From: Candidatus Omnitrophota bacterium
GTDB taxonomy: Bacteria; Omnitrophota; Gorgyraeia; Gygaellales; Profunditerraquicolaceae
Direction: 5' to 3'
Length of the DNA stretch: 64,000 bases
Assembly (NCBI GenBank): GCA_041650795.1
Contig: JBAZKK010000003.1
Coordinates: 2,386 to 66,385, forward strand
The notes under the pieces are model-generated. The model was given only the letters and a program-made list of their open reading frames with translations. It searched no databases and was not told the origin of the DNA. The position numbers were made by a program, and so were the translations under genes. The stretch's first letter is position 1. The number at the start of each line of letters is the position of its first letter. Positions 1 to 64,000 of this stretch are shown here, piece after piece.

Positions 1-1
1 G

Positions 2-475
2 GAAGGCATGGGTTTTATCGTGACAATGAAGACCTTTGATATGTCGCGCCCCGGGGTTGCGGCGCAGGCCCTCGGGATTGCGCAGGGGGCGCTGGACGTA
101 GCGGTCAAATATTCCAAGGAGAGGCAGCAGTTCGGCAAGTCCATCTCCAGCTTCCAGGGGATACAGTGGATGCTGGCGGATATGGCTACCGGGGTTGAGA
201 CTGCCCGCGCCTTGATTTATTCCTGCGCCCGGGCAATTGATGCCGGTTGCAAGGATGTTGCCAAGGATTCCGCCATGGCTAAGATGTACGCCTCGGATGT
301 GGCGGTTAAGGTTGCCACTGATGCCATCCAGATACTCGGCGGTTACGGTTACATGCGCGATTATCCGGCAGAGAAATACCTGCGTGACGCCAAGATCACC
401 CAGATTTACGAAGGGACCAACCAGATACAGCGCAATATTATCGCGCTGCAGTTAATCAAGGAAATGTCTAAATAA
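2..475 (+). CDS. acyl-CoA (butyryl-CoA type) dehydrogenase, C-terminal ~157 aa; 5' end lies outside the window
   Basis: Frame is open to the window edge. C-terminal ACAD domain motifs: AKMYASD, ILGGYGYMRDYPAEKYLRDAKITQIYEGTNQIQRNII. Stop TAA overlaps the etfB ATG (TAATG). Confidence 0.85.
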   Translation, partial: EGMGFIVTMKTFDMSRPGVAAQALGIAQGALDVAVKYSKERQQFGKSISSFQGIQWMLADMATGVETARALIYSCARAIDAGCKDVAKDSAMAKMYASDVAVKVATDAIQILGGYGYMRDYPAEKYLRDAKITQIYEGTNQIQRNIIALQLIKEMSK

Positions 476-1257
476 TGAACATCATCGTCTGTATCAAGCA
501 GGTTCCCGAAACCACTGAGGTCAGGATTAACCCCGAGACAAATACCCTCATCCGCGAAGGGGTAAAGTCCATTATCAACCCTTTTGATATGTACGCCATT
601 GAAGAAGGCGTGCAGTTGAAGGAAAGGTTTGGCGGTAAGGTTACGGTGGTTACAATGGGGCCGCCGCAGGCCGAGGCCGCGTTGCGCGAAGCAATCTCTA
701 TGGGCGCAGACGAGGGGATATTGGTTTGTGACCGCGCATTTGCCGGCAGCGATACCTGGGCTACCAGTTATACCGTGGCAGGAGCCATTAAAAGAATCGG
801 AGCATTTGACCTGATTATCTGCGGCAAACAGGCCTCGGACGGCGATACGGCGCAGGTTGGTCCGGGTATCTCCACCCATCTTAATATTCCTCAGGTCACC
901 TATGTAAAGAAGGTGGAGGAGGTAAAGGAGAATTTGATGCGGGTAGAGCGCATGATGGAGGAGGGCTATGAGATTATCGAAACTCCATTGCCGGCGCTCT
1001 TGACGGTAGTAAAGGAAATCAATGAGCCGCGGATCCCGTCATTGAAGGGCATGATGCGCGCCAAATCCGCCAAGATCACGGTGTGGGGCCAGAAAGAATT
1101 GAATCTAGACCCGCAGAGTATCGGTTTGTGCGGCTCCCCTACGCAGGTAGTCAAGATCTTTACGCCTCCGCAGCGCACCGGAGGCCAGATGCTTAACGGC
1201 GAGGTCCCGGATATTGCTGCCCAGCTTGTAGATTTATTGAAGGACGAGGTGCACTGA
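475..1257 (+). CDS. etfB: electron transfer flavoprotein beta subunit
   Basis: MNIIVCIKQVPE start and GKQASDGDTAQVGP motif typical of EtfB. Translationally coupled to the neighbours on both sides. Confidence 0.9.
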   Translation: MNIIVCIKQVPETTEVRINPETNTLIREGVKSIINPFDMYAIEEGVQLKERFGGKVTVVTMGPPQAEAALREAISMGADEGILVCDRAFAGSDTWATSYTVAGAIKRIGAFDLIICGKQASDGDTAQVGPGISTHLNIPQVTYVKKVEEVKENLMRVERMMEEGYEIIETPLPALLTVVKEINEPRIPSLKGMMRAKSAKITVWGQKELNLDPQSIGLCGSPTQVVKIFTPPQRTGGQMLNGEVPDIAAQLVDLLKDEVH

Positions 1258-2459
1258 TGTCAATCCAGGTAATTGTAGAGAAATGCACCGGCTGTACGCT
1301 TTGTGTTAAGGCCTGTCCATTTGGCGCTATCAGCATGGCGGAGAAGAAGGCCAGGATAGACCTTAACAAATGCACCATTTGCGGGGCTTGCGTTCCAGCC
1401 TGTAAATTCAAGGCGATTTTGCTTGAGAAGACACCGGCTAAGTGCGAATTGCCGGACATCAAGGATTATAAAGGCATCTGGGTTTTTGTAGAGCAGAAAA
1501 ACGGCAAGGTGCAGTCCGTTTCCTATGAACTCTTAGGCAAGGCCCAGGAACTGGCCAAGAAGTTACATTGCCAGGTGAGCGGGGTTTTGATAGGCAATGC
1601 CATGGATGACCAGTTGGATGAACTGGGATGGAGAGGGGCGGATAATATTTATTTGGTGGAGGCCCCCGAGATAGCGAATTTCCAGGATGAACCTTATACC
1701 AATATCCTGGTAGAGCTGATTAAGAAATATAAGCCTGAGATCGTGCTCTGCGGAGCCACTGCTATCGGGCGTTCCCTGATTTCGCGGGTGGCTATAAACA
1801 TCAAGGCCGGCCTGACTGCCGATTGCACGGGGCTGGATATTGAGCCGGATAAGAAGATACTACTACAGACCCGCCCGGCTTTCGGAGGGAATATCATGGC
1901 GACCATCGTCAGCCCGAATTACCGGCCGCAGATGGCAACCGTTCGCCACAAGGTGATGCAGCCGATGGAGCCTGATAGGAAACGCAAGCCTAAGATCATC
2001 AGGGAGAAGTTTGGCAGCTCCTTTTACGCCTCCCGCACCAAGCTCCTGGATATAGTAGAGGAAATTGAATCCCTGGTAAATCTTGCTGAAGCGGATATTA
2101 TTGTTTCCGGAGGCCGCGGGATGGGTGGGCCGGAGAACTTTAAGATGTTGGAGGACCTGGCGCACGTATTAGGGGCGGCAGTAGGAGCTTCGCGCGCGGC
2201 AGTGGATTCGGGATGGAAGCCTTATTCGCATCAGGTAGGCCAGACCGGGCGCACCGTTGGCCCCAAGATCTACATTGCCTGTGGGATATCCGGTCAGATC
2301 CAGCATCTAGTGGGGATGCAATCCTCAAAGATTATCGTTGCTATCAATAAAGACCCCGAGGCCCCCATCTTTAAGGTCGCGACTTACGGCATAGTAGGCG
2401 ATCTCTTCCAGGTAGTCCCCGCCTTAACGAAGCGCTTCAAAGAAGTCCTCCGCAAATAA
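1257..2459 (+). CDS. etfA: electron transfer flavoprotein alpha subunit with N-terminal 2x[4Fe-4S] ferredoxin domain
   Basis: Two CxxCxxCxxxCP clusters (CTGCTLCVKACP, CTICGACVPACK) precede a canonical EtfA body (GGRGMG, SRAAVDSGW, QVGQTG, YIACGISGQIQH). Confidence 0.9.
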   Translation: MSIQVIVEKCTGCTLCVKACPFGAISMAEKKARIDLNKCTICGACVPACKFKAILLEKTPAKCELPDIKDYKGIWVFVEQKNGKVQSVSYELLGKAQELAKKLHCQVSGVLIGNAMDDQLDELGWRGADNIYLVEAPEIANFQDEPYTNILVELIKKYKPEIVLCGATAIGRSLISRVAINIKAGLTADCTGLDIEPDKKILLQTRPAFGGNIMATIVSPNYRPQMATVRHKVMQPMEPDRKRKPKIIREKFGSSFYASRTKLLDIVEEIESLVNLAEADIIVSGGRGMGGPENFKMLEDLAHVLGAAVGASRAAVDSGWKPYSHQVGQTGRTVGPKIYIACGISGQIQHLVGMQSSKIIVAINKDPEAPIFKVATYGIVGDLFQVVPALTKRFKEVLRK

Positions 2460-2583
2460 CAGAAACACTTTCCAATCTAAAGGGGAAACGTTTTTGTTCA
2501 CAATCGGGACAGTGTACATAAAAAAGAACACTGTCCCGAACAAAACGGAAAACGTTTCTGCTTTGGGACGGAAAGTGTTTCTG
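2460..2583. repeat. 124-bp nested palindrome (REP doublet / REPIN-like, LE+RE of the RAYT element without cargo)
   Basis: Outer arms cagaaacactttcc (2460..2473) and ggaaagtgtttctg (2570..2583) are perfect 14-bp inverted repeats. Inner hairpin is cgggacagtgt (2505..2515) / acactgtcccg (2528..2538). Middle module is gaaacgttt. The same modules recur at 9011..9066 and 9629..9686. Confidence 0.8.
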
Positions 2584-2660
2584 TTTGGGGAGAATTTGCA
2601 GTTTTTAGCAATATAAGAGAGAGAAAAGTATTCATATGTTAAAGAATGTTAAAATTTTCC

Positions 2661-2689
2661 TTGACAAAAGGCAAGGGTTTGTTTATAAT
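2661..2689 (+). promoter_or_regulatory. sigma70-type consensus promoter (TTGACA-N17-TATAAT) for the HTH-smc unit
   Basis: TTGACA at 2661..2666, exactly 17-nt spacer, TATAAT at 2684..2689. An A/T-rich tract (aaagaatgttaaaatttt) lies immediately upstream. Confidence 0.6.
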
Positions 2690-2726
2690 TACAACCAATG
2701 GAGAGAGAATGATTAACGGAGGTTTG

Positions 2727-2888
2727 ATGACCATAGAGGATTTAGCGGATTACCTTAAGGTTACGCGCCGCACTATCTACGAGTGGCTTAAGCAAAATAA
2801 GATACCGGCAGTGAAGCTCATAGGCCAGTGGCGTTTTCGTAAAGATAGAATTGATGCCTGGATTGAAAACCATTCTAAACTTCAATAA
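2727..2888 (+). CDS. small excisionase/MerR-superfamily helix-turn-helix (HTH_17-like) DNA-binding protein
   Basis: MTIEDLADYLKVTRRTIYEWLKQNKIPAVKLIGQWRFRKDRIDAWI matches the HTH_17 pattern. GGAGG lies 4 nt upstream of the ATG at 2727. The ORF-track start (2646) is upstream of the promoter; ATG 2709 is an alternative. Confidence 0.7.
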   Translation: MTIEDLADYLKVTRRTIYEWLKQNKIPAVKLIGQWRFRKDRIDAWIENHSKLQ

Positions 2889-2900
2889 AGGAGAGGCCGC

Positions 2901-5900
2901 ATGTATTTTAAGAGACTGGAGCTGGTAGGGTTTAAATCCTTCTGCAACAAAACCACTTTGCAATTTGAGCCTGGGGTTACCGCAGTTGTGGGCCCTAACG
3001 GCTGCGGCAAATGCCTGCATTATGATTCGCTGGTTACCTTAAGCGACGGTTCCCCGGTCAAAATCGGGGAATTAGTGGAGGCGGCTTTAAAAGAGGCGGG
3101 AGCGCCGGAAATATTAAACGACGGCTTGATGACTTCGGATAACCACCGCAATATTAAAATCCTTTCCCTGAACCCGGCTACGCTTAAGATTGAACCCAGG
3201 CCGGTATATGCCTTTATAAAGAGGAAGGCCCCGGATTATCTTCTGGAAGTCAAGACTAAATCCGGAAGAAAAGTCATCACCACCCACTACCATCCTTTTT
3301 TCAGCATTAAAGGCGGCCAGGTGATTGAGCTTAAGGCTGAGGAGCTCAAGGCAGGCACGAGGATTGCCGCTCCGAGGCTCATTAGGCAGCAAGAGGGCAG
3401 CCCTGATTTGGATTTATCGGGAATATTTAAAAAATTCAGCGCAGAGGATAACGTATATATTCCTTATTCAGAGGAATTTTCGGAATTTCTTTCTCAGGTC
3501 ACAGGCAGCAGTATTTCCCCTGCTCAGAGGACGGCAATAAAATCCTGCCGCAGCGGCCAGGCGATGAATATCGCCAACTTCAGCGCGTTGTTGGAGCAAA
3601 AGGGGATTAGAGAGGTCCCCGTTTTTGTAAGACGGCTTAAATCGCATAGCTGCGGGGAAATCAAGCTGCCGCGTAAGATGAGCCCCGCGATAGCCAGATT
3701 TCTCGGTTACCTTATTTCTGAAGGCAGGTCTACCAAAGAGAATCAAGTTTGGTTTGTGAATGGTGATAAGGATATCGTTGCGGATTTTACGGCCTGTGCC
3801 TACAGCGCATTTGAAGTAAAAGCCAAGGTTTTTAATTATAAACCTTGCGTCCAGGATGTCTTGATTTTCTCCAGCGCCTTGTGCGAATTCCTCCAGAAGG
3901 CCTTTATTTTCAATATCTCGGCCCCGTCAAGAGAAAAGGCGGTTCCGCCGCAGATATTCAGGTCTGATGAAAATATTATAAGAGAGTTTTTATCAACTCT
4001 CTTTGAAGGCGACGGCTATCTCTGTACCGATAAACAGAATAACAGCAAGAAGGCTTATTTTGAATATACCACCGCCTCCGGGGCATTGGCTTGCGGCGTC
4101 AGGAGCCTGTTGCTGCGCTTAGGGGTGCAGCCGGTAATCAGAAAAAAGCTGAAGGCAGCCACTAATACCAAGGAGAAAAACAAAAGGGTATATTATTCTG
4201 TTTATGTTTACGGGTTAGCTAATGCCAAACGCCTGGCTGAACTATTGCATTTTGTGGGCAAGAAATCCGCAAAACTCCAGGAGATTAAAAGACTGAAGTC
4301 TAAAAATAACCCCAATTTAGATTTAATCCCCGAGGTCAACGCCGTATTTAAAAAATTGACGCAACTGGCTGGCATCAATGTCAAAAAACTCAGGAAGACT
4401 TGCCCGAAGTTAGCTTCTTACTATGAGAACAGGTGTTTGCCCAGCCGCCAGGGGTTATTGGAGGCGCTGAGTATTGTTTCGGAGCACGGCAGGATTACCG
4501 GCTTAGCCGCAGCTTTATACCATTGCCTGAAAACCCTGGCCGTTTCGGATATTTACTGGGATGAAGTAACTAGTATTAAAAAAGTTTATTCAGAGGAATG
4601 GGTTTATGACCTTTCGGTATTAGAAACGCACAATTTTATTGCCGATGATATTATCGTTCATAACAGCAATATCTTTGATTCCATCCGCTGGGTATTGGGG
4701 GAGCAGTCTGTAAAGTCCCTGCGCGGCTCGGACATGCAGGATGTTATCTTTAACGGCACTGATAAAAAGGAGCCGTTAAGCATGGCCGAGGTGAGCGTTA
4801 CCTTTGATAATAAAACCAGGTTTTTCCCAGTTGACCATGACGAGATAATGATTTCCCGGCGCCTTTTCCGCTCCGGAGAAAGCGAGTACCTCCTGAACAA
4901 AACCCAGGTGCGCCTTAAGGACATCTCTGATTTATTGTTGGGTACCGGTATCGGAGCCGAGAGTTATTCCCTGGTGCCGCAGGGCAGGATAGATATGATT
5001 TTGAGTTCGCGGCCGGAGGACAGGCGCCTGGTATTTGACGAAGCCGCAGGCATAACTAAATATAAATCCCAGAAACGCGAGGCAATGCGTAAATTGGAAG
5101 AGACGGAGCAGAACCTCCTGCGCGTAAATGACATCATTACCGAGGTCAAGCGCCAGATCGGCTCCCTGGAGCGCCAGGCAAATAAAGCCAGGCGTTATAA
5201 GGAATTATTTGAGGAATTGAAAAACAAGGAGGTCAGGCTTGCCGTTTTGCAAAAGATAAGTTTCCTTAAGGACAGGGATGAGACCACGGCAGAGTTAAGC
5301 AGACTGCAGGAAAAAGAGTCCGAGGTCCTGAACGCCATCCAGGAGCAGGAGGTCAAGATTGCCGACCAGAAACAGGAAGCCAAGGCCCTTGAGGACGCTA
5401 TCAACAATATCAAGGGCAGGATCCTTAACCTCGATAACGGCATATCCCGCAGCCGCGAGCACATTACCATTTCCCGCGAGAGGATCAGCGAGCTTGAAGC
5501 CGGAAAGAAACGTATCGATGAGCAGATAGAACAGACCGCGGCGCGCATCAATGCCGATAAAGAAAAACTTGATGCCGTCAAGAAGGAATACAACGGGATA
5601 CAGAAGGAAATCGAGGAAAAGGGTGTTCTTCTGAAGGAAAAGGAAGGCGAGCTTAACAGCCTAGCAGTTGTTATAAAGCTGTCTTTGGATAATATTGCGG
5701 CAGCAAAGAAGAACCTTCTGGAACTGGCAGCCAAGGTCAGCAGCGCCAAGAATGAAGTTGCCGATTTTGCTGCCAAGGAACAGGTTTATCTGGCGCGCCA
5801 GAAAAGGCTGGAGGTAGAAAAAGCCAAGGTTAATGAAGAGAAGGCCGATGCGGAGTTAGCCTTCTCCACTATATCCCGGGAATTGTCAGGATTGCAGAGT

Positions 5901-7793
5901 AATTTTGCCGAGCTCGGCCTTAAGCTTAACGCAGCAAAGGAAGAATTGGGACAGGAAAAAATATCCCTTGAGCAGATCAATGCCTGCATTGCGGACCTTG
6001 AAAAGCAGAGGCTGGCGATGCAGTCCCAGAAAGAATTTCTGGAGGAGCTTAAATCCAAATACGATGATATAGGAGAATCCATGAGCGCCCTGCTCTATCT
6101 GGATAAGATGCCGGCAGAGAAGAGCTCGGGGATACTGATTAAGGTTAAAGAGTACCTGGAGCTTGCCGATGGCGATGGCGGGACAGCCGGCCATGCCAAT
6201 GTCAAGATATCCGGCGAGGCCAAGCCTATGGACCTGGACACCCAGAAGATTGGCGAACGCATTGCGCAGGTCGATATCAAGATAGCCAGCCTCAAAGAGA
6301 ATAAGGCTCATAAGCAGACACATATTGCGGAGCTCAAAAATAACATAGGGGCCCTGGAAGGTAATCTGCGTAGCGAGGAGATGGTTCTTGTTAATAAGCG
6401 TGCCCAACAGCAAACCGCAGAGGACGAGGTAAATAAAATCAAGAGCGAGGAAGAGATCATTGCGATAGAGCTTTCTGATATAACGGGAGCGCTATCCGGC
6501 CTCCAGGATGAACTGAACATCCGCAAAGCCTCCTTGGCTGCCTTAGAGGATGAGGAGAGGAGCGCGGAGGATTTGATTTCCGGAGAGCAGAATCGGATTA
6601 ATTCCAGCAATCAACTTAAAGAAGGCGTAATCGTAGCGATTACGCAGACCAGGGCAGAATTGGAAGCCCTTAATAAGCGCGTTAATTCCGACCAGGCAAC
6701 TATTGCGATACTGGAAGATACCTTCCGCCAGGACACGGAGGCGCTCGCCAGCCTTAATGAGCAAAAAGAGGCGGCTTTCGCTAAAGAGGCATCCCTGGAT
6801 GCCCAGATAAAAGATTTGGAAGAGGCGATTTTGAAGTCCGGGGAGGAGATCGAGAGTCAGAGGGCGGTCCTTAAGGATACCGAGGCCAGATTCGTAGCGG
6901 TCCTGGACGGCACTAGCGATATTACCCTGAAGATCGAGGCGGATAAGAAGGAAATAGATAGTATCAAAAGCAGGGTATATGAGTTTCAGATGCGTTCCAA
7001 GGAGGCGGAGTATAAGTACGGCGCCGTCAAGGAGAGGATATCGCAGGGATATAAGGTTGACCTGGATGCCGTTAGCGATGTTGTCTGTGAAGGCGATGAA
7101 GGTTCCTTAAGTGCAGAGATACAGGGGATGAAGGGAAAACTGGAGTCTTACGGTACGGTAAACCTGGTCGCCATTGAGGAATACGACGAGCTTAAGAAAC
7201 GTTATGATTTTCTCACCCAGCAGCAGGCGGATCTGTTGAATGCCAAGCAGTCACTGCATGAGGCAATACTAAAGCTTAACAAGACCACTAAGCACATGTT
7301 TCTGGAGACCTTCCAGAAGGTGGCTGCCGAGTTCCGTAATTACTTCCGGCTGCTCTTTAACGGGGGAGACGCCCAGGTCTTCTTGGTGGACGAACAGGAC
7401 CCCTTGGAGTGCGGCATTGAGATTATCTGCCGGCCGCCCGGGAAGAAACTTCAGAACGTGCTTTTGCTTTCGGGAGGCGAGAAATCCATGGCTGCCATAG
7501 CCCTGATTTTCGCCATATTCAAGATCAAACCGGCTCCGTTCTGCGTATTGGATGAGATTGATGCGGCTTTGGATGAAGCCAATGTTGACAGGTTCGGCAG
7601 GATGCTGCAGGAATTTACGAACGGTTCGCAATTCATCGTGATTACCCATAACAAAAAGACCATTGCCAACGCCGACGTGATGTATGGTATCACGATGGAG
7701 GAGTCTGGGGTATCCAAGATTATTTCAGTGAAGTTTTCGCAGGGTAAACCTTCTGTGCAACCCGAGGGAGTTCCGGTAGCAGAACCGGCTTAA
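2901..7793 (+). CDS. smc: chromosome segregation ATPase SMC, intein-containing precursor (1630 aa; 1079 aa after splicing)
   Basis: N-head MYFKRLELVGFKSF...GPNGCGK|intein|SNIFDSIRWVLGEQSVKSLRG. Long heptad-rich arms. C-head has signature LSGGEKSMAAIALIFAIF, Walker B FCVLDEIDAALD, and QFIVITHNK. Confidence 0.9.
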   Translation: MYFKRLELVGFKSFCNKTTLQFEPGVTAVVGPNGCGKCLHYDSLVTLSDGSPVKIGELVEAALKEAGAPEILNDGLMTSDNHRNIKILSLNPATLKIEPRPVYAFIKRKAPDYLLEVKTKSGRKVITTHYHPFFSIKGGQVIELKAEELKAGTRIAAPRLIRQQEGSPDLDLSGIFKKFSAEDNVYIPYSEEFSEFLSQVTGSSISPAQRTAIKSCRSGQAMNIANFSALLEQKGIREVPVFVRRLKSHSCGEIKLPRKMSPAIARFLGYLISEGRSTKENQVWFVNGDKDIVADFTACAYSAFEVKAKVFNYKPCVQDVLIFSSALCEFLQKAFIFNISAPSREKAVPPQIFRSDENIIREFLSTLFEGDGYLCTDKQNNSKKAYFEYTTASGALACGVRSLLLRLGVQPVIRKKLKAATNTKEKNKRVYYSVYVYGLANAKRLAELLHFVGKKSAKLQEIKRLKSKNNPNLDLIPEVNAVFKKLTQLAGINVKKLRKTCPKLASYYENRCLPSRQGLLEALSIVSEHGRITGLAAALYHCLKTLAVSDIYWDEVTSIKKVYSEEWVYDLSVLETHNFIADDIIVHNSNIFDSIRWVLGEQSVKSLRGSDMQDVIFNGTDKKEPLSMAEVSVTFDNKTRFFPVDHDEIMISRRLFRSGESEYLLNKTQVRLKDISDLLLGTGIGAESYSLVPQGRIDMILSSRPEDRRLVFDEAAGITKYKSQKREAMRKLEETEQNLLRVNDIITEVKRQIGSLERQANKARRYKELFEELKNKEVRLAVLQKISFLKDRDETTAELSRLQEKESEVLNAIQEQEVKIADQKQEAKALEDAINNIKGRILNLDNGISRSREHITISRERISELEAGKKRIDEQIEQTAARINADKEKLDAVKKEYNGIQKEIEEKGVLLKEKEGELNSLAVVIKLSLDNIAAAKKNLLELAAKVSSAKNEVADFAAKEQVYLARQKRLEVEKAKVNEEKADAELAFSTISRELSGLQSNFAELGLKLNAAKEELGQEKISLEQINACIADLEKQRLAMQSQKEFLEELKSKYDDIGESMSALLYLDKMPAEKSSGILIKVKEYLELADGDGGTAGHANVKISGEAKPMDLDTQKIGERIAQVDIKIASLKENKAHKQTHIAELKNNIGALEGNLRSEEMVLVNKRAQQQTAEDEVNKIKSEEEIIAIELSDITGALSGLQDELNIRKASLAALEDEERSAEDLISGEQNRINSSNQLKEGVIVAITQTRAELEALNKRVNSDQATIAILEDTFRQDTEALASLNEQKEAAFAKEASLDAQIKDLEEAILKSGEEIESQRAVLKDTEARFVAVLDGTSDITLKIEADKKEIDSIKSRVYEFQMRSKEAEYKYGAVKERISQGYKVDLDAVSDVVCEGDEGSLSAEIQGMKGKLESYGTVNLVAIEEYDELKKRYDFLTQQQADLLNAKQSLHEAILKLNKTTKHMFLETFQKVAAEFRNYFRLLFNGGDAQVFLVDEQDPLECGIEIICRPPGKKLQNVLLLSGGEKSMAAIALIFAIFKIKPAPFCVLDEIDAALDEANVDRFGRMLQEFTNGSQFIVITHNKKTIANADVMYGITMEESGVSKIISVKFSQGKPSVQPEGVPVAEPA
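3012..4664 (+). mobile_element. class-1 intein (551 aa) with LAGLIDADG homing endonuclease, inserted in the SMC Walker A P-loop
   Basis: Starts with Cys (CLHYDSLVTLSDGS). Block B is TTHYH (TxxH). Block F/G is VYDLSVLETHNFIADDIIVHN, followed by Ser+1. In-frame length is 1653 nt. Excision restores GPNGCGKSNIFDSIRW. Confidence 0.9.
3699..4016 (+). other. double-motif LAGLIDADG endonuclease core within the intein
   Basis: Motif 1 FLGYLISEG (3699..3725) and motif 2 FLSTLFEGDG (3987..4016) are about 96 aa apart, as in monomeric LAGLIDADG enzymes. Confidence 0.8.
6075..6260 (+). other. non-coiled mid-segment of SMC (mini-hinge, ~60 aa) in place of the canonical hinge domain
   Basis: ESMSALLYLDKMPAEKSSGILIKVKEYLELADGDGGTAGHANVKISGEAKPMDLDTQKIGERI is the only break between the two ~300-340 aa heptad arms. 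No GRATFLPL-type or repeated G-rich hinge motifs are visible. Confidence 0.6.
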
Positions 7794-8968
7794 GAAATGT
7801 AACAGCAGGTTTTATTTTTTCCCTGATCCTTGGCCTGATAAAGCGCCTGGTCGGACAGAAAGATTAATTCCGCAGCGCTGGAAGCGTTATCCGGGAACGA
7901 GGCCAAGCCGATGCTTACGGTAAGTTTTTTATTCGGAAGTATCTCTTCGTGCAGAAAGGAATGCTTTTCGATATCCTGCCTTAGGCGTTCCGCAATCAGA
8001 TAAACCTCATTTCTCTGGGACTCCGGCACTATAATCGCAAATTCCTCTCCGCCGTAACGGCAGACGAAGTCCATTTTACGGGAATGGCTTTTAAGCAGGC
8101 CGGCTAATTCTTTGAGGATTTTGTCTCCCGCCTGATGCCCCAGCGTGTCGTTATATATTTTAAAGTCGTCAATATCAATCATTATCAGGCTCAGGCGTCC
8201 CCGGGTAGCCTTGGCTTTTTCCAGCTCTTCCTGCAGAAGATAACGGAAGTAACCGTGGTTCCAGAGCTCGGTGAGGGAGTCTGAGTGGGCACGGACCACT
8301 GTTTTTTCATAAAGATGGGAATTATCGATGGCCAACCCGGCTTGGTTAGCCAGCATTATCAGCATGCGCATATCGTTTTTGTCAATGGGCTTTTTGGTGA
8401 TGAAATTATCGGCGATGATGATGCCGTTTACCCTGTCTTTGGCTTTTAATGGCACGACTGCCAGCTCGTCGGTTTTCAATAATTTTATTACGGTATCCGA
8501 TTGGTAGGAGACGATGCTTTCTTTTGTCAGGTGCAAGGGCATTCCTTCCAGGACAGTCAGCGCCAGCAATCCCCCCCTGGTATCATGCAGGGGAATCTTG
8601 AGAAGTTTAATCTCCTGGTTGAAGGTGGATTCCTGGGGGGAGGATTTTTGGTATGCGCTGATGAGGTCATCCATATCCATTTTGTGATGCTCTATGTGTT
8701 TCCAAATGTGGTTAGCGTCTTCACCGTTGTCCGGGCCGATACCCATCTTGCCTTCGATGATATTTTCCTTGTCATTTACCAAAAAGAGCATGGCGCGGTT
8801 GAACCCGAGTCCGGTGTGCGCAGTTACGCCTGTCAGAATGATGTATAGTATCTCATCCAGCTTTAAGGTAGTGCGCATAGCATTGGAAATCTCATAGAGT
8901 ATGCTAAGCTCGCGCTGGGCGCGTTCTAATTCGTTCTGGTATTCTTCCGGTTTTTTGGCGCCTTCCAT
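7790..8968 (-). CDS. GAF-domain diguanylate cyclase (GGDEF)
   Basis: C-terminal GGDEF domain has active site RYGGEEF and an RxxD I-site (RKMD) 5 residues upstream. The N-terminal region is GAF-like (LDEILYIILTGV...GFNRAMLFLV). Its stop overlaps the smc stop (shared TTAA at 7790..7793). Confidence 0.9.
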   Translation of the reverse strand: MEGAKKPEEYQNELERAQRELSILYEISNAMRTTLKLDEILYIILTGVTAHTGLGFNRAMLFLVNDKENIIEGKMGIGPDNGEDANHIWKHIEHHKMDMDDLISAYQKSSPQESTFNQEIKLLKIPLHDTRGGLLALTVLEGMPLHLTKESIVSYQSDTVIKLLKTDELAVVPLKAKDRVNGIIIADNFITKKPIDKNDMRMLIMLANQAGLAIDNSHLYEKTVVRAHSDSLTELWNHGYFRYLLQEELEKAKATRGRLSLIMIDIDDFKIYNDTLGHQAGDKILKELAGLLKSHSRKMDFVCRYGGEEFAIIVPESQRNEVYLIAERLRQDIEKHSFLHEEILPNKKLTVSIGLASFPDNASSAAELIFLSDQALYQAKDQGKNKTCCYIS

Positions 8969-8977
8969 AATGCTTAG

Positions 8978-9006
8978 AATTTAACATATTTTAAGCCTCC
9001 TGTCAA
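8978..9006 (-). promoter_or_regulatory. candidate promoter of the GGDEF gene (TTGACA-N17-TAAATT on the minus strand)
   Basis: Minus-strand TTGACA = 9006..9001, 17-nt spacer, TAAATT = 8983..8978. Only 9 nt separate it from the ATG (8968) and there is no SD, implying a near-leaderless mRNA. Confidence 0.35.
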
Positions 9007-9010
9007 CCTA

Positions 9011-9066
9011 CAGAAACACTTTCCAATCCATAGCAGAAACGTTTTCCGAGCCAAACCGGACAGTGT
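9011..9066. repeat. REP-type left end (modules 1, 2 and left arm of module 3)
   Basis: cagaaacactttccaatc (9011..9028) is 18/18 identical to 2460..2477. cagaaacgttttcc (9034..9047) is the exact reverse complement of 2547..2560. cggacagtgt lies at 9057..9066. Confidence 0.75.
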
Positions 9067-9135
9067 TATTTGATAAAAATTTTTGTTAGGTATATATTGT
9101 TTGCGCGTCTATTAAAGCAAAAGGGGGTGATTTTT

Positions 9136-9621
9136 ATGTCAGCGCGCTCAAAGATATTATTGAAAAACGGATGTTACCATCTAACTGCCAGAGGCAATCA
9201 AAAACAACGAATTTTCTTAGATGATCAAGACTACGCGGCATTCGTCGGGCGTTTAAAAAAATACAAAAGAAGATATGGTTTAAAGCTTTACGGTTTTTGC
9301 CTGATGCCGAACCATTTACATCTCATCGCTGAATTTGACGAACCGCAATGGTTATCTAAATTCATGCAGGTGATTTTACGGTCTTACACGAGTTATTTCA
9401 ACAAAAAATATAATAAAGTTGGCCATTTGTGGCAAGGCAGATTCAACAGCAGACTTATTACAAGGGATGCTTATTTGCTGGATTGTTTAAATTATGTCGA
9501 ATTCAATCCGGTAAGAGCTGGTATAGCCAGGAGCGCGGGAGATTATAAGTGGAGTAGCTATAAAGAACGAGCGCTCGAAAAAACAGCGGATTTTCTGTTA
9601 ATTGACTCTCTTGAACTTTAA
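9136..9621 (+). CDS. REP-associated tyrosine transposase-like protein (Y1_Tnp / IS200-like HUH family)
   Basis: HUH motif in LMPNHLHLIAE. Motif GHLWQGRFNSRLI. Catalytic-Tyr motif LNYVEFNPVRAGIA...YKWSSY. RBS aaggggg precedes the ATG at 9136; the ORF-track start at 9070 is probably too far upstream. Confidence 0.85.
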   Translation: MSARSKILLKNGCYHLTARGNQKQRIFLDDQDYAAFVGRLKKYKRRYGLKLYGFCLMPNHLHLIAEFDEPQWLSKFMQVILRSYTSYFNKKYNKVGHLWQGRFNSRLITRDAYLLDCLNYVEFNPVRAGIARSAGDYKWSSYKERALEKTADFLLIDSLEL

Positions 9622-9628
9622 TAATTAA

Positions 9629-9686
9629 AGACACTTTCCCGATTGCGTTGGAAAACGTTTCCCGATTGTATTGGAAAGTGTTTCTG
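9629..9686. repeat. REP-type right end (degenerate module 1 forward, module 2 reverse, module 1 reverse)
   Basis: ggaaaacgtttc (9650..9661) equals 2547..2558. ggaaagtgtttctg (9673..9686) is 14/14 identical to 2570..2583. There is an internal direct repeat tttcccgattg x2 (9635..9645, 9658..9668). Confidence 0.75.
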
Positions 9687-9698
9687 ATTATTAAATAA

Positions 9699-9727
9699 TT
9701 GACAGGGGCAAGGGGGTGGGATATAAT
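9699..9727 (+). promoter_or_regulatory. sigma70-type consensus promoter (TTGACA-N17-TATAAT) upstream of recA
   Basis: TTGACA at 9699..9704, 17-nt G-rich spacer ggggcaagggggtggga, TATAAT at 9722..9727. It lies 12 nt from the RAYT right end. Confidence 0.6.
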
Positions 9728-9786
9728 AAAAGACTCTATTTGAACGAGTTTCGGCTAAAATTCAAATTTGCGGACCGGAGGTAATT

Positions 9787-10812
9787 ATGTCAACCGTTGA
9801 GAAGAAAAAAGAGGATGCAAAGAATATTTCAGATAGGCATAAGGCGCTTGAATTGGCTTTGATGCAGATTGAAAAGCAGTTCGGCAAGGGCTCGATTATG
9901 AAGCTGGGGGGGGATGTCAAGGTCAACGTAGAGGCAATCCCTACTGGCGCCTTGACCCTGGATTGGGCGTTGGGGGTAGGAGGACTGCCTCGCGGAAGGG
10001 TAATCGAGGTTTTCGGGCCGGAAGCTTCCGGAAAAACCACCCTGACTTTGACCGTAATACGCGAAATCCAGAAAAAAGGCGGGGTAGCAGCTTTTATTGA
10101 TGCGGAGCATGCCTTTGACTCTACCTATGCCAAGATTATAGGCGTCAATCTCGAAGACCTTTTAATATCCCAGCCGGATACCGGCGAGCAGGCCCTGGAG
10201 ATTGCGGAAACCCTGGTGCGCTCCAACGCCGTGGACGTAGTAGTAATTGATTCCGTGGCTGCCTTGACCCCGCGCGCCGAGATCGAGGGGGAAATGGGTG
10301 ATTCGCACGTGGGCTTGCAGGCGCGCCTGATGTCGCAGGCACTGCGTAAACTTACCGCTGCCATAAGCAAGTCGCGCACCTGCGTGATTTTTATCAATCA
10401 GATACGCGAGAAGATCGGGGTGATGTTTGGTTCTCCCGAAACTACCCCCGGCGGCCGTGCGTTAAAATTCTACTCTTCAGTGCGCCTGGACGTAAGAAAG
10501 ATAGCTACCCTGAAGGCCGCGGATATGGTCATCGGCAACAGGGTCAGGGTCCGGGTAGTCAAGAACAAGGTCGCCCCGCCTTTCAAGGAGGGTGAGTTTG
10601 AAATACTGCATAACGAAGGCATTTCCAAGACCGGAAGCATAATCGACGCCGGTATAAACCTCAGTGTAATCGAAAAATCCGGCACTTGGCTTTCTTACGC
10701 CACCACTAAGCTTGGGCAGGGCCGCGACGCCGCCATCAAAACCCTGAAAGAGCAGCCTAAGCTGCAGGATGAGATTGAAAAGGAAATCCGGAAAAAAATT
10801 ACCTTAGGTTAA
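9787..10812 (+). CDS. recA: recombinase RecA
   Basis: [14 protein letters not shown], Walker [36 protein letters not shown]. Confidence 0.97.
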
Positions 10813-10830
10813 CAGGAGGCAAGAGGCAAA

Positions 10831-12249
10831 ATGAGAGTTAGGGGTATACTGCTGATCATGGCCTTAGCAGCAGGCGTAAGCGCAGGAGTATGGGAAACAG
10901 GAAGGGCTGCGCAGCCAGAAACCCTGCCCCAGGCAAGCGGCATTGAGGATGCAGTGGTAAACGTTGCCGCCAAGGTAGGCAAGGCAGTGGTTTCCATCAG
11001 CACCGAACATAAGATCCCTTCCGATAAAAATAAAAGGGTGTATTTTAATTCCCCGTTCGGAGATGAGGAATTTTTCCGCCGTTTCTTCGATGAATTCTTC
11101 GGCGATATGCCTGAGCGTGATTACCGCCAGGTGGCGCTGGGCTCCGGCGTAATCGTTGACCCGCAGGGTTACATCCTTACCAATGAGCACGTAGTCGAGG
11201 ATGCCGATAAGATTACGGTCACTCTTCCGGATGGAAGGGAATTCAAGGGAGAGGTGAAAGGCCGGGATCCCCGTTCAGATCTTGCTATTATAAAAATAGA
11301 TGCCAATAACCTTTCGGTGGTGCAGTTAGGGGAATCGGAGAGCCTTAAGATCGGACAGTGGGTCCTGGCAATCGGAAATCCTTTTGGCTTTGCTATGCAG
11401 AATCCGGAGCCTACGGTTACGGTCGGGGTAGTCAGCGCCCTGCACCGTTCGCTCGGTAGGAGCATCTCGCGGGAGCGCGATTACAATGATTTAATCCAGA
11501 CTGACGCTGCAATTAACCCCGGCAATTCCGGAGGCCCCCTGGTGAATCTCAAGGGAGAGGTGGTCGGAATTAATGCCGCTATATTCTCCACCAACGGAGG
11601 ATACCAGGGGATAGGTTTTGCCATCCCCATCAATACTGCCAGGAGGATAATCTCGCGGCTTATTGAAGGCAAAAAGATTGTTTACGGCTGGCTTGGTATA
11701 ACGGTGCAGGATATGTCAGTGGATTTAGCAAAACACCTGGGCCTTAAGGATAAAAACGGAGCCTTAATAGCAACCGTGCTTCCAGCAGGTCCGGCGGAAA
11801 AAGCAGGCATGAAAGAAGGGGATATCATCCGTAAATTCGATAACACTGATGTCAATAACGTAAGGGAGCTTTTGAGCCTTGTCGGCAGGGCCGAGCCGGG
11901 ACGCAAGGTAAAGGCAACACTGCTGCGCAATAATAAGGAGCTAACCTTGAACGTCGAGGTGGGAGAGAGGCCGGATAACCTTGAGGAATCGGATGCCGGC
12001 GCCACCCGGAACAAAAGCAAAAAGTGGCGCGGGCTTGAGGTTTCCGAGTCGCAGAAAGGGCTGGTTATTTCTGAGATTGAGCAGGGCAGCGCCGCGGATG
12101 ATGCGGGTCTGGTAGCCGGAGAGGTGATCCAGGAAATTGATAAGCAGCCCGTTAAAACCCTTTCGGATTACCAGAAGGCCATTAAAGGGGTCAAGGGAGA
12201 TTGCCTTGTTAAGACCTCGCGCGGCTATTTCCTTATCAAGGGTGACTGA
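10831..12249 (+). CDS. htrA: periplasmic serine endoprotease HtrA/DegP family (trypsin domain + 2 PDZ)
   Basis: Signal-like N-terminus. Catalytic triad context TNEHVV / DLAIIK / GNSGGPL. Two PDZ-like segments follow. Confidence 0.9.
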   Translation: MRVRGILLIMALAAGVSAGVWETGRAAQPETLPQASGIEDAVVNVAAKVGKAVVSISTEHKIPSDKNKRVYFNSPFGDEEFFRRFFDEFFGDMPERDYRQVALGSGVIVDPQGYILTNEHVVEDADKITVTLPDGREFKGEVKGRDPRSDLAIIKIDANNLSVVQLGESESLKIGQWVLAIGNPFGFAMQNPEPTVTVGVVSALHRSLGRSISRERDYNDLIQTDAAINPGNSGGPLVNLKGEVVGINAAIFSTNGGYQGIGFAIPINTARRIISRLIEGKKIVYGWLGITVQDMSVDLAKHLGLKDKNGALIATVLPAGPAEKAGMKEGDIIRKFDNTDVNNVRELLSLVGRAEPGRKVKATLLRNNKELTLNVEVGERPDNLEESDAGATRNKSKKWRGLEVSESQKGLVISEIEQGSAADDAGLVAGEVIQEIDKQPVKTLSDYQKAIKGVKGDCLVKTSRGYFLIKGD

Positions 12250-12700
12250 TAAGCATTTTCAGAAGGCCAGGGATTATGCCTTTCTGCTTTTAAAGTTTAG
12301 GCTGCGCAGCGAGAAAGAATTATTACACCGACTTAAAGAGAAAAAATTCCAGGTCCAGGTAATCCATAAGGTCATCTTGTTTCTGAAAGAAAGGAAGTTT
12401 TTGGACGACCGGGAATTTGCCAGGGCATGGGTTGCCTCGCGCGCCAGCAGGCCGCTGGGGCCCTACAGGCTGCGTCAGGAATTAAAGCTTAAAGGCGTCA
12501 ACCAGGATATCATTGACGAAGAATTAGAGCGGTTAGAGGGGGGGTCTCCGGAAGCGGAGACCGTTTCGCGTATTGCGCGTGTCAAATTCGAAAAACTTTG
12601 CGCCAGGGAACCGGAAAAGGCAAAACGCCGCATTTATGAATATCTTATCCGCCGGGGATTTTCCTCCTCCAATGTCAGGGATGCTTTAGAAAATTTATGA
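12242..12700 (+). CDS. recX: recombination regulator RecX
   Basis: RecX-type repeats (ALRLLSxR-like: AFLLLKFRLRSEKELLHRLKEK...DDREFARAWV...GPYRLRQELKLKGV). Start is uncertain: GTG 12242 overlaps the htrA stop, while the ORF-track ATG 12137 lies inside htrA. Confidence 0.7.
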   Translation: MTDKHFQKARDYAFLLLKFRLRSEKELLHRLKEKKFQVQVIHKVILFLKERKFLDDREFARAWVASRASRPLGPYRLRQELKLKGVNQDIIDEELERLEGGSPEAETVSRIARVKFEKLCAREPEKAKRRIYEYLIRRGFSSSNVRDALENL

Positions 12701-15333
12701 AATCCGACTCCTTGAGAAAAAAATTCCTGGAATATTTCAAGTCTCATAATCACCGTGTCGTGGAGAGCGATTCTCTTGTTCCCGCAGGTGACCCCACGGT
12801 ATTATTCACCCCTGCCGGCATGAACCAGTTCAAGAAGCAATTTATGGGGATAATCGGGGATTTTACCCGCGCCGCCTCTTCGCAACGCTGCCTGCGCACG
12901 GATGACCTTGATAAGGTAGGAAAAACCAGCGGCCATCACACCTTTTTTGAGATGCTGGGTAATTTTTCCTTCGGGGATTATTTCAAGGAAAAGGCGATTC
13001 TCTACGCCTGGGGGTTTCTGACTAAAGAGCTTGGCGTCAGCCAGGATAAGCTTTGGGTGTCCGTGTATAAGGATGATGAAGAGGCTTATGCTATCTGGAG
13101 GGATAAGATAAAGCTTCCCGGGGAGAGGATTGTGCGTTTGGGGGATAAGGAGAATTTCTGGCCCTCGGAAGCAAAGCAGAAAGGCCCGAACGGGCCGTGC
13201 GGCCCCTGCTCGGAGATATTTTTTGACCAGGGCAGAAATGCGGGGTGCGGCAGGGATGGTTGCACGCCGCCCTGCAATTGCGGGAGGTTCCTGGAGGTCT
13301 GGAACCTGGTGTTTACCCAGTTTAACCGCAAAGAAGGAGGCAAGCTTGAGCCTCTCCCGCGCAAGAATATTGATACCGGCATGGGGCTTGAAAGGCTGGC
13401 AGCGGTAATGCAGGGGGTAGGCAGTAATTTTGAGACGGACCTTTTTAAGCCTTTGATTGGAGAGATCCTGCGCGAGGCCCCGGGACGGGCGAATGATAAG
13501 GAGGCCATTTATGCTGTCGCCGACCACATCCGCGCCGTTACGTTCGCAATCTATGACGGTGTTCTGCCTTCCAACGAAGGACGCGGTTATGTGATAAGGA
13601 AGCTGATACGCAAGGGCGCTTTGCACCTGGCAGCGCTCGGCATCAAGAAGCCGTTTCTCTATAAATTAGTAGCGGTGCTGGCGGATATTATGAAGGAGGC
13701 GTATCCGGACTTGAGCGAGCGCCGGGAGAATATCGCCGAGATTATCCTGGCGGAAGAGAAGAATTTTATCTCCATCCTGAATTCGAGTGACAGGATCTTC
13801 GGCGAGAAGCTTTCATCCGTTCTTTCTTCGGATAATGCGGAGAAAATAGGTGCGGCTTGCTTTAAGCTTTATGATACCTATGGGATACCCCTGGAGGTAA
13901 CCGCGGAATGGTTAGAGAAGAAAGGTTTTAAGGATCTGGCAAAAGTCAATAAATCTGCGGGCAGGAAATTGGAGGAGCAGAAGAGTCGCTCCAAGACGCA
14001 GAGCGCGATGAAAGGCGATGTTTTCGACGTTAAGGGATTACACCTGGACGTAAAGAAGACGCGGTTTTTGGGGTATGATAAATATGAGACCGCCGCCAAG
14101 GTACTCTGCATTTTGAAAGACAATAAGCAGGTGAAGAAGATTACAAAAGGCGAAGAGGCGAGCATTGTCCTGGATAAGACTGTTTTTTACGCTGAATCCG
14201 GAGGACAGGTAGGCGACAGCGGAAGCATAAAGAGCGCAAGGAGCGCCTTTGAGGTTTCCGGTACCTCGAAATCCGAGGGCGTATTTATTCATTGCGGAAA
14301 GATGAGGGAAGGAACCCTTAGGGCTGGGGGTGAGGTGAAAGCAATTGTTGATAAGGAGCGCCGCTTAAGCATTGCCCGCAACCACACCGCAACCCATCTT
14401 CTGCAGGCAGCGTTGAGAAAGATTCTCGGCGCGCACGTAAAACAGCAGGGGTCTCTGGTGGGGGCCGAGAGGCTGCGTTTTGATTTCACCCATTTCAAGG
14501 ACATTGACAACGAGCAGCTGCGCCGCATAGAGAGCGAGGTCAACGGCTATATACTGGATGATATCCAGCTCAATGCCAAAGAGACAACCTTATCCCAGGC
14601 AAAGAAGAAGGGGGCTTTGGCTTTCTTTGCGGAGAAATACGGCAAGACGGTCAGGGTAGTTGAGGTAGAAGGTGTCTCCAGTGAGCTTTGCGGAGGCACA
14701 CACCTTAACCACACCGGCCAGATAGGTCTTTTTAAGATAATCCAGGAGGGCTCTATTGCCAGCGGCATCAGAAGGATAGAGGCGGTTACGGGCAAGGTCG
14801 CTTACGCTCTTGTTAAGGAAGACGAGAGGATCATCGAAGAGGTGCAGTCTATCCTGAATACGGAAAAGGAGAAGATCCCCCAACAGCTGGAGGCGAAACT
14901 GTCTCGCCTTAAGGTCATGGAAAAAGAACGGCAGAGCATGAAGATCGAAGGGGTGCGCGCATCATTAGACAAGCTGCTGGCGTGCGCAGAGGACCTGGGC
15001 GGAATTAAGGTTATTGCCGAGGTTATCCCTGATGCAGATATGAACGTCCTAAGGAACACAATGGACGCCATCAAGAATAAGATATCCGGATGCGTGGCAG
15101 CATTGGGTGCGGCTGTTAACGGGCGCGCCATTCTGGTAATCGGCGTTACGCGGGACCTGGCGGAAAAAGGCTGGGATGCGGGCGGGCTTATTACGGCAGT
15201 AGCCAGTGTTATAGGCGGAAGCGGCGGAGGGAGAAAGGATTTTGCCCAGGCCGGAGGGAATAACCCGGAGAATTTTGCGCAGGCGTTTAAGGAGTTCAGG
15301 GATATAATTCAGGCAAGGGCGGCAATAAAATGA
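12697..15333 (+). CDS. alaS: alanine--tRNA ligase
   Basis: FTPAGMNQFK, RCLRTDD, HHTFFEMLGNFSFGDYFK, editing domain HTATHLL, C-terminal DHHA1-like GGGRKDFAQAGG. Confidence 0.97.
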   Translation: MKSDSLRKKFLEYFKSHNHRVVESDSLVPAGDPTVLFTPAGMNQFKKQFMGIIGDFTRAASSQRCLRTDDLDKVGKTSGHHTFFEMLGNFSFGDYFKEKAILYAWGFLTKELGVSQDKLWVSVYKDDEEAYAIWRDKIKLPGERIVRLGDKENFWPSEAKQKGPNGPCGPCSEIFFDQGRNAGCGRDGCTPPCNCGRFLEVWNLVFTQFNRKEGGKLEPLPRKNIDTGMGLERLAAVMQGVGSNFETDLFKPLIGEILREAPGRANDKEAIYAVADHIRAVTFAIYDGVLPSNEGRGYVIRKLIRKGALHLAALGIKKPFLYKLVAVLADIMKEAYPDLSERRENIAEIILAEEKNFISILNSSDRIFGEKLSSVLSSDNAEKIGAACFKLYDTYGIPLEVTAEWLEKKGFKDLAKVNKSAGRKLEEQKSRSKTQSAMKGDVFDVKGLHLDVKKTRFLGYDKYETAAKVLCILKDNKQVKKITKGEEASIVLDKTVFYAESGGQVGDSGSIKSARSAFEVSGTSKSEGVFIHCGKMREGTLRAGGEVKAIVDKERRLSIARNHTATHLLQAALRKILGAHVKQQGSLVGAERLRFDFTHFKDIDNEQLRRIESEVNGYILDDIQLNAKETTLSQAKKKGALAFFAEKYGKTVRVVEVEGVSSELCGGTHLNHTGQIGLFKIIQEGSIASGIRRIEAVTGKVAYALVKEDERIIEEVQSILNTEKEKIPQQLEAKLSRLKVMEKERQSMKIEGVRASLDKLLACAEDLGGIKVIAEVIPDADMNVLRNTMDAIKNKISGCVAALGAAVNGRAILVIGVTRDLAEKGWDAGGLITAVASVIGGSGGGRKDFAQAGGNNPENFAQAFKEFRDIIQARAAIK

Positions 15334-16553
15334 AGATCATACATTTTACCAGCAAGCAGCTGGAAAAAATCTATAACCGCGAAATCCTGCGTTCACGCCT
15401 TATCCAGGATAAGGTCAGCCGTATCATCAACGACGTGCGCCTGGGGGGCGATGAGGCGGTGCTTAAATATACCCGCAAGTTTGACGGGGTGAAGCTCAAC
15501 AGCAAACAACTGAAGGTTTCTCAGATAGAAATCAGCGGAGCTTACCAGAACATCAGCCCTAATTTTGTCTCCAGCCTTAAGGTGGTGATTGAAAACGTAA
15601 ACAGATTCTATGCCAAGGCACTAAAGAAGACCTGGAGGATGAAGGATAACGACGGCGTAGTTTTGGGAGAAAAATGCATCCCCCTGGAGAAAGTGGGTAT
15701 CTACATTCCCGCGGGAACCGCGCCCCTAGTTTCCACAGTATATATGACGGTCCTGCCCGCCAAGATAGCAGGGGTCAAAAGGATAGTTTTAATAACCCCC
15801 CCGGATAAGGATGGACATATCAACCCGCATATCCTGGTGGTTGCAGACCTATTAAAAGTAAGCGAGATTTACCGCGTAGGAGGAGCGCAGGGTATTGCCG
15901 CTTTGGCATACGGCACCAAGACCATCCCGAAGGTAGATAAGATTGTCGGGCCGGGCAATATCTATGTCAGCGAAGCCAAGAGGCAGGTCTTCGGTTATCT
16001 GGATATAGACATGATTGCCGGGCCTACGGAACTGGTTATCATTGCCAACCGTCATAGCGAGCCAAAGTACATAATTGCGGACCTTACTGCCCAGGCCGAA
16101 CACGCCCACGGGCTGGCGATTCTTATTACAAATTCCAAAGGCCTGGCGCGTGAGGTAAAAAGCCAGCTTTCCGGAATCAACGGCTTTATCATCCTAACCA
16201 AGAATCTGATCCAGGCGGTTGAGGTCGCCAACAGAATTGCGCCCGAGCACCTGGAGGTTTTGGTAAAGAACCCCCAGAGGCTCGTCAAAGGAATCAACAA
16301 TGCCGGGGCGATATTCCTCGGCCCTTATAGCCCGGCAGCCATAGGGGATTATGTTGCCGGACCCAGCCACGTGCTGCCGACACACGGCACAGCGAGGTTT
16401 TTCTCCGGCTTATCCGTGCTTGATTTTATTAAGACCAGCCATATAATAAGTTATTCCAAGAAGGCGCTTGAGAAAATGAAGGAGCCGCTGGAGAAGATTG
16501 CGGGGATTGAGGGGTTAAACAAGCATATAGATTCCGTGAAGGCAAGGTTTTAA
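15330..16553 (+). CDS. hisD: histidinol dehydrogenase
   Basis: YIPAGTAPLVSTV, GPGNIYV, AGPTELVII, DLTAQAEH, GDYVAGPSHVLPT. ATGA overlap with alaS. Confidence 0.95.
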   Translation: MKIIHFTSKQLEKIYNREILRSRLIQDKVSRIINDVRLGGDEAVLKYTRKFDGVKLNSKQLKVSQIEISGAYQNISPNFVSSLKVVIENVNRFYAKALKKTWRMKDNDGVVLGEKCIPLEKVGIYIPAGTAPLVSTVYMTVLPAKIAGVKRIVLITPPDKDGHINPHILVVADLLKVSEIYRVGGAQGIAALAYGTKTIPKVDKIVGPGNIYVSEAKRQVFGYLDIDMIAGPTELVIIANRHSEPKYIIADLTAQAEHAHGLAILITNSKGLAREVKSQLSGINGFIILTKNLIQAVEVANRIAPEHLEVLVKNPQRLVKGINNAGAIFLGPYSPAAIGDYVAGPSHVLPTHGTARFFSGLSVLDFIKTSHIISYSKKALEKMKEPLEKIAGIEGLNKHIDSVKARF

Positions 16554-16583
16554 AAGACAGTAGTTAGGGGCTAGGGAGAAATA

Positions 16584-17189
16584 ATGAGAAAAGCGATAAA
16601 AGAAAGAAAGACAACAGAAACCCAAGTCAGGGTAGAGTTGAATATTGACGGTACCGGTAAATCCAGCATTGATACCGGCATAGGCCTGCTTAATCATATG
16701 CTGGAGTTATTTGCCTTCTGGGGCCTATTTGACCTTAATGTAAAAGCCAAAGGGGACATCAATAGGGTCGACATGCATCATACCAATGAAGACGTGGGCA
16801 TTGTCTTGGGGCAGGCCTTCAAGGAGGCCTTAGGGGATAAAAAAGGAATCAACAGGGTCGGCTCTGCCAGCGTTCCGATGGAAGAGGTTGTAGCCGATGT
16901 AGTGGCTGATATCAGCGGAAGGGGTTCTTTTAAGATCGTCAAGCCTGGGAAGGCCCAAACCGACGCTAAAGACGAAAAGGATTATGACCTCAAGGATGCC
17001 GAGCATTTTTTTGAAGCCCTGGCTAAACAGTTGGGCATGAACCTTAATATAAAGATTGATCCCGTAAGCAGCGATTTGCACACTACCTTAGAGCCCGTCT
17101 TTAAGGCGTTAGGTAAAGCCTTGGATGAGGCTACCCAGATTGACCCCCGCCGTCAAGGCATCCCTTCTACAAAAGGCGTGATTGATTAG
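16584..17189 (+). CDS. hisB: imidazoleglycerol-phosphate dehydratase
   Basis: RKTTETQVRVELNIDG, GIGLLNHML, HHTNEDVGIVLG, HTTLEPVFKALGKAL. Confidence 0.95.
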   Translation: MRKAIKERKTTETQVRVELNIDGTGKSSIDTGIGLLNHMLELFAFWGLFDLNVKAKGDINRVDMHHTNEDVGIVLGQAFKEALGDKKGINRVGSASVPMEEVVADVVADISGRGSFKIVKPGKAQTDAKDEKDYDLKDAEHFFEALAKQLGMNLNIKIDPVSSDLHTTLEPVFKALGKALDEATQIDPRRQGIPSTKGVID

Positions 17190-17804
17190 ATGATTGCAAT
17201 TATTGACTACGGCATGGGAAACATCCACAGCGTGCAGAAGGCCCTGGAATATGCAGGGGCTTCTACGATAGTTACCAATCAGCCGGAGGATATTGTCAGG
17301 GCAGAGAAAGTTGTGCTCCCCGGGGTGGGTGCTTTCGATGACGCAGTCCTGGAGATGCAAAGGCAGGGGTTGGTTGCCGTTTTAAAGGAGCACATTGCGA
17401 AGAATAAGCCGTTTCTCGGGATATGCCTGGGGATGCAGCTTTTATTTGAGCGCAGCCAGGAGGCGCGCAAGACAAAGGGGTTCGGAATTTTGGAGGGGGA
17501 TATCAGGAGGTTCGCTTCAGGCGCGGGGATTAAGGTTCCTCATATGGGATGGAACCAGCTCAATTTTAAAAAACCCGATTGTCCTTTATTGAGGGGGTTC
17601 TCCGATAGACCATACGTATATTTCTGCCACTCTTATTATCCCTGCGTGGCTGATAATGAATTGACTGCAGCCGCCACAGATTATGCAGGCGAGTTTAGTT
17701 CGTTTGTATGGAAAGGCAATATTTACGCGGCCCAATTCCATCCGGAGAAAAGCCAGGAGGTAGGGCTTAAAATACTGAAGAACTTTGTGGAGTTGAAAAA
17801 TTAA
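17190..17804 (+). CDS. hisH: imidazole glycerol phosphate synthase, glutamine amidotransferase subunit
   Basis: IAIIDYGMGNIHSV, LPGVGAF, GICLGMQLL (catalytic Cys), FHPEKS. Confidence 0.95.
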   Translation: MIAIIDYGMGNIHSVQKALEYAGASTIVTNQPEDIVRAEKVVLPGVGAFDDAVLEMQRQGLVAVLKEHIAKNKPFLGICLGMQLLFERSQEARKTKGFGILEGDIRRFASGAGIKVPHMGWNQLNFKKPDCPLLRGFSDRPYVYFCHSYYPCVADNELTAAATDYAGEFSSFVWKGNIYAAQFHPEKSQEVGLKILKNFVELKN

Positions 17805-17805
17805 T

Positions 17806-18522
17806 ATGCTGGTTATTCCCGCCATAGACCTCAAGCAGGGTTGCGTGGTAAGGCTGGTCGAGGGCAGGTTTAAAAAAAAGATTTATTCGCGCGATCCCCT
17901 TAAGACCGCCAGGCGCTGGGAGGAGGAAGGCGCGGAATTCTTGCATCTGGTGGACCTTGATGGGGCTATGAGCGGAAGGCCCAGGAATCTCGGAATCGTC
18001 AAAGAGATTGCCAATAAGGTCGGGGTGCCTGTAGAGTGCGGCGGAGGCATACGCAACATCAGGACCATCAAATCCCTGCTTAACAGCGGGATAGCGCGGG
18101 TTGTCCTGGGCACCAGGGTCGCCACTGACCGCGAGTTTCTGCGCAAGGCGCTTAAGCAATTCGGAGATAAGGTAATTGTAAGCGTTGACGCCAGGGATAA
18201 TAATGTATGCATAAGAGGGTGGAAGGACAGAACCGGGATAAACGCGGCGTCATTTATCAAGGACTTGAAAAAAACCGGATTAAGGCGTATCATCTATACC
18301 GATATCTCCAAGGACGGTACGCTCAAGGGGCCTAATCTTAAAAGCATCAGGCAGATACTAAAAGATACCGGGATAAAAATGATTGCTTCGGGAGGCATAT
18401 CTGCGTTGAGTGATATCCGGCGAATAAAAGCGCTGGAAAAAGAGGGGGTGATAGGTATAATTATAGGGAAGGCCTTATATGAAAGAAGGTTTACCTTAAC
18501 CAGGGCTTTGAAACTTGTTTGA
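17806..18522 (+). CDS. hisA: ProFAR isomerase HisA
   Basis: MLVIPAIDLKQGCVVRL, LHLVDLDGA, GGGIR, IIYTDISKDGTLKGPN, ASGGIS. Confidence 0.93.
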   Translation: MLVIPAIDLKQGCVVRLVEGRFKKKIYSRDPLKTARRWEEEGAEFLHLVDLDGAMSGRPRNLGIVKEIANKVGVPVECGGGIRNIRTIKSLLNSGIARVVLGTRVATDREFLRKALKQFGDKVIVSVDARDNNVCIRGWKDRTGINAASFIKDLKKTGLRRIIYTDISKDGTLKGPNLKSIRQILKDTGIKMIASGGISALSDIRRIKALEKEGVIGIIIGKALYERRFTLTRALKLV

Positions 18523-18537
18523 GAGAGGAGCGTTAAA

Positions 18538-18969
18538 ATGAAAAAAATAGCAGTTCTGTTGTTGCCGGTGCTCATTATCGCTTTAAGCGGATGCGCCAGC
18601 GCCAAAAAAAGAGATCTTGAAATTCAGGGTTTGAAGAACCAGATTACCGTCCTGGAGACGCGGATTCAATCCAAGGATGATGAAATCAACAGTCTCAGGG
18701 ACGATTTGAGCAAATCCGAAGCTAAGAAACCGGCGCCTGTTTCAAGGGGGGCTATTGTAGAGATCAAATCCCGCCCTAATGCCAAGCAAATACAGTTGGC
18801 ATTAAAGAACGCCGGTTATTACGCCGGGGCAATCGACGGTAAAATCGGAAAAAGCACCAGGGATGCAATTAAGGCTTTTCAAAAGGCTAACAACCTGACC
18901 GCTGACGGCAGAGTCGGCAAAAAAACATGGGAGCTTTTAAGAAAGTACCTTTCTGTTAAGATTAAATAA
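18538..18969 (+). CDS. lipoprotein with coiled-coil segment and C-terminal peptidoglycan-binding (PG_binding_1-like) domain
   Basis: Signal peptide with lipobox LSGC. Heptad stretch LEIQGLKNQITVLETRIQSKDDEINSLRDDL. C-terminal motif LKNAGYYAGAIDGKIGKSTRDAIKAFQKANNLTADGRVGKKTW. Confidence 0.75.
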   Translation: MKKIAVLLLPVLIIALSGCASAKKRDLEIQGLKNQITVLETRIQSKDDEINSLRDDLSKSEAKKPAPVSRGAIVEIKSRPNAKQIQLALKNAGYYAGAIDGKIGKSTRDAIKAFQKANNLTADGRVGKKTWELLRKYLSVKIK

Positions 18970-18975
18970 GCCGTT

Positions 18976-19737
18976 ATGTTGACCAGGCGCATCATACCCT
19001 GCCTGGATATCAAGGAAGGCCGGGTAGTAAAGGGGGTAAAATTTCTAGGGTTACGCGATGCCGGTAACCCGGTAGAGGTTGCCAGGGCCTATGACGCACA
19101 GGGCGCGGATGAACTTGTATTCCTGGATATCACCGCCAGTTTTGAGAACAGAAAGACCCTGATCGGATTGGTTGAGGATATCGCCAGCAACATCTTCATG
19201 CCTTTTACAGTAGGGGGAGGCATCCGCGATATCGGGGATATCCGCGAGCTTTTAAGCGCCGGAGCGGACAAGGTATCCATCAATACCGCCGCAGTCAAAT
19301 ATCCGGAGCTAATCCGGGAGGCGTCTTTAAAGTTCGGCAGCCAGTGCATCGTAGTGGCCATTGATGCCAAGAAGAAACAGCACGGGCAGGGGTGGGAGGT
19401 TTTTATTAACGGAGGGAGGACTCCGGCAGAACTGGATGCGGTTGAGTGGGCGGCTCGGGCCTCTGAGCTCGGCGCCGGAGAATTCTTGCTTACCAGCATG
19501 GATTATGACGGCACTAAGGACGGCTATGATATCGAGCTTACCAGGGGCATTAGCGCGAGCGTTAACATACCCGTAATCGCCTCCGGAGGAGCTGGCAGTC
19601 CGCAGCATTTTTACCAGGCAATAACCGAAGGCAGTGCCGATGCCTGCCTGGCCGCTTCTTTGTTTCACTACCAGGAATGTAGCATAAAGGAAGTTAAGGA
19701 TTATCTGGCAAAGAGAGGGGTAGCAGTCAGGATATGA
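18976..19737 (+). CDS. hisF: imidazole glycerol phosphate synthase cyclase subunit
   Basis: [64 protein letters not shown]. Confidence 0.95.
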
Positions 19738-20066
19738 AAAAAGGGTTCGATCCTAAAGGCTTGAAATATGACCGCCGCGGCTTAATACCGGCCATTATCC
19801 AGGATTACAACAGCGGCGAGGTTTTGATGCTTGCCTATATGAATAAGGAGTCTTTGAGGCGCACGCTTAAACTCGGCAAGACCTGTTTTTGGTCGCGTTC
19901 ACGCAAGGAATACTGGGTAAAGGGAGCTACCTCGGGTTGCTTCCAATACGTCAAGACGGCATGCTATGACTGCGATATGGATGCCTTATTATTCAAGGTG
20001 CGCCAGGTAGGCGCGGCCTGTCATACTGGAAACCGCAGTTGTTTTTACCGTAAAATAAAGAAATAG
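19734..20066 (+). CDS. hisI: phosphoribosyl-AMP cyclohydrolase (HisI domain only, no HisE fusion)
   Basis: [49 protein letters not shown]. 110 aa. ATGA overlap with hisF. Confidence 0.9.
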
Positions 20067-20093
20067 TCACTAATTGCTACGCAGGAGCCAGCG

Positions 20094-21578
20094 GTGTATT
20101 ATCCGGATTTAAATGAGTTCTTAAAGCTCTCCGCGAAAGGAAACCTTATCCCTGTATACAAGGAGATAAATGCCGACCTGGATACGCCGGTATCGGCATA
20201 TCTTAAGATAGGTAAGGACGATTATGCGTTCCTCCTGGAATCGGTAGTGGGCCAGGAGAAGATTGCGCGCTATTCCTTCCTGGGGACAAAACCCGCCGTT
20301 ATCTTTAAGAGTAAAGGCAGGGATATTGAGATTACCGATACCCATCACGGCAAGGTGCGCCGTTTCAGGGCCCAGGGAAACCCGCTGGAAGAGATACGAA
20401 AAATCATGCGGGAATTTAAGCCCGTTCCGGTAAAGGGGCTGCCGCGTTTTTTTGGGGGCTTGGTAGGTTATATCGGATACGATGTGGTGCGGTTCTTTGA
20501 GAAGCTGCCGGATAAAAACAAGGATGACCTTAAGCTTCCCGACGCCGTGCTCCTTTTGACCGATAGCATCCTGGCCTTTGACCATATCAATCACACCATC
20601 AAGATTATTTATAACGTCGTTTTGCCTCCAGATAAGAAGTTTACCCGTAAAGATAAAATCGAATTTTACCGAAGGGCCATAAGCAGGATTGAAGCTATCC
20701 ACAGGCAATTGCGCGGCGGGATTCCAGGCGAGAGAGGAAACGCCGGAAGGGGCAGCCGGGTGCGGATGACTTCAAATTTCACAAAGGAAGGTTTCTGCCG
20801 CATGGTCAGCCGCGCCAAAAAATATATCCGCAGGGGCGACATCATTCAGGTAGTTTTGTCGCAGCGCTTCAGGTTTAAAATCAAAAAGCCGTGGTTTGAG
20901 ATATATCGTAGCCTAAGGAGCATTAATCCCTCGCCTTACATGTTCTTCTTGAAGTTGAAGGATTTTGCGCTTATCGGTTCATCCCCTGAGATACTGGTGC
21001 GTTCCCAGGACGGCCAGGTTCAGGCCCGCCCCATTGCCGGTACGCGGCCGCGCGGGAAAAACGAGGAAGAGGATTTGAGATTCGAGCGCGAGCTCTTAAA
21101 GGACGCCAAGGAGAGGGCCGAGCATATCATGCTGGTGGACCTGGGCAGGAATGACCTTGGCCGTGTCTGCCGGACAGGCAAAATCGAGGTTGACGAATTA
21201 ATGGGCGTGGAGAGATATTCCCACGTGATGCATCTGGTAACCAACGTAAAAGGGACGCTTGAGCGACGCTACGATGCGTGCGATGTGCTGCGGGCATGTT
21301 TTCCGGCCGGTACAGTCAGCGGAAGCCCAAAGGTCCGCGCGATGGAAATCATCGAGGAGTTGGAGGATGTCCGGCGCGGCCCCTACGCCGGCTGCGTGGC
21401 ATATTTTAGTTTTTCCGGGAATATGGATACCTGCATTACTTTAAGGACAATCCTTGCACGCGGCAAGACAGCCTATATCCAGGCAGGTGCCGGGATAGTG
21501 GCTGATTCTGTCCCGGCTAAGGAATACCGCGAAACCGTAAACAAGGCAAAGGCCCTAATAGAGGCACTGACAAAGTAA
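20094..21578 (+). CDS. trpE: anthranilate synthase component I
   Basis: GTG start. Feedback-site motif FLLESVVGQEKIARYSF. Chorismate-binding core PSPYMFF, GSSPE, RPIAGTRPRG, HIMLVDLGRNDLGRV, GPYAGCVAYF. Confidence 0.88.
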   Translation: MYYPDLNEFLKLSAKGNLIPVYKEINADLDTPVSAYLKIGKDDYAFLLESVVGQEKIARYSFLGTKPAVIFKSKGRDIEITDTHHGKVRRFRAQGNPLEEIRKIMREFKPVPVKGLPRFFGGLVGYIGYDVVRFFEKLPDKNKDDLKLPDAVLLLTDSILAFDHINHTIKIIYNVVLPPDKKFTRKDKIEFYRRAISRIEAIHRQLRGGIPGERGNAGRGSRVRMTSNFTKEGFCRMVSRAKKYIRRGDIIQVVLSQRFRFKIKKPWFEIYRSLRSINPSPYMFFLKLKDFALIGSSPEILVRSQDGQVQARPIAGTRPRGKNEEEDLRFERELLKDAKERAEHIMLVDLGRNDLGRVCRTGKIEVDELMGVERYSHVMHLVTNVKGTLERRYDACDVLRACFPAGTVSGSPKVRAMEIIEELEDVRRGPYAGCVAYFSFSGNMDTCITLRTILARGKTAYIQAGAGIVADSVPAKEYRETVNKAKALIEALTK

Positions 21579-21599
21579 AACAAAAAGGGAGGAGATATA

Positions 21600-21848
21600 A
21601 TGGCAGTTGTTATCAGGCTAAGAAGGATAGGCAAGAGGCCCAAGAAAAGGCCGCATTTTCGCATCAGCGTTTTTGACGAACGCCGCGGCCGCGACAGCAG
21701 GTGTATCGAAGAGCTGGGTTTTTACTCTCCGGTAACGGGGCTGTCTAAAATCAATAAAGAGCGCCTGGAATGCTGGCTCAAGAACGGGGCGCAGCCGTCA
21801 AAGACGATTAAAAATCTAATCAAGAAAGAAAACCCTAAGGAGGCTTAA
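21600..21848 (+). CDS. rpsP: 30S ribosomal protein S16
   Basis: MAVVIRLRRIGKRPKKRPHFRISV...LGFYSP. Confidence 0.93.
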   Translation: MAVVIRLRRIGKRPKKRPHFRISVFDERRGRDSRCIEELGFYSPVTGLSKINKERLECWLKNGAQPSKTIKNLIKKENPKEA

Positions 21849-21849
21849 G

Positions 21850-22152
21850 ATGCCGCAAGGTCAGACCGTTAATCCCATTATGCAGTTTGCGCCGCTGATT
21901 TTCATCTTCGTTATTTTTTATTTCCTGCTCATACGGCCACAGAAAGCCAAGGAGAAGGAGCACCGCCGGATGCTGGATAGCCTTAAAAAGAACGATGATG
22001 TGGTTACGTCTTCCGGCATACACGCCACGGTAGTCAACGTCAAGGATAAAACCGTAGTGTTGAGGGTTGACGATAACGTCAAGATGGAGATGGAAAAAAA
22101 TTGCGTCGCTTATATTAAAAAATCTTCCGAGCCAGAGCAGGTAAAGGCTTGA
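21850..22152 (+). CDS. yajC: preprotein translocase subunit YajC
   Basis: Single TM (PLIFIFVIFYFLLIRPQ) followed by V.TSSGIHATVVNV. AAGGAGG RBS lies 6 nt upstream. Confidence 0.85.
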   Translation: MPQGQTVNPIMQFAPLIFIFVIFYFLLIRPQKAKEKEHRRMLDSLKKNDDVVTSSGIHATVVNVKDKTVVLRVDDNVKMEMEKNCVAYIKKSSEPEQVKA

Positions 22153-22156
22153 TTAG

Positions 22157-24355
22157 ATGAATAGAAAATTCTTCTATAGGTTATTGCTGGTTGCGGCGGT
22201 AGTCGGTTTGTTCGTTTTCTTTGCGTTTCCGCTCGACAAAAGAATAAACCTTGGCCTGGACCTAAAAGGGGGGATGCACCTTTTGTTTAAGGTGGATACC
22301 CAGGGGTTATCCGAAGACGCCAGGGCTGATGCGGTAGAGCGCGCCAAGGAGAACATTCGCGACGCCATTGACAGGCTGGGGGTGCGCGAACCTATTGTGC
22401 AGAAACAAGGGCTGGATGAGCTGGTGGTGCAGCTGCCCGGCGTGACCAACCGCCAAGGCGTGCTGGACGTTATTACTACCGTAGGATACCTGGAGTTTAA
22501 GATTGTTTCCGATGACAGCCAGAAGCTCCAGGATGCCTTAAACGGAAACATACCGGAAGGCTATGAGCTTAAGTATTCCCAGGAGAACAAGGAGCCGTTG
22601 TTGCTGGAAAAGAAAAACGTTCTTACCGGCGAGTCCCTCAAGAGCGCGTCAATAGACTTCGGCGAATACAGCCAGCCGCGGGTCGACCTGGAGTTTAATG
22701 CCGAGGGAGCAAAGAGGTTTGCCGAGATTACCCGCAATAATATAGGAAAACGCCTGGCCATACTGCTGGACGGCAAGGTGCAGTCCGCTCCGATGATACG
22801 CGAAGAGATCCCTTCCGGCAAGGCCAACATTACCGGCAGGTTTACCCAGGAACAGGCGCAGTCCCTATCGTTGATATTGCGGCGCGGGGCGCTGCCGGCT
22901 CCGGTAGTATTGGAGGAAGAGAGGACTGTAGGGCCGTCTTTGGGGCAGGATTCCATTAGCAAGGGGATACTTTCCACCGTCATAGGGGGCCTGTTGGTTC
23001 TGGTATTTATGGCGGGTTATTATTTGTTGGCCGGCCTAATCGCGGACGTCGCCCTGGTGCTTAACCTCGTGATGATACTGGGGGGTTTAGGAATGTTGCC
23101 TCATCTTTTCGGCGTATCCGCAACCCTGACCCTTCCCGGCATTGCCGGTATCGCCCTATCCCTGGGCATGGCGGTTGACGCCAACGTCCTTATCAATGAA
23201 AGGATACGCGAGGAGCTGAACACCGGCAAGACCATGCGCCAGGCAATTACCAACGGTTATAACCGTGCCTTCAGCGCTATCCTTGATTCCAATATTACAA
23301 CCCTTATTGCGGCATTTCTTTTGTTCTGTTTCGGCACCGGCCCCATAAAGGGTTTTGCCGTCACCCTGACCATCGGCTTGATAGCCAGCATGTTCACCGC
23401 AATCATAGTTACCCGCGCAATATTCGAGCTGCTCCTGGAATTCGGGCTGTTGAAATCCCTGCCGATGCTGAGGCTTTTTAAAGAGACGCACCTGGATTTT
23501 ATTGGAAAGAGAAAGATATGCTACGCTATTTCCATTGTTATCGTAACTGTGGGGCTCGTCGTATTCTTTGAGAAGGGCAAAAACGCCTACGGTATTGATT
23601 TTTCCGGAGGCCAGCTGCAGGAATACAGTTTCAAGAACGCCCCGTCGGTAGATGCGGTGCGCGAGGCGATGAAAGAAATCAACCTTGCCGATGCCACTAT
23701 CCAGCAGTTCAAGGAGAACCCGCGCGTAGTCCTTATCAAGACCGGCGTAACGCAAGGAGACGTTATTACGGATAAATTAAAAGAAAGGTTTCCGCAGGAT
23801 GACATTCAGGTCTTGCGGGTTGAGAAGGTAGGCCCGGTTGCCGGCAATAAGCTTAGGTCCAAGGCGAGCGGCGCGATTATCTGGTCTCTTATCGGCATCC
23901 TTATTTACGTAAGCATCAGGTTCAAACACTTTAATTTTGCGGTTGCCGGCGTCGTTGCCATTCTACATGACGTGCTGGTAACGCTGGGGGCGCTGGCGAT
24001 AACCGGCAGGCCCATCGACCTCCTGAGCGTAACGGCCTTCTTGACCATTGCCGGTTATTCCATTAACGACACCATCGTGATATACGACCGCGTCAGAGAA
24101 AACAGCAGATTGCAGCACAGGATGAGCCTGGCTGAATTGATAAACTTGAGCGTCAATCAGACCCTGGGCCGGACTATCCTGACATCGACCGTAACGCTTT
24201 TGGTGGTAATCGCCATTCTTTTTTACGGAGGCGAGGTATTGAGCAATTTCGCCTTTGCGCTACTGGTAGGATTTATCTCCGGCGTTTACTCCACTGTTTA
24301 TATTGCCTCGCCTTTAGTGCTCGCCTGGGAACGCCGCAAAAAAGTCCGCACCTAA
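22157..24355 (+). CDS. secDF: fused protein translocase subunit SecDF
   Basis: SecD part (LGLDLKGGMHLL, periplasmic P1, AGIAGIALSLGMAVDANVLINERIREE). SecF part (GIDFSGG, INDTIVIYDRVREN). Confidence 0.92.
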   Translation: MNRKFFYRLLLVAAVVGLFVFFAFPLDKRINLGLDLKGGMHLLFKVDTQGLSEDARADAVERAKENIRDAIDRLGVREPIVQKQGLDELVVQLPGVTNRQGVLDVITTVGYLEFKIVSDDSQKLQDALNGNIPEGYELKYSQENKEPLLLEKKNVLTGESLKSASIDFGEYSQPRVDLEFNAEGAKRFAEITRNNIGKRLAILLDGKVQSAPMIREEIPSGKANITGRFTQEQAQSLSLILRRGALPAPVVLEEERTVGPSLGQDSISKGILSTVIGGLLVLVFMAGYYLLAGLIADVALVLNLVMILGGLGMLPHLFGVSATLTLPGIAGIALSLGMAVDANVLINERIREELNTGKTMRQAITNGYNRAFSAILDSNITTLIAAFLLFCFGTGPIKGFAVTLTIGLIASMFTAIIVTRAIFELLLEFGLLKSLPMLRLFKETHLDFIGKRKICYAISIVIVTVGLVVFFEKGKNAYGIDFSGGQLQEYSFKNAPSVDAVREAMKEINLADATIQQFKENPRVVLIKTGVTQGDVITDKLKERFPQDDIQVLRVEKVGPVAGNKLRSKASGAIIWSLIGILIYVSIRFKHFNFAVAGVVAILHDVLVTLGALAITGRPIDLLSVTAFLTIAGYSINDTIVIYDRVRENSRLQHRMSLAELINLSVNQTLGRTILTSTVTLLVVIAILFYGGEVLSNFAFALLVGFISGVYSTVYIASPLVLAWERRKKVRT

Positions 24356-24362
24356 AACAGGC

Positions 24363-26264
24363 ATGTTTAAATCCCTCGAGGTTTATATCGGCCAGGTTAT
24401 TGCGCTGGATAGACTGCATGTGCAGTTAGCCGGTTTCGGATATAAACGCCAGGACAATGTTCTTGAGGAGGGGGATTTTGCCAGGCGCGGAAACCTGATA
24501 GACATCTTTCCTTTTACCTTTGAACTACCCATCCGCATAGCTCTCGACATAAATACCGTTAAATCCATAAATAGTTTTGACCCTGCCAGCGGCGCCCCTC
24601 TATGGGGGCATAAGATGGTGATTATACTGCCTATAAAGAACCGTCGTCTTTCCCGGACGGTTTCCTTTAACGAAGAGCTGCCCCTGGAGAATTTCCTCGA
24701 CCTGGATGTCGGAGATTACGTAGTGCATACCGAGCACGGTATCGGCAGGTTCAGGGGGCTCCAGAAGCTCAAGCTCAAGGATAAATACCTTGACCACCTG
24801 GTGATAGAATATGACCGCCAGGAGAAACTGTACGTACCGGTGGGGGAAATGCATCTTATCCAGAAATATGTCGCCTTTCAGGCGAGGAGGCCAAAACTTT
24901 ATCGCCTTGGAAGCAAGGAATGGCAGCGGACCAAGGAAAGGTCAAGAAAAGGCATCCAGAAGCTGGCCTGGGAATTGCTTTCCCTGGAGGCTATGCGCAT
25001 GAGCATCGGAGGGTTCGCTTATTCCAAGGATAAGGAGTGGCAGGGGCTCTTTGAGGCAACCTTCCCTTATAAAGAAACCCCGGACCAGGCCAAGGCCACT
25101 CAAGAGGTAAAGCGCGATATGGAGATGCCGAGGCCCATGGACCGCTTGCTCTGCGGTGACGTTGGTTACGGCAAGACGGAAGTAGCGATGCGGGCGGCGT
25201 TCAAGGCTACCATGGATAATAAACAAGTGGCTTTTCTTGTGCCTACTACCATCCTGGCAGAGCAGCATTATCAGAACTTCATCGGCCGTTTGGAAAAATT
25301 CCCCATAAATGTCCAGATGCTTTCGCGTTTCAATACCGCTTCCGAACAGGAGGTTATCATTAAAGGCATTGCGGACGGCACGGTGGATGTCGTGGTCGGA
25401 ACGCACCGCTTGCTGTCCGGAGATGTAGTATTTAAAAACATGGGGTTATTGATTATTGATGAAGAGCAGCGTTTCGGGGTCAAGGCCAAGGAGCAATTGA
25501 AGAAGATGCGGCTTACCTGCGATGTCCTGACATTGACTGCTACCCCCATACCGCGCACCCTTTATATGAGTCTGATGGGCGCAAAGGATCTTTCCGTCAT
25601 CAATACACCTCCCCAAAATAGGTTGCCGATTAAGACCGTTGTGGTAGAATATGACCTGGCTTTGATCCGCCAGGCGATCCTCAGGGAGACAAGGCGTAAA
25701 GGACAGGTTTACCTGGTGCATAACCGTATCGAGGATATCTGTGAGCTCAAAGACAGCGTTATGCGCGGTCTTCCCGGCAGTATCAGGTTTGGCGTGGCCC
25801 ATGGGCAGATGCTGCCGCGGATGCTGGAAAAGGTGATGTCGGATTTCCTGAAAGGCGGCATAGACGTCCTAGCCTCTACTATGATTATCGAATCCGGCAT
25901 AGATATACCCAACGTAAACACTATTATTATCAACAATGCCCATACCTTCGGTCTTTCGGACCTGCATCAGCTACGTGGAAGGGTAGGCAGGTTTGACCGG
26001 CCGGCCTATGCCTATTTATTGATTCCGCCCGAAGAGGCGCTTAATAAGGATGCCCGCAAGAGACTGGATGCCATAGAGGAACATTCTGAGCTGGGGGCCG
26101 GTTTTAAAATCGCAATGGAGGACCTGGAGATCCGCGGAGCAGGTAATCTCTTGGGGATCCAGCAGCACGGTTTTATCAGCGCCCTGGGGTTTGACCTTTA
26201 CTGCAGGCTCTTGAGGGAGTCTATCACAAATTTTAGAAAGGTGCTGGAAAATGAAAAGAAATAG
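24363..26264 (+). CDS. mfd: transcription-repair coupling factor Mfd, compact 633-aa form
   Basis: UvrB-like segment RRGNLIDIFPFTFELPIRIALDINTVKSINSFDP. RNAP-interaction (CarD/TRCF) motif VGDYVVHTEHGIGRF. SF2 translocase motifs GDVGYGKTEVA, IIDEEQRFG, TLTATPIPRTL, QLRGRVGR. Ends after GFDLYCRLL, with no TRCF/D7 domain. Confidence 0.85.
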   Translation: MFKSLEVYIGQVIALDRLHVQLAGFGYKRQDNVLEEGDFARRGNLIDIFPFTFELPIRIALDINTVKSINSFDPASGAPLWGHKMVIILPIKNRRLSRTVSFNEELPLENFLDLDVGDYVVHTEHGIGRFRGLQKLKLKDKYLDHLVIEYDRQEKLYVPVGEMHLIQKYVAFQARRPKLYRLGSKEWQRTKERSRKGIQKLAWELLSLEAMRMSIGGFAYSKDKEWQGLFEATFPYKETPDQAKATQEVKRDMEMPRPMDRLLCGDVGYGKTEVAMRAAFKATMDNKQVAFLVPTTILAEQHYQNFIGRLEKFPINVQMLSRFNTASEQEVIIKGIADGTVDVVVGTHRLLSGDVVFKNMGLLIIDEEQRFGVKAKEQLKKMRLTCDVLTLTATPIPRTLYMSLMGAKDLSVINTPPQNRLPIKTVVVEYDLALIRQAILRETRRKGQVYLVHNRIEDICELKDSVMRGLPGSIRFGVAHGQMLPRMLEKVMSDFLKGGIDVLASTMIIESGIDIPNVNTIIINNAHTFGLSDLHQLRGRVGRFDRPAYAYLLIPPEEALNKDARKRLDAIEEHSELGAGFKIAMEDLEIRGAGNLLGIQQHGFISALGFDLYCRLLRESITNFRKVLENEKK

Positions 26265-27171
26265 CTTCTCTTGGATTTTATTTTTATGTTTGTTTCTTCT
26301 TGCGTCTTCTTACTCTTCCTGCGGGGCAGAAGACAAGATCGTAGCAATCGTAAACAAGGACGCAATTACCCAAAAGGACCTGGACGGTTTTGTAAATTTT
26401 ACGCGGATGCAGATATCTTCATCCTATGAAGGAGAAGAGCTGGATAAGAAGATAGCTTCGCTTAAGCCTCAGCTTATAGACAGGCTTATCGAGGATCGCC
26501 TGATACTGCAGGAAGCAAAAAAAAGCGGGATTAAAATAGACAACGACAAGATATCGGAAAGAGTTGATGGAATCAAAAAGGCATACCCTTCGGATAGCGT
26601 ATTCCAGGCTGCCCTAAAGCAGCAGGGCCTTTCTCAGGCAGACCTTGAGAATAAAATACGGGAGCAGCTTCTCCTGTATAACATTATCGACCTTAAAATC
26701 AGAAGGGCGATTCTCATTAATCCTACCGAGGTAACGGCATTCTACCAGGAGCATAAGAAGGATATTGTGACTCCGGAACGCCGGGAATTTATGGCGGCGA
26801 CCATGGATACCCCTCAGCTTGCCAGCAAGGTATTCTCCGCTTTACGCCACAATGATGACCCCGATGAGATAGCCGGACGCTACGGGGTGGTTTTTAATAA
26901 TCTCGACGCCTCCGGAAGGGGGCATTTAAAAAAAGAGGTAGAGGATGTCGTTTTTAAACTCAAGGAAGGCGAGGTTTCTACTCCAGTTAAGATTGACAGT
27001 AAATATTATATCTTCAGGCTTAACAAGATAACTGCGCCAAGGCAGGAAACATTAGCCGAATCTCAGGAGAGGATTTACAATATGCTCCTGGAAAAAAAGA
27101 TGCAGGAGAAACTGACAGAATGGATTGACGGATTAAAGAGCCAGGCTTATGTCAAGGTTTTTAAGGAATAA
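26251..27171 (+). CDS. surA: SurA-like periplasmic chaperone / parvulin-type peptidyl-prolyl isomerase
   Basis: Signal peptide, a SurA_N-like helical region, and a single C-terminal rotamase-like region. Sits in the conserved surA-pdxA-rsmA context. Confidence 0.7.
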   Translation: MKRNSFSWILFLCLFLLASSYSSCGAEDKIVAIVNKDAITQKDLDGFVNFTRMQISSSYEGEELDKKIASLKPQLIDRLIEDRLILQEAKKSGIKIDNDKISERVDGIKKAYPSDSVFQAALKQQGLSQADLENKIREQLLLYNIIDLKIRRAILINPTEVTAFYQEHKKDIVTPERREFMAATMDTPQLASKVFSALRHNDDPDEIAGRYGVVFNNLDASGRGHLKKEVEDVVFKLKEGEVSTPVKIDSKYYIFRLNKITAPRQETLAESQERIYNMLLEKKMQEKLTEWIDGLKSQAYVKVFKE

Positions 27172-27174
27172 CCG

Positions 27175-28128
27175 GTGAGAAGGAAACGCGTCAAAGTTAC
27201 GATAACTATGGGCGACCCTTCGGGGATAGGGGCGGAGGTTATTTTGAAGTCTCTCCCGCGGCTGGCGGATACGGCGGTAATAACCGTTATAGGCGACGGC
27301 AGGGTTTTTTCCATGATGGGGGGGTGCCCGGATAAAATAAGGGGGGTAAGGTTCGTGGACCTCGGGAATGTGCCTTCGGGGAGGTTCTCTTTCGGAAAGA
27401 TTAAGGCAGAGTACGGCAGGGCAAGTATCGCTTACCTTGATGCGGCTTTAAAGATGATAAGGTCGCGGGAATCAGATTGCCTGGTAACGGCACCGATATC
27501 AAAGGAAGCAATTAACGCCGCCGGATTTAAATTCAGCGGGCACACCGAATATCTTGCCATGCGCACGGGTAGTCCGGATACGGTAATGATGCTTTTAAAC
27601 CGTTATCTAAAATTCAGCCTCCTCACAAGGCATGTCCCCTTAAAAGACGTTTCCGTTAAGTTAACCCGGAGGGGATTGGTTAAGGTTATCCTCGCTACCT
27701 CCGGGGCATTAAAGTCCTTCTTTTCCTTAAGAGAGCCGCGTATTGCAGTCTGCGGGTTTAATCCCCACGCTTCTGATAACGGGGTAATAGGCAAGGAGGA
27801 GAATAAAATTATTAAGCCGGCATTATGGAAGCTGAAAGGCGCGGTTAGATGCCTTAAGGGGCCCCTGCCGGCAGATGTTGCGATTGCCGGAGCTTATGCC
27901 GGTGACTATGATGCCGTAATTGCAATATATCACGACCAGGCGCTCATACCCCTTAAGTTATCAGACCCTTTAAGCGGCGTCAACATGACGCTTGGGCTGC
28001 CGTTTGTGCGCACCTCTCCTTTGCACGGCACTGCCTTTGATATAGCAGGCAGGAATATCGCCCGAGCGGATTCCATGGTTAGCGCCGTGCGTCTGGCTGT
28101 AAAATGCGCTTCCAACGGCAGACTTTAA
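27175..28128 (+). CDS. pdxA: 4-hydroxythreonine-4-phosphate dehydrogenase
   Basis: GTG start. VTITMGDPSGIGAEV, SGHTEYL, NPHASDNG, YHDQALIPLK, GLPFVRTSPLHGTAFDIAG. Confidence 0.9.
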   Translation: MRRKRVKVTITMGDPSGIGAEVILKSLPRLADTAVITVIGDGRVFSMMGGCPDKIRGVRFVDLGNVPSGRFSFGKIKAEYGRASIAYLDAALKMIRSRESDCLVTAPISKEAINAAGFKFSGHTEYLAMRTGSPDTVMMLLNRYLKFSLLTRHVPLKDVSVKLTRRGLVKVILATSGALKSFFSLREPRIAVCGFNPHASDNGVIGKEENKIIKPALWKLKGAVRCLKGPLPADVAIAGAYAGDYDAVIAIYHDQALIPLKLSDPLSGVNMTLGLPFVRTSPLHGTAFDIAGRNIARADSMVSAVRLAVKCASNGRL

Positions 28129-28134
28129 AGGCAT

Positions 28135-28926
28135 ATGGCTAAAGATGCCGTCAGGCCTAAAAAATACCTCGGGCAGAATTTCCTTTCAGACAAGAACGTC
28201 CAGAGAAAGATTATAGAGTCCTCCGGATTCTCGCCCAAGGACACGATCCTGGAGATCGGTGCTGGCAGGGGAGAATTGACTCGCCTGCTTGCCGATAAGG
28301 TAAAAAAGACCTATGCCGTGGAAATTGACGCCGCGCTTTCCGATAGGCTTAAGGCTGAGTTTAACGATAACCAGAAAATAAAAATCATAAACAGCGATAT
28401 ACTCCGTTTCAATCTTGATAAAAGCATACCCGTTCCCTCGCGCATAAAGGTAATCGGAAATATACCTTATTGTCTGAGCACGCCGATTATGGGATACCTC
28501 CTGGGGCACCTGCGTAGAATCAGCGTAATATTAATGACGGTGCAGAAGGAATTTGCGGAAAGGGTGGCTGCTTTGCCGGGTTCCTCCGATTACGGCTCTT
28601 TAAGCTGCTTTGTGCAGTATTACTGCCTGCCCGCCGTAATGTTTACGATAAAGAAAACGTCATTCTGGCCGGTGCCGAAAGTGGATTCGTGTTTATTAAG
28701 GTTAGAAGCGAGAACCAGGCCGCCGGTAAAGGTAAGGGATGAGGCGGAGCTTTTTAAGGTTATCCGCGCCGCCTTCTCCAAAAGAAGAAAGACCTTAAGA
28801 AACAGCCTAAAAGGGATTATTGATAGAGGCCGCCTGGAAAATTTTTTTCAGCGATGCTCTATTAATCCTGACGCCCGTCCAGAGGAACTCGGGTTGGAGG
28901 ATTTCGCCCGCCTTTTAAATTCTTAA
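28135..28926 (+). CDS. rsmA: 16S rRNA (adenine1518/1519-N6)-dimethyltransferase
   Basis: PKKYLGQNFL, SAM motif LEIGAGRGELT, GNIPY, PPVKV, FSKRRKTL. Confidence 0.93.
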   Translation: MAKDAVRPKKYLGQNFLSDKNVQRKIIESSGFSPKDTILEIGAGRGELTRLLADKVKKTYAVEIDAALSDRLKAEFNDNQKIKIINSDILRFNLDKSIPVPSRIKVIGNIPYCLSTPIMGYLLGHLRRISVILMTVQKEFAERVAALPGSSDYGSLSCFVQYYCLPAVMFTIKKTSFWPVPKVDSCLLRLEARTRPPVKVRDEAELFKVIRAAFSKRRKTLRNSLKGIIDRGRLENFFQRCSINPDARPEELGLEDFARLLNS

Positions 28927-28933
28927 AAAAACC

Positions 28934-28962
28934 TTGACAAAAATCAAAGTACACTATATACT
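28934..28962 (+). promoter_or_regulatory. sigma70-type promoter (TTGACA-N17-TATACT) heading the tRNA-Thr/rpmG/secE... array
   Basis: TTGACA at 28934..28939, 17-nt spacer, TATACT at 28957..28962. It starts 8 nt after the rsmA stop. Confidence 0.55.
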
Positions 28963-29113
28963 TATAGCTTCATCTACAGGTCAAGGAAGTTTTCTGAATC
29001 AATCCTGTTAGAAGACGAAAATCCTTATAAAACCGAGGATGTTACGTAAGATTCTCGGGGTGGGGATTTTTTGAATTTTTAAGGGTACTAGCATAACCAG
29101 CGATTAATATATC

Positions 29114-29186
29114 GCTGGAGTAGCTCAGTTGGTAGAGCACGTCCTTGGTAAGGACGGGGTCACGGGTTCAATTCCCGTCTCCAGCT
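29114..29186 (+). tRNA. tRNA-Thr (anticodon GGU)
   Basis: Cloverleaf read by eye: acceptor GCTGGAG/CTCCAGC, D arm AGCTCAGTTGGTAGAGC, anticodon stem-loop CGTCC-TTGGTAA-GGACG, T arm ACGGG-TTCAATT-CCCGT. No encoded CCA. Confidence 0.92.
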
Positions 29187-29203
29187 TGCTAGACACGGAT
29201 AAG

Positions 29204-29353
29204 ATGAGAGAGATAATTACTTTAGAATGCACGGTTTGTAAAAATAGAAATTATACCACTACCAAGAACAAGAAGAAGCATCAAGATAAACTACAGTTGA
29301 ATAAGTATTGCGAATTTTGCCATAAGCACACCGCGCATAAAGAACTCAAGTAA
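29204..29353 (+). CDS. rpmG: 50S ribosomal protein L33 (Zn-ribbon type)
   Basis: [49 protein letters not shown]. The upstream part of the ORF-track ORF is tRNA-Thr sequence. Confidence 0.9.
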
Positions 29354-29373
29354 ACGAAAAAATGATTTTTGAT

Positions 29374-29444
29374 AGGAGCGTCGGTTAATGGCAAACCAAC
29401 GGTCTCCAAAACCGTAACTGCAGGTTCGACTCCTGCCGCTCCTG
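29374..29444 (+). tRNA. tRNA-Trp (anticodon CCA)
   Basis: Acceptor AGGAGCG/CGCTCCT, anticodon stem-loop ACGGT-CTCCAAA-ACCGT, T arm GCAGG-TTCGACT-CCTGC. Classic position upstream of secE-nusG. Ends are +/-2 nt. Confidence 0.88.
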
Positions 29445-29481
29445 CAGATTACGAAGTTCCTGCAGGGAATAAAACAGGAAG

Positions 29482-29673
29482 ATGAATATTTTCAAGAAAC
29501 CGTTGGATTTTATAATTCAGGTTAAGGAAGAGTTAAAGAAGGTATCATGGTCTACGCGTCAAGAGGTTCTCGGCTCGACAGCGGTAGTAATTATAATAAC
29601 GGCGATGCTGACGGTTTTTATCGGGGTAGCAGACCTTTTTCTCTCCAAGATGCTCACGGTGATATTCAGATGA
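29482..29673 (+). CDS. secE: preprotein translocase subunit SecE
   Basis: 63 aa. KEELKKVSWSTRQEV followed by a single TM. ATGA overlap with nusG. Confidence 0.85.
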   Translation: MNIFKKPLDFIIQVKEELKKVSWSTRQEVLGSTAVVIIITAMLTVFIGVADLFLSKMLTVIFR

Positions 29674-30197
29674 AGAACTGGTACGTAGTGCACACCCAGA
29701 CAGGCTCAGAGGATAAGGTGAAGATGCTTCTGGAAAACAGGATTAACCAGGAGGGGATGCAGGAGCTTATCAGCAAAGTGGTAATACCGAAAGAGCAGGT
29801 CTCTGAGATCCGCGGAGGAAAAAAGAAAATCTCCCAGCGTAAATTTTTCCCAGGTTACCTTATGGTTGAAATGGAATTCAGCGAACAAACCTTTCTTTTT
29901 ATCAAGAATACCCCCGGCGTTACCGGTTTTATCGGAGCCGGCAGAAAGCCCACCCCCCTTCCGCAAAATGACGTAGATAACATATTAAAGAGAACACAGG
30001 ATACGGTAGCTAAACCCAGCCCCAAGGTTATATTCGAAAAAGGCGAGCAGGTGCGGGTGACTGAAGGGCCGTTTGTCAATTTTAACGGCACTATCGACGA
30101 GGTGCATCCGGAAAGAGGGAAGCTCAAGGTGAGCGTTTCCATTTTTGGCCGCTCTACTCCGGTGGAGTTGGAATACTGGCAGGTGGAGAAGATATAG
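29670..30197 (+). CDS. nusG: transcription termination/antitermination factor NusG
   Basis: MKNWYVVHTQTGSEDKV, FPGYLMVEM, C-terminal KOW GEQVRVTEGPFVNFNGTIDEV. Start was moved from the ORF-track 29547 to ATG 29670. Confidence 0.93.
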   Translation: MKNWYVVHTQTGSEDKVKMLLENRINQEGMQELISKVVIPKEQVSEIRGGKKKISQRKFFPGYLMVEMEFSEQTFLFIKNTPGVTGFIGAGRKPTPLPQNDVDNILKRTQDTVAKPSPKVIFEKGEQVRVTEGPFVNFNGTIDEVHPERGKLKVSVSIFGRSTPVELEYWQVEKI

Positions 30198-30200
30198 GCC

Positions 30201-30644
30201 ATGGCGAAGAAAGTAGTGGCACAGATTAAATTACACGTTCCGGCAGGGCAGGCGAATCCCGCTCCTCCCGTAGGTCCGGCGCTAGGCCAGCACGGGGTCA
30301 ATATTATGCAATTCTGCAAACAGTTCAATGATCAGACCAAAGGACGGGAGGGCCTGATATTACCCGCGGTAATCTCGGTATACGAAGACAGAACCTTTAC
30401 CTTTATTATTAAGAGCCCGCCTTCGTCTATACTTATCAAGCGCGCGGCAAACCTGGCCAAGGCCTCCGGGACGGCAGGCAAGGAGGTAATCGGGAGCATT
30501 ACCCCGAAACAGGTGCAAGAAATCGCCAAGCAAAAAATGAGCGACCTTAATACTACCGATATGGAAGAGGCCGCCAGGATTATCGCAGGCACGGCCAGAA
30601 GCATGGGTATCACTATAGCAGAGGAAGGTCAAAAACAGGCATGA
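30201..30644 (+). CDS. rplK: 50S ribosomal protein L11
   Basis: [35 protein letters not shown]. Confidence 0.96.
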
Positions 30645-31321
30645 GGCCAGCAAGCAAGAGATATAAACAATCCGCCGGAGGGTTAGAAAAAACGAGAACC
30701 TACGAGTTAAAAGAGGCGATTGCCGCATTGAAGAAAATGGCGCCGCCGAAATTCGACGCCTCGGTGGACCTGCATTTTAGCGTCAACATCGACCCTAAAA
30801 AAAGCGACCAGCTGGTGCGCGGCACGGTACTCCTGCCGCACGGCAGCGGCAAAAAGATACGGGTCGCTGTTTTCTGCAAGGGCGAGCACGAAAAGATAGC
30901 CAAGGAGGCCGGCGCCGACCTGGTGGGGGCCAATGACCTGATTGAAAAGGTAAACGGCGGTTTTCTGGATTTCGATTGCGTTATCGCCACTCCGGAGATG
31001 ATGAAGGATTTAAGTAGGCTGGGTAAGATGCTCGGGCCGCGCGGTCTGATGCCCAGCCCCAAGACGGGGACCGTAACCAATGATATAGCCAAGGCTATCA
31101 GCGACGTCAAGAAGGGCAAGGTGGAATTCCGGGTTGACAAGCAGAGGGGCATACACCTGGCAGTAGGCAGAATATCTTTCGATGAAGATAAAATTTATAA
31201 TAATGCCTCGCGCGTGATTGAGGCGATTAACGAGTCCAGGCCCGCCTCCATCAAGGGGAAGTTCTTAAAGAGCCTTTTTATATCATCTACCATGAACCCC
31301 GGTTTGAGATTAAATATCTAA
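30641..31321 (+). CDS. rplA: 50S ribosomal protein L1
   Basis: [46 protein letters not shown]. Confidence 0.96.
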
Positions 31322-31325
31322 GAAG

Positions 31326-31856
31326 ATGAAGAAGCTTGGTCTATTAGTAAAAGAAATTTCGGAAAACCGCGTTAAGGGATACCTCAAGGATTCCAACAGC
31401 GTATTTATCCTTAAATATTCGGGTTTATCCAGTCCAGACATGACCAGCCTGCGTCAGGCACTGATCGGCATCAATGCTAACTTCTTTGTGGTCAAAAACA
31501 GCGTCGCCAGGAGGGCTTTAAAGGAGCACGGGTTAGAAGAGCTTATAAAATCGATTGAGGGCCCTTGCGGCTTTGTATTTGCGAAGGATGAACCTGTCGG
31601 CGTCTGCAAGGCACTTTGCGGCTTTGCAAAGGAACATGAGAAGCTCGGGCTTGAAGGCGGTTTTTTCCAGGAGCGGCTTCTCGATAATAAGGAGATTGAG
31701 GCAATTTCAAAGTTGCCTTCCAAGGAGACACTTAGGGCGCAGGCCGTGCTGACACTGAAGTCCCCGATTACGAATATCGTTATGGTCTTGAGCGCTACCC
31801 TGAAGAAATTTGTTTGTTGTTTAGACCAGATTAAGCAAAAAAAAGGCACTCAATAA
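31326..31856 (+). CDS. rplJ: 50S ribosomal protein L10
   Basis: Position between rplA and rplL. Motifs LRQAL...[13 protein letters not shown]. Confidence 0.92.
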
Positions 31857-31867
31857 GGAGGAGAGAA

Positions 31868-32263
31868 ATGGCAAACGAAAAATTGGATGAGTTAGTAAAA
31901 TCCATCGAAGGAATGACGGTGATGGAGCTTTCCGAACTGGTAAAAACCCTGGAGGATAAGTTCGGGGTGCAGGCTAACATGCCTATGATGGCAATGCCCA
32001 TGGCAGGGGCAGGAGCCGCAGGGGCAGGAGCCGCAGGGGCAGCGGAAGAAAAATCTACCTTTACGGTAGTATTGACAAGTGCCGGTTCGAACAAGATCGC
32101 GGTCATCAAAGAGGTCAGGTCTTTTACCAGCCTGGGCTTAAAGGAAGCCAAGGACCTGGTTGATGCCGCACCGAAGCCGGTCAAGGAAGGCGCCACCAAG
32201 GAAGAAGCCGAAGAGATAAAGAAGAAGCTTGAGGCAGCCGGCGCTACCGTAGAATTAAAATAA
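31868..32263 (+). CDS. rplL: 50S ribosomal protein L7/L12
   Basis: Ala/Gly hinge, then [33 protein letters not shown]...[18 protein letters not shown]. Confidence 0.96.
32003..32042 (+). repeat. in-frame 15-bp tandem repeat (gcaggggcaggagcc x2.7) encoding the AGAGA hinge of L7/L12
   Basis: Units at 32003..32017 and 32018..32032 are identical. A partial third copy runs 32033..32042. Confidence 0.85.
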
Positions 32264-32288
32264 ACCAAAAAAAGGCGACCTGAGACTT

Positions 32289-35200
32289 ATGCTGAAACGT
32301 AAAAATTTTGCCAAGTTTAAAGAGGTTTATGAGCTGCCGCATTTTCTGGATGTGCAGCTTAAATCCTACCAGGAATTCCTGCAGATGTATGCCCCTGCCA
32401 AGGAGCGCAAGCCGCAGGGCCTCCAGGAGGTCTTCGAGGATATATTCCCCGTAGAGGACCAGAACCGTTCGATCCGTCTGGAGTTTATCAGCTATGCGCT
32501 GGGCAAACCCAAGTACGATATATCTGAAAGCATCCGGCGTTCCGTTACCTATGCCGCGCCGCTTAAGGTAAAATTCCGCCTTATTACGCCCAAGGAAACA
32601 AAGGAACAGGATGCTTATTTCGGCGATATCCCGCTTATGACCGATACCGGAAGCTTCATTATTAACGGGGACGAGAGGGGGGTCATCAATCAGCTGCACC
32701 GCTCTCCGGGCGTTTCCTTTGAAGAAGAGGTTCATCCTACCGGAAAGAAGATATTCTACGGACGCATTATTCCTTACCGCGGGGCATGGCTGGAGTTCAA
32801 ATACGACCTTAGCGATACCATCCTGGCATATATAGATAAAAGGAGAAACTTCCCGGCTACCCAGATCTTGAGAATCCTGGGTTTTTCTACCGATGCCGAC
32901 ATCATCTCTGCCTTCGGCGGGGTGGAGTATCCGGAGATCGCCAATACCCTGAAGAAAGACTATACCAAGAATAAGGAAGAGGCATTCCTGGATTTTTACC
33001 GCAAGATGAAACCTACGGAGCCGTTGACCAAAGAGGCTGCCGAAGGCCTTTTTTATAGGTTATTCTTTGACCCTAACCGTTACGACCTGGAGAGGGCCGG
33101 CCGTTTTATCCTTAATCGTAAACTTGGCATGGACGTATCTTTGGACAAGCGCGTCCTTGATTCTGCCACCGTTATCAAGGTCATAGAGTACTTGATCCGC
33201 CTTAATAAAGGCGAAGGCAAGATAGACGATATCGACCATCTTGGTAACCGCCGCGTACGCACCATCGGAGAATTGGTGCAGAATCAGGTGCGGATTGGAC
33301 TATCCCGCATCGAGCGCTCTATCAAGGAACGCTTGAGCATGCTCGGGGACCTCGATAATATCAGCGTTCATTACCTGATTAATTCCAAGCTATTGTCCAA
33401 TCAGGTCCGTGATTTCTTTGCCCGCAGCCAGCTCTCCCAGTTTATGGATCAGGTTAACCCCCTGGCAGAAATGACGCACAAGCGCAGATTGAGCGCCTTG
33501 GGGCCAGGAGGGCTGTCGCGCGAGAGGGCGGGATTTGAAGTCCGCGATATCCACTCTTCCCATTACGGCAGGATATGCCCTATTGAAACCCCTGAAGGCC
33601 CGAATATCGGATTAATCGCATCGCTGAGCACTTATGCCCAGGTTAACTCGCTGGGCTTACTGGAGACCCCTTATCGCAAGGCCGAAGAAGGTAAGGTTAC
33701 CCGCAAGATTGAATACCTCACCGCCGATATCGAAGAGGATAAGGTAATTGCTCAGGCAAACGTGCCTCTTGACAACGATAATTATTTTTCAGAAAAAGAA
33801 GTTTCGTGCCGTTATAAAGGAGATTTCCCCAAGGTTCCCCCCAAACAGGTGGAATACATGGATGTCTCACCCAAACAGCTCGTTTCGGTAGCAGCTTCCC
33901 TTGTTCCGTTTCTAGAGCATGATGACGCCAACCGCGCCCTGATGGGGGCGAATATGCAGCGGCAGGGAGTGCCGTTGATGTTCCCAGAGTCCCCGATCGT
34001 AGGCACCATGATGGAGGCTAAGGTCGCCCGAGATTCCGGTACCGTCCTGGTAGCGGAGGAGTCCGGTAAGGTTACTTACGTGGACGCCTCATCCGTGGCC
34101 GTAGGAAAGCATATATATCATCTCAGGAAATTTATCCGCACCAATGCAGACACCTGCGTGAACCAGCGCCCTATCGTGAAACTGGGCGAACACGTAGAAA
34201 AAGGACAGGTTATCGCGGACGGCGCCGCTACCCAGGACGGAGAGCTGGCGTTGGGCAGAAACCTCCTGGTTGCCTTTATGCCATGGAGGGGGTATAACTT
34301 TGAAGACGCCATTCTTGTCAATGAGAAGGTAGCAAAGGAAGACGTTTTTACCTCTATTCACATCGAGAAGTTCGAAGTAGAGGCCATTGAGACCCGGTTA
34401 GGAAACGAAGAGATTACCTCCGACATACCCAATGTCAGCGAAGAGTCCCTGAAGAACCTGGATGAGTATGGTATTATACGCCTGGGGGCAGAGGTCGGCC
34501 CCGGAGACATATTGGTCGGTAAGGTTACCCCTAAAACCGAAACGGAGCTTTCTCCCGAAGAAAGGTTGCTGCGCGCGATATTCGGCGAAAAGGCCAGCGA
34601 TGTGCGCGACACCTCGCTGACAGTTCCCCCTGGAGTGGAAGGCATAGTGGTGGATGTGCATCTATTCCAGCGCAAGGAGCGCGGCCGCAAAAGCAAGGAA
34701 GAAAAAAGTAAGGAATTAGCCAAGATCAAGGAATTAAAGGCCTACTATAAACAAGAGATAGATTTTCTGCAGAATGAGAGAGTCGCCCGCCTTTCACAGC
34801 TTTTGGGAGTGGATAAAAAGAAGGTAGAGAAACTTGATTTCAGCGATAACGAAGAGGCCAAGATTCTGGTTGCGTCTTTTGACGAGCAGATGCAGGAGCT
34901 CTTGACAGAGCAGGACCAGGAGATTGAAAAAGTCAAGCGCGGCGATGAATTGCCTCCCGGGGTACTTAAGAGGGTAGTGGTATATATCGCTACCAAACGC
35001 AGGCTTTCCGAGGGTGATAAGCTTGCCGGCAGGCACGGCAATAAAGGCGTAGTGGCACGCATCCTGCCCGAGCAGGATATGCCGTTTTTGCCTGATGGCA
35101 CGCCGGTAGATATAGTGCTCAACCCTTTAGGCGTTCCTTCGCGTATGAATGTCGGACAGATCCTGGAGACACACCTGGGCTGGGCGGCTAAGGTCATGGG

Positions 35201-35705
35201 TATTAAGGTAGGGACTCCGGTTTTTGACGGCGCGACAGAAACAGAGATTAAGGAAATGCTCAAGAAAGCCGGGCTTCCGGAAGACGGCAAGATTACGGTT
35301 TACGACGGCTATACCGGAGAGCAGTTTGACCAGAAGGTAACAGTGGGCTACATCTATATAATGAAGCTGATACACCTGGTTGACGAAAAGATACATGCCC
35401 GTTCCATCGGGCCATATTCCCTGGTTACGCAGCAACCCCTGGGAGGAAAAGCGCAGTTCGGAGGACAGAGGTTGGGTGAGATGGAGGTTTGGGCTCTGGA
35501 GGCATATGGCGCTGCATTTACCCTGCAGGAGATGCTTACGGTCAAGAGCGATGATGTTGCCGGCAGGACCCGTATCTATGAAGCGATTGTAAAGGGGGAG
35601 CAGCGTCTTACGCACGGGGTTCCGGAATCGTTCAACGTCTTGGTAAAGGAACTCCGGGGTTTGTGCCTTGATATTTCCCTTGAGAAAACTAAAGGTAAAA
35701 AATAA
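32289..35705 (+). CDS. rpoB: DNA-directed RNA polymerase subunit beta
   Basis: [74 protein letters not shown]. Confidence 0.98.
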
Positions 35706-38700
35706 TGGAAGAACTTACGCAGTTTGACAGCATAGCTATCAAGATAGCCTCTCCCGAAACCATACGCTCCTGGTCTAAGGGCGAAGTCAAGAAGGCGGAG
35801 ACCATCAACTACCGCACCTTAAAGCCGGAAAAGGACGGCCTTTTCTGCGAAAAGATTTTCGGGCCGGTCCGCGACTGGGAATGCAACTGCGGTAAATACA
35901 AGGGGATTAAATTCAAAGGCATTACCTGCGACCGCTGCGGGGTTACCGTGGAGCATTCTTCCGTCAGAAGGGAACGCATGGGGCATATTGACCTGGCGGC
36001 CCCCGTTACGCACATCTGGTTTTTTAAGACTGTCCCCAGCAAGCTTTCCGCTCTCCTCAATATGAGCCTCAGGGATCTAGAGAAGGTTATTTATTACGAA
36101 GAGTATGTGGTAATTGACCCCGGTAACACGCCGCTTAAGAAAAAAGAGCTTCTTACAGAGGATAAATACCAAGAGGCGCTTCGTAATTACGGCTCTAATT
36201 TTAAAGCCAAGATAGGGGCTGAGGCGGTGCGGGACCTCCTAAGGGAGATAGACCTCGAGGATTACTGCCGCAAGCTTCATCGCGAGCTGGCTAAATCCAA
36301 AGAAATACTCAATAACCGCAAGATACTTAAGTCTCTTAAGATTGCGGAGGATTTCAAGAAATCAGGGAATAAGCCCGAGTGGATAATCATGGAGGTCCTT
36401 CCGGTTATCCCCCCGGACTTGAGGCCCCTCGTTCCCCTGGAGGGCGGAAGGTTCGCTTCCTCTGACCTTAATGATTTATACCGCAGGGTTATCAACCGTA
36501 ACAACCGTTTAAAAAAGCTGATTGAACTGAATGCGCCTGAGATTATAGTGCGCAATGAAAAACGCATGTTGCAGGAAGCGGTAGATGCGCTTCTTGATAA
36601 CGGCAGGCACGGCAAACCGGTAATGGGGGGCAGCCAGCGGCCGCTAAAATCACTTTCGGACATGCTCAAAGGCAAACAGGGAAGGTTCAGGCAGAATCTT
36701 CTTGGTAAGCGCGTAGATTATTCCGGACGTTCCGTAATAGTCGTAGGCCCCGAGCTTAAGCTCAACGAGTGCGGGCTGCCGAAGCAGATGGCCCTGGAAT
36801 TATTCGAGCCGTTCATCATCAAGAAATTGAGGGAAAAAGGGTTCGTGCACACTATCAAAGGCGCGCGCCGCATGGTGGAGCACGGCAAGATCGAGGTTTG
36901 GGATATACTGGATGAGGTGATCAAAGACCACCCCGTGCTTTTGAACCGCGCCCCAACCCTGCACCGCCTTAGCATCCAGGCATTCCAACCGGTTTTAATC
37001 GAAGGCCGCTCCATCAAAATTCACCCCCTGGTATGCACCGCTTTTAACGCTGATTTTGACGGAGACCAGATGGCGGTACACGTGCCGTTATCTTTGGAGT
37101 CGCAGTTGGAAGCCAAAATCCTGATGCTTTCCGTCAATAATGTTTTTTCTCCTGCAGACGGCAGGCCTATCCTTAACCCTACCCAGGACATAATCCTGGG
37201 GACAGCATACCTGACCAAGGAAAAAACCGGATGCCGCGGAGAAGGCAGGATATTCGCCAGTCCCGATGAGGTGCTGGTTGCCTACGGAGACCGCGAGGTA
37301 GAGCTGCACGCCAAGATTAAGGTCCGCATAGACAACACCTTCGAGTTGGAAGAGGGTAAGTTCGTTAACGAAAGAAAGATTATCGATACAACTGTCGGCC
37401 GCATAGTATTGAACCAGGCCCTTCCGACAGGGTTCGGGTTCGTGAATAAAGAAGTTAACAAGAAGAATATGGGCATCATCGTAACCGAATGCTACAATCG
37501 TTTCGGCCACCAACGTACCATTCAACTGCTTGACGATATGAAGAGGCTGGGATTTGAATACGCCACCCTGGGCGGCATCTCTATCGGCATAGACGATATG
37601 ACTATACCACAGGCCAAGGAAGAGGTCTTGAAGGAAGCCAAGCAGGAGATAGCCAAGGTAGAAGACCAGTACCGCAAAGGCATCATTACGGACAGGGAGC
37701 GCTACAATAAGGTTATCGACGTATGGACCCACGCTACCGACCGCGTTTCCGACCTTCTCTTTAAAGAGATGCCCCCGTTCAATCCTATATTCATGATGGC
37801 GGATTCCGGGGCGAGGGGGTCAAGGTTGCAGGTTAGGCAGCTTGCCGGTATGCGCGGTCTGATGGCCAAGCCTTCCGGAGAGATTATCGAGAGCCCTATT
37901 ACCGCAAATTTCCGCGAGGGGCTGACGGTGCTGGAATACTTCATTTCCACCCATGGCGCACGCAAGGGTCTGGCGGACACTGCGCTTAAGACCGCGGACG
38001 CCGGCTACCTTACCCGCAGGCTGGTTGACGTTGCCCAGGAGGTTATTGTTACTGAGGAAGACTGCGGCACGCTAAACGGCATTACGGTTTCCGCCATTAT
38101 TGAGGGCGATGAAGTGGTGGTAAGCCTAAAGGACCGCATCGTCGGAAGAGTGGCCCTCGATAATATCGTAGATATCATAAGTGATGAGGTGATTGTAGAG
38201 CAGGGTTCCGAGATTACCGAGGAAAAGGCGGATATGATTGAGAGACTCGGCATTGAAAAAATCCGCATCCGCAGCGCCCTTACCTGCGAGTCGGAGAGAG
38301 GGGTATGCACCAAGTGTTACGGCAGGAACCTGGCAACCGGCAGGCTTGTAGAGACGGGAGAGGCAGTGGGCGTTATTGCAGCCCAAAGCATCGGCGAACC
38401 CGGCACCCAGCTGACGATGAGAACCTTCCATATCGGAGGCACTGCTTCCAGAATCGTTGCACAATCGTTTTTAAAATCTAAAAATAAAGGCGTCGTTAAA
38501 TATCACAGCTTAAGGACCGTGCCCAAGAATAAGGAGTTTATTGTCCTTAACCGCAACGGTTCCATCAGCATTAACGATAAGCAGGGAAGAGAGTTGGAAC
38601 GTTACCCCGTGCCTCAGGGCGCATTTATCAATATTGCCGACGGGGACGAGGTTGCCAAAGGCGTCTCATACGTACGCTGGGACCCCTATACCTTCCCCAT

Positions 38701-39754
38701 CCTTACCGAGGTCGGCGGACAGGTTAAGTACGAGGACCTAGTTGATGACGTGACCGTCAAGGAAGAGCTCAACCCGGTTACTAAGATTACCGAGCGCGTG
38801 ATTGTGGAGCATAAGCAGGAATATCATCCGCAGATTATCGTTCTTAACGAGAAGAAAGAGGTTATGGGGATATACCCTCTTGCCATCGGTTCTCATATCC
38901 TGGTGAAAGACGGCCAGAAGGTTGAAGGCGGAGATCTCCTGGCCAAGATACCGAGGGTGGTAGTTAAGACCAGGGATATCACCGGCGGTCTTCCCAGGGT
39001 TGCCGAGTTATTCGAGGCGCGCCGTCCAAAGGACCCCGCGGTTATCAGCGAGATAGACGGTTTTGTAGAATTCGGCGAAAGTAAAAAAGGGCAACGCATC
39101 ATCATCGTGCGTTCTGCCACGGGGATGCAGAAGGAATACCTTATCCCGCACGGCAAGCACCCCAATGTTTATAAAGGCGACAGGGTGGAGGCCGGACAGC
39201 AGCTTACCGACGGCCCGATTGTTCTGCAGGATATCCTAAGGGTATGCGGCGATAAGGTCCTGCAGGAATACCTTGTTAACGAGGTCCAGGAGGTCTATCG
39301 CCTGCAGGGCGTGCATATCAACGATAAGCACATTGAGTTAATAATCAGGCAGATGCTTAAAAAAGTAAAGATTGAGGATCCCGGCGATACCAGTTTTCTC
39401 GCTTCCGAGCACGTTGACAAATGGACATTCCAGAAGGAGAACAGCCGGGTGATTAAGAAAGGCGGCAAGCCCGCAGTGGCAACCCCGTTATTACTTGGTA
39501 TTACCAAGGCGTCTTTGACTACCGAAAGTTTTATTTCTGCCGCCAGCTTCCAGGAGACTACCCGCGTTCTTACCGACGCCGCAGCAGCCGGCAAGAGCGA
39601 TGAATTGTTCGGGTTAAAGGAAAACGTTATCGTAGGCCATCTTATCCCGGCAGGCACGGGTTTTCATACGCACCGCGAGATTGAAATAGTAAAGAGCGCC
39701 GAAGAGGCTGCGCCTGAGGCCCAAGAGGCCGCGCAGGAAAAGGTAAAGGCTTAA
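35705..39754 (+). CDS. rpoC: DNA-directed RNA polymerase subunit beta'
   Basis: Zn motif [21 protein letters not shown]. Catalytic motif [14 protein letters not shown], plus [16 protein letters not shown]. Trigger-loop region present. The ATG shares one base with the rpoB TAA. Confidence 0.98.
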
Positions 39755-39760
39755 AAACAT

Positions 39761-40138
39761 ATGCCGACAATTTCACAGCTTATAAAATCAGGCAGGAGCT
39801 TAAAGAAGAAAAAGACCAAGTCGCCCGCATTAAAGGCCTGTCCCCAGAGACGAGGGGTATGCCTGCAGGTGCGTACCATGACCCCAAAAAAACCGAATTC
39901 CGCTCTCAGGAAAATCGCCAGGGTCAGGCTTACTACCGGAATCGAGGTAACCTCCTATATACCTGGCGAAGGCCACAATCTTCAGGAGCACTCGATTGTC
40001 CTGGTAAGGGGCGGGCGCGTCAAGGATTTGCCTGGCGTACGTTACCATATCGTAAGAGGCACGCTTGACACTGCCGGGGTTAATCAGCGCAAAAAATCGC
40101 GTTCGAAATACGGGGCCAAGAGGCCAAAACAGCAGTAG
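39761..40138 (+). CDS. rpsL: 30S ribosomal protein S12
   Basis: [38 protein letters not shown]. Confidence 0.97.
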
Positions 40139-40154
40139 GAGCTTATAATAAGCC

Positions 40155-40625
40155 ATGAGAAGAAGAAGGGCACCGGCAAGAGAGATCCTAGCAGATCCGA
40201 AATTTAACAGCAAGATAGTCTCCAAGTTCGTCAACATGGTGATGGTAAAAGGGAAAAAACCTCTTGCCGAGAAGATTGTTTACGGTGCATTTGAGATCGT
40301 TAAGAAAAAGCTCAATGAGCCGGATGCCATCAAGGTTTTTAATAAGGCCTTGGATAACGTGCGCCCGCGCTTGGAGGTGAAACCCCGCAGGGTAGGAGGC
40401 GCTACCTACCAGGTGCCCATAGAGGTTAGGCAGGAGCGCGGGGTTTCCATTGCCTTGCGATGGATACGTGATTTTGCAAAAGGCAAAAAAGGCCGTCCCA
40501 TGAAAGAGAAGCTGGCTGACGAGATCATTGATGCCTACAAGGGTGAGGGGGCGGCGATTAAAAAGAGGGACGATACCCATAAGATGGCCGAGTCCAACAA
40601 GGCCTTTGCGCATTTTAGATGGTGA
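40155..40625 (+). CDS. rpsG: 30S ribosomal protein S7
   Basis: [42 protein letters not shown]. Confidence 0.97.
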
Positions 40626-40688
40626 TAGGGCTATGAATGCCTAACGGCTGACATGAGAATATCGTCGCTTATAGAAGAACCGGGAAGA

Positions 40689-42785
40689 ATGAGAAAAATA
40701 CCTTTAGAAAAATTAAGAAATATAGGCATTATCGCGCACATCGATGCCGGTAAAACCACCACTACCGAACGCATCCTTTTTTATACCGGCAGGACTTATA
40801 AGATCGGCGAGGTAGACGAGGGCACCGCAACCATGGACTGGATGGTCCAGGAGCAGGAGAGAGGCATTACCATTACCTCCGCCTGCACTAACTGCGGGTG
40901 GAAGGATTATAGCATTAATATTATTGATACGCCCGGCCACGTGGATTTTACCGTAGAGGTGGAAAGGTCGCTGAAGGTGCTTGACGGGGCGGTAGTGGTA
41001 TTCTGCGGGGTAGGGGGAGTTGAACCGCAATCCGAAACCGTCTGGCGCCAGGCCGACCGTTATAATGTCCCGCGCATCGCATTTGTCAATAAGATGGACC
41101 GCACGGGGGCGAATTTTCCCGAAGTTGTCCGGCAGATGCACCAGAGATTAGGAGCCAATGCCGCGGCAGTGCAGTTGCCTTACGGCAGCGAGAGCGGTTT
41201 TAAGGGCGTAGTGGATGTTATCGAACGCAAATTCATATCTTATAGCGACGAAAGCGGCAAGGAGTTTGAGGTAAAGGAAGTGCCGCAGGAGATGCTAAAA
41301 GAACTGGATAAGTGCCATGAGTTATTGCTAGAGAGGCTCTCCGAGGTAGACGATTCGATAATGGATAAATTTGTGCATAATAAGCCGATTTCGGCAAAGG
41401 AAACCAAGGACGCTATCCGCAAGGGGGTAATAGCCAATAAATTCGTTCCGGTCCTCTGCGGCTCTTCTTTTCGCAACAAAGGGATACAGCCGCTCTTGGA
41501 CGCCGTCTGCGATTACCTGCCGTCACCCGAGGACCTTCCTTCCATAAAAGGGATTAACCCGGAAACCGAGCAGTTCGAAGAAATTGTGGTTTCCGACGAG
41601 GCGCCTTTCTGCGCGTTGTGTTTCAAGGTGGCTACCGACCCTTACGTAGGCAGGATTAATTACATCCGCGTATATTCCGGGACCTTGAAGAGCGGCTCTT
41701 TCGTATACAACGCCAACAAGATGACGCGGGAGCGCATTACGAAGCTGGTGCGCATGCATGCCAATGACCAGGAGATTATCGAAGAGGTAATGACCGGCGG
41801 GATTGCCGCGGCAGTAGGATTGAAAGAGACCAAGACCGGCGATACCCTTTGCGATGAGAATAATCCGATATTGATCGAGGCGATGCGTTTCCCCGAGCCG
41901 GTAATCCAGCAGGCCATTGAGCCAAAAACCAAGCAGGACCAGGAAAAGCTCGGGATGGCCCTGCATAAATTGGCGGAAGAGGATCCGTCTTTCAGGGTAA
42001 CGTATAATCAGGAGACCGGCCAGACCATTATTGCCGGCATGGGGCAGTTGCACCTCGATATTATTATCGACCGCATCTTAAGGGAATTTAACGTCGAGGC
42101 CCAGTTTGGCCTGCCGCAGGTCGCTTACCGCGAGACCATTACCAAAAAAATCATATCCACCGGCAAGTTCGTGCAGCAGAGCGGCGGGCGCGGGCAATAC
42201 GGCCACGTAGTCGTAGAGATGAAGCCGCAGGAAACCCCCGGCAAAGGAATCACCTTCGAGGATAAGATTAAGGGGGGGGCCATACCGCGCGAATTTATCT
42301 CGTCGGTAAAAGAGGGGGTTTTTGACGCCGCAAAAACAGGCGTTCTTGCCGGATATCCCGCCACGGACATCGAGGTAATATTGGTTGACGGTTCCTACCA
42401 TGAGGTGGATTCCTCGGAGCTGGCATTCAAGATGGCGGCCGCCATCGCTTTTACGGACGGCGCCAAAAAGGCCCATCCGGTGCTCCTGGAGCCGATTATG
42501 GATATGGAGGTAGTTGTGCCGGAGGAGTACATGGGCGTAATCATCGGCGATTTGAACTCCAGACGTGCCAAGATCGTGTCCTTGTCAAACCGCAGTAATC
42601 TCAGGATCATCAGGGCGCACGTTCCTCTCGCCGAGATATTTAATTACGCCACGATATCGCGCTCCTTGACACAAGGCCGCGCATCCTATACAATGGAGCC
42701 CTCGTATTACGCCGAGGTGCCTTCACATATAGCAGAGAAGATTACAGCTGGTTTTTCATCGTCAAATCAGAGAAGGACCGTTTAG
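40689..42785 (+). CDS. fusA: translation elongation factor G
   Basis: [50 protein letters not shown]. The ORF-track start 40653 is a less likely upstream ATG. Confidence 0.95.
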
Positions 42786-42816
42786 ATTTGGATACCCAAC
42801 AACAGGAGGTGCTGTA

Positions 42817-44022
42817 ATGGCTAAAGAAAAGTTTGTAAGGTCAAAGCCGCACGTGAACATCGGGACCATCGGACACATCGACCACGGTAAGACCACCTTG
42901 ACGTCTGCGATTACATACGTGTTGTCAAAATTAGGCAAGGCCCAGCCGCGCGAGTATTCCGATATCGCCAAGGGCGGGACCGTAAGGGATGAAACAAAGG
43001 TTGTTACGATTTCAGTTGCGCACGTAGAATATGAAAGCGACACCCGTCACTACGCCCATATCGATTGCCCAGGCCATGCCGATTATATCAAGAACATGAT
43101 TACCGGCGCAGCCCAGATGGACGGAGCAATCCTGGTAGTTTCGGCAGCAGACGGCCCGATGCCCCAGACACGCGAGCACATCCTGTTGGCGCGTCAGGTT
43201 AACGTGCCGGCAATGGTAGTATTTTTGAACAAGGTTGACGTAGTCCAGGACAAGGAGCTTATTGACCTGGTGGAGATGGAGGTCCGCGAACTCCTGACAA
43301 AATACGGCTACCCCGGAGACAAAACCCCGATTATCAAAGGCAGCGCCTTAAAGGCAATGCAGGCAGGGGGAGATCCTAACAGCCCGGATTGCAAGGCGAT
43401 CCTTGACCTTATCAAGGCAGCGGACGAGTTTATACCGGCTCCCGTAAGAGACCTGGATAAGCCGCTCTTGATGGCAGTAGAGGATGTTTTCAGCATCGAA
43501 GGCAGGGGTACGGTGGGAACCGGCAGGATCGAACGCGGCAAGGTAAAGATAAACGACGAGGTAGAAATAGTTGGTCTTCGGCCTGAGGTTACCAAGAGCG
43601 TAGTCACAGGCATTGAGATGTTCCGCAAGACCCTTGATGAAGGCCAGGCCGGCGATAACGTCGGTTTACTCTTAAGAGGCGTTGACAAAAGCAGCCTGGA
43701 GCGCGGGATGGTTATTGCCGCGCCTAAGTCTATTACCCCGCACACCAAGTTCAAGGCCCAGGTTTACGTCCTGACCAAAGAAGAAGGGGGAAGGCATACG
43801 CCTTTCTTCAGCGGTTACAGGCCGCAGTTCTATTTTCGCACCACCGACGTTACCGGCAACTCAAAGTTGCCCCAGGGCGTCGAGATGATTATGCCGGGCG
43901 ATAACGCCAACCTGGAAGTAGAGCTGATTACGCCTGTTGCCTTGGAGAAGGAATCCCGTTTTGCCATCCGTGAGGGCGGCCATACGGTAGGCGCAGGGGT
44001 AGTAACCGAAGTCATTGCGTAA
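42817..44022 (+). CDS. tuf: translation elongation factor Tu
   Basis: [73 protein letters not shown]. Confidence 0.98.
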
Positions 44023-44047
44023 ACGATTACACTGCCAGTTTTAACTT

Positions 44048-44347
44048 ATGGAAAAGATACGCATAAAACTTAAGGCATATGACCACCGCCTGCTGGATCA
44101 GGCGGTAAGAGAGATAGTCGAAACCACCAAGCGCACCGGTGCCAGCATATCTGGCCCGGTGCCGCTGCCGACCAAGAGAGAGGTCTACACGGTGTTGCGC
44201 TCTCCGGTAATAGACAAAAAATCCCGGGAGCAGTTTGACCTCTCCACGCACAAAAGGCTCATTGATATATACGAGCCCACGGCAAAGACTATCGATGCCT
44301 TGAGGAAACTAAATCTGCCCGCAGGAGTGGATGTAGAGATAAGATAG
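44048..44347 (+). CDS. rpsJ: 30S ribosomal protein S10
   Basis: [15 protein letters not shown]...GPVPLPT...[14 protein letters not shown]...HKRLIDI. Confidence 0.97.
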
Positions 44348-44380
44348 GCTCTTCGTGCGGCAGGAAGGATTTTACTGAAT

Positions 44381-45001
44381 ATGGCCGCGATACTAGGAAA
44401 AAAAATAGGGATGACCCAGGTCTTTGCCGAGGACGGCAGTATGCTGGCTGTTACCGCCATTGAGGCCGGTCCTTGCGTAGTGCTTGCGGTAAAAGACAAG
44501 AACGTCCAGCTGGGCTTTGATGCAGTAAAAGAAAAGAAGCTCAGGCGCCCGCAGGCCGGCTATTTCAAAAAACTCAATATAGCGCCCCGCAGGATTATCC
44601 GGGAAGTAACCAAGGATTCCTCCAGGGAATACAAGGTAGGCGAGGAGGTTAAAGCGGACTTATTCAAGGCCGGAGACTTTGTAGATATTACCGGCACCTC
44701 TAAAGGAAAAGGCTTCCAGGGTGGAATGAAACTCTGGAACTGGCACGGAGGCCCGAAGACCCACGGTTCGATGTCTCACCGCCGAGTAGGGTCGCTTGGT
44801 TCAAGCACTACTCCCGGCCGGGTATGGAAAGGCCATCACCTGCCTGCGCATATGGGAGCCAACCGCACGACTACCCAGAATCTCAAAGTAGTAAAGGTTG
44901 ATGCCGAAAACAATATACTGCTTGTGAAAGGGGCAGTTGCGGGACACAACAACGGTTACCTATTAATTAAGAACGCGCATAAGAAGCCCCCCAAGGCTTA
45001 A
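44381..45001 (+). CDS. rplC: 50S ribosomal protein L3
   Basis: ILGKKIGMTQVF, GTSKGKGFQGGMK, HGSMSHRRVGSLG. Confidence 0.96.
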   Translation: MAAILGKKIGMTQVFAEDGSMLAVTAIEAGPCVVLAVKDKNVQLGFDAVKEKKLRRPQAGYFKKLNIAPRRIIREVTKDSSREYKVGEEVKADLFKAGDFVDITGTSKGKGFQGGMKLWNWHGGPKTHGSMSHRRVGSLGSSTTPGRVWKGHHLPAHMGANRTTTQNLKVVKVDAENNILLVKGAVAGHNNGYLLIKNAHKKPPKA

Positions 45002-45010
45002 AAAGGATAA

Positions 45011-45664
45011 ATGGAAGCAGCTACTTTACCTATATATAATCTCGAGGGTCAGGAGATAGATAAGCTTAAGCTTGACGCTGCCGTTTTTGACGGCAAGATT
45101 AACCAGGCCGCAATTTATCAGGCGCTTAATTCCTTCCTTGCCGGCCAGCGCCGCGGCTTGGCCTGTACTAAGGGGAGGGGCGAGGTTTCCGGAGGCGGAC
45201 GCAAGCCATGGAAACAAAAAGGCACCGGCCGCGCCAGGCACGGTTCTAGCCGTTCTCCTCTTTGGAGGCACGGCGGAGTGACATTTGGACCCCAGCCCAG
45301 GGATTTTTCATACGAGGTCAATAAAAAAATTAAGCAGGCAGCTTTAAAATCCGGGCTTAATGCCAAGGTTAAAGAGAATAACTTAACTGTAGTGGAAGAG
45401 TTCAAAGTAGGGCATCCCAAGGTTAAAGAGGCGGTGCAGATACTTTCCAACCTTAATCTTTCATCGGGCGGAAGAAACCGGAAAAACAGTATTCTTATAT
45501 TGCTGGATAAGGTAGAGGATAACACCAGGCTTGCCTTGCGCAATATCGGCTTTCTTAATTTTAACCTGGCGCGGGATACCCATGCCTACGAGGTGGTGCT
45601 GGCTAAAAAAATACTTATTACCAAAAGCGGGCTCAAACAACTGGTGGAGAGACTCAAAAGATGA
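45011..45664 (+). CDS. rplD: 50S ribosomal protein L4
   Basis: GGGRKPWKQKGTGRARHGSSRSPLWRHGGVTFGP. Confidence 0.96.
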   Translation: MEAATLPIYNLEGQEIDKLKLDAAVFDGKINQAAIYQALNSFLAGQRRGLACTKGRGEVSGGGRKPWKQKGTGRARHGSSRSPLWRHGGVTFGPQPRDFSYEVNKKIKQAALKSGLNAKVKENNLTVVEEFKVGHPKVKEAVQILSNLNLSSGGRNRKNSILILLDKVEDNTRLALRNIGFLNFNLARDTHAYEVVLAKKILITKSGLKQLVERLKR

Positions 45665-45939
45665 AGGCCTCCCACGATGTCATAAAATCATTGCTGAAGA
45701 CCGAAAAATCCACTTACTACGAGCCACAGAGGAAATACCTGTTTCTGGTAGAGAAGTCTTCTAACAAGATAGAAGTCAAAAAGGCGGTTGAAGAACTTTA
45801 TAAGGTGAAGGTGACGGACGTGAATACCTTTATTGCCCCGGGAAAATTAAAGCGGGTGCGTTATCAATATGGCAAGACACCGGACGTGAAAAAAGCGGTG
45901 GTAACGCTAAAAGAAGGCCAAAAAATAGAGATTAAGTAG
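45661..45939 (+). CDS. rplW: 50S ribosomal protein L23
   Basis: Position in the S10 cluster. Motifs [31 protein letters not shown]. Confidence 0.94.
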
Positions 45940-45949
45940 GATAACTGCT

Positions 45950-46789
45950 ATGGGTATAAAAAAGTTTAGACCTACAACTTCTTCCAGACGCTGGATGACG
46001 GGCCCTGACTTCTCGGAGTTGACAAAGAAAGACCCCCAGAAATCGCTGCTTGTGTCTCTGAAGAAAAGCGGAGGCAGGAATGCATACGGCCGGGTTACGG
46101 TAAGGCACCGCGGCGGAGGACATAAGAGGTTTTACCGTATCATAGATTTCAAACGCCAGATCCAGGATGTTCCGGCAGAGGTGCTCGGCATCGAGTACGA
46201 CCCGAACCGCTCCTGCCGTATTGCATTAGTGCAATACCGTAATCCTGCAAAAGAGAAAAGATATATCCTGGCACCGGTAGGCTTAAATACCGGAGACAGC
46301 GTTGTGTCTTCCGAACAAAAGGATATCGAGATAAAAGCGGGGAACTGTTTTCCTTTAAGATACATACCTACCGGAACCATGATACATAATATCGAGCTGG
46401 TTAAAGGCAAAGGCGGACAAATCGTGCGCGGCGCAGGTTCTTCGGCCCAGATTATGGCTAAGGAACAGGAGTATGCGCACGTAAAACTGCCTTCGGGAGA
46501 GGTGCGGCTTATCAGTTTGGATTGCCGTGCCACTATCGGCCAGGTCAGCAATATCGAGCATGAGGCCGTCAGTATCGGTAAAGCAGGACGCACGAGGTGG
46601 ATGGGGATTAAGCCTACAGTCAGGGGTTCTGCCATGAACCCGCATGACCACGGTCACGGCGGCGGGGAAGGAAAGGCCGGACAGGGGAACCCGCACCCTG
46701 TAACTCCGTGGGGAAAGCCGACCAAAGGGTATAAAACCCGCAGGCCAAATAAGTACTCCGATAAATTTATCGTTAAAAGAAGGAATTAA
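45950..46789 (+). CDS. rplB: 50S ribosomal protein L2
   Basis: [41 protein letters not shown]. Confidence 0.97.
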
Positions 46790-46791
46790 TT

Positions 46792-47079
46792 ATGCCACGC
46801 TCACTTAAAAAAGGTCCTTATGTACATGAAAGCCTCTTGAAGCACGCGGAACGGGCCAGGCGCAACGGAAGCCGTTTGGCTATCAAGACCTGGTCAAGGG
46901 CTTCGATGATTATCCCAGATTTCGTAGGGATGACTTTTGCGGTTTACGACGGCAGGAAGCATATTCCGGTTTTTGTAACCGAGAATATGGTGGGACATAA
47001 GCTGGGAGAGTTCGCGCATAGCCGTATCTTCAGGAAGCACGGCGGCGTCAAAGCCAAGAAAGCCCCGGAGAAGACCTAG
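46792..47079 (+). CDS. rpsS: 30S ribosomal protein S19
   Basis: [55 protein letters not shown]. Confidence 0.97.
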
Positions 47080-47080
47080 C

Positions 47081-47419
47081 ATGATAGTAAAAGCAGAGGC
47101 AAAATTCTTAAGGATATCTCCTACCAAGGTCCGCCAGGTAATGGAACTTATCCGCCGCCGGGATGTCTCCGAGGCAGAGGCGATACTGGTTAACCTTAAC
47201 AAAAGGCCCAAGGAATATCTTATCAAGATACTACGCTCGGCTGTTGCCAATGCCAAGGTCAAAGGATTTAAACCCGAGCAGCTTTATGTATCCAGGGCCG
47301 TCTGCGATGTCGGGCCGGCCTGGAAACGCTATAAGGCTGCGGCATTCGGAAGGGCGGCACCTATCCGCAGGAGGACGTCGCATCTTCGTATAGAGCTGGA
47401 TATCAAATCAGGAGAATAA
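47081..47419 (+). CDS. rplV: 50S ribosomal protein L22
   Basis: AKFLRISPTKVRQV, VANAK, RGRAAPIRRRTSH-like motif. Confidence 0.95.
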   Translation: MIVKAEAKFLRISPTKVRQVMELIRRRDVSEAEAILVNLNKRPKEYLIKILRSAVANAKVKGFKPEQLYVSRAVCDVGPAWKRYKAAAFGRAAPIRRRTSHLRIELDIKSGE

Positions 47420-47423
47420 TCTT

Positions 47424-48128
47424 ATGGGACATAAGGTTCACCCCTTAGCTTTAAGGCTTGGTTTTATCAGGACGTGGCAGAGCCGCTGGTTTGCCAAACC
47501 TAAGGATTATGCGCGTTACATTGAAGAAGACTACCGTATCCGCAATTTTATAGAGAATAAATTCAAGCATGCTGCGATTGCGAGGATTACTATCGAGAGG
47601 GTTATCGATAAGGTCAAGGTGCGCATTGCATCCGCCCGGCCCGGGATTATCATCGGCAGGCACGGTTCGGATATAGAGCAGCTGCGCCAGGACCTCAACA
47701 ACATGGTTAAAAAGGAAGTAGCTATCGACATAGAGGAGATTAAGGACCCGGCGCTGGAAGCGCAGTTGGTGGCTGCCAATGTTGCCATGCAGCTTGAAAA
47801 GAGGGTTGCCCATCGCCGCGCCATAAAGCGCGCAATCGAACAAAGCATGAACGCCGGTGCAAAAGGCATCAAGGTCGTTTGCTCCGGAAGGCTTGGTGGC
47901 GCCGAGATGTCAAGGACAGAAACCTACAGGCAAGGCAAGATACCCCTGCAGACGCTGCGTGCGGATATCGACTACGGTTTTGTGCAGAGCCTGACTACCT
48001 ACGGGTTAATCGGCATCAAGGTCTGGATTTATAAAGGCGATATACTTGACAAGAATCCGTTTTATGCGGCAGCCCAGCCTCGGCAAGAAGAAACAGCGGG
48101 CGATAAATCGCAGCCCGCCGGTCAATAA
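47424..48128 (+). CDS. rpsC: 30S ribosomal protein S3
   Basis: MGHKVHPLALRLG, KH domain GIIIGRHGSDIEQL, GRLGGAEMSRTE. Confidence 0.97.
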   Translation: MGHKVHPLALRLGFIRTWQSRWFAKPKDYARYIEEDYRIRNFIENKFKHAAIARITIERVIDKVKVRIASARPGIIIGRHGSDIEQLRQDLNNMVKKEVAIDIEEIKDPALEAQLVAANVAMQLEKRVAHRRAIKRAIEQSMNAGAKGIKVVCSGRLGGAEMSRTETYRQGKIPLQTLRADIDYGFVQSLTTYGLIGIKVWIYKGDILDKNPFYAAAQPRQEETAGDKSQPAGQ

Positions 48129-48143
48129 CAGGAGAGCGTTGCC

Positions 48144-48560
48144 ATGGTAATGATGCCTAAAAGAGTAAAATACCGCAAGAGCCAGAAGGGGCAGCGCCGC
48201 GGCATCGCTACGGCAGGTTCGGAATTGGCGTTTGGAGAATTTGGGCTTAAGGTCATCGAAAACGGCTGGATCAGGAATAACCATATCGAGGCGGTGCGCG
48301 TGATACTGGCCCGCCAATTGCACAAGGGCGGCAAGCTCTGGATCCGCATCTTTACCGACAAATCAATTACCAAGAAGCCCCAAGAGGTACGCATGGGTAA
48401 GGGTAAGGGTGACGTGGAACACTGGGTAGCGGTTGTAAAACGGGGGCGCATATTGTTTGAGTTGGGCGGGGTACCCGAGGAATATGCCAGGCAATGCTTT
48501 CGCCTGGCCGCCTACAAATTACCGCTTAAGACAAAATTCGTAACCAGGACGCACAGATAA
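48144..48560 (+). CDS. rplP: 50S ribosomal protein L16
   Basis: [41 protein letters not shown]. Confidence 0.96.
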
Positions 48561-48561
48561 A

Positions 48562-48768
48562 ATGGACGCTAAGGATTTGGTTAATCTCTCTCAGGAAGAA
48601 TTATTGCTGAAGGAAAAGGGTCTTAAAGAAGAGTTGGCAAGGCTTAACCAGGAGCGTTACGGCGGCAGGGTAGATAAGCCGCACCGCTTCAGCCTTATAA
48701 AAAAGGATATCGCCAAGATTAAAACGATTCTTCGCCAGAAGCAGGAAAGGCCAAATGGGCAAGACTAA
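48562..48768 (+). CDS. rpmC: 50S ribosomal protein L29
   Basis: Position plus LSQEELLLKEKGLKEEL.RLN helical pattern. Confidence 0.9.
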   Translation: MDAKDLVNLSQEELLLKEKGLKEELARLNQERYGGRVDKPHRFSLIKKDIAKIKTILRQKQERPNGQD

Positions 48769-49048
48769 GGCGCTTATAGCAACGGTAATAAACGACAGGA
48801 TGCAGAAGACCGTAATCGTGCGGGTGGTGCGCATGTCTAAACATCCCAAGTACGGCAGGATTCAAAAGAAACACAACAAATTCAAAGTGCACGACGAGCG
48901 CGGCGCCGCTAAAATCGGCGATACGGTAAGAATAATCGAGACGCGCCCTCTCTCCAAAGAGAAACGCTTCAGGCTCCTGGAGATAATCAAGAAATCACAG
49001 CTGCCGCACGTCGAGATAAAGAAAGAGCCAATAGGAGAAAACAAGTGA
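48755..49048 (+). CDS. rpsQ: 30S ribosomal protein S17
   Basis: [52 protein letters not shown]. Confidence 0.95.
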
Positions 49049-49413
49049 TTCAGCTACGTACTATCCTCGATGTCGCAGACAATACCGGAGCCAAGAAGGC
49101 TTCCTGCATAGGCGTCTTAGGACGCAAAAACAGCGCTGACGTCGAAATAGGCGATATCGTAAATGTTAATGTCAAGGAATCATCTCCCGATGCCGCGGTA
49201 AAAAAAGGCGAGGTGGGAAAGGCGGTAGTGGTCAGGACAAAACAGCCTATCCGCAGGAACGACGGCTCAATATTGAGGTTTGACCGCAATGCCATTGTTT
49301 TTATCGACCAACAATCAAACCCGAAAGGGACGAGGGTCTTCGGACCGGTAGCGAGAGAATTAAGGGAAAGGAATTTCACCAAGATAATCTCTTTAGCGCC
49401 AGAGGTAATCTAA
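49045..49413 (+). CDS. rplN: 50S ribosomal protein L14
   Basis: GTG start. [47 protein letters not shown]. Confidence 0.96.
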
Positions 49414-49727
49414 TGTTGAAGATTAAGAAAGGCGATACGGTACAGGTAATCAAAGGCAAGGACCGCGGCAAAAAAGGGAAGGTCATTGAGCTTTTCTGCG
49501 GCGAAACCCCCCGCGCCCTGGTAGAGGGGATTAATCTTGTGAAGAAACACAGACGCCGCACCCGCGAGGACCAGAAGGGCGGCATCATCTCGATAGAGTC
49601 CCCGATTTCAGTCGCTAATATTATGTACCTGTGCAAGCACTGCAACCGTCCGGTAAGACTGGGGTTTTCTATCCTGAAGGACGGGACCAAGAGCAGGACC
49701 TGCAGATCCTGTAAAGAGGCAGTATAA
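49413..49727 (+). CDS. rplX: 50S ribosomal protein L24
   Basis: KOW motif KIKKGDTVQVIKGKDRGKKGKV. Confidence 0.94.
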   Translation: MLKIKKGDTVQVIKGKDRGKKGKVIELFCGETPRALVEGINLVKKHRRRTREDQKGGIISIESPISVANIMYLCKHCNRPVRLGFSILKDGTKSRTCRSCKEAV

Positions 49728-49729
49728 CG

Positions 49730-50281
49730 ATGGCAGCCAGACTATTAGGAAAATACCGTAACGAGATTGTCCCGGAGATGTCCAAGGCCTTTAACCTTAC
49801 CAACAGGCTGGCGGTGCCTTACATCGAGAAGATCGTAGTGAATATGGGGGTCGGCGAAGCGCTTCAGGATGTCAAAATACTTGATAAGGCCGCGGAGGAG
49901 CTGGGGTTAATTGCAGGCCAAAAGCCCGTCATTAGGCGTGCTAAAAAGGCTATTTCCAATTTTAAGGTTAAGCAGGGTAATCCCGTGGGATGCAAGGTTA
50001 CGCTGCGCTCCGGACGCATGTATGAGTTTATGGATAAGCTTATCAATATTGCCTTGCCGCGCATCCGCGACTTTCGCGGAGTTCCGGCGGATTCCTTTGA
50101 CCACGCCGGAAACTATACGCTTGGCATTACGGACCAGACGATATTCCCGGAAATCGACATAGACAAAACACCACGCACTCAAGGCATGGAGATAACCTTC
50201 GTGATAAAAAAGTCTAAAAATAAGGAATATTCCAGGCAGCTCCTGAAGCTTTTCGGGATGCCATTCAAAACAGAGGATTAA
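49730..50281 (+). CDS. rplE: 50S ribosomal protein L5
   Basis: NMGVGEA, GQKPVIRRAKKAISNFKVKQGNPVGCKVTLR, LPRIRDFRG, GNYTLGI. Confidence 0.96.
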   Translation: MAARLLGKYRNEIVPEMSKAFNLTNRLAVPYIEKIVVNMGVGEALQDVKILDKAAEELGLIAGQKPVIRRAKKAISNFKVKQGNPVGCKVTLRSGRMYEFMDKLINIALPRIRDFRGVPADSFDHAGNYTLGITDQTIFPEIDIDKTPRTQGMEITFVIKKSKNKEYSRQLLKLFGMPFKTED

Positions 50282-50305
50282 AATACCAGGGAGCTTGATT
50301 CATAA

Positions 50306-50491
50306 ATGGCCAAAACATCGCAAATAAACCGCTGGAAGAGAAAACCGAAATTTTCCACCCGTAAATACAACCGCTGCTCCATCTGCGGCAGGTCGGGCGG
50401 ATACCTGCGTAGATTCAAGCTTTGTCGTATCTGTTTCAGGGAACTTAGCTGGAAAGGGCTTATCCCGGGGATAAAAAAAGCCAGCTGGTAG
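50306..50491 (+). CDS. rpsN: 30S ribosomal protein S14, short Zn-ribbon (type Z) form
   Basis: 61 aa. [23 protein letters not shown]. Confidence 0.95.
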
Positions 50492-50515
50492 CGGCATAAC
50501 GGAGAAGATGATAAC

Positions 50516-50911
50516 ATGTCAAGGACAGATTTAATCTCAGACGCATTTACAGCCATACGCAACGCGATCCTCATAAACAAGGAGAACGTGGACGTGCCGG
50601 CTTCCAAAATCCTTAAGGCTATGCTGGAGATACTTAAGCGCCATGAATATATTGATAATTTCAAATTCATCGAGGATAAAAAACAGGGGGTCTTGAGGGT
50701 TTACCTGAAGTACCTGGCAGGCAAATCTGCCATCCGTAACCTAAAGCGCATCTCGCGCCCTTCGCTGCGCTTTTACGTTAAGAGCAAAAAGGTGCCGGTA
50801 GTTTTAAGGGGCAGGGGATTGGCGTTTATCTCGACATCCAAAGGCATACTAACCGATAATGAAGCCAGGGAACAAGGGGTAGGAGGCGAAATAATCGCCT
50901 ACGTTTGGTAA
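50516..50911 (+). CDS. rpsH: 30S ribosomal protein S8
   Basis: DLISDAFTAIRNA, ISRPSLRFYV, STSKGILTDNEAREQGVGGEIIAYVW. Confidence 0.96.
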   Translation: MSRTDLISDAFTAIRNAILINKENVDVPASKILKAMLEILKRHEYIDNFKFIEDKKQGVLRVYLKYLAGKSAIRNLKRISRPSLRFYVKSKKVPVVLRGRGLAFISTSKGILTDNEAREQGVGGEIIAYVW

Positions 50912-50920
50912 GGTATAAAT

Positions 50921-51475
50921 ATGTCAAGAATAGGCAAGAAACCCGTAGCAATACCTCAGGGCATTAAGGTTGAAGCAAAAGACGGGGCAGTTATGATAGA
51001 AGGCCCTAAGGGTAAAATCAGCCGCGCGATACCCGACCGCATCAAGCTGGAAATCAAGGATAACCAGGTTTGGGTTAGCCGCGTAGCTGATACCAAGATG
51101 GATAAGTCCCTGCACGGGCTCTGGCGGGTTTTAATATCAAATATGATCAAGGGGGCGGCAGAAGGTTATGCCAAGGAACTTGAGATTATCGGGGTAGGGT
51201 ATAAGGCCCAGGTCCAGGGCGATAAACTTACCATACAGTTGGGGTATTCCCATCCGGTAATATTCAACGCTCCGGAAGGGATAAGGTTCGAGTCTCCCAA
51301 ACCGACCCAACTGGTGGTCCGCGGCATTGACAAGGAAAAGGTTGGGGAGATGGCTGCCCGGATACGCGGCAGTTGTCCGCCGGAACCGTACAAAGGCAAA
51401 GGTATCCGCTATGCAGGCGAGCACGTTAAGAAGAAGGTTGGTAAGGCCCAGGCCAGCGGAAGCGGGGCAAAATAA
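50921..51475 (+). CDS. rplF: 50S ribosomal protein L6
   Basis: MSRIGKKPVAIPQGIKV, GYSHPV, PEPYKGKGIRY. Confidence 0.96.
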   Translation: MSRIGKKPVAIPQGIKVEAKDGAVMIEGPKGKISRAIPDRIKLEIKDNQVWVSRVADTKMDKSLHGLWRVLISNMIKGAAEGYAKELEIIGVGYKAQVQGDKLTIQLGYSHPVIFNAPEGIRFESPKPTQLVVRGIDKEKVGEMAARIRGSCPPEPYKGKGIRYAGEHVKKKVGKAQASGSGAK

Positions 51476-51479
51476 TACC

Positions 51480-51842
51480 ATGAAAGCAAAAACAGAGCTA
51501 CTGAGATTAAAAAGGCATAAAAGAATACGGGTGCGCCTTCACGGCAGCAGCGATAGACCGCGGATGGTAGTGCGGCGCAGCCTGAAGAATATCTATGCCC
51601 AGCTGGTGGATGACGCAGCGGCAAAAACAATCGTTTCTTCTTCTACCATGGATAAGGAAACAAAGCAGGCATCTTCTTATGGCGGCAACGTTAAGGCTGC
51701 GCAGTTATTGGGGGAGATCTTTGGCCGCCGGATAAAAGACAAAGGAATCAACCGCATCGTTTTTGACCGCGCCGGGTATCTTTATCACGGCAGGGTCAAG
51801 GCGTTTGCGGAAGGATTAAGAAAGGCAGGACTGGAGTTTTAA
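51480..51842 (+). CDS. rplR: 50S ribosomal protein L18
   Basis: [60 protein letters not shown]. Start was moved from the ORF-track 51327 (inside rplF) to ATG 51480. Confidence 0.94.
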
Positions 51843-51844
51843 TT

Positions 51845-52366
51845 ATGCGCGAAGCGACCTTAGAGCAACAGCCGGAATTTTCGGAAAAGGTTATCATGAT
51901 CAACCGTGTCTCCAAGGTTACCAAAGGAGGCAAAAAGCTTTCTTTTGCGGCACTGGTAGTTGTCGGAGACGGCAGGGGGAGCGTGGGGTTCGCCATGGGC
52001 AAGGCCAACGAAGTAGCTTACGCCATACGCAAGGCATTAACCCGCGCCAAAAGACAGCTGGTAAAAATCCCGCTGGAAGGCTCTACTATACCTCACGAAT
52101 CATTGGGCCTTTTCGGAGCGGCCAAGGTGCTTCTTAAGCCCGCCTCGGAGGGAACCGGGGTTATCGCTGCTGCCCCGGTCAGGGCAATATGCGAAGCGGC
52201 AGGCATCAAGGATATCCTGACCAAGTGCTTAAAATCAAATAACCCGGTAAATGTCATCAAGGCCACTATGGCGGCATTACAGGATTTGAAAGCGGTTAAA
52301 AAAGATGGAAGAGAAAACGAAAGCGGCAAAGATAACCAGGCCGGCGGCACCCAAGACCAGGAATAA
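51845..52366 (+). CDS. rpsE: 30S ribosomal protein S5
   Basis: [51 protein letters not shown]. The C-terminal tail is atypical. Confidence 0.93.
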
Positions 52367-52892
52367 GGCGCTTCCCCGGGGAAAACCTGCCAAGGCGGCC
52401 CACCTTGCTAAAAAACACAGGGAGGCTGTGACCGGCCAGGAAAGTATCGTCGGGCTGCATAAGCTTTCCGTGCCCGAAGGAGCGCATAAAGCCAAGAGGA
52501 TACTCGGCCGCGGCTCAAGTTCCGGACACGGGAAAACTTCTACGCGAGGCAGCAAAGGACAGACCTCGCGCAGCGGAAGGGATTTTTATCCCGGTTTTGA
52601 GGGAGGGCAAACGCCGATAATCCGCCGGATACCTAAACGCGGATTCACAAATAAATTCCGCAGGGAATACCAGATTATTAATTTAGAGGAGCTTAACCGG
52701 ATAAAGGAAACCACGGTTACCGTCGAGATTCTCAAGGGTAAGGGCCTTATCAAAAAAGCCGGTATCCCCGTAAAGATACTGGGCGACGGCGAGGTTAAAA
52801 ACGCCCTGACCGTGCAGGTTCACGCCGTATCCAAGCAGGCAGCGGACAAGATTGCGAAGGCCGGCGGCAAGGTAGAATTGGTTGATGCTTAA
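52305..52892 (+). CDS. rplO: 50S ribosomal protein L15 (start uncertain: ATG 52305 gives a ~50-aa K/A/P-rich N-extension overlapping rpsE; GTG 52428 gives a normal-size protein)
   Basis: Core [41 protein letters not shown] matches the L15 N-terminus. No rpmD lies between rpsE and rplO. Confidence 0.85.
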
Positions 52893-54231
52893 CGCGCTAG
52901 TTAATTCCTTTAAGATACCGGACCTTAAGAAAAAGCTCTTTATTACCCTCGGCCTCTTGACGATATACCGCATGGGTTGTTATGTCCCGACACCCGGCAT
53001 TGACGGGTCGGCGCTGGCGGAATTCTTTACCCGCATGGCCAGGACGCAGGGGGGCACGCTCTTTGGCATCATCAATATGTTTTCCGGCGGAGCCATGGAG
53101 AGATTAACCATCTTTGCGCTCGGCATTATGCCGTATATATCCTCTTCGATTATACTGCAGCTTTTGACCGCGGTAATACCGTCCTTAGAGAAACTTGCCA
53201 AGGAAGGGAGGGCGGGGGTGGAGAAGATAAACCAATACACCCGTTACGGGACGGTTGGATTGGCGCTCATACAATCATTCTTTATCGCGCTATGGCTGGA
53301 AAGTCCTAGCCGCTTTGAGGGCTTGAGGATTGTATTATATCCGGGATGGGGATTCCGGATCCTGACGGTATTGACCCTTACCACCGGCACGATATTCATA
53401 ATGTGGCTGGGGGAACAAATCCAGGAGCGCGGTATCGGCAACGGCATATCGCTGGTTATTACCGCCGGCATTATTTCAAGAATACCGGCTGCTTTCCATC
53501 AGCTTTATGTATTGATATCGCCGTTTACCCCTGCGAACCGCCAGATCCAGCCGATAACGCTCGTGATTATGGCAGTTCTCCTGGTAGGGGTAATATTCGC
53601 GGTGGTCCTGATAACCCAGGGGCAACGCAAGATTCCGGTGCAGTACGCCAGGCGGGTGGTGGGCAGAAAGATATTCGGAGGCCAGAGCACCTACATACCT
53701 CTGAAGGTTGATACCTCCGGCGTCATTGCCATTATATTTGCGCAGTCGCTGATCCTATTTCCCGCGACGATGGCCTCATTCATACCTAACCCCGCATTTC
53801 AACGAATGGCGCAGGGCCTGGTCAGGGGGCATCTGCTTTACACGGTAATCTACGCTCTTTTGATAATATTTTTCTGTTATTTTTATACCGCAATCGTATT
53901 CAACCCGGTTGACCTTTCGGAGAATATGAAGAAATACGGCGGGTTTATCCCGGGGATCCGTCCGGGCAGTTCCACTGCCGAATTCCTGGATTACGTCATG
54001 GTAAGAATTACCCTGGCGGGAGCCGTATTTATAGCCTTTATAGCGATATTCCCGGATTTCTTGATGGCCTGGCTTAAGGTTCCGTATCTGGTAGCTTCCT
54101 TCTTCGGAGGAACCGGTATATTGATTATTGTAGGCGTAATGCTTGATACCATTAAGCAGATTGAGTCGCATCTGGTGATGCATCACTATGAAGGTTTCTT
54201 AAAAGCAGGGCGTATCAGGGGCAGAAGATAA
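52882..54231 (+). CDS. secY: preprotein translocase subunit SecY
   Basis: IPDLKKKLFITLGLL, ALGIMPYISSSIILQLL, 10-TM pattern, GTGILIIVGV. Confidence 0.97.
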   Translation: MMLNALVNSFKIPDLKKKLFITLGLLTIYRMGCYVPTPGIDGSALAEFFTRMARTQGGTLFGIINMFSGGAMERLTIFALGIMPYISSSIILQLLTAVIPSLEKLAKEGRAGVEKINQYTRYGTVGLALIQSFFIALWLESPSRFEGLRIVLYPGWGFRILTVLTLTTGTIFIMWLGEQIQERGIGNGISLVITAGIISRIPAAFHQLYVLISPFTPANRQIQPITLVIMAVLLVGVIFAVVLITQGQRKIPVQYARRVVGRKIFGGQSTYIPLKVDTSGVIAIIFAQSLILFPATMASFIPNPAFQRMAQGLVRGHLLYTVIYALLIIFFCYFYTAIVFNPVDLSENMKKYGGFIPGIRPGSSTAEFLDYVMVRITLAGAVFIAFIAIFPDFLMAWLKVPYLVASFFGGTGILIIVGVMLDTIKQIESHLVMHHYEGFLKAGRIRGRR

Positions 54232-54896
54232 TGAACATAATCTTACTGGGGCCTCCCGGAGCAGGCAAGGGGACGCAGGCAAAGGTCCTGGCGGCAAAAA
54301 TCAACCTTCCTCACATAGCTACCGGTGATATCCTGCGGCAGAACGTGGCAGAAGGCACTGAATTAGGACGCAAGGCCCAAGGCTTCATGAATAAGGGCGA
54401 ATTGGTTCCGGATACCCTGGTAACACAGATGGTCTTGGAGAGGATTGGCGCAGAAGATACCCAGGTAGGTTTTATACTGGACGGTTATCCCCGTAACCTC
54501 ACTCAAGCCGAATCCTTAAACGCTGACCTGAAGAGAAAAAGCCGTTCCATAGACATTGTTTTTTATCTGGATGCCAGCGAAGAGGTTATAATCCAAAGGC
54601 TTTCCGGAAGGCTGGTTTGCACTAAATGCGGAAGTAATTTTCACGTCAAGAATATGCCGCCCAAGATTGCCATGATTTGCGATAAATGCGGTAGCCCTCT
54701 TTATCACCGCAGCGACGATAATGAGGGCACCATCAGGAACCGCCTGGAGGTCTACCGTAAGGAATCGCACCCGCTCATTGAGTATTACAGAAGCAAAAAG
54801 GCGCTTGAGAGCATCGCAGCAGACAATGATCCGGTGATAGTGCTGGATGAAATGGTGCGCCTGATCAACGACAAGCGTGATTCCATTAAAGTCTGA
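54231..54896 (+). CDS. adk: adenylate kinase (Zn-lid type)
   Basis: P-loop LLGPPGAGKGTQ, GFILDGYPR, lid CTKCGSNFH...CDKCGSPL. Confidence 0.96.
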   Translation: MNIILLGPPGAGKGTQAKVLAAKINLPHIATGDILRQNVAEGTELGRKAQGFMNKGELVPDTLVTQMVLERIGAEDTQVGFILDGYPRNLTQAESLNADLKRKSRSIDIVFYLDASEEVIIQRLSGRLVCTKCGSNFHVKNMPPKIAMICDKCGSPLYHRSDDNEGTIRNRLEVYRKESHPLIEYYRSKKALESIAADNDPVIVLDEMVRLINDKRDSIKV

Positions 54897-55629
54897 AGAG
54901 GACCTGCGGATATTAAGCGAGGCCGGCAGGATTCTGGCAGGAGTAATACAGCGGCTCGAAGGTTGCGTAAGACCCGGCGTTTCGACCGCAGAGGTTTCTT
55001 CATTGGCAGAAGAGCTCATCTGCCAGGCAAATTGCAGGCCGGCATTCAAAGGTTACCGGGGGTATCCGGCAGCAGCCTGCGTTTCTCTTAACGAAGAGGT
55101 GGTTCACGGGATACCCGGCCCGAGGATAATTACCGACGGAGATATTGTCAGCATTGATGTCGGCATTGAATACGAAGGGTATTTTGTGGACAGTGCGGTG
55201 ACGCTCCCGGTGGGAAAAGTTGAGTCCCGCACGAGGAAGCTCATTGAAGTGACCCGCAAGGCATTATCGGAAGGAATACGGCAGGCGCGGGTAAATAACC
55301 GTCTTTTTGACATCTCTTATGCAGTCCAGCGCTGCGTGGAAAAAAACGGTTTCTCGGTAGTGCGGGATTTTGTAGGCCACGGGATAGGCAGAGAGCTGCA
55401 CGAAGAGCCGGAGATACCGAATTTCGGTCAGCCCCGCCGCGGGATCCCTTTAAAAAAGGGGATGGTCCTGGCGATTGAGCCGATGGTAAATATGGGGGGT
55501 TGGGAGACCAGGGTGCTGGATAACGGCTGGACGGCGGTAACTAAAGACGGCACGCCTTCAGCGCATTTCGAGCATACCATAGCGATAACGGACGAAGGGC
55601 CAAAAATATTGACGCATTTAAATGGCTAA
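54877..55629 (+). CDS. map: type I methionine aminopeptidase
   Basis: GTG start. [47 protein letters not shown]. Confidence 0.95.
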
Positions 55630-55840
55630 AGAAGATTTAATCGAAACCGAAGGCACGATTATAGAAGCCCTCCCCAATGCGATGTTCAGGGTGCAGCTGG
55701 AAAATCAACATATCGTGTTAGCGCATGTCTCGGGAAAAATGCGCATGAATTTTATCAGGATATTGCCGGGAGATAAGGTGAAGCTGGAGCTGTCCCCTTA
55801 TGACCTAAGCCGAGGCAGGATAACATTCAGGTTAAAATAG
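55622..55840 (+). CDS. infA: translation initiation factor IF-1
   Basis: [53 protein letters not shown]. Confidence 0.97.
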
Positions 55841-55841
55841 G

Positions 55842-55955
55842 ATGAAGGTAAAGGCATCAATCAGAAAAATTTGCGACAGATGCAAGATTATCCGCCGCAA
55901 AGGAGTGGTGCGCGTCATCTGCACCAACCCTAAGCATAAGCAACGGCAGGGATAA
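55842..55955 (+). CDS. rpmJ: 50S ribosomal protein L36
   Basis: Hand-translated, since it is below the ORF-track size cutoff: [37 protein letters not shown]. Confidence 0.93.
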
Positions 55956-55983
55956 CCTTTGCTAAAAAAGGAGTTTTAGACTT

Positions 55984-56403
55984 ATGCCAAGACTATTAGG
56001 TGTAGACATCCCTAAAGAGAAGAGGATGGAGATAGCGCTTACCTATCTTTACGGCGTCGGCAAGGCTGTGTCCAATCAGATCCTTAAGGAGGCGGGCATC
56101 AGCCCGGACATGCGGGCCAAGGACTTAAACGAATCCCAGGTTGCGCAGATCGTCAATGTCATCCAGAAAGGCACTTATAAGGTAGAGGGTGATTTGCGCC
56201 GGGAGATATCCCAGAATATTAAAAGATTGAGCGATATCGGTTCCTGGAGAGGTTACCGTCATAAGAAGGGGCTTCCAGTAAGAGGCCAGCGCACCCGTAC
56301 CAATGCACGCACCCGCAAGGGGCCAAAGCGCAGCGGAACCGTCATGGTCAAAAAGGCCGAGGATAAAAAACCTGCGGCGCCAGTAAAAGGAGGTAAGGCC
56401 TAA
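55984..56403 (+). CDS. rpsM: 30S ribosomal protein S13
   Basis: [51 protein letters not shown]. Confidence 0.97.
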
Positions 56404-56792
56404 TGGCTACCAAGGATAAGGCGAAGAAAAAGAAGATTGCCAAGGGCATCAGTTCCGGCATAGCGCATATACGGGCAACCTTTAACAATACGATTATCAC
56501 TATTACCGATAAGCAGGGCAACGTCCTGGTTTGGTCTGCTCCGGGCGTCGTCGGTTACGGCGGTTCAAAAAAATCCACGCCTTTCGCAGCACAGGTCGCG
56601 GCATCGGACGCCGCCAAGAAAGCCAGGGAGATCGGGATAAAAGAACTCGAGGTTTGCGTCAAAGGTCCGGGGTTCGGCAGGGAATCCGCAATCCGCGCGC
56701 TCCAGGCAGCAGGGATTACCGTTACCTCCATAAAGGACGTAACCCCCATACCGCATAATGGCTGCCGTGCCAAAAAGAAAAGGAGAGTGTAA
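56403..56792 (+). CDS. rpsK: 30S ribosomal protein S11
   Basis: [55 protein letters not shown]. Confidence 0.97.
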
Positions 56793-56795
56793 TAG

Positions 56796-57422
56796 ATGGC
56801 TCGTTATACCAAGGCAGTTTGCAGGTTATGCCGGAGGGAAGGCGAAAAATTATTTCTTAAAGGGAATAAATGCAATACCCCCAAATGCATCTTTGCCAAG
56901 AGGAGCACCGCTCCCGGGCAACATGGTTTAAGCAGGGTAAAGCTGTCCAACTACGGCCTGCAGCTGAGAGAAAAACAGAAGGTCAAAAGGATATACGGAG
57001 TACTGGAAAAACAGTTCCGCAGGTATTTTAAGATTTCCTCTAAATCCAAGGGTGTCACCGGAAAGGTGCTGCTGCAGATACTTGAGCGCAGGATTGACAA
57101 CGCTGTGTTCCGGCTGGGATTGGGGGTCTCGCGTCCTCAGAGCCGGCAGCTGGTACGGCATAATTTTATTTATGTTAATTCGCGGCGGGTGAACATACCG
57201 TCATACCTGGTGAGCAAGGATGACGTCATTGAAGTCCGGGCAAAAGACAAGGCGCTTGAGCGCGTAAGGGAAAACCTGGAACTCGTCAAAGACAGAAACC
57301 CGGTATCCTGGATGGAATTCAATGCCCAGGACTTGAAGGCTAAGGTCCTGAGGCTTCCGGAGAAGAACGATATACCGGCCGATATCCAGGAGCAGCTTAT
57401 CGTAGAGTTATACTCCAAGTAA
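56796..57422 (+). CDS. rpsD: 30S ribosomal protein S4
   Basis: MARYTKAVCRLCRREGEKLFLKG, LERRIDNAVFRLG, S4 domain. Confidence 0.96.
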   Translation: MARYTKAVCRLCRREGEKLFLKGNKCNTPKCIFAKRSTAPGQHGLSRVKLSNYGLQLREKQKVKRIYGVLEKQFRRYFKISSKSKGVTGKVLLQILERRIDNAVFRLGLGVSRPQSRQLVRHNFIYVNSRRVNIPSYLVSKDDVIEVRAKDKALERVRENLELVKDRNPVSWMEFNAQDLKAKVLRLPEKNDIPADIQEQLIVELYSK

Positions 57423-57458
57423 AAATAAAAATACCAGCAATAAAAAGGAGCCATAAAG

Positions 57459-58448
57459 ATGGGGATAAAATGGAGAGATTTTCAGTTACCAAAAAGACTG
57501 GAGTGCGATGAATCAAGCTATACCGCCACATACGGAAAATTTATCGCAGCTCCTTTCGAGAAAGGATACGGCATCACCCTGGCGAACTCGTTAAGGCGCG
57601 TACTACTTTCTTCGATCGAAGGGAGTGCGGTGGCCTCGATTAAAATTGCCGGGGTCAACCATGAATTTTCCACCATCCCCGGGGTATACGAGGACGTAAC
57701 GGAAATAATACTTAACACCAAAAGCCTGATAATAAATTCCCACTCCAAAATCCCCAAGACTATCTATATCAAAAAGAGCGATAAGGGAGAGGTCAGGGCT
57801 AAGGATATAGAGGCTGACGAAACCATCGAGATCATCAACCCCGAACTGCACATTGCGACACTCACCAAAGACGCCAAATTTAACGTTGAGATGGAGGTAG
57901 CGCGCGGCAGGGGGTACGTTCCGGCAGAGCTTAATAAGCGCGAAGACCAGCCCATTGGCACCATCCCGATAGACGCAGTTTTCAGCCCCGTAAAAAGAGT
58001 AAATTTTCACGTCGAGAATACCCGCGTGGGCCAGAAAACCGATTATGATAAATTAATAATAGAGATTTTTACCAACGGGGCCATCAGCCCCAAGGATGCT
58101 CTTCTGTATGCATCCAATATCCTGCAGCGCCACCTCGATATCTTTGTCAACTTCGGGCAGCTTCCGGAGGACGAAATGGAAGAGGAAGTTGAGATGACCA
58201 AGGAGGAGGCCGAGCTTTACGAAAAGCTGAAACTCCCGATTTCAGAGCTGGAGCTATCTGTGCGCAGTTCCAACTGCCTGCGCGAGGCCGGCATCAAGGC
58301 TATCGCAGACCTGGTCAAAAAGAGCGAAGAGGAAATGCTGGGATTTAAGAATTTCGGAAAGAAATCCCTGACCGAAATTAAACAACTGCTGGCGGGAATG
58401 AATCTTGCCCTCGGGATGCAGATAGATTCCAAAAAACTGAAGAGGTAG
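57459..58448 (+). CDS. rpoA: DNA-directed RNA polymerase subunit alpha
   Basis: GYGITLANSLRRVLLSSIEG, NTD fold motifs, CTD ELELSVRSSNCLREAGIKAIADLV. Confidence 0.97.
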   Translation: MGIKWRDFQLPKRLECDESSYTATYGKFIAAPFEKGYGITLANSLRRVLLSSIEGSAVASIKIAGVNHEFSTIPGVYEDVTEIILNTKSLIINSHSKIPKTIYIKKSDKGEVRAKDIEADETIEIINPELHIATLTKDAKFNVEMEVARGRGYVPAELNKREDQPIGTIPIDAVFSPVKRVNFHVENTRVGQKTDYDKLIIEIFTNGAISPKDALLYASNILQRHLDIFVNFGQLPEDEMEEEVEMTKEEAELYEKLKLPISELELSVRSSNCLREAGIKAIADLVKKSEEEMLGFKNFGKKSLTEIKQLLAGMNLALGMQIDSKKLKR

Positions 58449-58456
58449 AGACAGCA

Positions 58457-59035
58457 ATGAGACACGCTAAAATAAAATACCAACTTAACCGTTTCACCAG
58501 CTGGAGAAAGGCCACTGTCTTAAGCCTGGTGCGCAACCTGTTTATCTCGCAGAGCATCAGGACAACCGAGGCGCGCGCCAAGGCCGCCCGGCCGATAGCG
58601 GAAAAACTCATTTCCCTGGCTAAGAAAAATACCCTTGCGGCCAAAAGAGAGGCCTACGCGTTACTCTCAGACCATGCCTTAGTCAGCAAGCTTTTCGGAG
58701 AGATAGGGCAGCGTTTTTCGCAGCGCAGCGGAGGTTACACCAGGATAGTAAATTTTTCCCAAAGGAGAGGGGATGATGCGCGGATGGTCATATTCGAACT
58801 GACCGAAATCAAAAAAGAACCGCGTAAGACAAAAAAGGCAAAAGAGGCTGCCGTAAAAGAAGAGGCTCATGGCCCAAAGGCAGAAGGCGCACCGCAGGAG
58901 AAACAGGCGCAAGAAAAAGAAGCCACCGAACCCCGGACAGCCGTAAAGGAAAGGCCGCCCATTACCCAGAAGCCTCGCAAGAAATTTCTGGGGGGCCTTA
59001 AGGGTATCTTTAAGAAAGAGAGAGATTCTTTATAA
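58457..59035 (+). CDS. rplQ: 50S ribosomal protein L17 with ~75-aa K/E/A/P-rich C-terminal extension
   Basis: MRHAKIKYQLNR, SGGYTRIV core ends near aa 117. The tail is KKEPRKTKKAKEAAVKEE...FLGGLKGIFKKERDSL. Confidence 0.94.
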   Translation: MRHAKIKYQLNRFTSWRKATVLSLVRNLFISQSIRTTEARAKAARPIAEKLISLAKKNTLAAKREAYALLSDHALVSKLFGEIGQRFSQRSGGYTRIVNFSQRRGDDARMVIFELTEIKKEPRKTKKAKEAAVKEEAHGPKAEGAPQEKQAQEKEATEPRTAVKERPPITQKPRKKFLGGLKGIFKKERDSL

Positions 59036-59045
59036 GGCTATCTAA

Positions 59046-60221
59046 ATGCAGATAGATACACGCGTTGCCGAACGCTTAAAAAAGGTAAACTCTTCCCCGA
59101 CCCTCGCCATTACCAGTAAGGCCAAGAAGCTGCGATCGGAAGGCAAGGATGTCATAAATCTTGCGGCGGGAGAGCCGGATTTTGATACCCCTGATTTTAT
59201 CAAGGATGCCGCGGTTGAGGCGGTGCGTTCGGGCTTTACCAAATATACCCCTTCCACCGGGACCCCCGAATTAAAAAAACTCATTAGTCAAAAATTCAAA
59301 AGAGATAACGGCTTAGAATATTCTCCTTCCCAGGTCGTAGTATCCTGCGGGGCAAAGCACAGCATTTTTAACTCCGTTTTCGTATTGCTTAACAATGGCG
59401 ACGAGGCTATTATGCCGAGCCCCTATTGGGTAAGCTACCCGGAAATGGTGCGTTTAGCCGGCGGCACGCCGCGCTTTATCGAAACAGAGGAACGGGATAA
59501 TTTCAGGATTACCCCGCAGGACCTGGAAAAACACATTACTATCAAAACGAAGCTCTTGATATTAAACAGCCCATCTAATCCTACCGGCTGTGTTTATCGC
59601 AAAGAGGAGCTTAAAGAAATTTCCCGCATCTGCGCCGCCAGAAAGATATTCGTGATTTCCGATGAGATTTACGAAAAAATAATCTACGACGGGCTCAAGC
59701 ATTATTCTATCGCCGGTTTCGGGAAAGAGATTTACAACCTCGCCATTACGGTTAATGGCCTGTCCAAAAGCCACTCCATGACAGGATGGCGCATCGGCTA
59801 TCTGGCGGGGCCGCAGGACGTAGTGGATGCTATCTCCAGGCTGCAGGACCACTCTACCTCCAATCCCAGCTCAATCTCCCAAAAAGCGGCAGTCGCAGCC
59901 CTGAATGCACCCGACGAATTCAGCCGGCAGATGTGCAAGGAATTCCAGAAAAGAAGGGATTACCTTATTGCCAGGTTAAGCGGCATAGATAAGCTCAGTT
60001 ACATTAAGCCCGAGGGGGCATTTTACCTCTTCTGCAATATCTCCAAGACTAAGATGGATCCGCTGACCTTTGCCACCCGTTTACTCAATGAGGAAATGGT
60101 AGCGCTAATACCGGGAGAAGGCTTTGGCAGCAGCGATTGCATCCGCCTAAGCTTTGCCACCGGCATGGAGCAGCTTATCAAGGCAATGGACAGGCTCCAG
60201 GCTTGGATAGCCAAAATTTGA
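59046..60221 (+). CDS. class I pyridoxal-phosphate aminotransferase (aspartate aminotransferase-like)
   Basis: LAAGEPDFDTP, YTPSTGTPELK, NSPSNPTG, PLP-lysine context VNGLSKSHSMTGWRIGY. Confidence 0.88.
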   Translation: MQIDTRVAERLKKVNSSPTLAITSKAKKLRSEGKDVINLAAGEPDFDTPDFIKDAAVEAVRSGFTKYTPSTGTPELKKLISQKFKRDNGLEYSPSQVVVSCGAKHSIFNSVFVLLNNGDEAIMPSPYWVSYPEMVRLAGGTPRFIETEERDNFRITPQDLEKHITIKTKLLILNSPSNPTGCVYRKEELKEISRICAARKIFVISDEIYEKIIYDGLKHYSIAGFGKEIYNLAITVNGLSKSHSMTGWRIGYLAGPQDVVDAISRLQDHSTSNPSSISQKAAVAALNAPDEFSRQMCKEFQKRRDYLIARLSGIDKLSYIKPEGAFYLFCNISKTKMDPLTFATRLLNEEMVALIPGEGFGSSDCIRLSFATGMEQLIKAMDRLQAWIAKI

Positions 60222-61471
60222 TGGGTAAGACTATCGCGGAAAAAATACTGGGCAGCCATTGCGGCAGGGAACTTTCAGCCGGCGATTTTGCCGTCTGCAA
60301 AATAGATTTTGCTTTCGGCCAGGACGGCACATCCTCGATTATAATCGACCGCGTAAGGGAAATGGGGCTTAAGCATCTTAAGGCTCCTTTCTGCATGGTG
60401 ATAGACCACAGCGCTCCTTCGCCAAGCGAAGGGGTTTCGCGCGTCCATAAAAAGATGCGGGAATTCGCCGTAGCCTACGGCGCCAGGCTTTACGATGTCG
60501 GCTGCGGCATATGTCATCAGGTCATACCGGAATCCGGGCAGGTCTTACCCGGAGACCTTGTCCTCGGAGCGGATTCTCACACCTCGACCTACGGCGCGCT
60601 GGGGGCTTTTTCTACCGGGGTAGGCTCCACTGATCTGGCGGTAGCGCTGGCAACCGGAAAAAACTGGTTCAAGGTTCCCGAGACGCTAAAGATTATCTTA
60701 AAAGGCAGTGTTCCCAGGGGTTTTTTTGCCAAGGATATCATCCTTTATATTATTACCCGTATCGGCGCAGACGGAGCAACCTATAAAGCAATAGAGTTTT
60801 CCGGCCCCGTAATAGATAAGCTGGACATGGACGGCCGCTTTACCATTTCCAATATGGTCGTAGAGATGGGGGCAAAAACCGGATTTATGCCTGTTGATAA
60901 AAAAACCGTTTCATGGCTTAAGCCGCGGGTTAATAAACGGAGGATAAAATCCGCGGCAGCAGACCGGGATGCCAGATATCGTGCAATTATCGAATATGAT
61001 ATCTCAAAGCTTTCCCCCCAGGTTTCTTCCCCGCACAGCGTCGACAGCGCAGAGCCGGCAGAGAATTTGAAGAAAATAAAGATAGACCAGGCATTCCTGG
61101 GAACCTGCACTAACGGCAGGCTGGATGACTTGAGGATTGCCGCCAGGATGCTTAAATCACGCAAGGTAGCCGAAGGCGTTAAGTTTATCGTAGCGCCGGC
61201 TTCACGCAGCATATTGCTTGAGGCCTTAAATTCGGGTATAATTGACGTGTTGGTCAAGGCGGGGGCGGCAGTGGTTGCTCCCGGCTGCGGACCTTGCGTG
61301 GGCACGCACAACGGTGTCCCTGCCGACGGAGAAATAGTGATTTCGAGCGCTAACCGCAACTTCAAGGGCCGCATGGGTAATCCCTCGGCTTTCATATACC
61401 TGGCATCGCCGGCAACCGTAGTTGCCTCGGCAATACAGGGATATATTACTGACCCGCGCAAATATCTTTAA
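60221..61471 (+). CDS. aconitase-family dehydratase large subunit (3-isopropylmalate / homoaconitate hydratase type, ~416 aa)
   Basis: MGKTIAEKIL, DHSAP, GADSHT, GTCTNGR, PGCGPCVG, SSANRNFKGRMG. The ATG shares TGATG with the aminotransferase stop; the ORF-track start 60137 lies inside the upstream gene. Confidence 0.88.
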   Translation: MGKTIAEKILGSHCGRELSAGDFAVCKIDFAFGQDGTSSIIIDRVREMGLKHLKAPFCMVIDHSAPSPSEGVSRVHKKMREFAVAYGARLYDVGCGICHQVIPESGQVLPGDLVLGADSHTSTYGALGAFSTGVGSTDLAVALATGKNWFKVPETLKIILKGSVPRGFFAKDIILYIITRIGADGATYKAIEFSGPVIDKLDMDGRFTISNMVVEMGAKTGFMPVDKKTVSWLKPRVNKRRIKSAAADRDARYRAIIEYDISKLSPQVSSPHSVDSAEPAENLKKIKIDQAFLGTCTNGRLDDLRIAARMLKSRKVAEGVKFIVAPASRSILLEALNSGIIDVLVKAGAAVVAPGCGPCVGTHNGVPADGEIVISSANRNFKGRMGNPSAFIYLASPATVVASAIQGYITDPRKYL

Positions 61472-61485
61472 CAGGAGGGGGCTGC

Positions 61486-62532
61486 ATGGAAATACGCGAG
61501 CTGCTTTTGATGTGCATCGATAAGAAGGCTTCGGATCTGCACCTTACCGAAAACGAGCCGCCTGTCCTGCGTATCGACGGCAAACTTTACCGCAGCGAGA
61601 GTGAGCCTCTTAACCGTGAAAACCTCAAACGCATGATTTACAGTTTTATGACCTATGCCCAGAAGGATGCCTTTGAGCAGAAGCTGGAGCTGGATTTTTC
61701 TATTGCCTTGCCGGAGCTGGATAGGTTCAGGGTTAATATCCATATGCAACGCGGGGTAGTGGAAGCGGCTTTCAGGCGCGTGCCGGTTGTTATCCCCACA
61801 CTTCAGGAATTAGGTTTACCTCCGATAGCCGTAGAGCTGGCGCGTAAGCCTAACGGCCTGGTTCTGGTCACTGGCCCCACCGGTATGGGGAAAACCACTA
61901 CCCTGGCTGCAATGATAGACCTTATCAATAAGGAAAGGGAATGCCTGATAGTATGCATTGAAGACCCTATCGAGTTTATGCATACCAATAAGAAGGCAGT
62001 CATCAAGCAACGCGAGGTGTATTCTGATACCCACTCGTTTGCCGAGGCTTTAAAAAGGGCTCTTAGGCAGGACCCCAATGTTATAGTAGTAGGGGAGATG
62101 CGTGACCTAGAAACTATCTCTACGGCCCTTACTGCCGCAGAAACCGGCCATCTCGTGCTGGCTACCCTGCATACTCCGGACGCACCGCAGACTATTGAGA
62201 GGATTATAGATGTATTCTCTCCGCATCAGCAGCAGCAGGTAAAGCTGCAGCTTAGTAATTGTATCCAGGGAGTAATCTCGCAGCTTTTGCTCCCCCGCGC
62301 TTCGGGGCAGGGAAGGACCCTGGCTTGCGAAGTAATGATAGGAACGGCCGGGATAAGGAACCTCATCCGCGAGCAGGAAATAGAGCAGATACCTACCCTG
62401 ATGCAAACAGGCATCCAGTACGGTATGAAAACCATGGATAAATCCCTAAAGGAGCTTTACCATTCCGGGCTAATTACCAGGGATATGGCAATCTCCAAGG
62501 TAAAGAACCCGGAGGAATTCAGGCAGCTATGA
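61486..62532 (+). CDS. pilT: type IV pilus retraction ATPase PilT
   Basis: ASDLHL, Walker A GPTGMGKTTT, Asp box EDPIEF, Walker B VVGEMRD, His box GHLVLATLHT, PilT-specific GIRNLIRE. Confidence 0.9.
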   Translation: MEIRELLLMCIDKKASDLHLTENEPPVLRIDGKLYRSESEPLNRENLKRMIYSFMTYAQKDAFEQKLELDFSIALPELDRFRVNIHMQRGVVEAAFRRVPVVIPTLQELGLPPIAVELARKPNGLVLVTGPTGMGKTTTLAAMIDLINKERECLIVCIEDPIEFMHTNKKAVIKQREVYSDTHSFAEALKRALRQDPNVIVVGEMRDLETISTALTAAETGHLVLATLHTPDAPQTIERIIDVFSPHQQQQVKLQLSNCIQGVISQLLLPRASGQGRTLACEVMIGTAGIRNLIREQEIEQIPTLMQTGIQYGMKTMDKSLKELYHSGLITRDMAISKVKNPEEFRQL

Positions 62533-63032
62533 AAATCCGGGGACAGGCGCTTAAGTTAGGCGATAATATCAATACGGATTTTATCATTTCCGGGCGTTAT
62601 AAATTTTCCATAACGGACATCAAAGAGCTCGCCAGGCATATTATGGAGGATGTTGATGCGGATTTCCCCAAAAAAATTATTCCCGGCCAATCCCTTATCG
62701 TATCCGGGAAAAATTTCGGAATGGGGTCCTCCCGGGAGCAGGCGCCGCTGGTAATCAAAGAGGCAGGCATCCAGGCGGTATTGGCTTCCAGTTTCGCGCG
62801 CATTTTCTACCGCAACGCCTTTAATATCGGGTTGCCTTTAATAGAAGTAGATACTTCCGATATTGCCGAAACCGACAGCCTCGAGATCGACCTTGAGAAG
62901 GGGATAGTCAGGAACCTGACTAAGGGCTCAGAGGCCGCTATTAACCCGTTTCCGAAGTTTATGCAACAGCTATTAAGCGAGGGCGGCATTATAAATTATT
63001 TGAAGAAGCACGGGGAGCTTAAATTATCATGA
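62529..63032 (+). CDS. aconitase-family dehydratase small subunit (LeuD/HacB type, 167 aa)
   Basis: DNINTDFIISGRY, GKNFGMGSSREQAP, FARIFYRNAFNIGLP. ATGA overlaps at both ends. Confidence 0.88.
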   Translation: MKIRGQALKLGDNINTDFIISGRYKFSITDIKELARHIMEDVDADFPKKIIPGQSLIVSGKNFGMGSSREQAPLVIKEAGIQAVLASSFARIFYRNAFNIGLPLIEVDTSDIAETDSLEIDLEKGIVRNLTKGSEAAINPFPKFMQQLLSEGGIINYLKKHGELKLS

Positions 63033-64000
63033 GCTACCGGGTAACGATTATTCCTGGGGACGGCACCGGACCGGAGTTGAGCCTGGCCGCCAAAAGGTGC
63101 GTTGACGCGACCGGCGTCAAGATAGAATGGGAAGAGGTGGAGGCGGGCCAGATCGCCCTGGACAAATACGGCCAGATTTTACCGCAGGCGGTGCTTGATT
63201 CCGTCAAGAAAAACAAGGTTGCGTTAAAAGGGCCTATTATTACGCCTATAGGCACGGGTTTCCGTTCGGTCAACGTTGCAATCCGGCAGGCGCTGGACCT
63301 TTATGCCTGCGTGCGCCCTGCCAAATATTACCCGGGCGCAAGAAGCCAATACCGCGATATTGACCTGGTGGTTATCCGGGAAAACAGCGAAGACCTCTAT
63401 GCAGGGATAGAATTTGAATACGGCAAACCAGAGACTGCGGAAATTATCAGGCAGATAGAGCGTTACACCAAAAAAAGCATCAGGCCGGATTCCGCGGTTT
63501 CCATAAAGCCCATTTCGCGATACGCCTCGGAGCGGATAGTGGAATTCGCCTTTGAATACGCCGTCAAATATAACCGTAAAAAGGTCACCGCGGTACATAA
63601 GGCAAATATCATGAAATTCAGCGACGGGCTGTTCCTGAAGACTGCCCGGGAGGTTGCCAGCCGCTACGCGACGAAGGTGCAGTTCGAAGAAGCGATTGTC
63701 GATAATATGGCAATGCAGTTGGTGCAAAAGCCCCGCGATTACGATATCCTGGTATTGCCGAATCTTTACGGTGATATTATCTCCGACCTTTGCGCAGGGA
63801 TTATCGGAGGGCTCGGCGTCGCCCCCGGAGCCAACATAGGCAATGATATGGCTGTTTTTGAAGCGGTGCACGGCGCGGCCCCCAAATACGCCGGTCTGAA
63901 TAAAGTCAATCCTACTGCTATGATACTCTCCGCAGTATTGATGTTGCGGCATCTGGGAGAGGATAGTGCGGCAGAGAGGCTGGAGAATGCGGTAAAGAAA
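63029..64000 (+). CDS. isocitrate/homoisocitrate-type beta-decarboxylating dehydrogenase, 3' end outside the window
   Basis: Hand-translated open frame to the window edge: MSYRVTIIPGDGTGPEL...GFRSVNVAIRQALDLYACVRP...HKANIMKFSDGLF...NLYGDIISDL...GANIG. It is missing from the ORF track because no stop lies in the window. Confidence 0.88.
   Translation, partial: MSYRVTIIPGDGTGPELSLAAKRCVDATGVKIEWEEVEAGQIALDKYGQILPQAVLDSVKKNKVALKGPIITPIGTGFRSVNVAIRQALDLYACVRPAKYYPGARSQYRDIDLVVIRENSEDLYAGIEFEYGKPETAEIIRQIERYTKKSIRPDSAVSIKPISRYASERIVEFAFEYAVKYNRKKVTAVHKANIMKFSDGLFLKTAREVASRYATKVQFEEAIVDNMAMQLVQKPRDYDILVLPNLYGDIISDLCAGIIGGLGVAPGANIGNDMAVFEAVHGAAPKYAGLNKVNPTAMILSAVLMLRHLGEDSAAERLENAVKK

Follow-up and report, generated by a model that had tools for sequence, protein, structure and literature searches.

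Between the lysine and the serine of its nucleotide-binding loop, the smc gene of this Omnitrophota bacterium carries 551 additional codons, which raises the question of whether they encode a working and mobile intein, a conditional regulator of its host protein, a dead insertion, or a product of faulty assembly. For the window (the whole 64,000-nucleotide stretch of DNA analysed here), a preliminary description made from the letters alone had proposed a LAGLIDADG intein of 1653 nt, in frame, splitting the SMC Walker A motif, with Cys1, a TxxH block, two LAGLIDADG motifs about 96 residues apart, a terminal HN and a Ser+1 that is the Walker A serine itself. Translation reproduced all of these features to the nucleotide (Table 1). 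Taken with the evidence below, we consider it very likely that the insertion is a genuine mobile class-1 intein that is probably active and occupies the Walker A P-loop of a bacterial-type SMC from an Omnitrophota bacterium.

Table 1. Coordinates in the window of the smc precursor gene, its exteins and the parts of the intein
Feature	Position	Strand	Description	Basis
smc precursor ORF	2901..7793	+	1630 aa + stop; N-extein, intein, C-extein	ORF list, translation
N-extein	2901..3011	+	37 aa; C-terminal end is Walker A ...GPNGCGK	Translation; aligns to B. subtilis Smc residues 1-37
Intein	3012..4664	+	551 aa; class 1 with LAGLIDADG homing endonuclease	Pfam/NCBIfam models, AF2, Foldseek, empty locus L014
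N-terminal splicing (HINT) lobe	3012..3377	+	Intein residues 1-122, blocks A and B	TIGR01445; PhoCDC21-1 match
LAGLIDADG endonuclease core	3675..4247	+	Intein residues about 222-412	Pfam LAGLIDADG_3; AF2 secondary structure
C-terminal splicing lobe	4545..4664	+	Intein residues 512-551, blocks F and G	TIGR01443; DnaB/CDC21 mini-intein C-termini alignment
C-extein	4665..7793	+	1042 aa + stop; first residue Ser+1	Translation; aligns to B. subtilis Smc from residue 38

Anatomy of the interrupted smc gene

The precursor reads ...VVGPNGCGK/CLHYDSLVTL...DDIIVHN/SNIFDSIRWVLGEQS (slashes mark the junctions), and the intein lies between Lys37 (residue -1) and Walker A Ser38 of the mature SMC (GPNGCGK/C...HN/SN), the latter being Ser+1 (codon 4665..4667); residue -3 is Cys35. 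The host protein scores as a bacterial SMC equivalog (TIGR02168 SMC_prok_B, 838 bits vs. a cut-off of 567; Pfam SMC_N, 232 bits), and alignment with B. subtilis Smc identifies its head domains unambiguously as those of SMC. Excision of the intein in silico leaves a 1079-aa SMC in which the GPNGCGKSN loop is whole and the predicted junction peptide is GPNGCGK-SNIFDSIR. Over its residues 1-217 this SMC matches the head of B. subtilis Smc without gaps (3zgx, E 6.9e-75), GPNG(C/S)GKSNI being uninterrupted. An identical protein has already been deposited (NCBI MFA5114596.1) and is named only as a "LAGLIDADG family homing endonuclease" although it contains a whole SMC; such annotation, together with the many truncated calls in the family, may lead to SMC being counted as absent from these genomes.

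The residues expected of a class-1 intein are strongly conserved among 22 homologs. The nucleophile Cys1 of block A (3012..3014), T91 and H94 of block B (T91-H-Y-H94, 3282..3293) and W530-L534 of block F (WVYDL, with Asp533) are invariant, and His550 and Asn551 at the end of block G (...IIVHN, 4659..4664) are conserved in at least 90%; the +1 residue is Ser in every homolog with the C-junction present, except for Thr in P0037. In the endonuclease, LAGLIDADG motif 1 (FLGYLISEG, 3699..3725) and motif 2 (FLSTLFEGDG, 3987..4016) are both in frame and 96 residues apart, each a helix with a terminal catalytic acidic residue, Glu237 (3720..3722) and Asp334 (4011..4013), respectively. Glu237 is kept in all aligned sequences except P0023, and Asp334 with its flanking glycines is at least 90% conserved across 22 aligned family members. 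Profile comparisons of the kind that the preliminary description had recommended gave matches to Pfam Intein_splicing (98 bits, E 5.5e-28, intein residues 9-551), Pfam LAGLIDADG_3 (52 bits, E 7.7e-14), TIGR01445 intein_Nterm (residues 1-97, E 7e-19) and TIGR01443 intein_Cterm (residues 530-551), and these are, judged by their scores, far beyond chance.

The predicted structure is consistent with this assignment. In the AF2 model of the intein (pLDDT 90.9, pTM 0.89), the splicing domain adopts a HINT fold that superposes on solved inteins (e.g., 6rpq, rmsd 1.2 A), and the endonuclease core consists of two alpha-beta-beta-alpha-beta-beta-alpha halves in a pseudo-symmetric arrangement, with helical inserts at residues about 125-220 and 415-510. 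The best Foldseek matches were the TliVMA intein (7qss, E 6.6e-27, TM 0.82), PI-PkoII (2cw7) and PI-PfuI (1dq3), and I-Tsp061I, I-DmoI and I-OnuI were matched alongside the intein endonucleases. The GC content of the intein is 45.9% (GC3 53%) vs. 50.0% (GC3 62%) in the exteins and neighbouring genes, a difference that amino-acid composition could have caused instead of foreign origin. No further intein was detected in the 20 neighbouring proteins scanned within the window, in which recA, rpoB, rpoC and alaS have normal sizes.

A less ordinary part of the host is its central hinge. No match to SMC_hinge (PF06470) was found in the central region even at E<=1, and only a beta-rich segment of ~60 residues, modelled by AF2 as a low-confidence core (pLDDT about 50) that allows no firm statement on its fold, lies between the coiled-coil helices. 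Such an unusually small hinge might signal decay, as would be expected if the intein were unable to splice and smc were a pseudogene or inactivated; however, it is conserved and shared with intein-free clade members, and is therefore not a mark of decay. The uninterrupted 1630-codon ORF, the intact splicing residues, the presence of intact precursor ORFs in eight independent genomes and the SMC equivalog score well above its cut-off make a dead insertion very improbable.

A natural empty allele and the distribution of the intein family

A syntenic, intein-free SMC of 1079 aa from a close relative (P0171, locus L014) provides the direct counterpart of the occupied allele. It is 92.0% identical to the predicted spliced product in an ungapped alignment, residue for residue, and its smc gene has 88.2% nucleotide identity to that of the window. 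The blastn match between the two breaks exactly at window 3010/4662 (window 2636-3010 corresponds to L014 5410-5784, and window 4662-10923 to L014 5783-12040), and the empty site in L014 reads gtaggccctaacggctgcggcaag/agtaatatctttgattccatccgttgggta. The reconstituted site is ...ggccctaacggctgcggcaaR/agYaatatctttgattcc..., the window's own silent-variant junction being aaa/agc. Removal of the in-frame insertion restores a contiguous host protein, and the contiguity of intein-free SMCs across 3011/4665, on which the preliminary description had staked its reading, was found twice, in B. subtilis Smc and in L014/P0171. The existence of this 92%-identical, intein-free relative shows the intein to be dispensable. 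Extein nucleotide identity between the window and L014, compared with a co-conversion tract in mind, is higher near the junction (93-95%); the conserved head domain gives such values anyway, and they are thus uninformative.

Mis-assembly across related inteins does occur, as illustrated by P0025, a clear chimera of an SMC N-extein, the intein and a GyrB C-extein, and one may ask whether assembly or binning has joined an unrelated intein to smc in the window as well. Against this, both junctions are in frame, the sequence of window 2348-5250 recurs with 100% identity on an independent contig, L015, from a different sample (JGI 3300037067), and seven other genomes possess the identical architecture, leaving the artefact with an almost negligible probability.

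The preliminary description had also suggested a BLASTP search for SMC-hosted alleles, which revealed homologous SMC inteins in dozens of public MAG proteins. About 38 database proteins carry the same family at the identical SMC site; most are from Omnitrophota, and others come from MAGs labelled Blastocatellia, Rokubacteria and Micrarchaeota. In many of these homologs the gene is only partially called, on a short contig. All 38 SMC-hosted homologs occupy one invariant site (GK/C...HN/S-N or HN/T-N). Intact precursor ORFs of 1638-1699 codons were observed in seven other Omnitrophota genomes, and a GTDB scan by exact peptide words of the query returned only the close relatives L001-L008 and three unrelated weak matches (L009-L011). 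In a neighbour-joining tree of the exteins, 19 alleles with the intein are interspersed among 115 that lack it, with close intein-free/occupied pairs of up to 78.6% and 83.4% identity; this patchiness is qualitative, since the tree is a quick one of about 200 residues and has no support values. Pairwise identities of the SMC head and of the intein are uncorrelated (r = 0.15): the pair L004-L007 shares 77% in the intein and 75% in the head, and L002-L008 shares 54% and 85%, respectively. Two mini-inteins that lack the endonuclease (P0037 and P0038; 288 and 233 aa) are found at the identical SMC site. In addition, the Micrarchaeota-labelled P0019 is an archaeal-type SMC (TIGR02169 183 bits vs. 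TIGR02168 91 bits), and the occurrence of the family in this protein requires horizontal transfer. The scattered alleles, the uncoupled divergence of intein and host and the mini-inteins are the signature of a homing element.

Some of these observations could also be accommodated by an intein that still splices but has become immobile, its endonuclease inactive and its patchy occurrence due to vertical inheritance with repeated precise loss. Endonuclease decay within the family (the two mini-inteins, as well as P0023, which lacks the motif-1 acidic residue) would agree with this explanation, as would the fact that L001 is the nearest relative by both intein and extein. However, neither the window nor any of the eight full-length Omnitrophota loci has lost a catalytic acidic residue or a motif glycine, the divergence of intein and host is uncoupled, and the transfer implied by P0019 is not vertical; immobility is therefore conceivable but rather unlikely.

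Predicted splicing and homing, and possible regulation of SMC

We infer that the intein splices, that its endonuclease is active and that SMC function depends on splicing. Translation would yield the 1630-aa precursor, in which the intein would fold first; an N-S acyl shift at Cys1, attack of the resulting thioester by Ser+1 (trans-esterification), cyclisation of Asn551 with the help of His550 and a final O-N shift would then create a native peptide bond between the exteins. The expected products are the 1079-aa SMC, its GPNGCGKSN loop restored, and the released intein of 551 aa. Because 551 foreign residues part Lys37 from Ser38, the nucleotide-binding loop should be unable to form in the precursor, and it is reasonable to assume that ATP binding is absent before splicing. 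The freed protein, a double-motif LAGLIDADG endonuclease, is predicted to cut intein-less smc at the reconstituted site, after which recombinational repair would leave the cut allele with a copy of the intein. Homing of this kind would account for a distribution that is patchy and incongruent with the hosts, yet always at one invariant site, in Omnitrophota and beyond. No report of splicing or DNA cleavage by any member of this SMC intein family was found in the literature.

Splicing may alternatively have been domesticated, such that a disulfide between Cys35 (-3) and Cys1 or extein-intein contacts render it conditional and SMC responsive to redox state or stress. The C-G-K/C arrangement has the same CxxC spacing as the Cys-3/Cys1 pairs of the engineered redox trap in Ssp DnaE (CPGC) and the native Pab MoaA disulfide (PMC3922620), Cys is found at -3 in 31 of the 38 intein-bearing alleles, and conditional splicing is documented for the P-loop inteins of RadA and DnaB (PMC4513877, PMC6195587). 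Both cysteines of the redox-trap inteins are thus present in the SMC intein, but Cys-3 is a native P-loop residue of Omnitrophota that pre-exists in 109 of the 115 intein-free alleles. It is, if anything, rarer in intein-bearing alleles, seven of which have Ser or Thr, and the 92%-identical relative does without the intein. Co-adaptation for a redox trap was rejected, since a residue already native to intein-free alleles gives no sign of it, and a domesticated intein appears improbable. Slightly more doubtful still is its specific form as a post-translational gate, in which the CGK/C disulfide or extein-intein contacts would hold ATP-blind SMC under stress and release it on recovery; if true, bacterial condensin loading would be redox- or stress-conditional in these Omnitrophota.

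The intein adds bacterial SMC (condensin) to the ATPases with an intein-occupied P-loop and extends the bias of inteins towards replication, recombination and repair to chromosome organisation in Bacteria. Knowledge of how inteins work is unchanged, and no new mechanism is involved. The occupied allele and its 92%-identical natural empty allele in synteny form a ready experimental pair for studies of splicing, homing-site cleavage and possible conditional splicing.

Comparison with known inteins

The preliminary description had left the novelty of SMC as an intein host to be checked, and the check tempers it. Archaeal SMC ATPase was already given as an intein host in a 2016 survey (Novikova et al. 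2016, Mol Biol Evol, PMC4760082), beyond which literature searches on SMC inteins, inteins in Omnitrophica and intein-containing chromosome segregation proteins returned nothing relevant; they brought up no description of an intein in a bacterial SMC. With P-loop hot spots known, archaeal SMC listed and MFA5114596.1 deposited, the novelty is modest. The archaeal inteins of the survey share the host protein family with the present one, which resides in a bacterial-type SMC (TIGR02168) from Omnitrophota. The archaeal-type P0019 has a 548-aa intein at the identical GK/C...HN/SN site, 44% identical in a multiple alignment and 42% by BLASTP.

P-loops are an established hot spot for inteins, as the preliminary description had noted (PMC4760082, PMC4513877). 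The Pyrococcus horikoshii RadA intein and other P-loop inteins (DnaB-b, MCM-a, RFC-a) likewise interrupt the Walker A motif of a DNA-transaction ATPase, which should lack activity until the intein is spliced out. The RadA intein lies in the P-loop with Thr as its +1 residue. It is a mini-intein without endonuclease from a hyperthermophilic archaeon, and its conditional splicing has been shown experimentally, whereas splicing of the SMC intein is predicted from its sequence. Among solved structures, the splicing domain is closest to the PhoCDC21-1 and PabCDC21-1 mini-inteins (6rpq and 6rpp; sequence E 9.7e-24 and 1.2e-18), the former with 38% identity and an rmsd of 1.2 A over 124 columns; unlike the SMC intein, they lack an endonuclease domain and are hosted by archaeal MCM.

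The overall layout, with a double-motif LAGLIDADG endonuclease and accessory segments inserted into a HINT domain, is shared with the TliVMA and PhoVMA inteins (7qss, 7qst), PI-PkoII (2cw7) and PI-PfuI (1dq3), for which Foldseek gave E values of 6.6e-27 to 5.8e-19 and target TM-scores of 0.68-0.84. Their sequence identity to the SMC intein is only 15-20%, and their hosts are V-ATPase, DNA polymerase and RNR; the SMC intein is longer and has two extra helical segments. The nearest non-SMC relatives in sequence are DnaB helicase inteins (about 24-32% identity). An ectopic jump between P-loops, which nearest relatives at P-loops would have suggested, was rejected and has no support because most of these DnaB inteins sit at the H4 site (HN/SIEQDAD); only P0044 and P0047 are inserted at the P-loop (GK/C...HN/ST), as is the SMC intein.

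The smc intein and its natural empty site

The smc gene of the window translates as MYFKRLELVGFKSF...VTAVVGPNGCGK / CLHYDSLVTLSDG...THNFIADDIIVHN / SNIFDSIRWVLGEQS, where the slashes mark the intein junctions, and exact look-up identified the precursor as NCBI MFA5114596.1. Both the Intein_splicing (98 bits, E 5.5e-28, intein residues 9-551) and LAGLIDADG_3 (52 bits) models of Pfam matched the intein, TIGR01445 (intein N-terminal region) and TIGR01443 (intein C-terminal region) covered its residues 1-97 and 530-551, respectively, SMC_N was matched by the flanks, and the whole precursor scored 838 bits against the bacterial SMC equivalog TIGR02168 (cut-off 567). Judged by these profile searches, a chance origin of the intein matches is excluded. 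The positions assigned in the preliminary description to the intein, both LAGLIDADG motifs, the terminal HN and Ser+1 proved exact on translation.

Features of the smc locus (window coordinates unless a different locus is named)
Feature	Location	Strand	Remarks
HTH_17 gene (excisionase/MerR-like)	2646..2888	+	80 aa; 12 nt upstream of smc
smc precursor ORF	2901..7793	+	single long ORF, 1630 codons
Intein	3012..4664	+	1653 nt, in frame, 551 residues
Block B TxxH (Thr91, His94)	3282..3293	+	22-member alignment
Extra helical segment 1	3384..3671		intein about 125-220; confidently modelled by AF2
LAGLIDADG motif 1	3699..3725	+	FLGYLISEG
LAGLIDADG motif 2	3987..4016	+	FLSTLFEGDG
Extra helical segment 2	4254..4541		intein about 415-510; confidently modelled by AF2
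Block F			intein W530-V-Y-D533-L; 22-member alignment
Block G			intein His550-Asn551; 22-member alignment
Intein C-terminal HN	4659..4664	+	from translation
Ser+1 of C-extein	4665..4667	+	from translation
Reduced hinge segment	6060..6239		within smc C-extein; roughly 60 residues, beta-rich, clade-conserved
IS200-like Y1 transposase	9070..9621	+	single gene between GGDEF gene and recA
recA	9787..10812	+	341 aa, intein-free, about 2 kb downstream of smc
Intein-free smc allele	L014 5675..8914		ENA ERZ27247363 k141_2093507; syntenic locus of close relative

The conceptually spliced SMC has 1079 residues. Its first 217 pair gaplessly with residues 1-217 of the Smc head from B. subtilis (PDB 3zgx; E 6.9e-75); since VTAVVGPNG(C/S)GKSNI is unbroken in this alignment, the intein lies between Lys37 and Ser38 of Walker A. 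A stronger test of the boundaries is the natural empty allele of a close relative. The 90%-identity cluster of MFA5114596.1 includes a 1079-residue SMC, P0171 (MFA4984031.1), whose locus (L014) is syntenic with the window in the order acyl-CoA dehydrogenase, ETF beta, ETF alpha-ferredoxin, HTH_17, smc, GGDEF, Y1 transposase-like, recA and alaS. P0171 has the length of the predicted spliced product and aligns with it gaplessly (92.0% amino acid identity; 88.2% nucleotide identity for smc), and blastn produced two blocks that pair window 2636-3010 with L014 5410-5784 and window 4662-10923 with L014 5783-12040. The two close relatives thus differ cleanly in the presence or absence of the 1653-nt segment, and contiguity of intein-free SMCs across the 3011/4665 junction, on which the preliminary description had made its reading depend, was found in both B. 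subtilis Smc and P0171. An assembly artefact was ruled out by a contig from another sample (L015) that is 100% identical to window 2348-5250; the public assignment of this contig to a Candidatus Paceibacterota bin is an annotation problem. L014 differs from the window in carrying a pilin-like gene at 4893..5285, in the interval from ETF-alpha to HTH_17, and recX-like genes in place of the window's htrA (10831..12249).

The preliminary description had left the novelty of an SMC intein to be checked. A literature search turned up no description of an SMC intein from Bacteria or Omnitrophota, and none of the NCBIfam intein-containing models, which exist for several hosts, matched for SMC. However, SMC-intein sequences are already public, although only under the names "LAGLIDADG family homing endonuclease", "AAA family ATPase" or "hypothetical". 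PMC4760082 documents an intein hot spot in the P-loops of ATPases that act in DNA transactions, among many others DnaB-b, MCM-a and RFC-a, and names the archaeal SMC ATPase as an intein host. For a specialist the SMC intein is therefore no surprise; its natural empty site makes experiments attractive. The majority of database SMC homologs with an intein are truncated gene predictions, and NCBI gives MFA5114596.1, although a full SMC precursor, no name but "LAGLIDADG family homing endonuclease"; both are annotation problems.

Distribution and mobility

Intein alleles in other SMCs, proposed as a search in the preliminary description, were recovered with the intein as query in about 38 proteins that pair SMC_N/AAA_23 with Intein_splicing (35-63% identity), all at the same site with junctions GK/C and HN/(S/T)N. 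Their hosts are mostly Omnitrophota MAGs, others being labelled Blastocatellia, Rokubacteria or Micrarchaeota. The extein of the Micrarchaeota protein (P0019) is of the archaeal type (TIGR02169 183 bits vs TIGR02168 91 bits), so the family spans both prokaryotic domains at one site. The endonuclease acidic residues Glu237 (...LISEG, motif 1) and Asp334 (...FEGDG, motif 2) are intact in the window and in each of the eight full-length loci of Omnitrophota. A distant member, P0023, has lost Glu237, and P0037 (288 aa) and P0038 (233 aa) are mini-inteins that occupy this SMC site but have had their LAGLIDADG domain deleted; these three represent stages of decay in the homing cycle.

Among GTDB species representatives, a scan revealed eight Omnitrophota genomes with the SMC intein, seven of which have complete, uninterrupted precursor ORFs (1638-1699 codons); the closest to the window (L001) is the one labelled Planctomycetales, a further annotation problem. 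Hundreds of intein-free Omnitrophota SMCs (40-79% identity) were found with the spliced N-terminal half as query. The head sequences of 115 free and 19 occupied alleles gave a neighbour-joining tree in which the occupied ones are dispersed singly among the free. The window and L001 have as their sister P0078, a free allele at 78.6% identity, and L002 is paired with the free allele P0083 (83.4%). Pairwise identities of heads and inteins are essentially uncorrelated across the eight full-length loci (r = 0.15): L004 and L007 share 77% in inteins and 75% in heads, L002 and L008 54% and 85%. The GC content of the intein is 45.9% vs 50.0-53.9% in the exteins and ten neighbouring genes, and its GC3 is 53% vs 57-66%. 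Whereas a fixed, vertically inherited domain does not fit this distribution and composition, the shared site, patchiness, uncorrelated identities and low GC fit a homing element that spreads between lineages and is then lost.

A Rokubacteria-labelled MAG protein, P0025, joins an SMC N-extein and an SMC-type intein to a GyrB/ParE C-extein (residues 600-638 match gyrB models). Mis-assembly between related inteins of a single genome is the probable origin of this chimera; alternatively, it is possibly a real recombination between inteins.

SMC hinge and neighbouring genes

Pfam SMC_hinge was not detected in the window SMC, even at E<=1, and matches a more distant Omnitrophota SMC (P0122) at 88.8 bits. 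The segment YDDIGESMSALLYLDKMPAEKSSGILIKVK...ISGEAKPMDLD is all that parts the two long coiled-coil helices, its AF2 model has low confidence in the hinge core (pLDDT about 50), and the mature SMC has 1079 aa vs about 1186 in B. subtilis. Compared with the intein, a hinge miniaturised in this way may be the more unusual feature.

The HTH_17 gene appears to encode a small, conserved DNA-binding protein that acts as a partner or regulator of Omnitrophota smc. The HTH_17-smc pairing is also present in L014, L015 and a third locus (L013), and gene calling has fused the two in P0029. The Y1 transposase occupies the same position in L014 and, because of this conservation, is probably domesticated or REP-associated rather than a recent insertion. 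RecA is a classic intein host; no other intein was detected in the 20 neighbouring proteins scanned, and rpoB, rpoC and alaS of the window have normal sizes.

Proposed splicing and relation to known inteins

All the splicing hallmarks named in the preliminary description (Cys1, block B, blocks F/G and Ser+1) are there and (nearly) invariant in an alignment of 22 family members, position +1 being Ser and only once Thr. The sequence, predicted fold, exact empty site and distribution are shown by the analysis. From established intein chemistry we infer that splicing would start with an N-S acyl shift of Cys1, continue with trans-esterification, in which Ser+1 acts, and with cyclisation of Asn551 helped by His550, and that an O-N shift would then yield mature SMC with an intact GPNGCGKSN loop and a free intein. 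In the precursor, 551 residues separating the phosphate-binding Lys37 from Ser38 would leave the head without a Walker A loop, and SMC ATPase and Smc-dependent chromosome organisation should need splicing. The free intein would cut the empty site, and repair would copy the intein in; as reconstituted from the window, this target reads gcagttgtgggccctaacggctgcggcaaa/agcaatatctttgattccatccgctgggta, and the two junction-flanking codons of the L014 empty site (aag/agt) differ from the window by synonymous changes only.

The N-junction, Cys35-Gly-Lys/Cys1, has CxxC spacing and exactly the Cys-3/Cys1 pair of redox-trap inteins. The review PMC3922620 (citing Callahan et al. 2011) describes two cases, an engineered "redox trap" and the MoaA intein native to Pyrococcus abyssi, in both of which a disulfide of this pair reversibly blocks splicing. 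Cys at -3 is the normal Omnitrophota P-loop residue, found in 109 of 115 intein-free vs 31 of 38 occupied alleles, with no enrichment in the latter. As it is normal in free alleles and a 92%-identical relative lacks the intein, redox gating of SMC-intein splicing is regarded as unsupported, possible but quite improbable.

A confident AlphaFold2 model from the 22-member alignment (mean pLDDT 90.9, pTM 0.89) begins with a beta-rich lobe (1-122) and ends with a second beta lobe (512-551); the endonuclease between them consists of two alpha-beta-beta-alpha-beta-beta-alpha halves (about 222-412). The two extra helical segments lie outside the HINT and LAGLIDADG cores and matched no Pfam family; by analogy with PI-PfuI and PI-PkoII, they may be accessory domains that help to recognise DNA. 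In Foldseek searches against PDB, the top matches were endonuclease-associated inteins, namely TliVMA (7qss; E 6.6e-27, target TM 0.82), PI-PkoII (2cw7), PhoVMA (7qst), PI-PfuI (1dq3) and PI-SceI, followed by mini-inteins (PhoCDC21-1, 6rpq; 38% identity, rmsd 1.2 A) and then by free-standing LAGLIDADG enzymes. In sequence, DnaB inteins are next-nearest to the SMC family (about 24-32% identity) and mostly occupy the H4 site (HN/SIEQDAD) rather than the P-loop, and the nearest solved relatives are the Pyrococcus CDC21/MCM mini-inteins for the splicing lobes and the V-ATPase inteins for the endonuclease.

Follow-up and report, generated by a model that had tools for sequence, protein, structure and literature searches.

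An Omnitrophota Smc orthologue with its hinge reduced to a short, putatively dimerising hairpin element

Our analysis of a 64,000-nucleotide stretch of a Candidatus Omnitrophota contig (hereafter the window) revealed an Smc protein with canonical ATPase heads and full-length coiled-coil arms, a mini-hinge of some 64 residues standing where the hinge domain would be. We propose that this protein is the Omnitrophota Smc orthologue, its hinge collapsed in place to a minimal, presumptively dimerising element of ~65 residues, a reading to which we assign a probability of roughly 0.6. At least 171 genomes, each representing a species, encode the same mini-hinge, and nearly all of them carry the label Candidatus Omnitrophota. 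Bacterial Smc is the ATPase of the Smc-ScpAB condensin, and its hinge, represented by the T. maritima structure (PDB 1GXL), is taken to be universal among SMC proteins and to define them, and has been proposed to dimerise, to bind DNA and to let DNA enter.

The smc reading frame encodes a precursor that is interrupted by an intein (Table 1), recognised by the domain models Intein_splicing (5.5e-28) and LAGLIDADG_3 (7.7e-14). Excision in silico between the limits CLHYD...IIVHN yields the junction GPNGCGK/SNIFDS, and two intein-free orthologues (P0001 and P0002) are identical to the spliced Smc in both junction and length, bearing out the 1079 aa that an initial annotation of this DNA had given for the mature protein.

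Table 1. The smc locus: genes, protein parts and elements of the mini-hinge, in window coordinates; "spliced" refers to residues of the protein after intein removal.
Feature	Position	Strand	Remarks
HTH_17 (excisionase/MerR-like) gene, 80 aa	2646..2888	+	12 nt upstream of smc; HTH_17 4.6e-19
smc gene	2901..7793	+	ORF; 1630-aa precursor, 1079-aa Smc once the intein is spliced out in silico
N-terminal ATPase head half	2901..3011 (residues 1-37) and 4665..5048 (spliced 38-165)	+	SMC_N, AAA_23; column conservation 0.89
Intein, 551 aa, with LAGLIDADG homing-endonuclease domain	3012..4664	+	in Walker A, after GPNGCGK
N-terminal coiled-coil arm helix	5049..6059 (spliced 166-502)	+	collinear with TIGR02168 up to profile position 518
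Mini-hinge, ~64 aa: YDDIGESMSALLYLDKMPAEKSSGILIKVKEYLELADGDGGTAGHANVKISGEAKPMDLDTQKI	6060..6251 (spliced 503-566)	+	without PF06470; conserved across the family; no PDB match by sequence or fold
Conserved extended hydrophobic segment ESMSALLYLDKMP (family consensus ESMNAVIYLDKLP)	6075..6113	+	coil in both AF2 models
Hairpin beta-strand 1, GILIKVKEYLE	6129..6161 (spliced 526-536)	+	AF2 strands; aligns with first strand region of canonical hinge
Hairpin tip loop, variable	6162..6200 (spliced 537-549)	+	column conservation 0.46; pLDDT <50 in m675c95655a6b
Hairpin beta-strand 2, VKISGEAKPM	6201..6230 (spliced 550-559)	+	invariant G, E, A, K, P columns; strand E68-77 in m12a1e759e384; conservation 0.86
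C-terminal coiled-coil arm helix	6252..7232 (spliced 567-893)	+	length as in canonical relatives; pLDDT >90 near hinge
C-terminal ATPase head half and stop codon	7233..7793	+	LSGGEK, VLDEIDAALD; conservation 0.91
GAF-GGDEF diguanylate cyclase gene, convergent	7790..8968	-	4-nt overlap with smc stop; GGDEF 1.8e-46, GAF 7.2e-07

The heads, too, are canonical, as that annotation had described them. The spliced protein matches Pfam SMC_N over residues 3-1054 (8.6e-76), with AAA_23 also matched, and its translation carries the Walker A (GPNGCGKS), signature (LSGGEKS) and Walker B (VLDEIDAALD) motifs. Against NCBIfam TIGR02168 (SMC_prok_B) it scores 881.6 bits (equivalog cut-off 567.35) in two stretches with the hinge left out between them, the first pairing query 2-518 with profile 1-518 of 1181, whereas a canonical Omnitrophota Smc taken as control (P0365) is matched as one stretch, 1-1180. 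Counted from anchor to anchor between identical alignment anchors, and therefore differing from the arm limits of Table 1, the N-terminal arm measures 333 aa in the mini-hinge family and in its canonical relatives alike, and the C-terminal arm 319 aa against 321 aa. The hinge-proximal parts of the arms are helical with pLDDT >90 in AF2 monomer models. Full-length arms accompany canonical heads, in the form of an Smc-type antiparallel arm of two ~330-aa helices, ~50 nm long.

What, then, joins the two arms? The SMC_hinge model PF06470 has no match at E<=10 in Pfam searches with the whole protein or with its central 108 aa on their own, and between identical anchors the hinge segment has a median length of 71 aa in the mini-hinge family, against 188 aa in canonical relatives. 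CxxC is absent from the whole protein and cysteine from the mini-hinge element. Two arms joined by only about 60 residues, with neither a canonical hinge nor a zinc hook, is what the initial annotation had proposed, and each of these points stands; its placement of the segment at 6075-6260 is right at the start and 3 nt short at the end, the 63-aa segment occupying 6075..6263 (spliced 508-570).

Faulty assembly or binning, or decay of the gene into a pseudogene, could in principle produce such a shortened hinge, the source data being metagenome assemblies; nothing further favours this explanation, and its probability is negligible. It is refuted by the recurrence of the same architecture across many independent studies, in 171 genomes at the species level, by intact reading frames and retained arm lengths, and by the strong purifying selection evident from column conservation, which reaches 0.86 in the C part of the mini-hinge, compared with 0.63-0.67 in the arms and 0.89-0.91 in the heads. 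All 120 best homologues share the strongly conserved mini-hinge, well outside what chance would give, and none has PF06470, which disposes of the concern that the short hinge might be an assembly deletion; their lengths fall between 1061 and 1121 aa, except for one of 1630 aa with intein. In the representative library, mini-hinge proteins gave single-stretch matches and canonical ones two-stretch matches, separating the two types cleanly. The NCBI records seen for mini-hinge Smc proteins name them just 'AAA family ATPase'.

Both canonical (PF06470) and mini-hinge Smc occur within Candidatus Omnitrophota, as they would if the latter were a specialised SMC paralogue working beside a canonical Smc encoded at another site of the same genome. 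We consider this quite improbable, given where the two types are encoded. Gene order is kept across mini-hinge loci (acad-etfB-etfA-(HTH)-smc-GGDEF-recA-recX-alaS); the GAF-GGDEF gene adjoins smc in nearly all of them and adjoins canonical-hinge smc too, serving as a syntenic marker. The same flanks surround the canonical-hinge smc of Ca. Gorgyraea atricola (L083) and of two further Omnitrophota loci (L088 and L089), and are partly present in L081 and L087. Canonical and mini-hinge smc therefore share one locus, with acad-etfB-etfA upstream and a convergent GAF-GGDEF gene downstream, in different genomes, which is the pattern of orthologues and not of paralogues. Furthermore, three canonical-hinge MAGs have WGS prefixes (JAVCCW, JAZDOX and JBDRJN) that are absent from the 80 mini-hinge loci, and rpoB and rpoC are the only other ORFs of SMC size in the window. 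The mini-hinge Smc is thus probably not a paralogue of canonical Smc by positional orthology, and we infer that it is the sole Smc in the cell. Of the two options put forward in the initial annotation, a different mode of dimerisation or a paralogue beside a canonical SMC, the former is favoured.

The hinge is missing from a second group as well, P0280 and relatives, whose best local alignment with the canonical P0148 covers 43-50% of that protein at 63-71% identity. The flanks of this group are exactly those of its canonical sister, a further argument against paralogy, and its remnant is a different one, a ~35-aa connector. The hinge has been lost independently in this second Omnitrophota lineage, for which the NJ tree is only indicative. 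As for partner proteins, a related genome (L010) has a gene for ScpB (TIGR00281, 151 bits; cut-off 89) and a mini-hinge smc on one contig; this is the one ScpB found in 85 fetched loci and the window, with none in the window, and the ScpA motif F.GPLDLL was not found in the same set.

The mini-hinge family has a core motif, GESMNAVIYLDKLP...SGLVIKIK...FKLSGEAKPIDLD, conserved nearly as well as the ATPase heads. In AF2 monomer models a moderate-confidence beta-hairpin (spliced 526-536 and 550-559) sits between confident arm helices, the pLDDT of the hinge part ranging from 46 to 77; its first strand is assigned as E44-54 in one model (m12a1e759e384) and as E81-84 and E88-90 in the other (m675c95655a6b). 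Alignments of orthologues show a tip loop of anything from almost no residues to several tens. These models assign no structure to the conserved segment ESMNAVIYLDK. In the family alignment numbering, columns N66, A67, Y70, L71, K73 and P75 of the extended segment are near-invariant and D72 is invariant, and we regard ESMSALLYLDKMP as a candidate strand for pairing with a partner subunit.

Is the mini-hinge a remnant of the canonical hinge? Profile-profile comparison (hhalign) with canonical Omnitrophota hinges gave an in-register alignment confined to 38 N-terminal columns (YEDIgESxNAvI...SGLV with fEGFsxGvKalL...xGixG), at a pairwise P of 0.0086 and a probability of 4.7%; a rerun at a lowered MAC threshold, in which alternative alignments were requested, again returned N-terminal columns only. 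The strand 1 region was also aligned with canonical P0148 by MAFFT. The earlier suggestion of a resemblance between SGILIKVKEY and the first hinge strand gains weak support, and homology to the canonical hinge is marginally detectable, for the N-terminal third only. An equivalence of FKLSGEAKPIDLD with the canonical '...AKLVTxDGE' strand, suggested by MAFFT, was unsupported by the profile comparison. A PDB sequence search with a profile of the central region returned coiled-coil noise only, such as ribosomal protein L29, and no hinge. In Foldseek searches of the PDB the short model found nothing under E=3.4 and the long model generic helical hairpins only (V-ATPase stalk subunits, prefoldin and Vipp1, E>=0.025); SMC hinge, MukB hinge and Rad50 hook structures were absent from both.

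How might so small an element serve an Smc? Genetic work in B. subtilis has identified the joining of the arms at their head-distal end as the one indispensable hinge function. We envisage that the canonical hinge shrank in place with heads and arms left untouched, leaving an element that would comprise the extended segment ESMNAVIYLDKLP, the beta-hairpin SGLVIKIK...loop...FKLSGEAKPIDLD and, at the tip of the hairpin, a loop that varies. The hairpin would protrude from the end of the antiparallel arm, and the job of the element would be to join two Smc arms permanently at the end distal to the heads, likely by beta-sheet pairing between subunits. For DNA loading and translocation the protein would depend on its heads and arms and on ScpAB, like the Smc of other bacteria. 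Such a minimal, constitutive dimerisation role would fit the B. subtilis result that the hinge can be exchanged for a Rad50 zinc hook, and we infer that the protein homodimerises through the mini-hinge. The net acidic charge of the element (K+R 7 versus D+E 12) suggests that it is probably no substitute for the DNA-binding surface of the hinge.

It is conceivable that the element merely caps the arm hairpin without dimerising, with Smc being monomeric or held together only by arm-arm contacts, head engagement and the kleisin. The P0280-type group, keeping just its ~35-aa connector with no obvious interaction module, suggests that a real hinge is unnecessary in Omnitrophota Smc, and the AF2 monomer models need no partner. 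A simple cap, however, would have no need of near-invariant GEAKP and NAVIYLDK at head-like conservation, and the fully hydrophobic AVIYL is left unpaired in the monomer models, as is typical of an interface. To our knowledge, moreover, every characterised SMC-family protein (Smc, MukB, Rad50) dimerises at the arm tip, and on these grounds we hold a non-dimerising cap to be unlikely.

The conserved hairpin might instead be a docking site for a factor that supplies DNA binding or bridging, for example the co-transcribed HTH_17 protein. An HTH_17 gene precedes smc at a spacing of 12 nt here and lies up to ~400 nt upstream of mini-hinge smc in 45 of 76 loci, while none was observed immediately ahead of the canonical smc genes that were inspected; the acidic element could bind a basic partner. 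Yet at many mini-hinge loci the gene is missing or a different small gene takes its place, so that its association with smc, to which the initial annotation drew attention, is frequent but not universal. A link between HTH_17 and the hairpin has no support from co-variation or interaction, and HTH_17 proteins are common stand-alone regulators. We consider this docking role very improbable.

The protein stands apart from known systems in several respects. Compared with canonical Smc-ScpAB (B. subtilis Smc), the ABC heads, the arm length (333 + ~320 aa) and the genomic position are alike, whereas the ~65-aa hairpin element stands in place of the two-lobed doughnut hinge (PF06470, ~180 aa) and its glycine dimer-interface motifs. 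Long antiparallel coiled coils ending in a small non-doughnut element are also a feature of Rad50/SbcC, MukB/MksB/JetC and RecN. Unlike Rad50/SbcC, the protein has no CxxC, scores 37-58 bits with Rad50 models whose cut-offs are 700-1087, and has no adjacent nuclease gene; it differs from RecN in score (TIGR00634, 45.8 bits versus a cut-off of 407.85), in size (1079 aa versus ~550 aa) and in its Smc-length arms. No MukB model appears among the NCBIfam matches listed (the best 25 of 36), and inspection of the window ORFs by eye noticed no mukEF, mksEF or jetAB genes, the neighbours of smc being the HTH_17 and GAF-GGDEF genes. Prefoldin subunits have the same topology, in which a beta-hairpin connects two antiparallel coiled-coil helices, and oligomerise through their hairpins. 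Prefoldin matches were sub-threshold (Pfam Prefoldin_2, E=0.18; Foldseek 2zdi, E=0.04-0.6), and we see in this non-significant likeness a possible analogy for hairpin-mediated assembly, not homology.

A clade of 'hinge-less' SMC proteins has been described from ocean metagenomes; it was assigned to Actinomycetes and argued to be non-paralogous since it does not co-occur with a regular SMC (Environ Microbiome 2025, PMC12153180). That clade and the Omnitrophota family both combine SMC heads and full arms with the absence of a hinge domain and of a CxxC hook; the Omnitrophota proteins belong to another phylum and, judging by isolate names, to an apparently mainly non-marine setting. A conserved mini-hinge motif, positional orthology with canonical Smc, a second independent loss and a linked ScpB are documented here for the Omnitrophota side. 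Hinge-less SMC having already been reported (PMC12153180), the variant is new and the kind is known; our literature search found no paper linking Omnitrophota or Omnitrophica with the SMC hinge. A designed counterpart is Smc(Zh), a B. subtilis Smc carrying the P. furiosus Rad50 zinc hook for its hinge, which is functional in vivo and shows that the hinge fold is dispensable provided the arms are joined (Buermann et al. 2017, PMC5344682). Both proteins pair natural Smc arms with a small tip module structurally unrelated to the hinge; Smc(Zh) is an artificial chimera that dimerises via zinc and CxxC, whereas the Omnitrophota element is natural, cysteine-free and a putative dimeriser.

What is the relevance of these observations for SMC biology? 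Loss of a domain held to be the SMC hallmark has been tolerated repeatedly in nature, in at least 171 species. If the dimerisation reading is true, the doughnut hinge and any hinge-mediated DNA binding or gating would be dispensable in nature for Smc-ScpAB function, and the Omnitrophota element would be the smallest natural connector of SMC arm tips. Engineering in B. subtilis suggested that dimerisation alone matters, a result of which this locus would be a natural, repeated, phylum-scale confirmation. The ~65-aa element could also serve engineered mini-SMCs as a compact dimerisation module. SMC surveys by hinge homology (e.g., the methods of PMC5344682) have a blind spot in that they miss mini-hinge proteins. 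Sister lineages with and without a hinge, having identical arms and genomic context, form an ideal comparative system for hinge function. We see roughly even odds that a large part of Omnitrophota runs its chromosome with an Smc bearing a minimal, previously undescribed beta-hairpin dimerisation module, the hinge having been lost at least two times independently at the same locus.

The hinge, which helps to define the Smc family, was absent when tested, and the Smc protein encoded in the window is therefore described here as an orthologue by descent whose architecture is derived and hinge-reduced. Once the intein is spliced out, a 1079-aa Smc is left in which GPNGCGK is joined directly to SNIFDS, and the same junction and length are found in the intein-free orthologues P0001 (92% identity) and P0002 (73%). 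Pfam profiles matched SMC_N (8.6e-76) and several P-loop families, and no SMC_hinge (PF06470) match was obtained even at E<=10, with the whole protein or with its central 108 aa alone, in line with the initial annotation, which had read this domain as missing. That annotation had also placed the joint between the arms in a stretch of 63 aa (spliced residues 508-570, window positions 6075..6263), a location right to within 3 nt, and had seen no Rad50/SbcC-type zinc hook; CxxC is indeed absent from the entire protein, and the mini-hinge element contains no cysteine. The NCBIfam profile TIGR02168 (SMC_prok_B) gives a score of 881.6 bits, above its cut-off of 567, in two stretches, the first aligning query 2-518 with profile positions 1-518 of 1181; P0365, a canonical Omnitrophota Smc, covers it in one stretch (1-1180, 1045 bits). 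In 147 short-type and 95 canonical-length relatives, segment lengths taken between identical alignment anchors are 333 versus 333 aa for the N-arm, 319 versus 321 aa for the C-arm and 71 versus 188 aa for the hinge: the hinge is the sole segment that differs, by about 117 residues.

Features of the smc region and of an Mfd-like ORF, in window positions
Feature	Position	Strand	Remarks
HTH_17 (excisionase/MerR-like) gene	2646..2888		80 aa; 12 nt upstream of smc
smc ORF	2901..7793	+	1630-aa precursor
Intein insertion (CLHYD...IIVHN)	3012..4664		551 aa; in Walker A, directly after GPNGCGK; Intein_splicing 5.5e-28, LAGLIDADG_3 7.7e-14
Mini-hinge element	6060..6251		spliced residues 503-566
GAF-GGDEF diguanylate cyclase gene	7790..8968	-	converges on smc, 4-nt overlap with its stop codon
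IS200-like Y1 transposase gene	9070..9621		between GGDEF gene and recA; Y1_Tnp 1.4e-12
Mfd-like (transcription-repair coupling factor) ORF	24363..26264		identified by eye

The short joint is a family trait. The best 120 homologues among 5.8 billion proteins share 57-92% identity and span 1061-1121 aa, apart from one intein-bearing protein of 1630 aa; PF06470 is found in none of the 120, and the named members are all Candidatus Omnitrophota or Omnitrophica. Their central regions align readily, with the consensus GESMNAVIYLDKLPxEKxSGLVIKIKD followed by a variable loop and FKLSGEAKPIDLDTQKI, and with G, E, A, K and P columns invariant in the C part. When one genome per GTDB species was scanned with patterns derived from the element itself, 171 genomes proved to encode a mini-hinge, and the best 80 of these 171 loci are nearly all labelled Candidatus Omnitrophota. 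Where complete, the smc ORFs of mini-hinge loci span 1059-1153 aa, four of them with an intein. A few of the best 80 loci carry the labels 'uncultured Planctomycetales' or 'Patescibacteria group' (e.g., L002, L005, L007, L009, and L015); synteny and Smc type suggest that these labels reflect crude taxonomy and that the genomes group with Omnitrophota. Column conservation is 0.89 and 0.91 in the heads, 0.67 and 0.63 in the arms, and 0.74, 0.46, and 0.86 in the N part, loop, and C part of the element, respectively; the element is thus under strong purifying selection. An assembly deletion, which the initial annotation had weighed, does not account for a short hinge that recurs in the 120 homologues and 171 species genomes, and this sharing, together with the conservation, rules out both an artefact of assembly and gene decay.

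Is this protein a paralogue of a canonical Smc? Among 1.84 billion cluster representatives searched with HMMER, the relatives split cleanly in two, single-stretch matches being of the mini-hinge type (1058-1129 aa, 35-57% identity) and two-stretch matches, broken at query ~514-540, having a canonical hinge (1183-1225 aa, 38-45% identity). With P0148, one of the nearest canonical proteins, as second query, the PF06470-bearing relatives were named 'chromosome segregation protein SMC [Candidatus Omnitrophota]', including that of Ca. Gorgyraea atricola; both forms are present within Omnitrophota. Mini-hinge loci recurrently show the gene order acad-etfB-etfA-(HTH_17)-smc-GAF/GGDEF(convergent)-recA-(htrA)-recX-alaS, and the same acad-etfB-etfA and convergent GAF-GGDEF flanks surround the canonical smc of Ca. 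Gorgyraea atricola (L083), P0378 (L088), and P0323 (L089), with the GGDEF flank retained at P0292 and the acad/etf flank at P0148. Given these shared flanks, canonical and mini-hinge smc are alternative states of one locus and hence orthologues. The initial interpretation is upheld overall, except for its proposal of a paralogue alongside a canonical SMC, which is disfavoured because both types occupy the same locus; a second Smc elsewhere in a mini-hinge genome is unlikely. For three MAGs with a canonical smc, the WGS prefix is also missing from the 80 mini-hinge loci, which argues for orthology less strongly than gene order does.

The tail-to-tail pairing of GGDEF and smc genes recurs in nearly all mini-hinge loci and in four of the five canonical-hinge loci examined, making the cyclase gene an unusually stable neighbor with no obvious functional link. 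Of 76 mini-hinge loci, 45 have an HTH_17 gene upstream; in others its place is taken by a different gene of ~120 aa (PilZ-like by eye) or by nothing, and no canonical smc gene examined was seen with one directly upstream. The element might conceivably serve the HTH_17 protein as a docking site. The Y1 transposase gene occurs in only about five related loci and has thus inserted recently into a block that is conserved apart from it. Mfd proteins are typically ~1100 aa long with an N-terminal UvrB-homology region; by eye, the Mfd-like ORF encodes only 633 aa, seemingly without that region.

Hinge reduction probably occurred at least twice in Omnitrophota. P0280, P0281, and P0283-P0286 (1050-1063 aa, without PF06470) are among the closest relatives of canonical P0148, with 63-71% identity over a best local alignment covering 43-50% of it. 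Between their arms only KHEGFSDSAKAFLSDxDIxxKPWYxxIxxLxSDL-NACIEN remains, unlike the GEAKP type of the window protein; the flanks of P0280 are identical to those of P0148 (L081), with three small ORFs upstream and ribBA-ribH-nusB-PHP-ribD-ribE downstream; and in a neighbor-joining tree of heads and arms, which is indicative only, the group is nested in the P0148/P0279/P0282 canonical clade, the GEAKP-type clade standing apart. Remnant, flanks, and tree position together argue for an independent loss. The connector of ~35 aa (KPWYxxIxxLxSDL-NACIEN) is kept in P0280, P0281, and P0283-P0287 (locus L084, 1636-4824). A distant mini-hinge group, the P0196 type (35-37% identity), shares the strand-loop-strand layout of the GEAKP type, and at least P0196 itself also sits in the acad-etfB-etfA-smc-GGDEF context. 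The setting of P0197 (L086, GCA_053997015.1), a short-hinge Smc of 1082 aa, is quite different: its gene is preceded by flagellar genes and followed by a UPF0102 gene. P0197 may belong to another lineage, a hint that hinge reduction extends beyond the syntenic Omnitrophota group.

Sporadic Walker A inteins occur in all three Smc types of Omnitrophota, apparently at the same site as judged by length and alignment offsets rather than residue by residue; among them are mini-hinge (P0003, P0122, and loci L002, L008, L046, and L076), second hinge-less (P0287), and canonical (P0154, P0180, P0184, P0288, and P0349). This scatter suggests a mobile intein homing to the conserved P-loop.

What might the element look like? 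An AlphaFold2 monomer with long arms, built from 57 sequences, gave arm helices with pLDDT >90 and an element of four short strands at 46-71. With short arms and a more diverse alignment of 83 sequences, the element reached 61-77 and formed one long beta-hairpin, residues 526-536 pairing with 550-559 (spliced numbering) and the variable loop at the tip. The conserved ESMNAVIYLDKLP segment was left without structure in the latter model; fully hydrophobic, invariant, and unpaired beside the hairpin, as expected of an inter-subunit strand, it is a candidate for pairing with the partner subunit. Fold comparison gave no significant match of either model to any solved structure, and a PDB sequence search returned nothing for the element; prefoldin, with two helices joined by a hairpin, is the nearest topological analogy, at sub-threshold matches. 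Profile-profile alignment with canonical Omnitrophota hinges covers the first 38 columns only, in register (pairwise P=0.0086, probability 4.7%), and weakly supports a view of the coil-to-hinge transition and first strand as the remains of the former hinge. The element is net acidic (7 K+R versus 12 D+E), and is therefore an unlikely substitute for the hinge's basic DNA-binding face.

Neither scpA nor scpB lies within the 64-kb window. The contig of locus L010 carries both a mini-hinge smc (8642-11881, 869 bits on TIGR02168) and a textbook ScpB gene (19905-20519, TIGR00281 151 bits versus a cut-off of 89), so that at least one mini-hinge genome appears to keep the Smc-ScpAB partner set, of which ScpB is the member found there. 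With the heads, the length of the arms, and at least ScpB conserved, and with the hinge lost repeatedly, the simplest reading is that the element would serve constitutive dimerization of the arm tips and no further function. There is experimental precedent for an arm-tip module replacing the hinge: Bacillus subtilis grows normally with an unrelated Rad50 zinc hook in its place, while arm length and integrity are critical (PMC5344682). It is also conceivable that the element is a cap that does not dimerize.

A 'hinge-less' SMC clade that is abundant in ocean metagenomes was described in 2025; its authors assigned it to Actinomycetes and argued against paralogy (PMC12153180), so the general phenomenon is already on record; our literature search found no paper tying Omnitrophota to the SMC hinge. 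What is new here is the phylum, a conserved motif for the mini-hinge and a hairpin model of it, orthology to canonical Smc by genomic position, a second and independent hinge loss, and a linked ScpB. NCBI names canonical proteins 'chromosome segregation protein SMC' and mini-hinge proteins 'AAA family ATPase', although the latter exceed the TIGR02168 cut-off; name-based surveys would hence record no Smc for these organisms. The mini-hinge Smc is relevant to SMC biologists, though less so given the 2025 precedent and a dimerization that we only infer.

Follow-up and report, generated by a model that had tools for sequence, protein, structure and literature searches.

A probable REPtron with untagged repeats between the GGDEF and recA promoters of a Candidatus Omnitrophota bacterium

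The DNA considered here, hereafter the window, is a stretch of 64,000 nucleotides from a Candidatus Omnitrophota bacterium (GCA_041650795.1 JBAZKK010000003.1:2386-66385). Between a gene that encodes a GAF-GGDEF protein and the gene that encodes RecA, positions 9011-9686 hold a single gene (9136..9621, + strand) flanked by two repeat arms. The product is a protein of 161 aa. Its HUH motif (H60-L-H62, nt 9313-9321) is part of the sequence NHLHL (residues 59-63, nt 9310-9324), and the tyrosine of its YVEFNPVRAG motif is the catalytic residue Y120 (nt 9493-9495). The start codon is the ATG at 9136, which is preceded by the Shine-Dalgarno sequence GGGGGTG (9123-9129) at a distance of 6 nt; a longer frame of 183 aa that starts from TTG 9070 was ruled out, because of this Shine-Dalgarno sequence and because nearly all of the best 120 homologues are 159-163 aa long. 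No tnpB-like ORF was found beside the gene among the ORFs of the window.

The initial annotation of this DNA assigned the protein, from its HUH and tyrosine motifs, to the REP-associated tyrosine transposases (RAYT, also called TnpA-REP); the family models, the fold and the catalytic residues all agree with this assignment. The Pfam model Y1_Tnp (PF01797), which had been proposed as a check, matches the ORF with E = 1e-12. The NCBIfam equivalog for RAYT (NF047646, REP_Tyr_transpos) gives the protein 94.7 bits, above its cutoff of 80, and that for IS200 (NF033573, transpos_IS200) gives 14.8 bits, below its cutoff of 55. The homologue family comprises 1,692 matches, and nearly all of the best 120 of these 1,692 are 159-163 aa long; wherever the source of a homologue is named, it is Candidatus Omnitrophota. 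H60, H62, Y120, N124 and P125 show no variation in an alignment of 40 homologues.

Among the solved structures, the E. coli TnpA-REP (4ER8) alone matches the protein significantly by sequence. In this alignment the HLH sequence corresponds to HMH, Y120 to Y115 and N124 to N119, and the residues that align with E100 and R104, which bind the GTAG sequence in E. coli, differ in the window RAYT. The AlphaFold model calculated with the 40 homologues as input (pLDDT 87.9, pTM 0.85) has 4er8_A as its top fold match, with a TM score of 0.74 over 163 columns, compared to about 0.5 over about 118 columns for the IS608, ISDra2 and IS200 transposases. A C-terminal extension of about 25 aa sets TnpA-REP apart from the IS200 core (PMC3479197). 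The window protein has this extension, since 163 columns align with 4er8_A and only about 118 with IS608 or ISDra2. From the family model, the fold and the catalytic residues, the protein is a RAYT and not an IS200 transposase.

The left repeat arm (9011..9066, + strand) consists of 23-nt units (CAGAAACACTTTCC and CAGAAACGTTTTCC) and a half unit (GGACAGTGT). The right repeat arm (9631..9686, - strand) is the reverse complement of the left one, is by itself also a mini-palindrome of three units, and carries a clade-wide motif, AATCGGGAAAGTGT, at 9631-9644 on the - strand. The two arms (56 nt each) form an inverted pair which is 79% complementary. The flanking ends described in the initial annotation were recovered as these two arms, with the right one beginning at 9631. 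Taken separately, the ends fold weakly as single-stranded DNA (z = -1.4 for the left end, about -3 for the right end, 9620-9692). The direct repeat with a 23-bp period that had been noticed in the right end is there, and the left end carries one too.

A second locus of the window, 2460..2583, is a palindrome without a gene, in which two 56-nt arms are arranged head-to-head around a 12-nt spacer. It lies 1 nt past a stop codon and about 75 nt 5' of the promoter-like site of the next gene. The ends of the RAYT locus do match this palindrome, as had been claimed: they are 71-82% identical to its halves (46/57 identical positions for the left arm and the left half). The same range holds for all pairs of the four arms, in which the unit cores are conserved and the linkers are variable. 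When up to 2 mismatches are allowed, the 14-mer CAGAAACACTTTCC occurs six times in the window, for 0.36 expected, and is confined to these two loci. An nhmmer profile of the arm, run over the 64 kb, returns exactly the four arms with E values of about 1e-17 (2e-17 for the left arm), and no further diverged copy in the window. The palindrome folds strongly as single-stranded DNA (-42 kcal/mol, z = -10.1, none of 200 shuffled sequences being as stable). A search for Rfam-type RNA families over 2300-10000 gave sub-threshold matches to miRNA hairpins on the palindrome and nothing else.

A 5' GT[AG]G tetranucleotide at the hairpin foot defines the canonical REP (PMC6006769, PMC3733652). This GTAG/GTGG tag is absent from all four arms, on either strand, and the conserved foot motif of this clade is AATC...GATT. 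The palindrome at 2460-2583 is, like a REPIN doublet, an extragenic pair of inverted repeats with a short spacer and a long predicted hairpin, and the RAYT gene is flanked, like that of a REPtron, by cognate repeats in inverted orientation. The repeat whose inverted copies form the ends of the RAYT locus also occurs without the gene, in line with the RAYT/REP reading first proposed. Since the RAYT gene sits inside one split palindrome, the gene-less copy resembles an internal-deletion derivative.

Between the left arm and the start codon, the RAYT upstream block (9067..9135, + strand) contains TTGTTAG (9083-9089), CGTCTATTAA (9106-9115) and, at 9123-9129, the Shine-Dalgarno sequence given above. 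A promoter scan detects a promoter-like sequence inside this block, TTGATA-17-TATATT at 9070-9098. The block would act as a promoter or a 5' UTR, and the predicted RAYT promoter may read through into recA.

A promoter-like site flanks the locus on each side: that of the GAF-GGDEF gene (8978..9006, - strand; TTGACA-17-TAAATT with a TG before the -10 hexamer) and that of recA (9699..9727, + strand; TTGACA-17-TATAAT, 12/12 matches). The element had been described as wedged between two divergent promoters, 5 nt from the first and 12 nt from the second. The arrangement stands, and the promoter scan confirms that 12 nt separate the right arm from the recA -35 hexamer, but the gap between the left arm and the GGDEF -35 hexamer (9006..9001, - strand) is 4 nt. 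Both promoter motifs are kept in five lineages (the window, L034, L035, L038 and L040), whether the RAYT gene is present or absent, and the GGDEF -35 hexamer is at a constant 35 nt from the start codon in all five. The spacing between the two -35 hexamers is 692 nt with the RAYT gene and 136-183 nt without it. The geometry is therefore real, because both motifs are conserved in position and in sequence in the five lineages. As a separate observation, no Shine-Dalgarno sequence precedes the GGDEF gene (8966..9006, - strand), and a 45-nt region there is highly conserved in the five lineages; with 10 nt from the -10-like hexamer to the start codon, the GGDEF transcript would have little or no leader.

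The gene order SMC, GGDEF, RAYT, recA, together with the repeat arms, is common to the window and to a contig of the organism JBAZNT01 (L025/L034), which is about 88% identical to the window. The RAYT proteins of the window and of L034 are 98.8% identical, with a dN/dS of 0.039. In three more distant relatives, L035, L038 and L040 (GGDEF 79%, 77% and 72% identical), recA is adjacent to GGDEF and the RAYT ORF is absent; in L036/L037 (73%), recA is no longer adjacent to GGDEF. The initial annotation suggested comparing this intergenic region between related genomes so as to find an empty site. The comparison gave no virgin empty site: L035, L038 and L040, the three candidates, were ruled out as such, since the RAYT upstream block, the inner repeat unit or both can be aligned with their spacers. 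The L035 spacer aligns through a degenerate inner unit and 70 nt 5' of the RAYT start; the outer unit, the ORF and the right arm are all missing from it. The L038 and L040 spacers retain TTGTTAG...ACGTCTATTAA...AAAGG. The block occupies positions 3369-3441 in L035, 3813-3895 in L038 and 3777-3842 in L040.

The layout of this block (TTGTTAG, 16 nt, CGTCTATTAA, Shine-Dalgarno) is also found 5' of RAYT homologues in six unrelated contexts, and the block is for this reason most likely part of the RAYT gene. A profile built for nhmmer from the six unrelated contexts only was used as an independent test for remnants. Its best two matches are the L035 and L040 spacers, in the right orientation and with non-significant E values (0.6-0.8), and it missed L038 as well as the window's own block, so that its support is one of rank only. 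With moderate confidence, and judging from these alignments, the RAYT-less spacers of L035, L038 and L040 would be deletions. At the same moderate level of confidence, the RAYT gene would be ancestral at the GGDEF-recA position and would have been deleted in these three lineages. Indeed, the remnants in the relatives without the ORF make it likelier that the gene is old here and was lost elsewhere than that it was recently inserted. The 11-mer ACGTCTATTAA is fully conserved 5' of the recA promoter in the relatives without the ORF, where it may now serve recA.

The cassettes of the window and of L034 diverge little. Over the 723 nt of the tract 8964-9686, 23 differences separate the two sequences, and 111 consecutive nucleotides, which cover the left arm (100% identical in L034) and the GGDEF promoter, have none. 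The cassette and the GGDEF promoter are 93-100% identical to L034, compared to about 88% for the flanking genes. Just outside the right arm (9686), the divergence from L034 jumps to 18 differences per 100 nt, and the right boundary of the high-identity tract is at most 1 nt from the outer end of the arm. The synonymous divergence (pS) is 0.134 for the RAYT gene and 0.43-0.44 for GGDEF and recA (Fisher p = 6e-9). A pS three times lower than that of the neighbours and a tract that ends at the right arm are not predicted by simple vertical inheritance; the low pS could result either from a constraint at the DNA level or from a recent exchange of the cassette. The RAYT ORF is AT-rich in every host examined, with a GC content of 0.32-0.40 in hosts of 0.39-0.53.

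Six other RAYT homologues (L003, L005, L008, L043, L044 and L045), 51-61% identical to that of the window, are located in six different neighbourhoods and are all bracketed by inverted repeats. These loci have in common an inner motif, AATCGGGAAAsTGT, 83-121 nt 5' of the ATG, and its complement 17-48 nt 3' of the stop codon. The outer units vary by lineage (e.g., GGACAGCGTGTCC in L003), and gene-less copies of the repeat lie within 2.5 kb of the RAYT gene in L005 and L045. A small hairpin common to all units was considered and dropped: it is GGAAA-NNN-TTTCC in the window and GGACA-GCG-TGTCC in L003, and neither L043 nor L008 retains it. One homologue on a viral contig, which is distant (38%) and has unrelated flanks, was left out of the comparisons. 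As regards orientation, the six RAYT genes are opposed to nearly all the genes around them, over as much as 10 kb on either side, and lie on the C-rich strand; those of the window and of L034 are on the G-rich strand and have the same orientation as recA.

The initial annotation held that its reading would fail if the protein grouped with non-transposase PF01797 relatives without associated repeats and the repeats occurred nowhere else in the genome. Gene-less copies were found in the window itself, in contigs of the metagenome sample Ga0265297 and in JBAZNT01. The strict pattern used, an outer unit followed after 10-12 nt by GAAACG, matched 13 stretches of metagenome DNA, 8 of which are contigs of Ga0265297. 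In the species-representative genomes, it matched three contigs of the Omnitrophota MAG JBAZNT01, and otherwise lone sequences that look like chance matches. The lone units in the unrelated L017-L020, L024, L026, L027, L031 and L032 were discarded as chance, since they have no second unit and form no palindrome. Between their genes, the Ga0265297 contigs have palindromic arrays built from three to five 23-nt units (61, 62, 84 and 107 nt long); the units occur in both orientations, and some contigs bear several clusters. No RAYT gene was found on the repeat-bearing contigs (about 79 kb). The repeat is thus present at several intergenic loci, 8 or more, that are free of transposase in close relatives.

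Two pairs of Ga0265297 contigs are orthologous, with 82-86% identity, which means that the sample holds two related populations; the window organism may belong to one of them. An element of 107 nt and five units (L021 3523-3629, L022 10472-10578) is 93% identical between the members of a pair when one copy is reverse-complemented, versus 75% in the same orientation, and its flanks are collinear. This element was therefore flipped or re-inserted in place. At another orthologous site, an element of 61 nt is 95% conserved, compared to about 86% for its flanks, and the number of units per array varies between orthologous sites. The repeat family is real, extragenic, gene-less and rearranging. Classic REPs are present in more than 100 copies. 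The family considered here could be far smaller, since there is one gene-less copy in 64 kb and three loci in JBAZNT01; it appears small, judging from pattern scans. A second repeat type, with GAAACAGTTTC cores 39 nt apart, is present in L014 (4370-4453 and 5676-5728) as two copies that have an identical stretch of 53 nt; it could represent a further subfamily within the same population of the metagenome.

Nearly all characterised RAYT/REPIN systems come from Proteobacteria, and a literature search returned no description of such a system in Omnitrophota. The E. coli TnpA-REP (YafM, 4ER8; PMC3479197, PMC6006769) is the closest in terms of protein, since the HUH and tyrosine motifs align and the fold match is the best one, C-terminal extension included, although the sequence identity to the window RAYT is only about 18-20% and the host phyla differ (Proteobacteria and Omnitrophota). 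In the E. coli REPtron and BIMEs too, the gene is flanked by inverted cognate repeats and the arrays are regularly spaced, in both orientations. Unlike the E. coli REPs, the window repeats lack the 5' GTAG tag, their units are short (a stem of 5 bp and a loop of 3 nt, with a 23-nt period), and the gene is inside a single palindrome rather than among several complete REP pairs.

The RAYT/REPIN system of P. fluorescens SBW25 (PMC3116915, PMC5581495) resembles that of the window, whose gene occurs once in the DNA examined, in having a single-copy gene under purifying selection at a locus that persists across lineages, extragenic gene-less doublets that form long hairpins, and elements that are retained at orthologous sites of diverged genomes. 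The flanking 16-mers of RAYT Groups 2 and 3 are counted 57-140 times (PMC3116915, PMC5581495); the window family appears much smaller, as judged from pattern scans, and its cassette has an unusually low synonymous divergence, in both of which it differs from SBW25. Among the TnpA-Y1 proteins classified by Quentin et al. (2018, PMC6006769), subclass 2.6 and class 3 have flanks that are likewise untagged, fold weakly alone and have copies elsewhere. Subclass 2.6 is dominated by Bacteroidetes (PMC6006769), and the likeness is one of repeat features. The AATC...GATT motif at both feet of the inner stem is reminiscent of the "double foot" REPs of subclass 2.4 (PMC6006769). As to IS200/IS605 elements, the TnpA of IS608 and ISDra2 have the same Y1 HUH fold (TM about 0.5) and presumably the same chemistry on ssDNA hairpins. 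The window protein, however, fails the IS200 model and carries the additional C-terminal extension, and its element has ends that are inverted repeats of each other, no tnpB and no multiple copies in the DNA examined.

The locus 9011-9686 is most probably a REPtron, that is, a single RAYT gene flanked by its own cognate REP sequences. It is an instance of a known system, RAYT/REP, in Omnitrophota, with repeats that are atypical and untagged. The RAYT gene lies between the two 56-nt arms of one palindrome, each arm being an array of 23-nt units, and 2460-2583 would be the non-autonomous, REPIN-like form, with the arms and without the gene. By analogy with the E. coli TnpA-REP (PMC3479197, PMC8266576), the RAYT would recognize and bind the folded repeat on ssDNA. 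Tyr120 would cut the strand and form a 5'-phosphotyrosine, with a metal held by H60 and H62, again by analogy. By rejoining the strands, the RAYT could then relocate gene-less palindromes from one intergenic site to another, copy them or invert them. The RAYT gene itself would stay put: it would be inherited vertically, over the long term and under strong purifying selection, in the GGDEF-recA spacer, where it fills the gap between two conserved divergent promoters and touches neither. RAYT genes are typically present once per genome, inherited vertically and evolve like housekeeping genes (PMC5581495). Here, the 64 kb of the window hold one RAYT gene and the other contigs with repeats hold none, but the threefold lower pS of the cassette is not what simple vertical inheritance predicts.

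Some of the observations are reminiscent of an insertion sequence. The cassette might be an autonomous, IS-like mobile unit that is still moved or exchanged as a whole, the gene-less palindromes being its MITE-like internal-deletion derivatives. Such a unit would explain that the gene-less palindrome amounts to the left arm plus the right arm with nothing but a 12-nt spacer, that the high-identity tract stops within 1 nt of the right arm in a cassette whose pS is threefold below that of its neighbours, and that the ORF (GC 0.32-0.40) is poorer in GC than its hosts (0.39-0.53). The seven homologues are moreover in seven contexts, and six of the seven are oriented against their neighbours, which recalls the strand bias of IS200/IS605. 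Yet it is the RAYT model that the protein passes and the IS200 model that it fails, and its C-terminal extension is typical of TnpA-REP. The gene occurs once in the window and not at all in the approximately 79 kb of repeat-bearing contigs, and it is found at the same locus in two lineages that are about 12% diverged, with remnants in three more. The inverted-repeat ends also speak against an IS200/IS605 element, which is not known to have terminal inverted repeats. This reading is therefore improbable. Unlikely too, if only slightly less so, is the related proposal that the whole cassette is still inserted, replaced or exchanged as a unit between diverged lineages, with end-precise junctions, and that the gene-less palindromes derive from it by internal deletion. 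Some room is left for a cassette that behaves as a unit because of the split palindrome, the end of the tract, the low pS and the AT-rich ORF. REPtrons are currently not considered to transpose as units; if this one did, it would stand, as a living intermediate, between insertion sequences of the IS200 type and domesticated RAYT/REPIN systems.

At the other extreme, the nuclease could be fully domesticated and mobilise nothing, with the arrays kept because they serve the host in a structural or regulatory capacity, as DNA or as RNA (e.g., as insulators or RNA-end hairpins where promoters and genes are closely spaced). The position of the arrays directly after stop codons and directly before promoters is consistent with such a role, as are the 111 nt of arm and GGDEF promoter that are 100% conserved between lineages otherwise 12% different, and the housekeeping-like dN/dS. 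This explanation is very improbable, however: the invariance of the HUH and tyrosine residues in 40 homologues argues for a nuclease chemistry that would have been retained, one element has been flipped in place between lineages, and arrays at orthologous sites are not equal in their number of units. The scan for intrinsic terminators, which gave no terminator-like site in the right arm, also counts against it.

A REPtron in the GGDEF-recA spacer would bring the RAYT/REPIN logic to an uncultured phylum in a compact form, where the gene splits one palindrome and a gene-less copy lies intact 6.5 kb away. This locus and the homologue family with its conserved inner motif provide clean candidate substrates for RAYT recognition that does not depend on the GTAG tag. 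The remnants in the relatives without the gene, together with the in-place inversion, provide evidence, modest but concrete, about the loss and rearrangement of such systems. The leads most worth following are the conservation at the level of the cassette and the in-place inversion.

Two other genes near the locus vary between the same lineages. Between recA and recX, the window has a gene for an HtrA-like trypsin/PDZ protease (10831..12249); L034 and L038 lack it and have an ORF of 79 aa or nothing instead, and L035 and L040 have it. The SMC gene (2901..7793) contains an intein (about 3011..4661) which is about 550 aa long, includes a LAGLIDADG domain and is inserted in the Walker A motif (GPNGCGK|CLHYD...VHN|SNIF). 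This intein is absent from L025/L034 and from L035 (SMC of 1079 aa), and the SMC of L040 is also intein-bearing.
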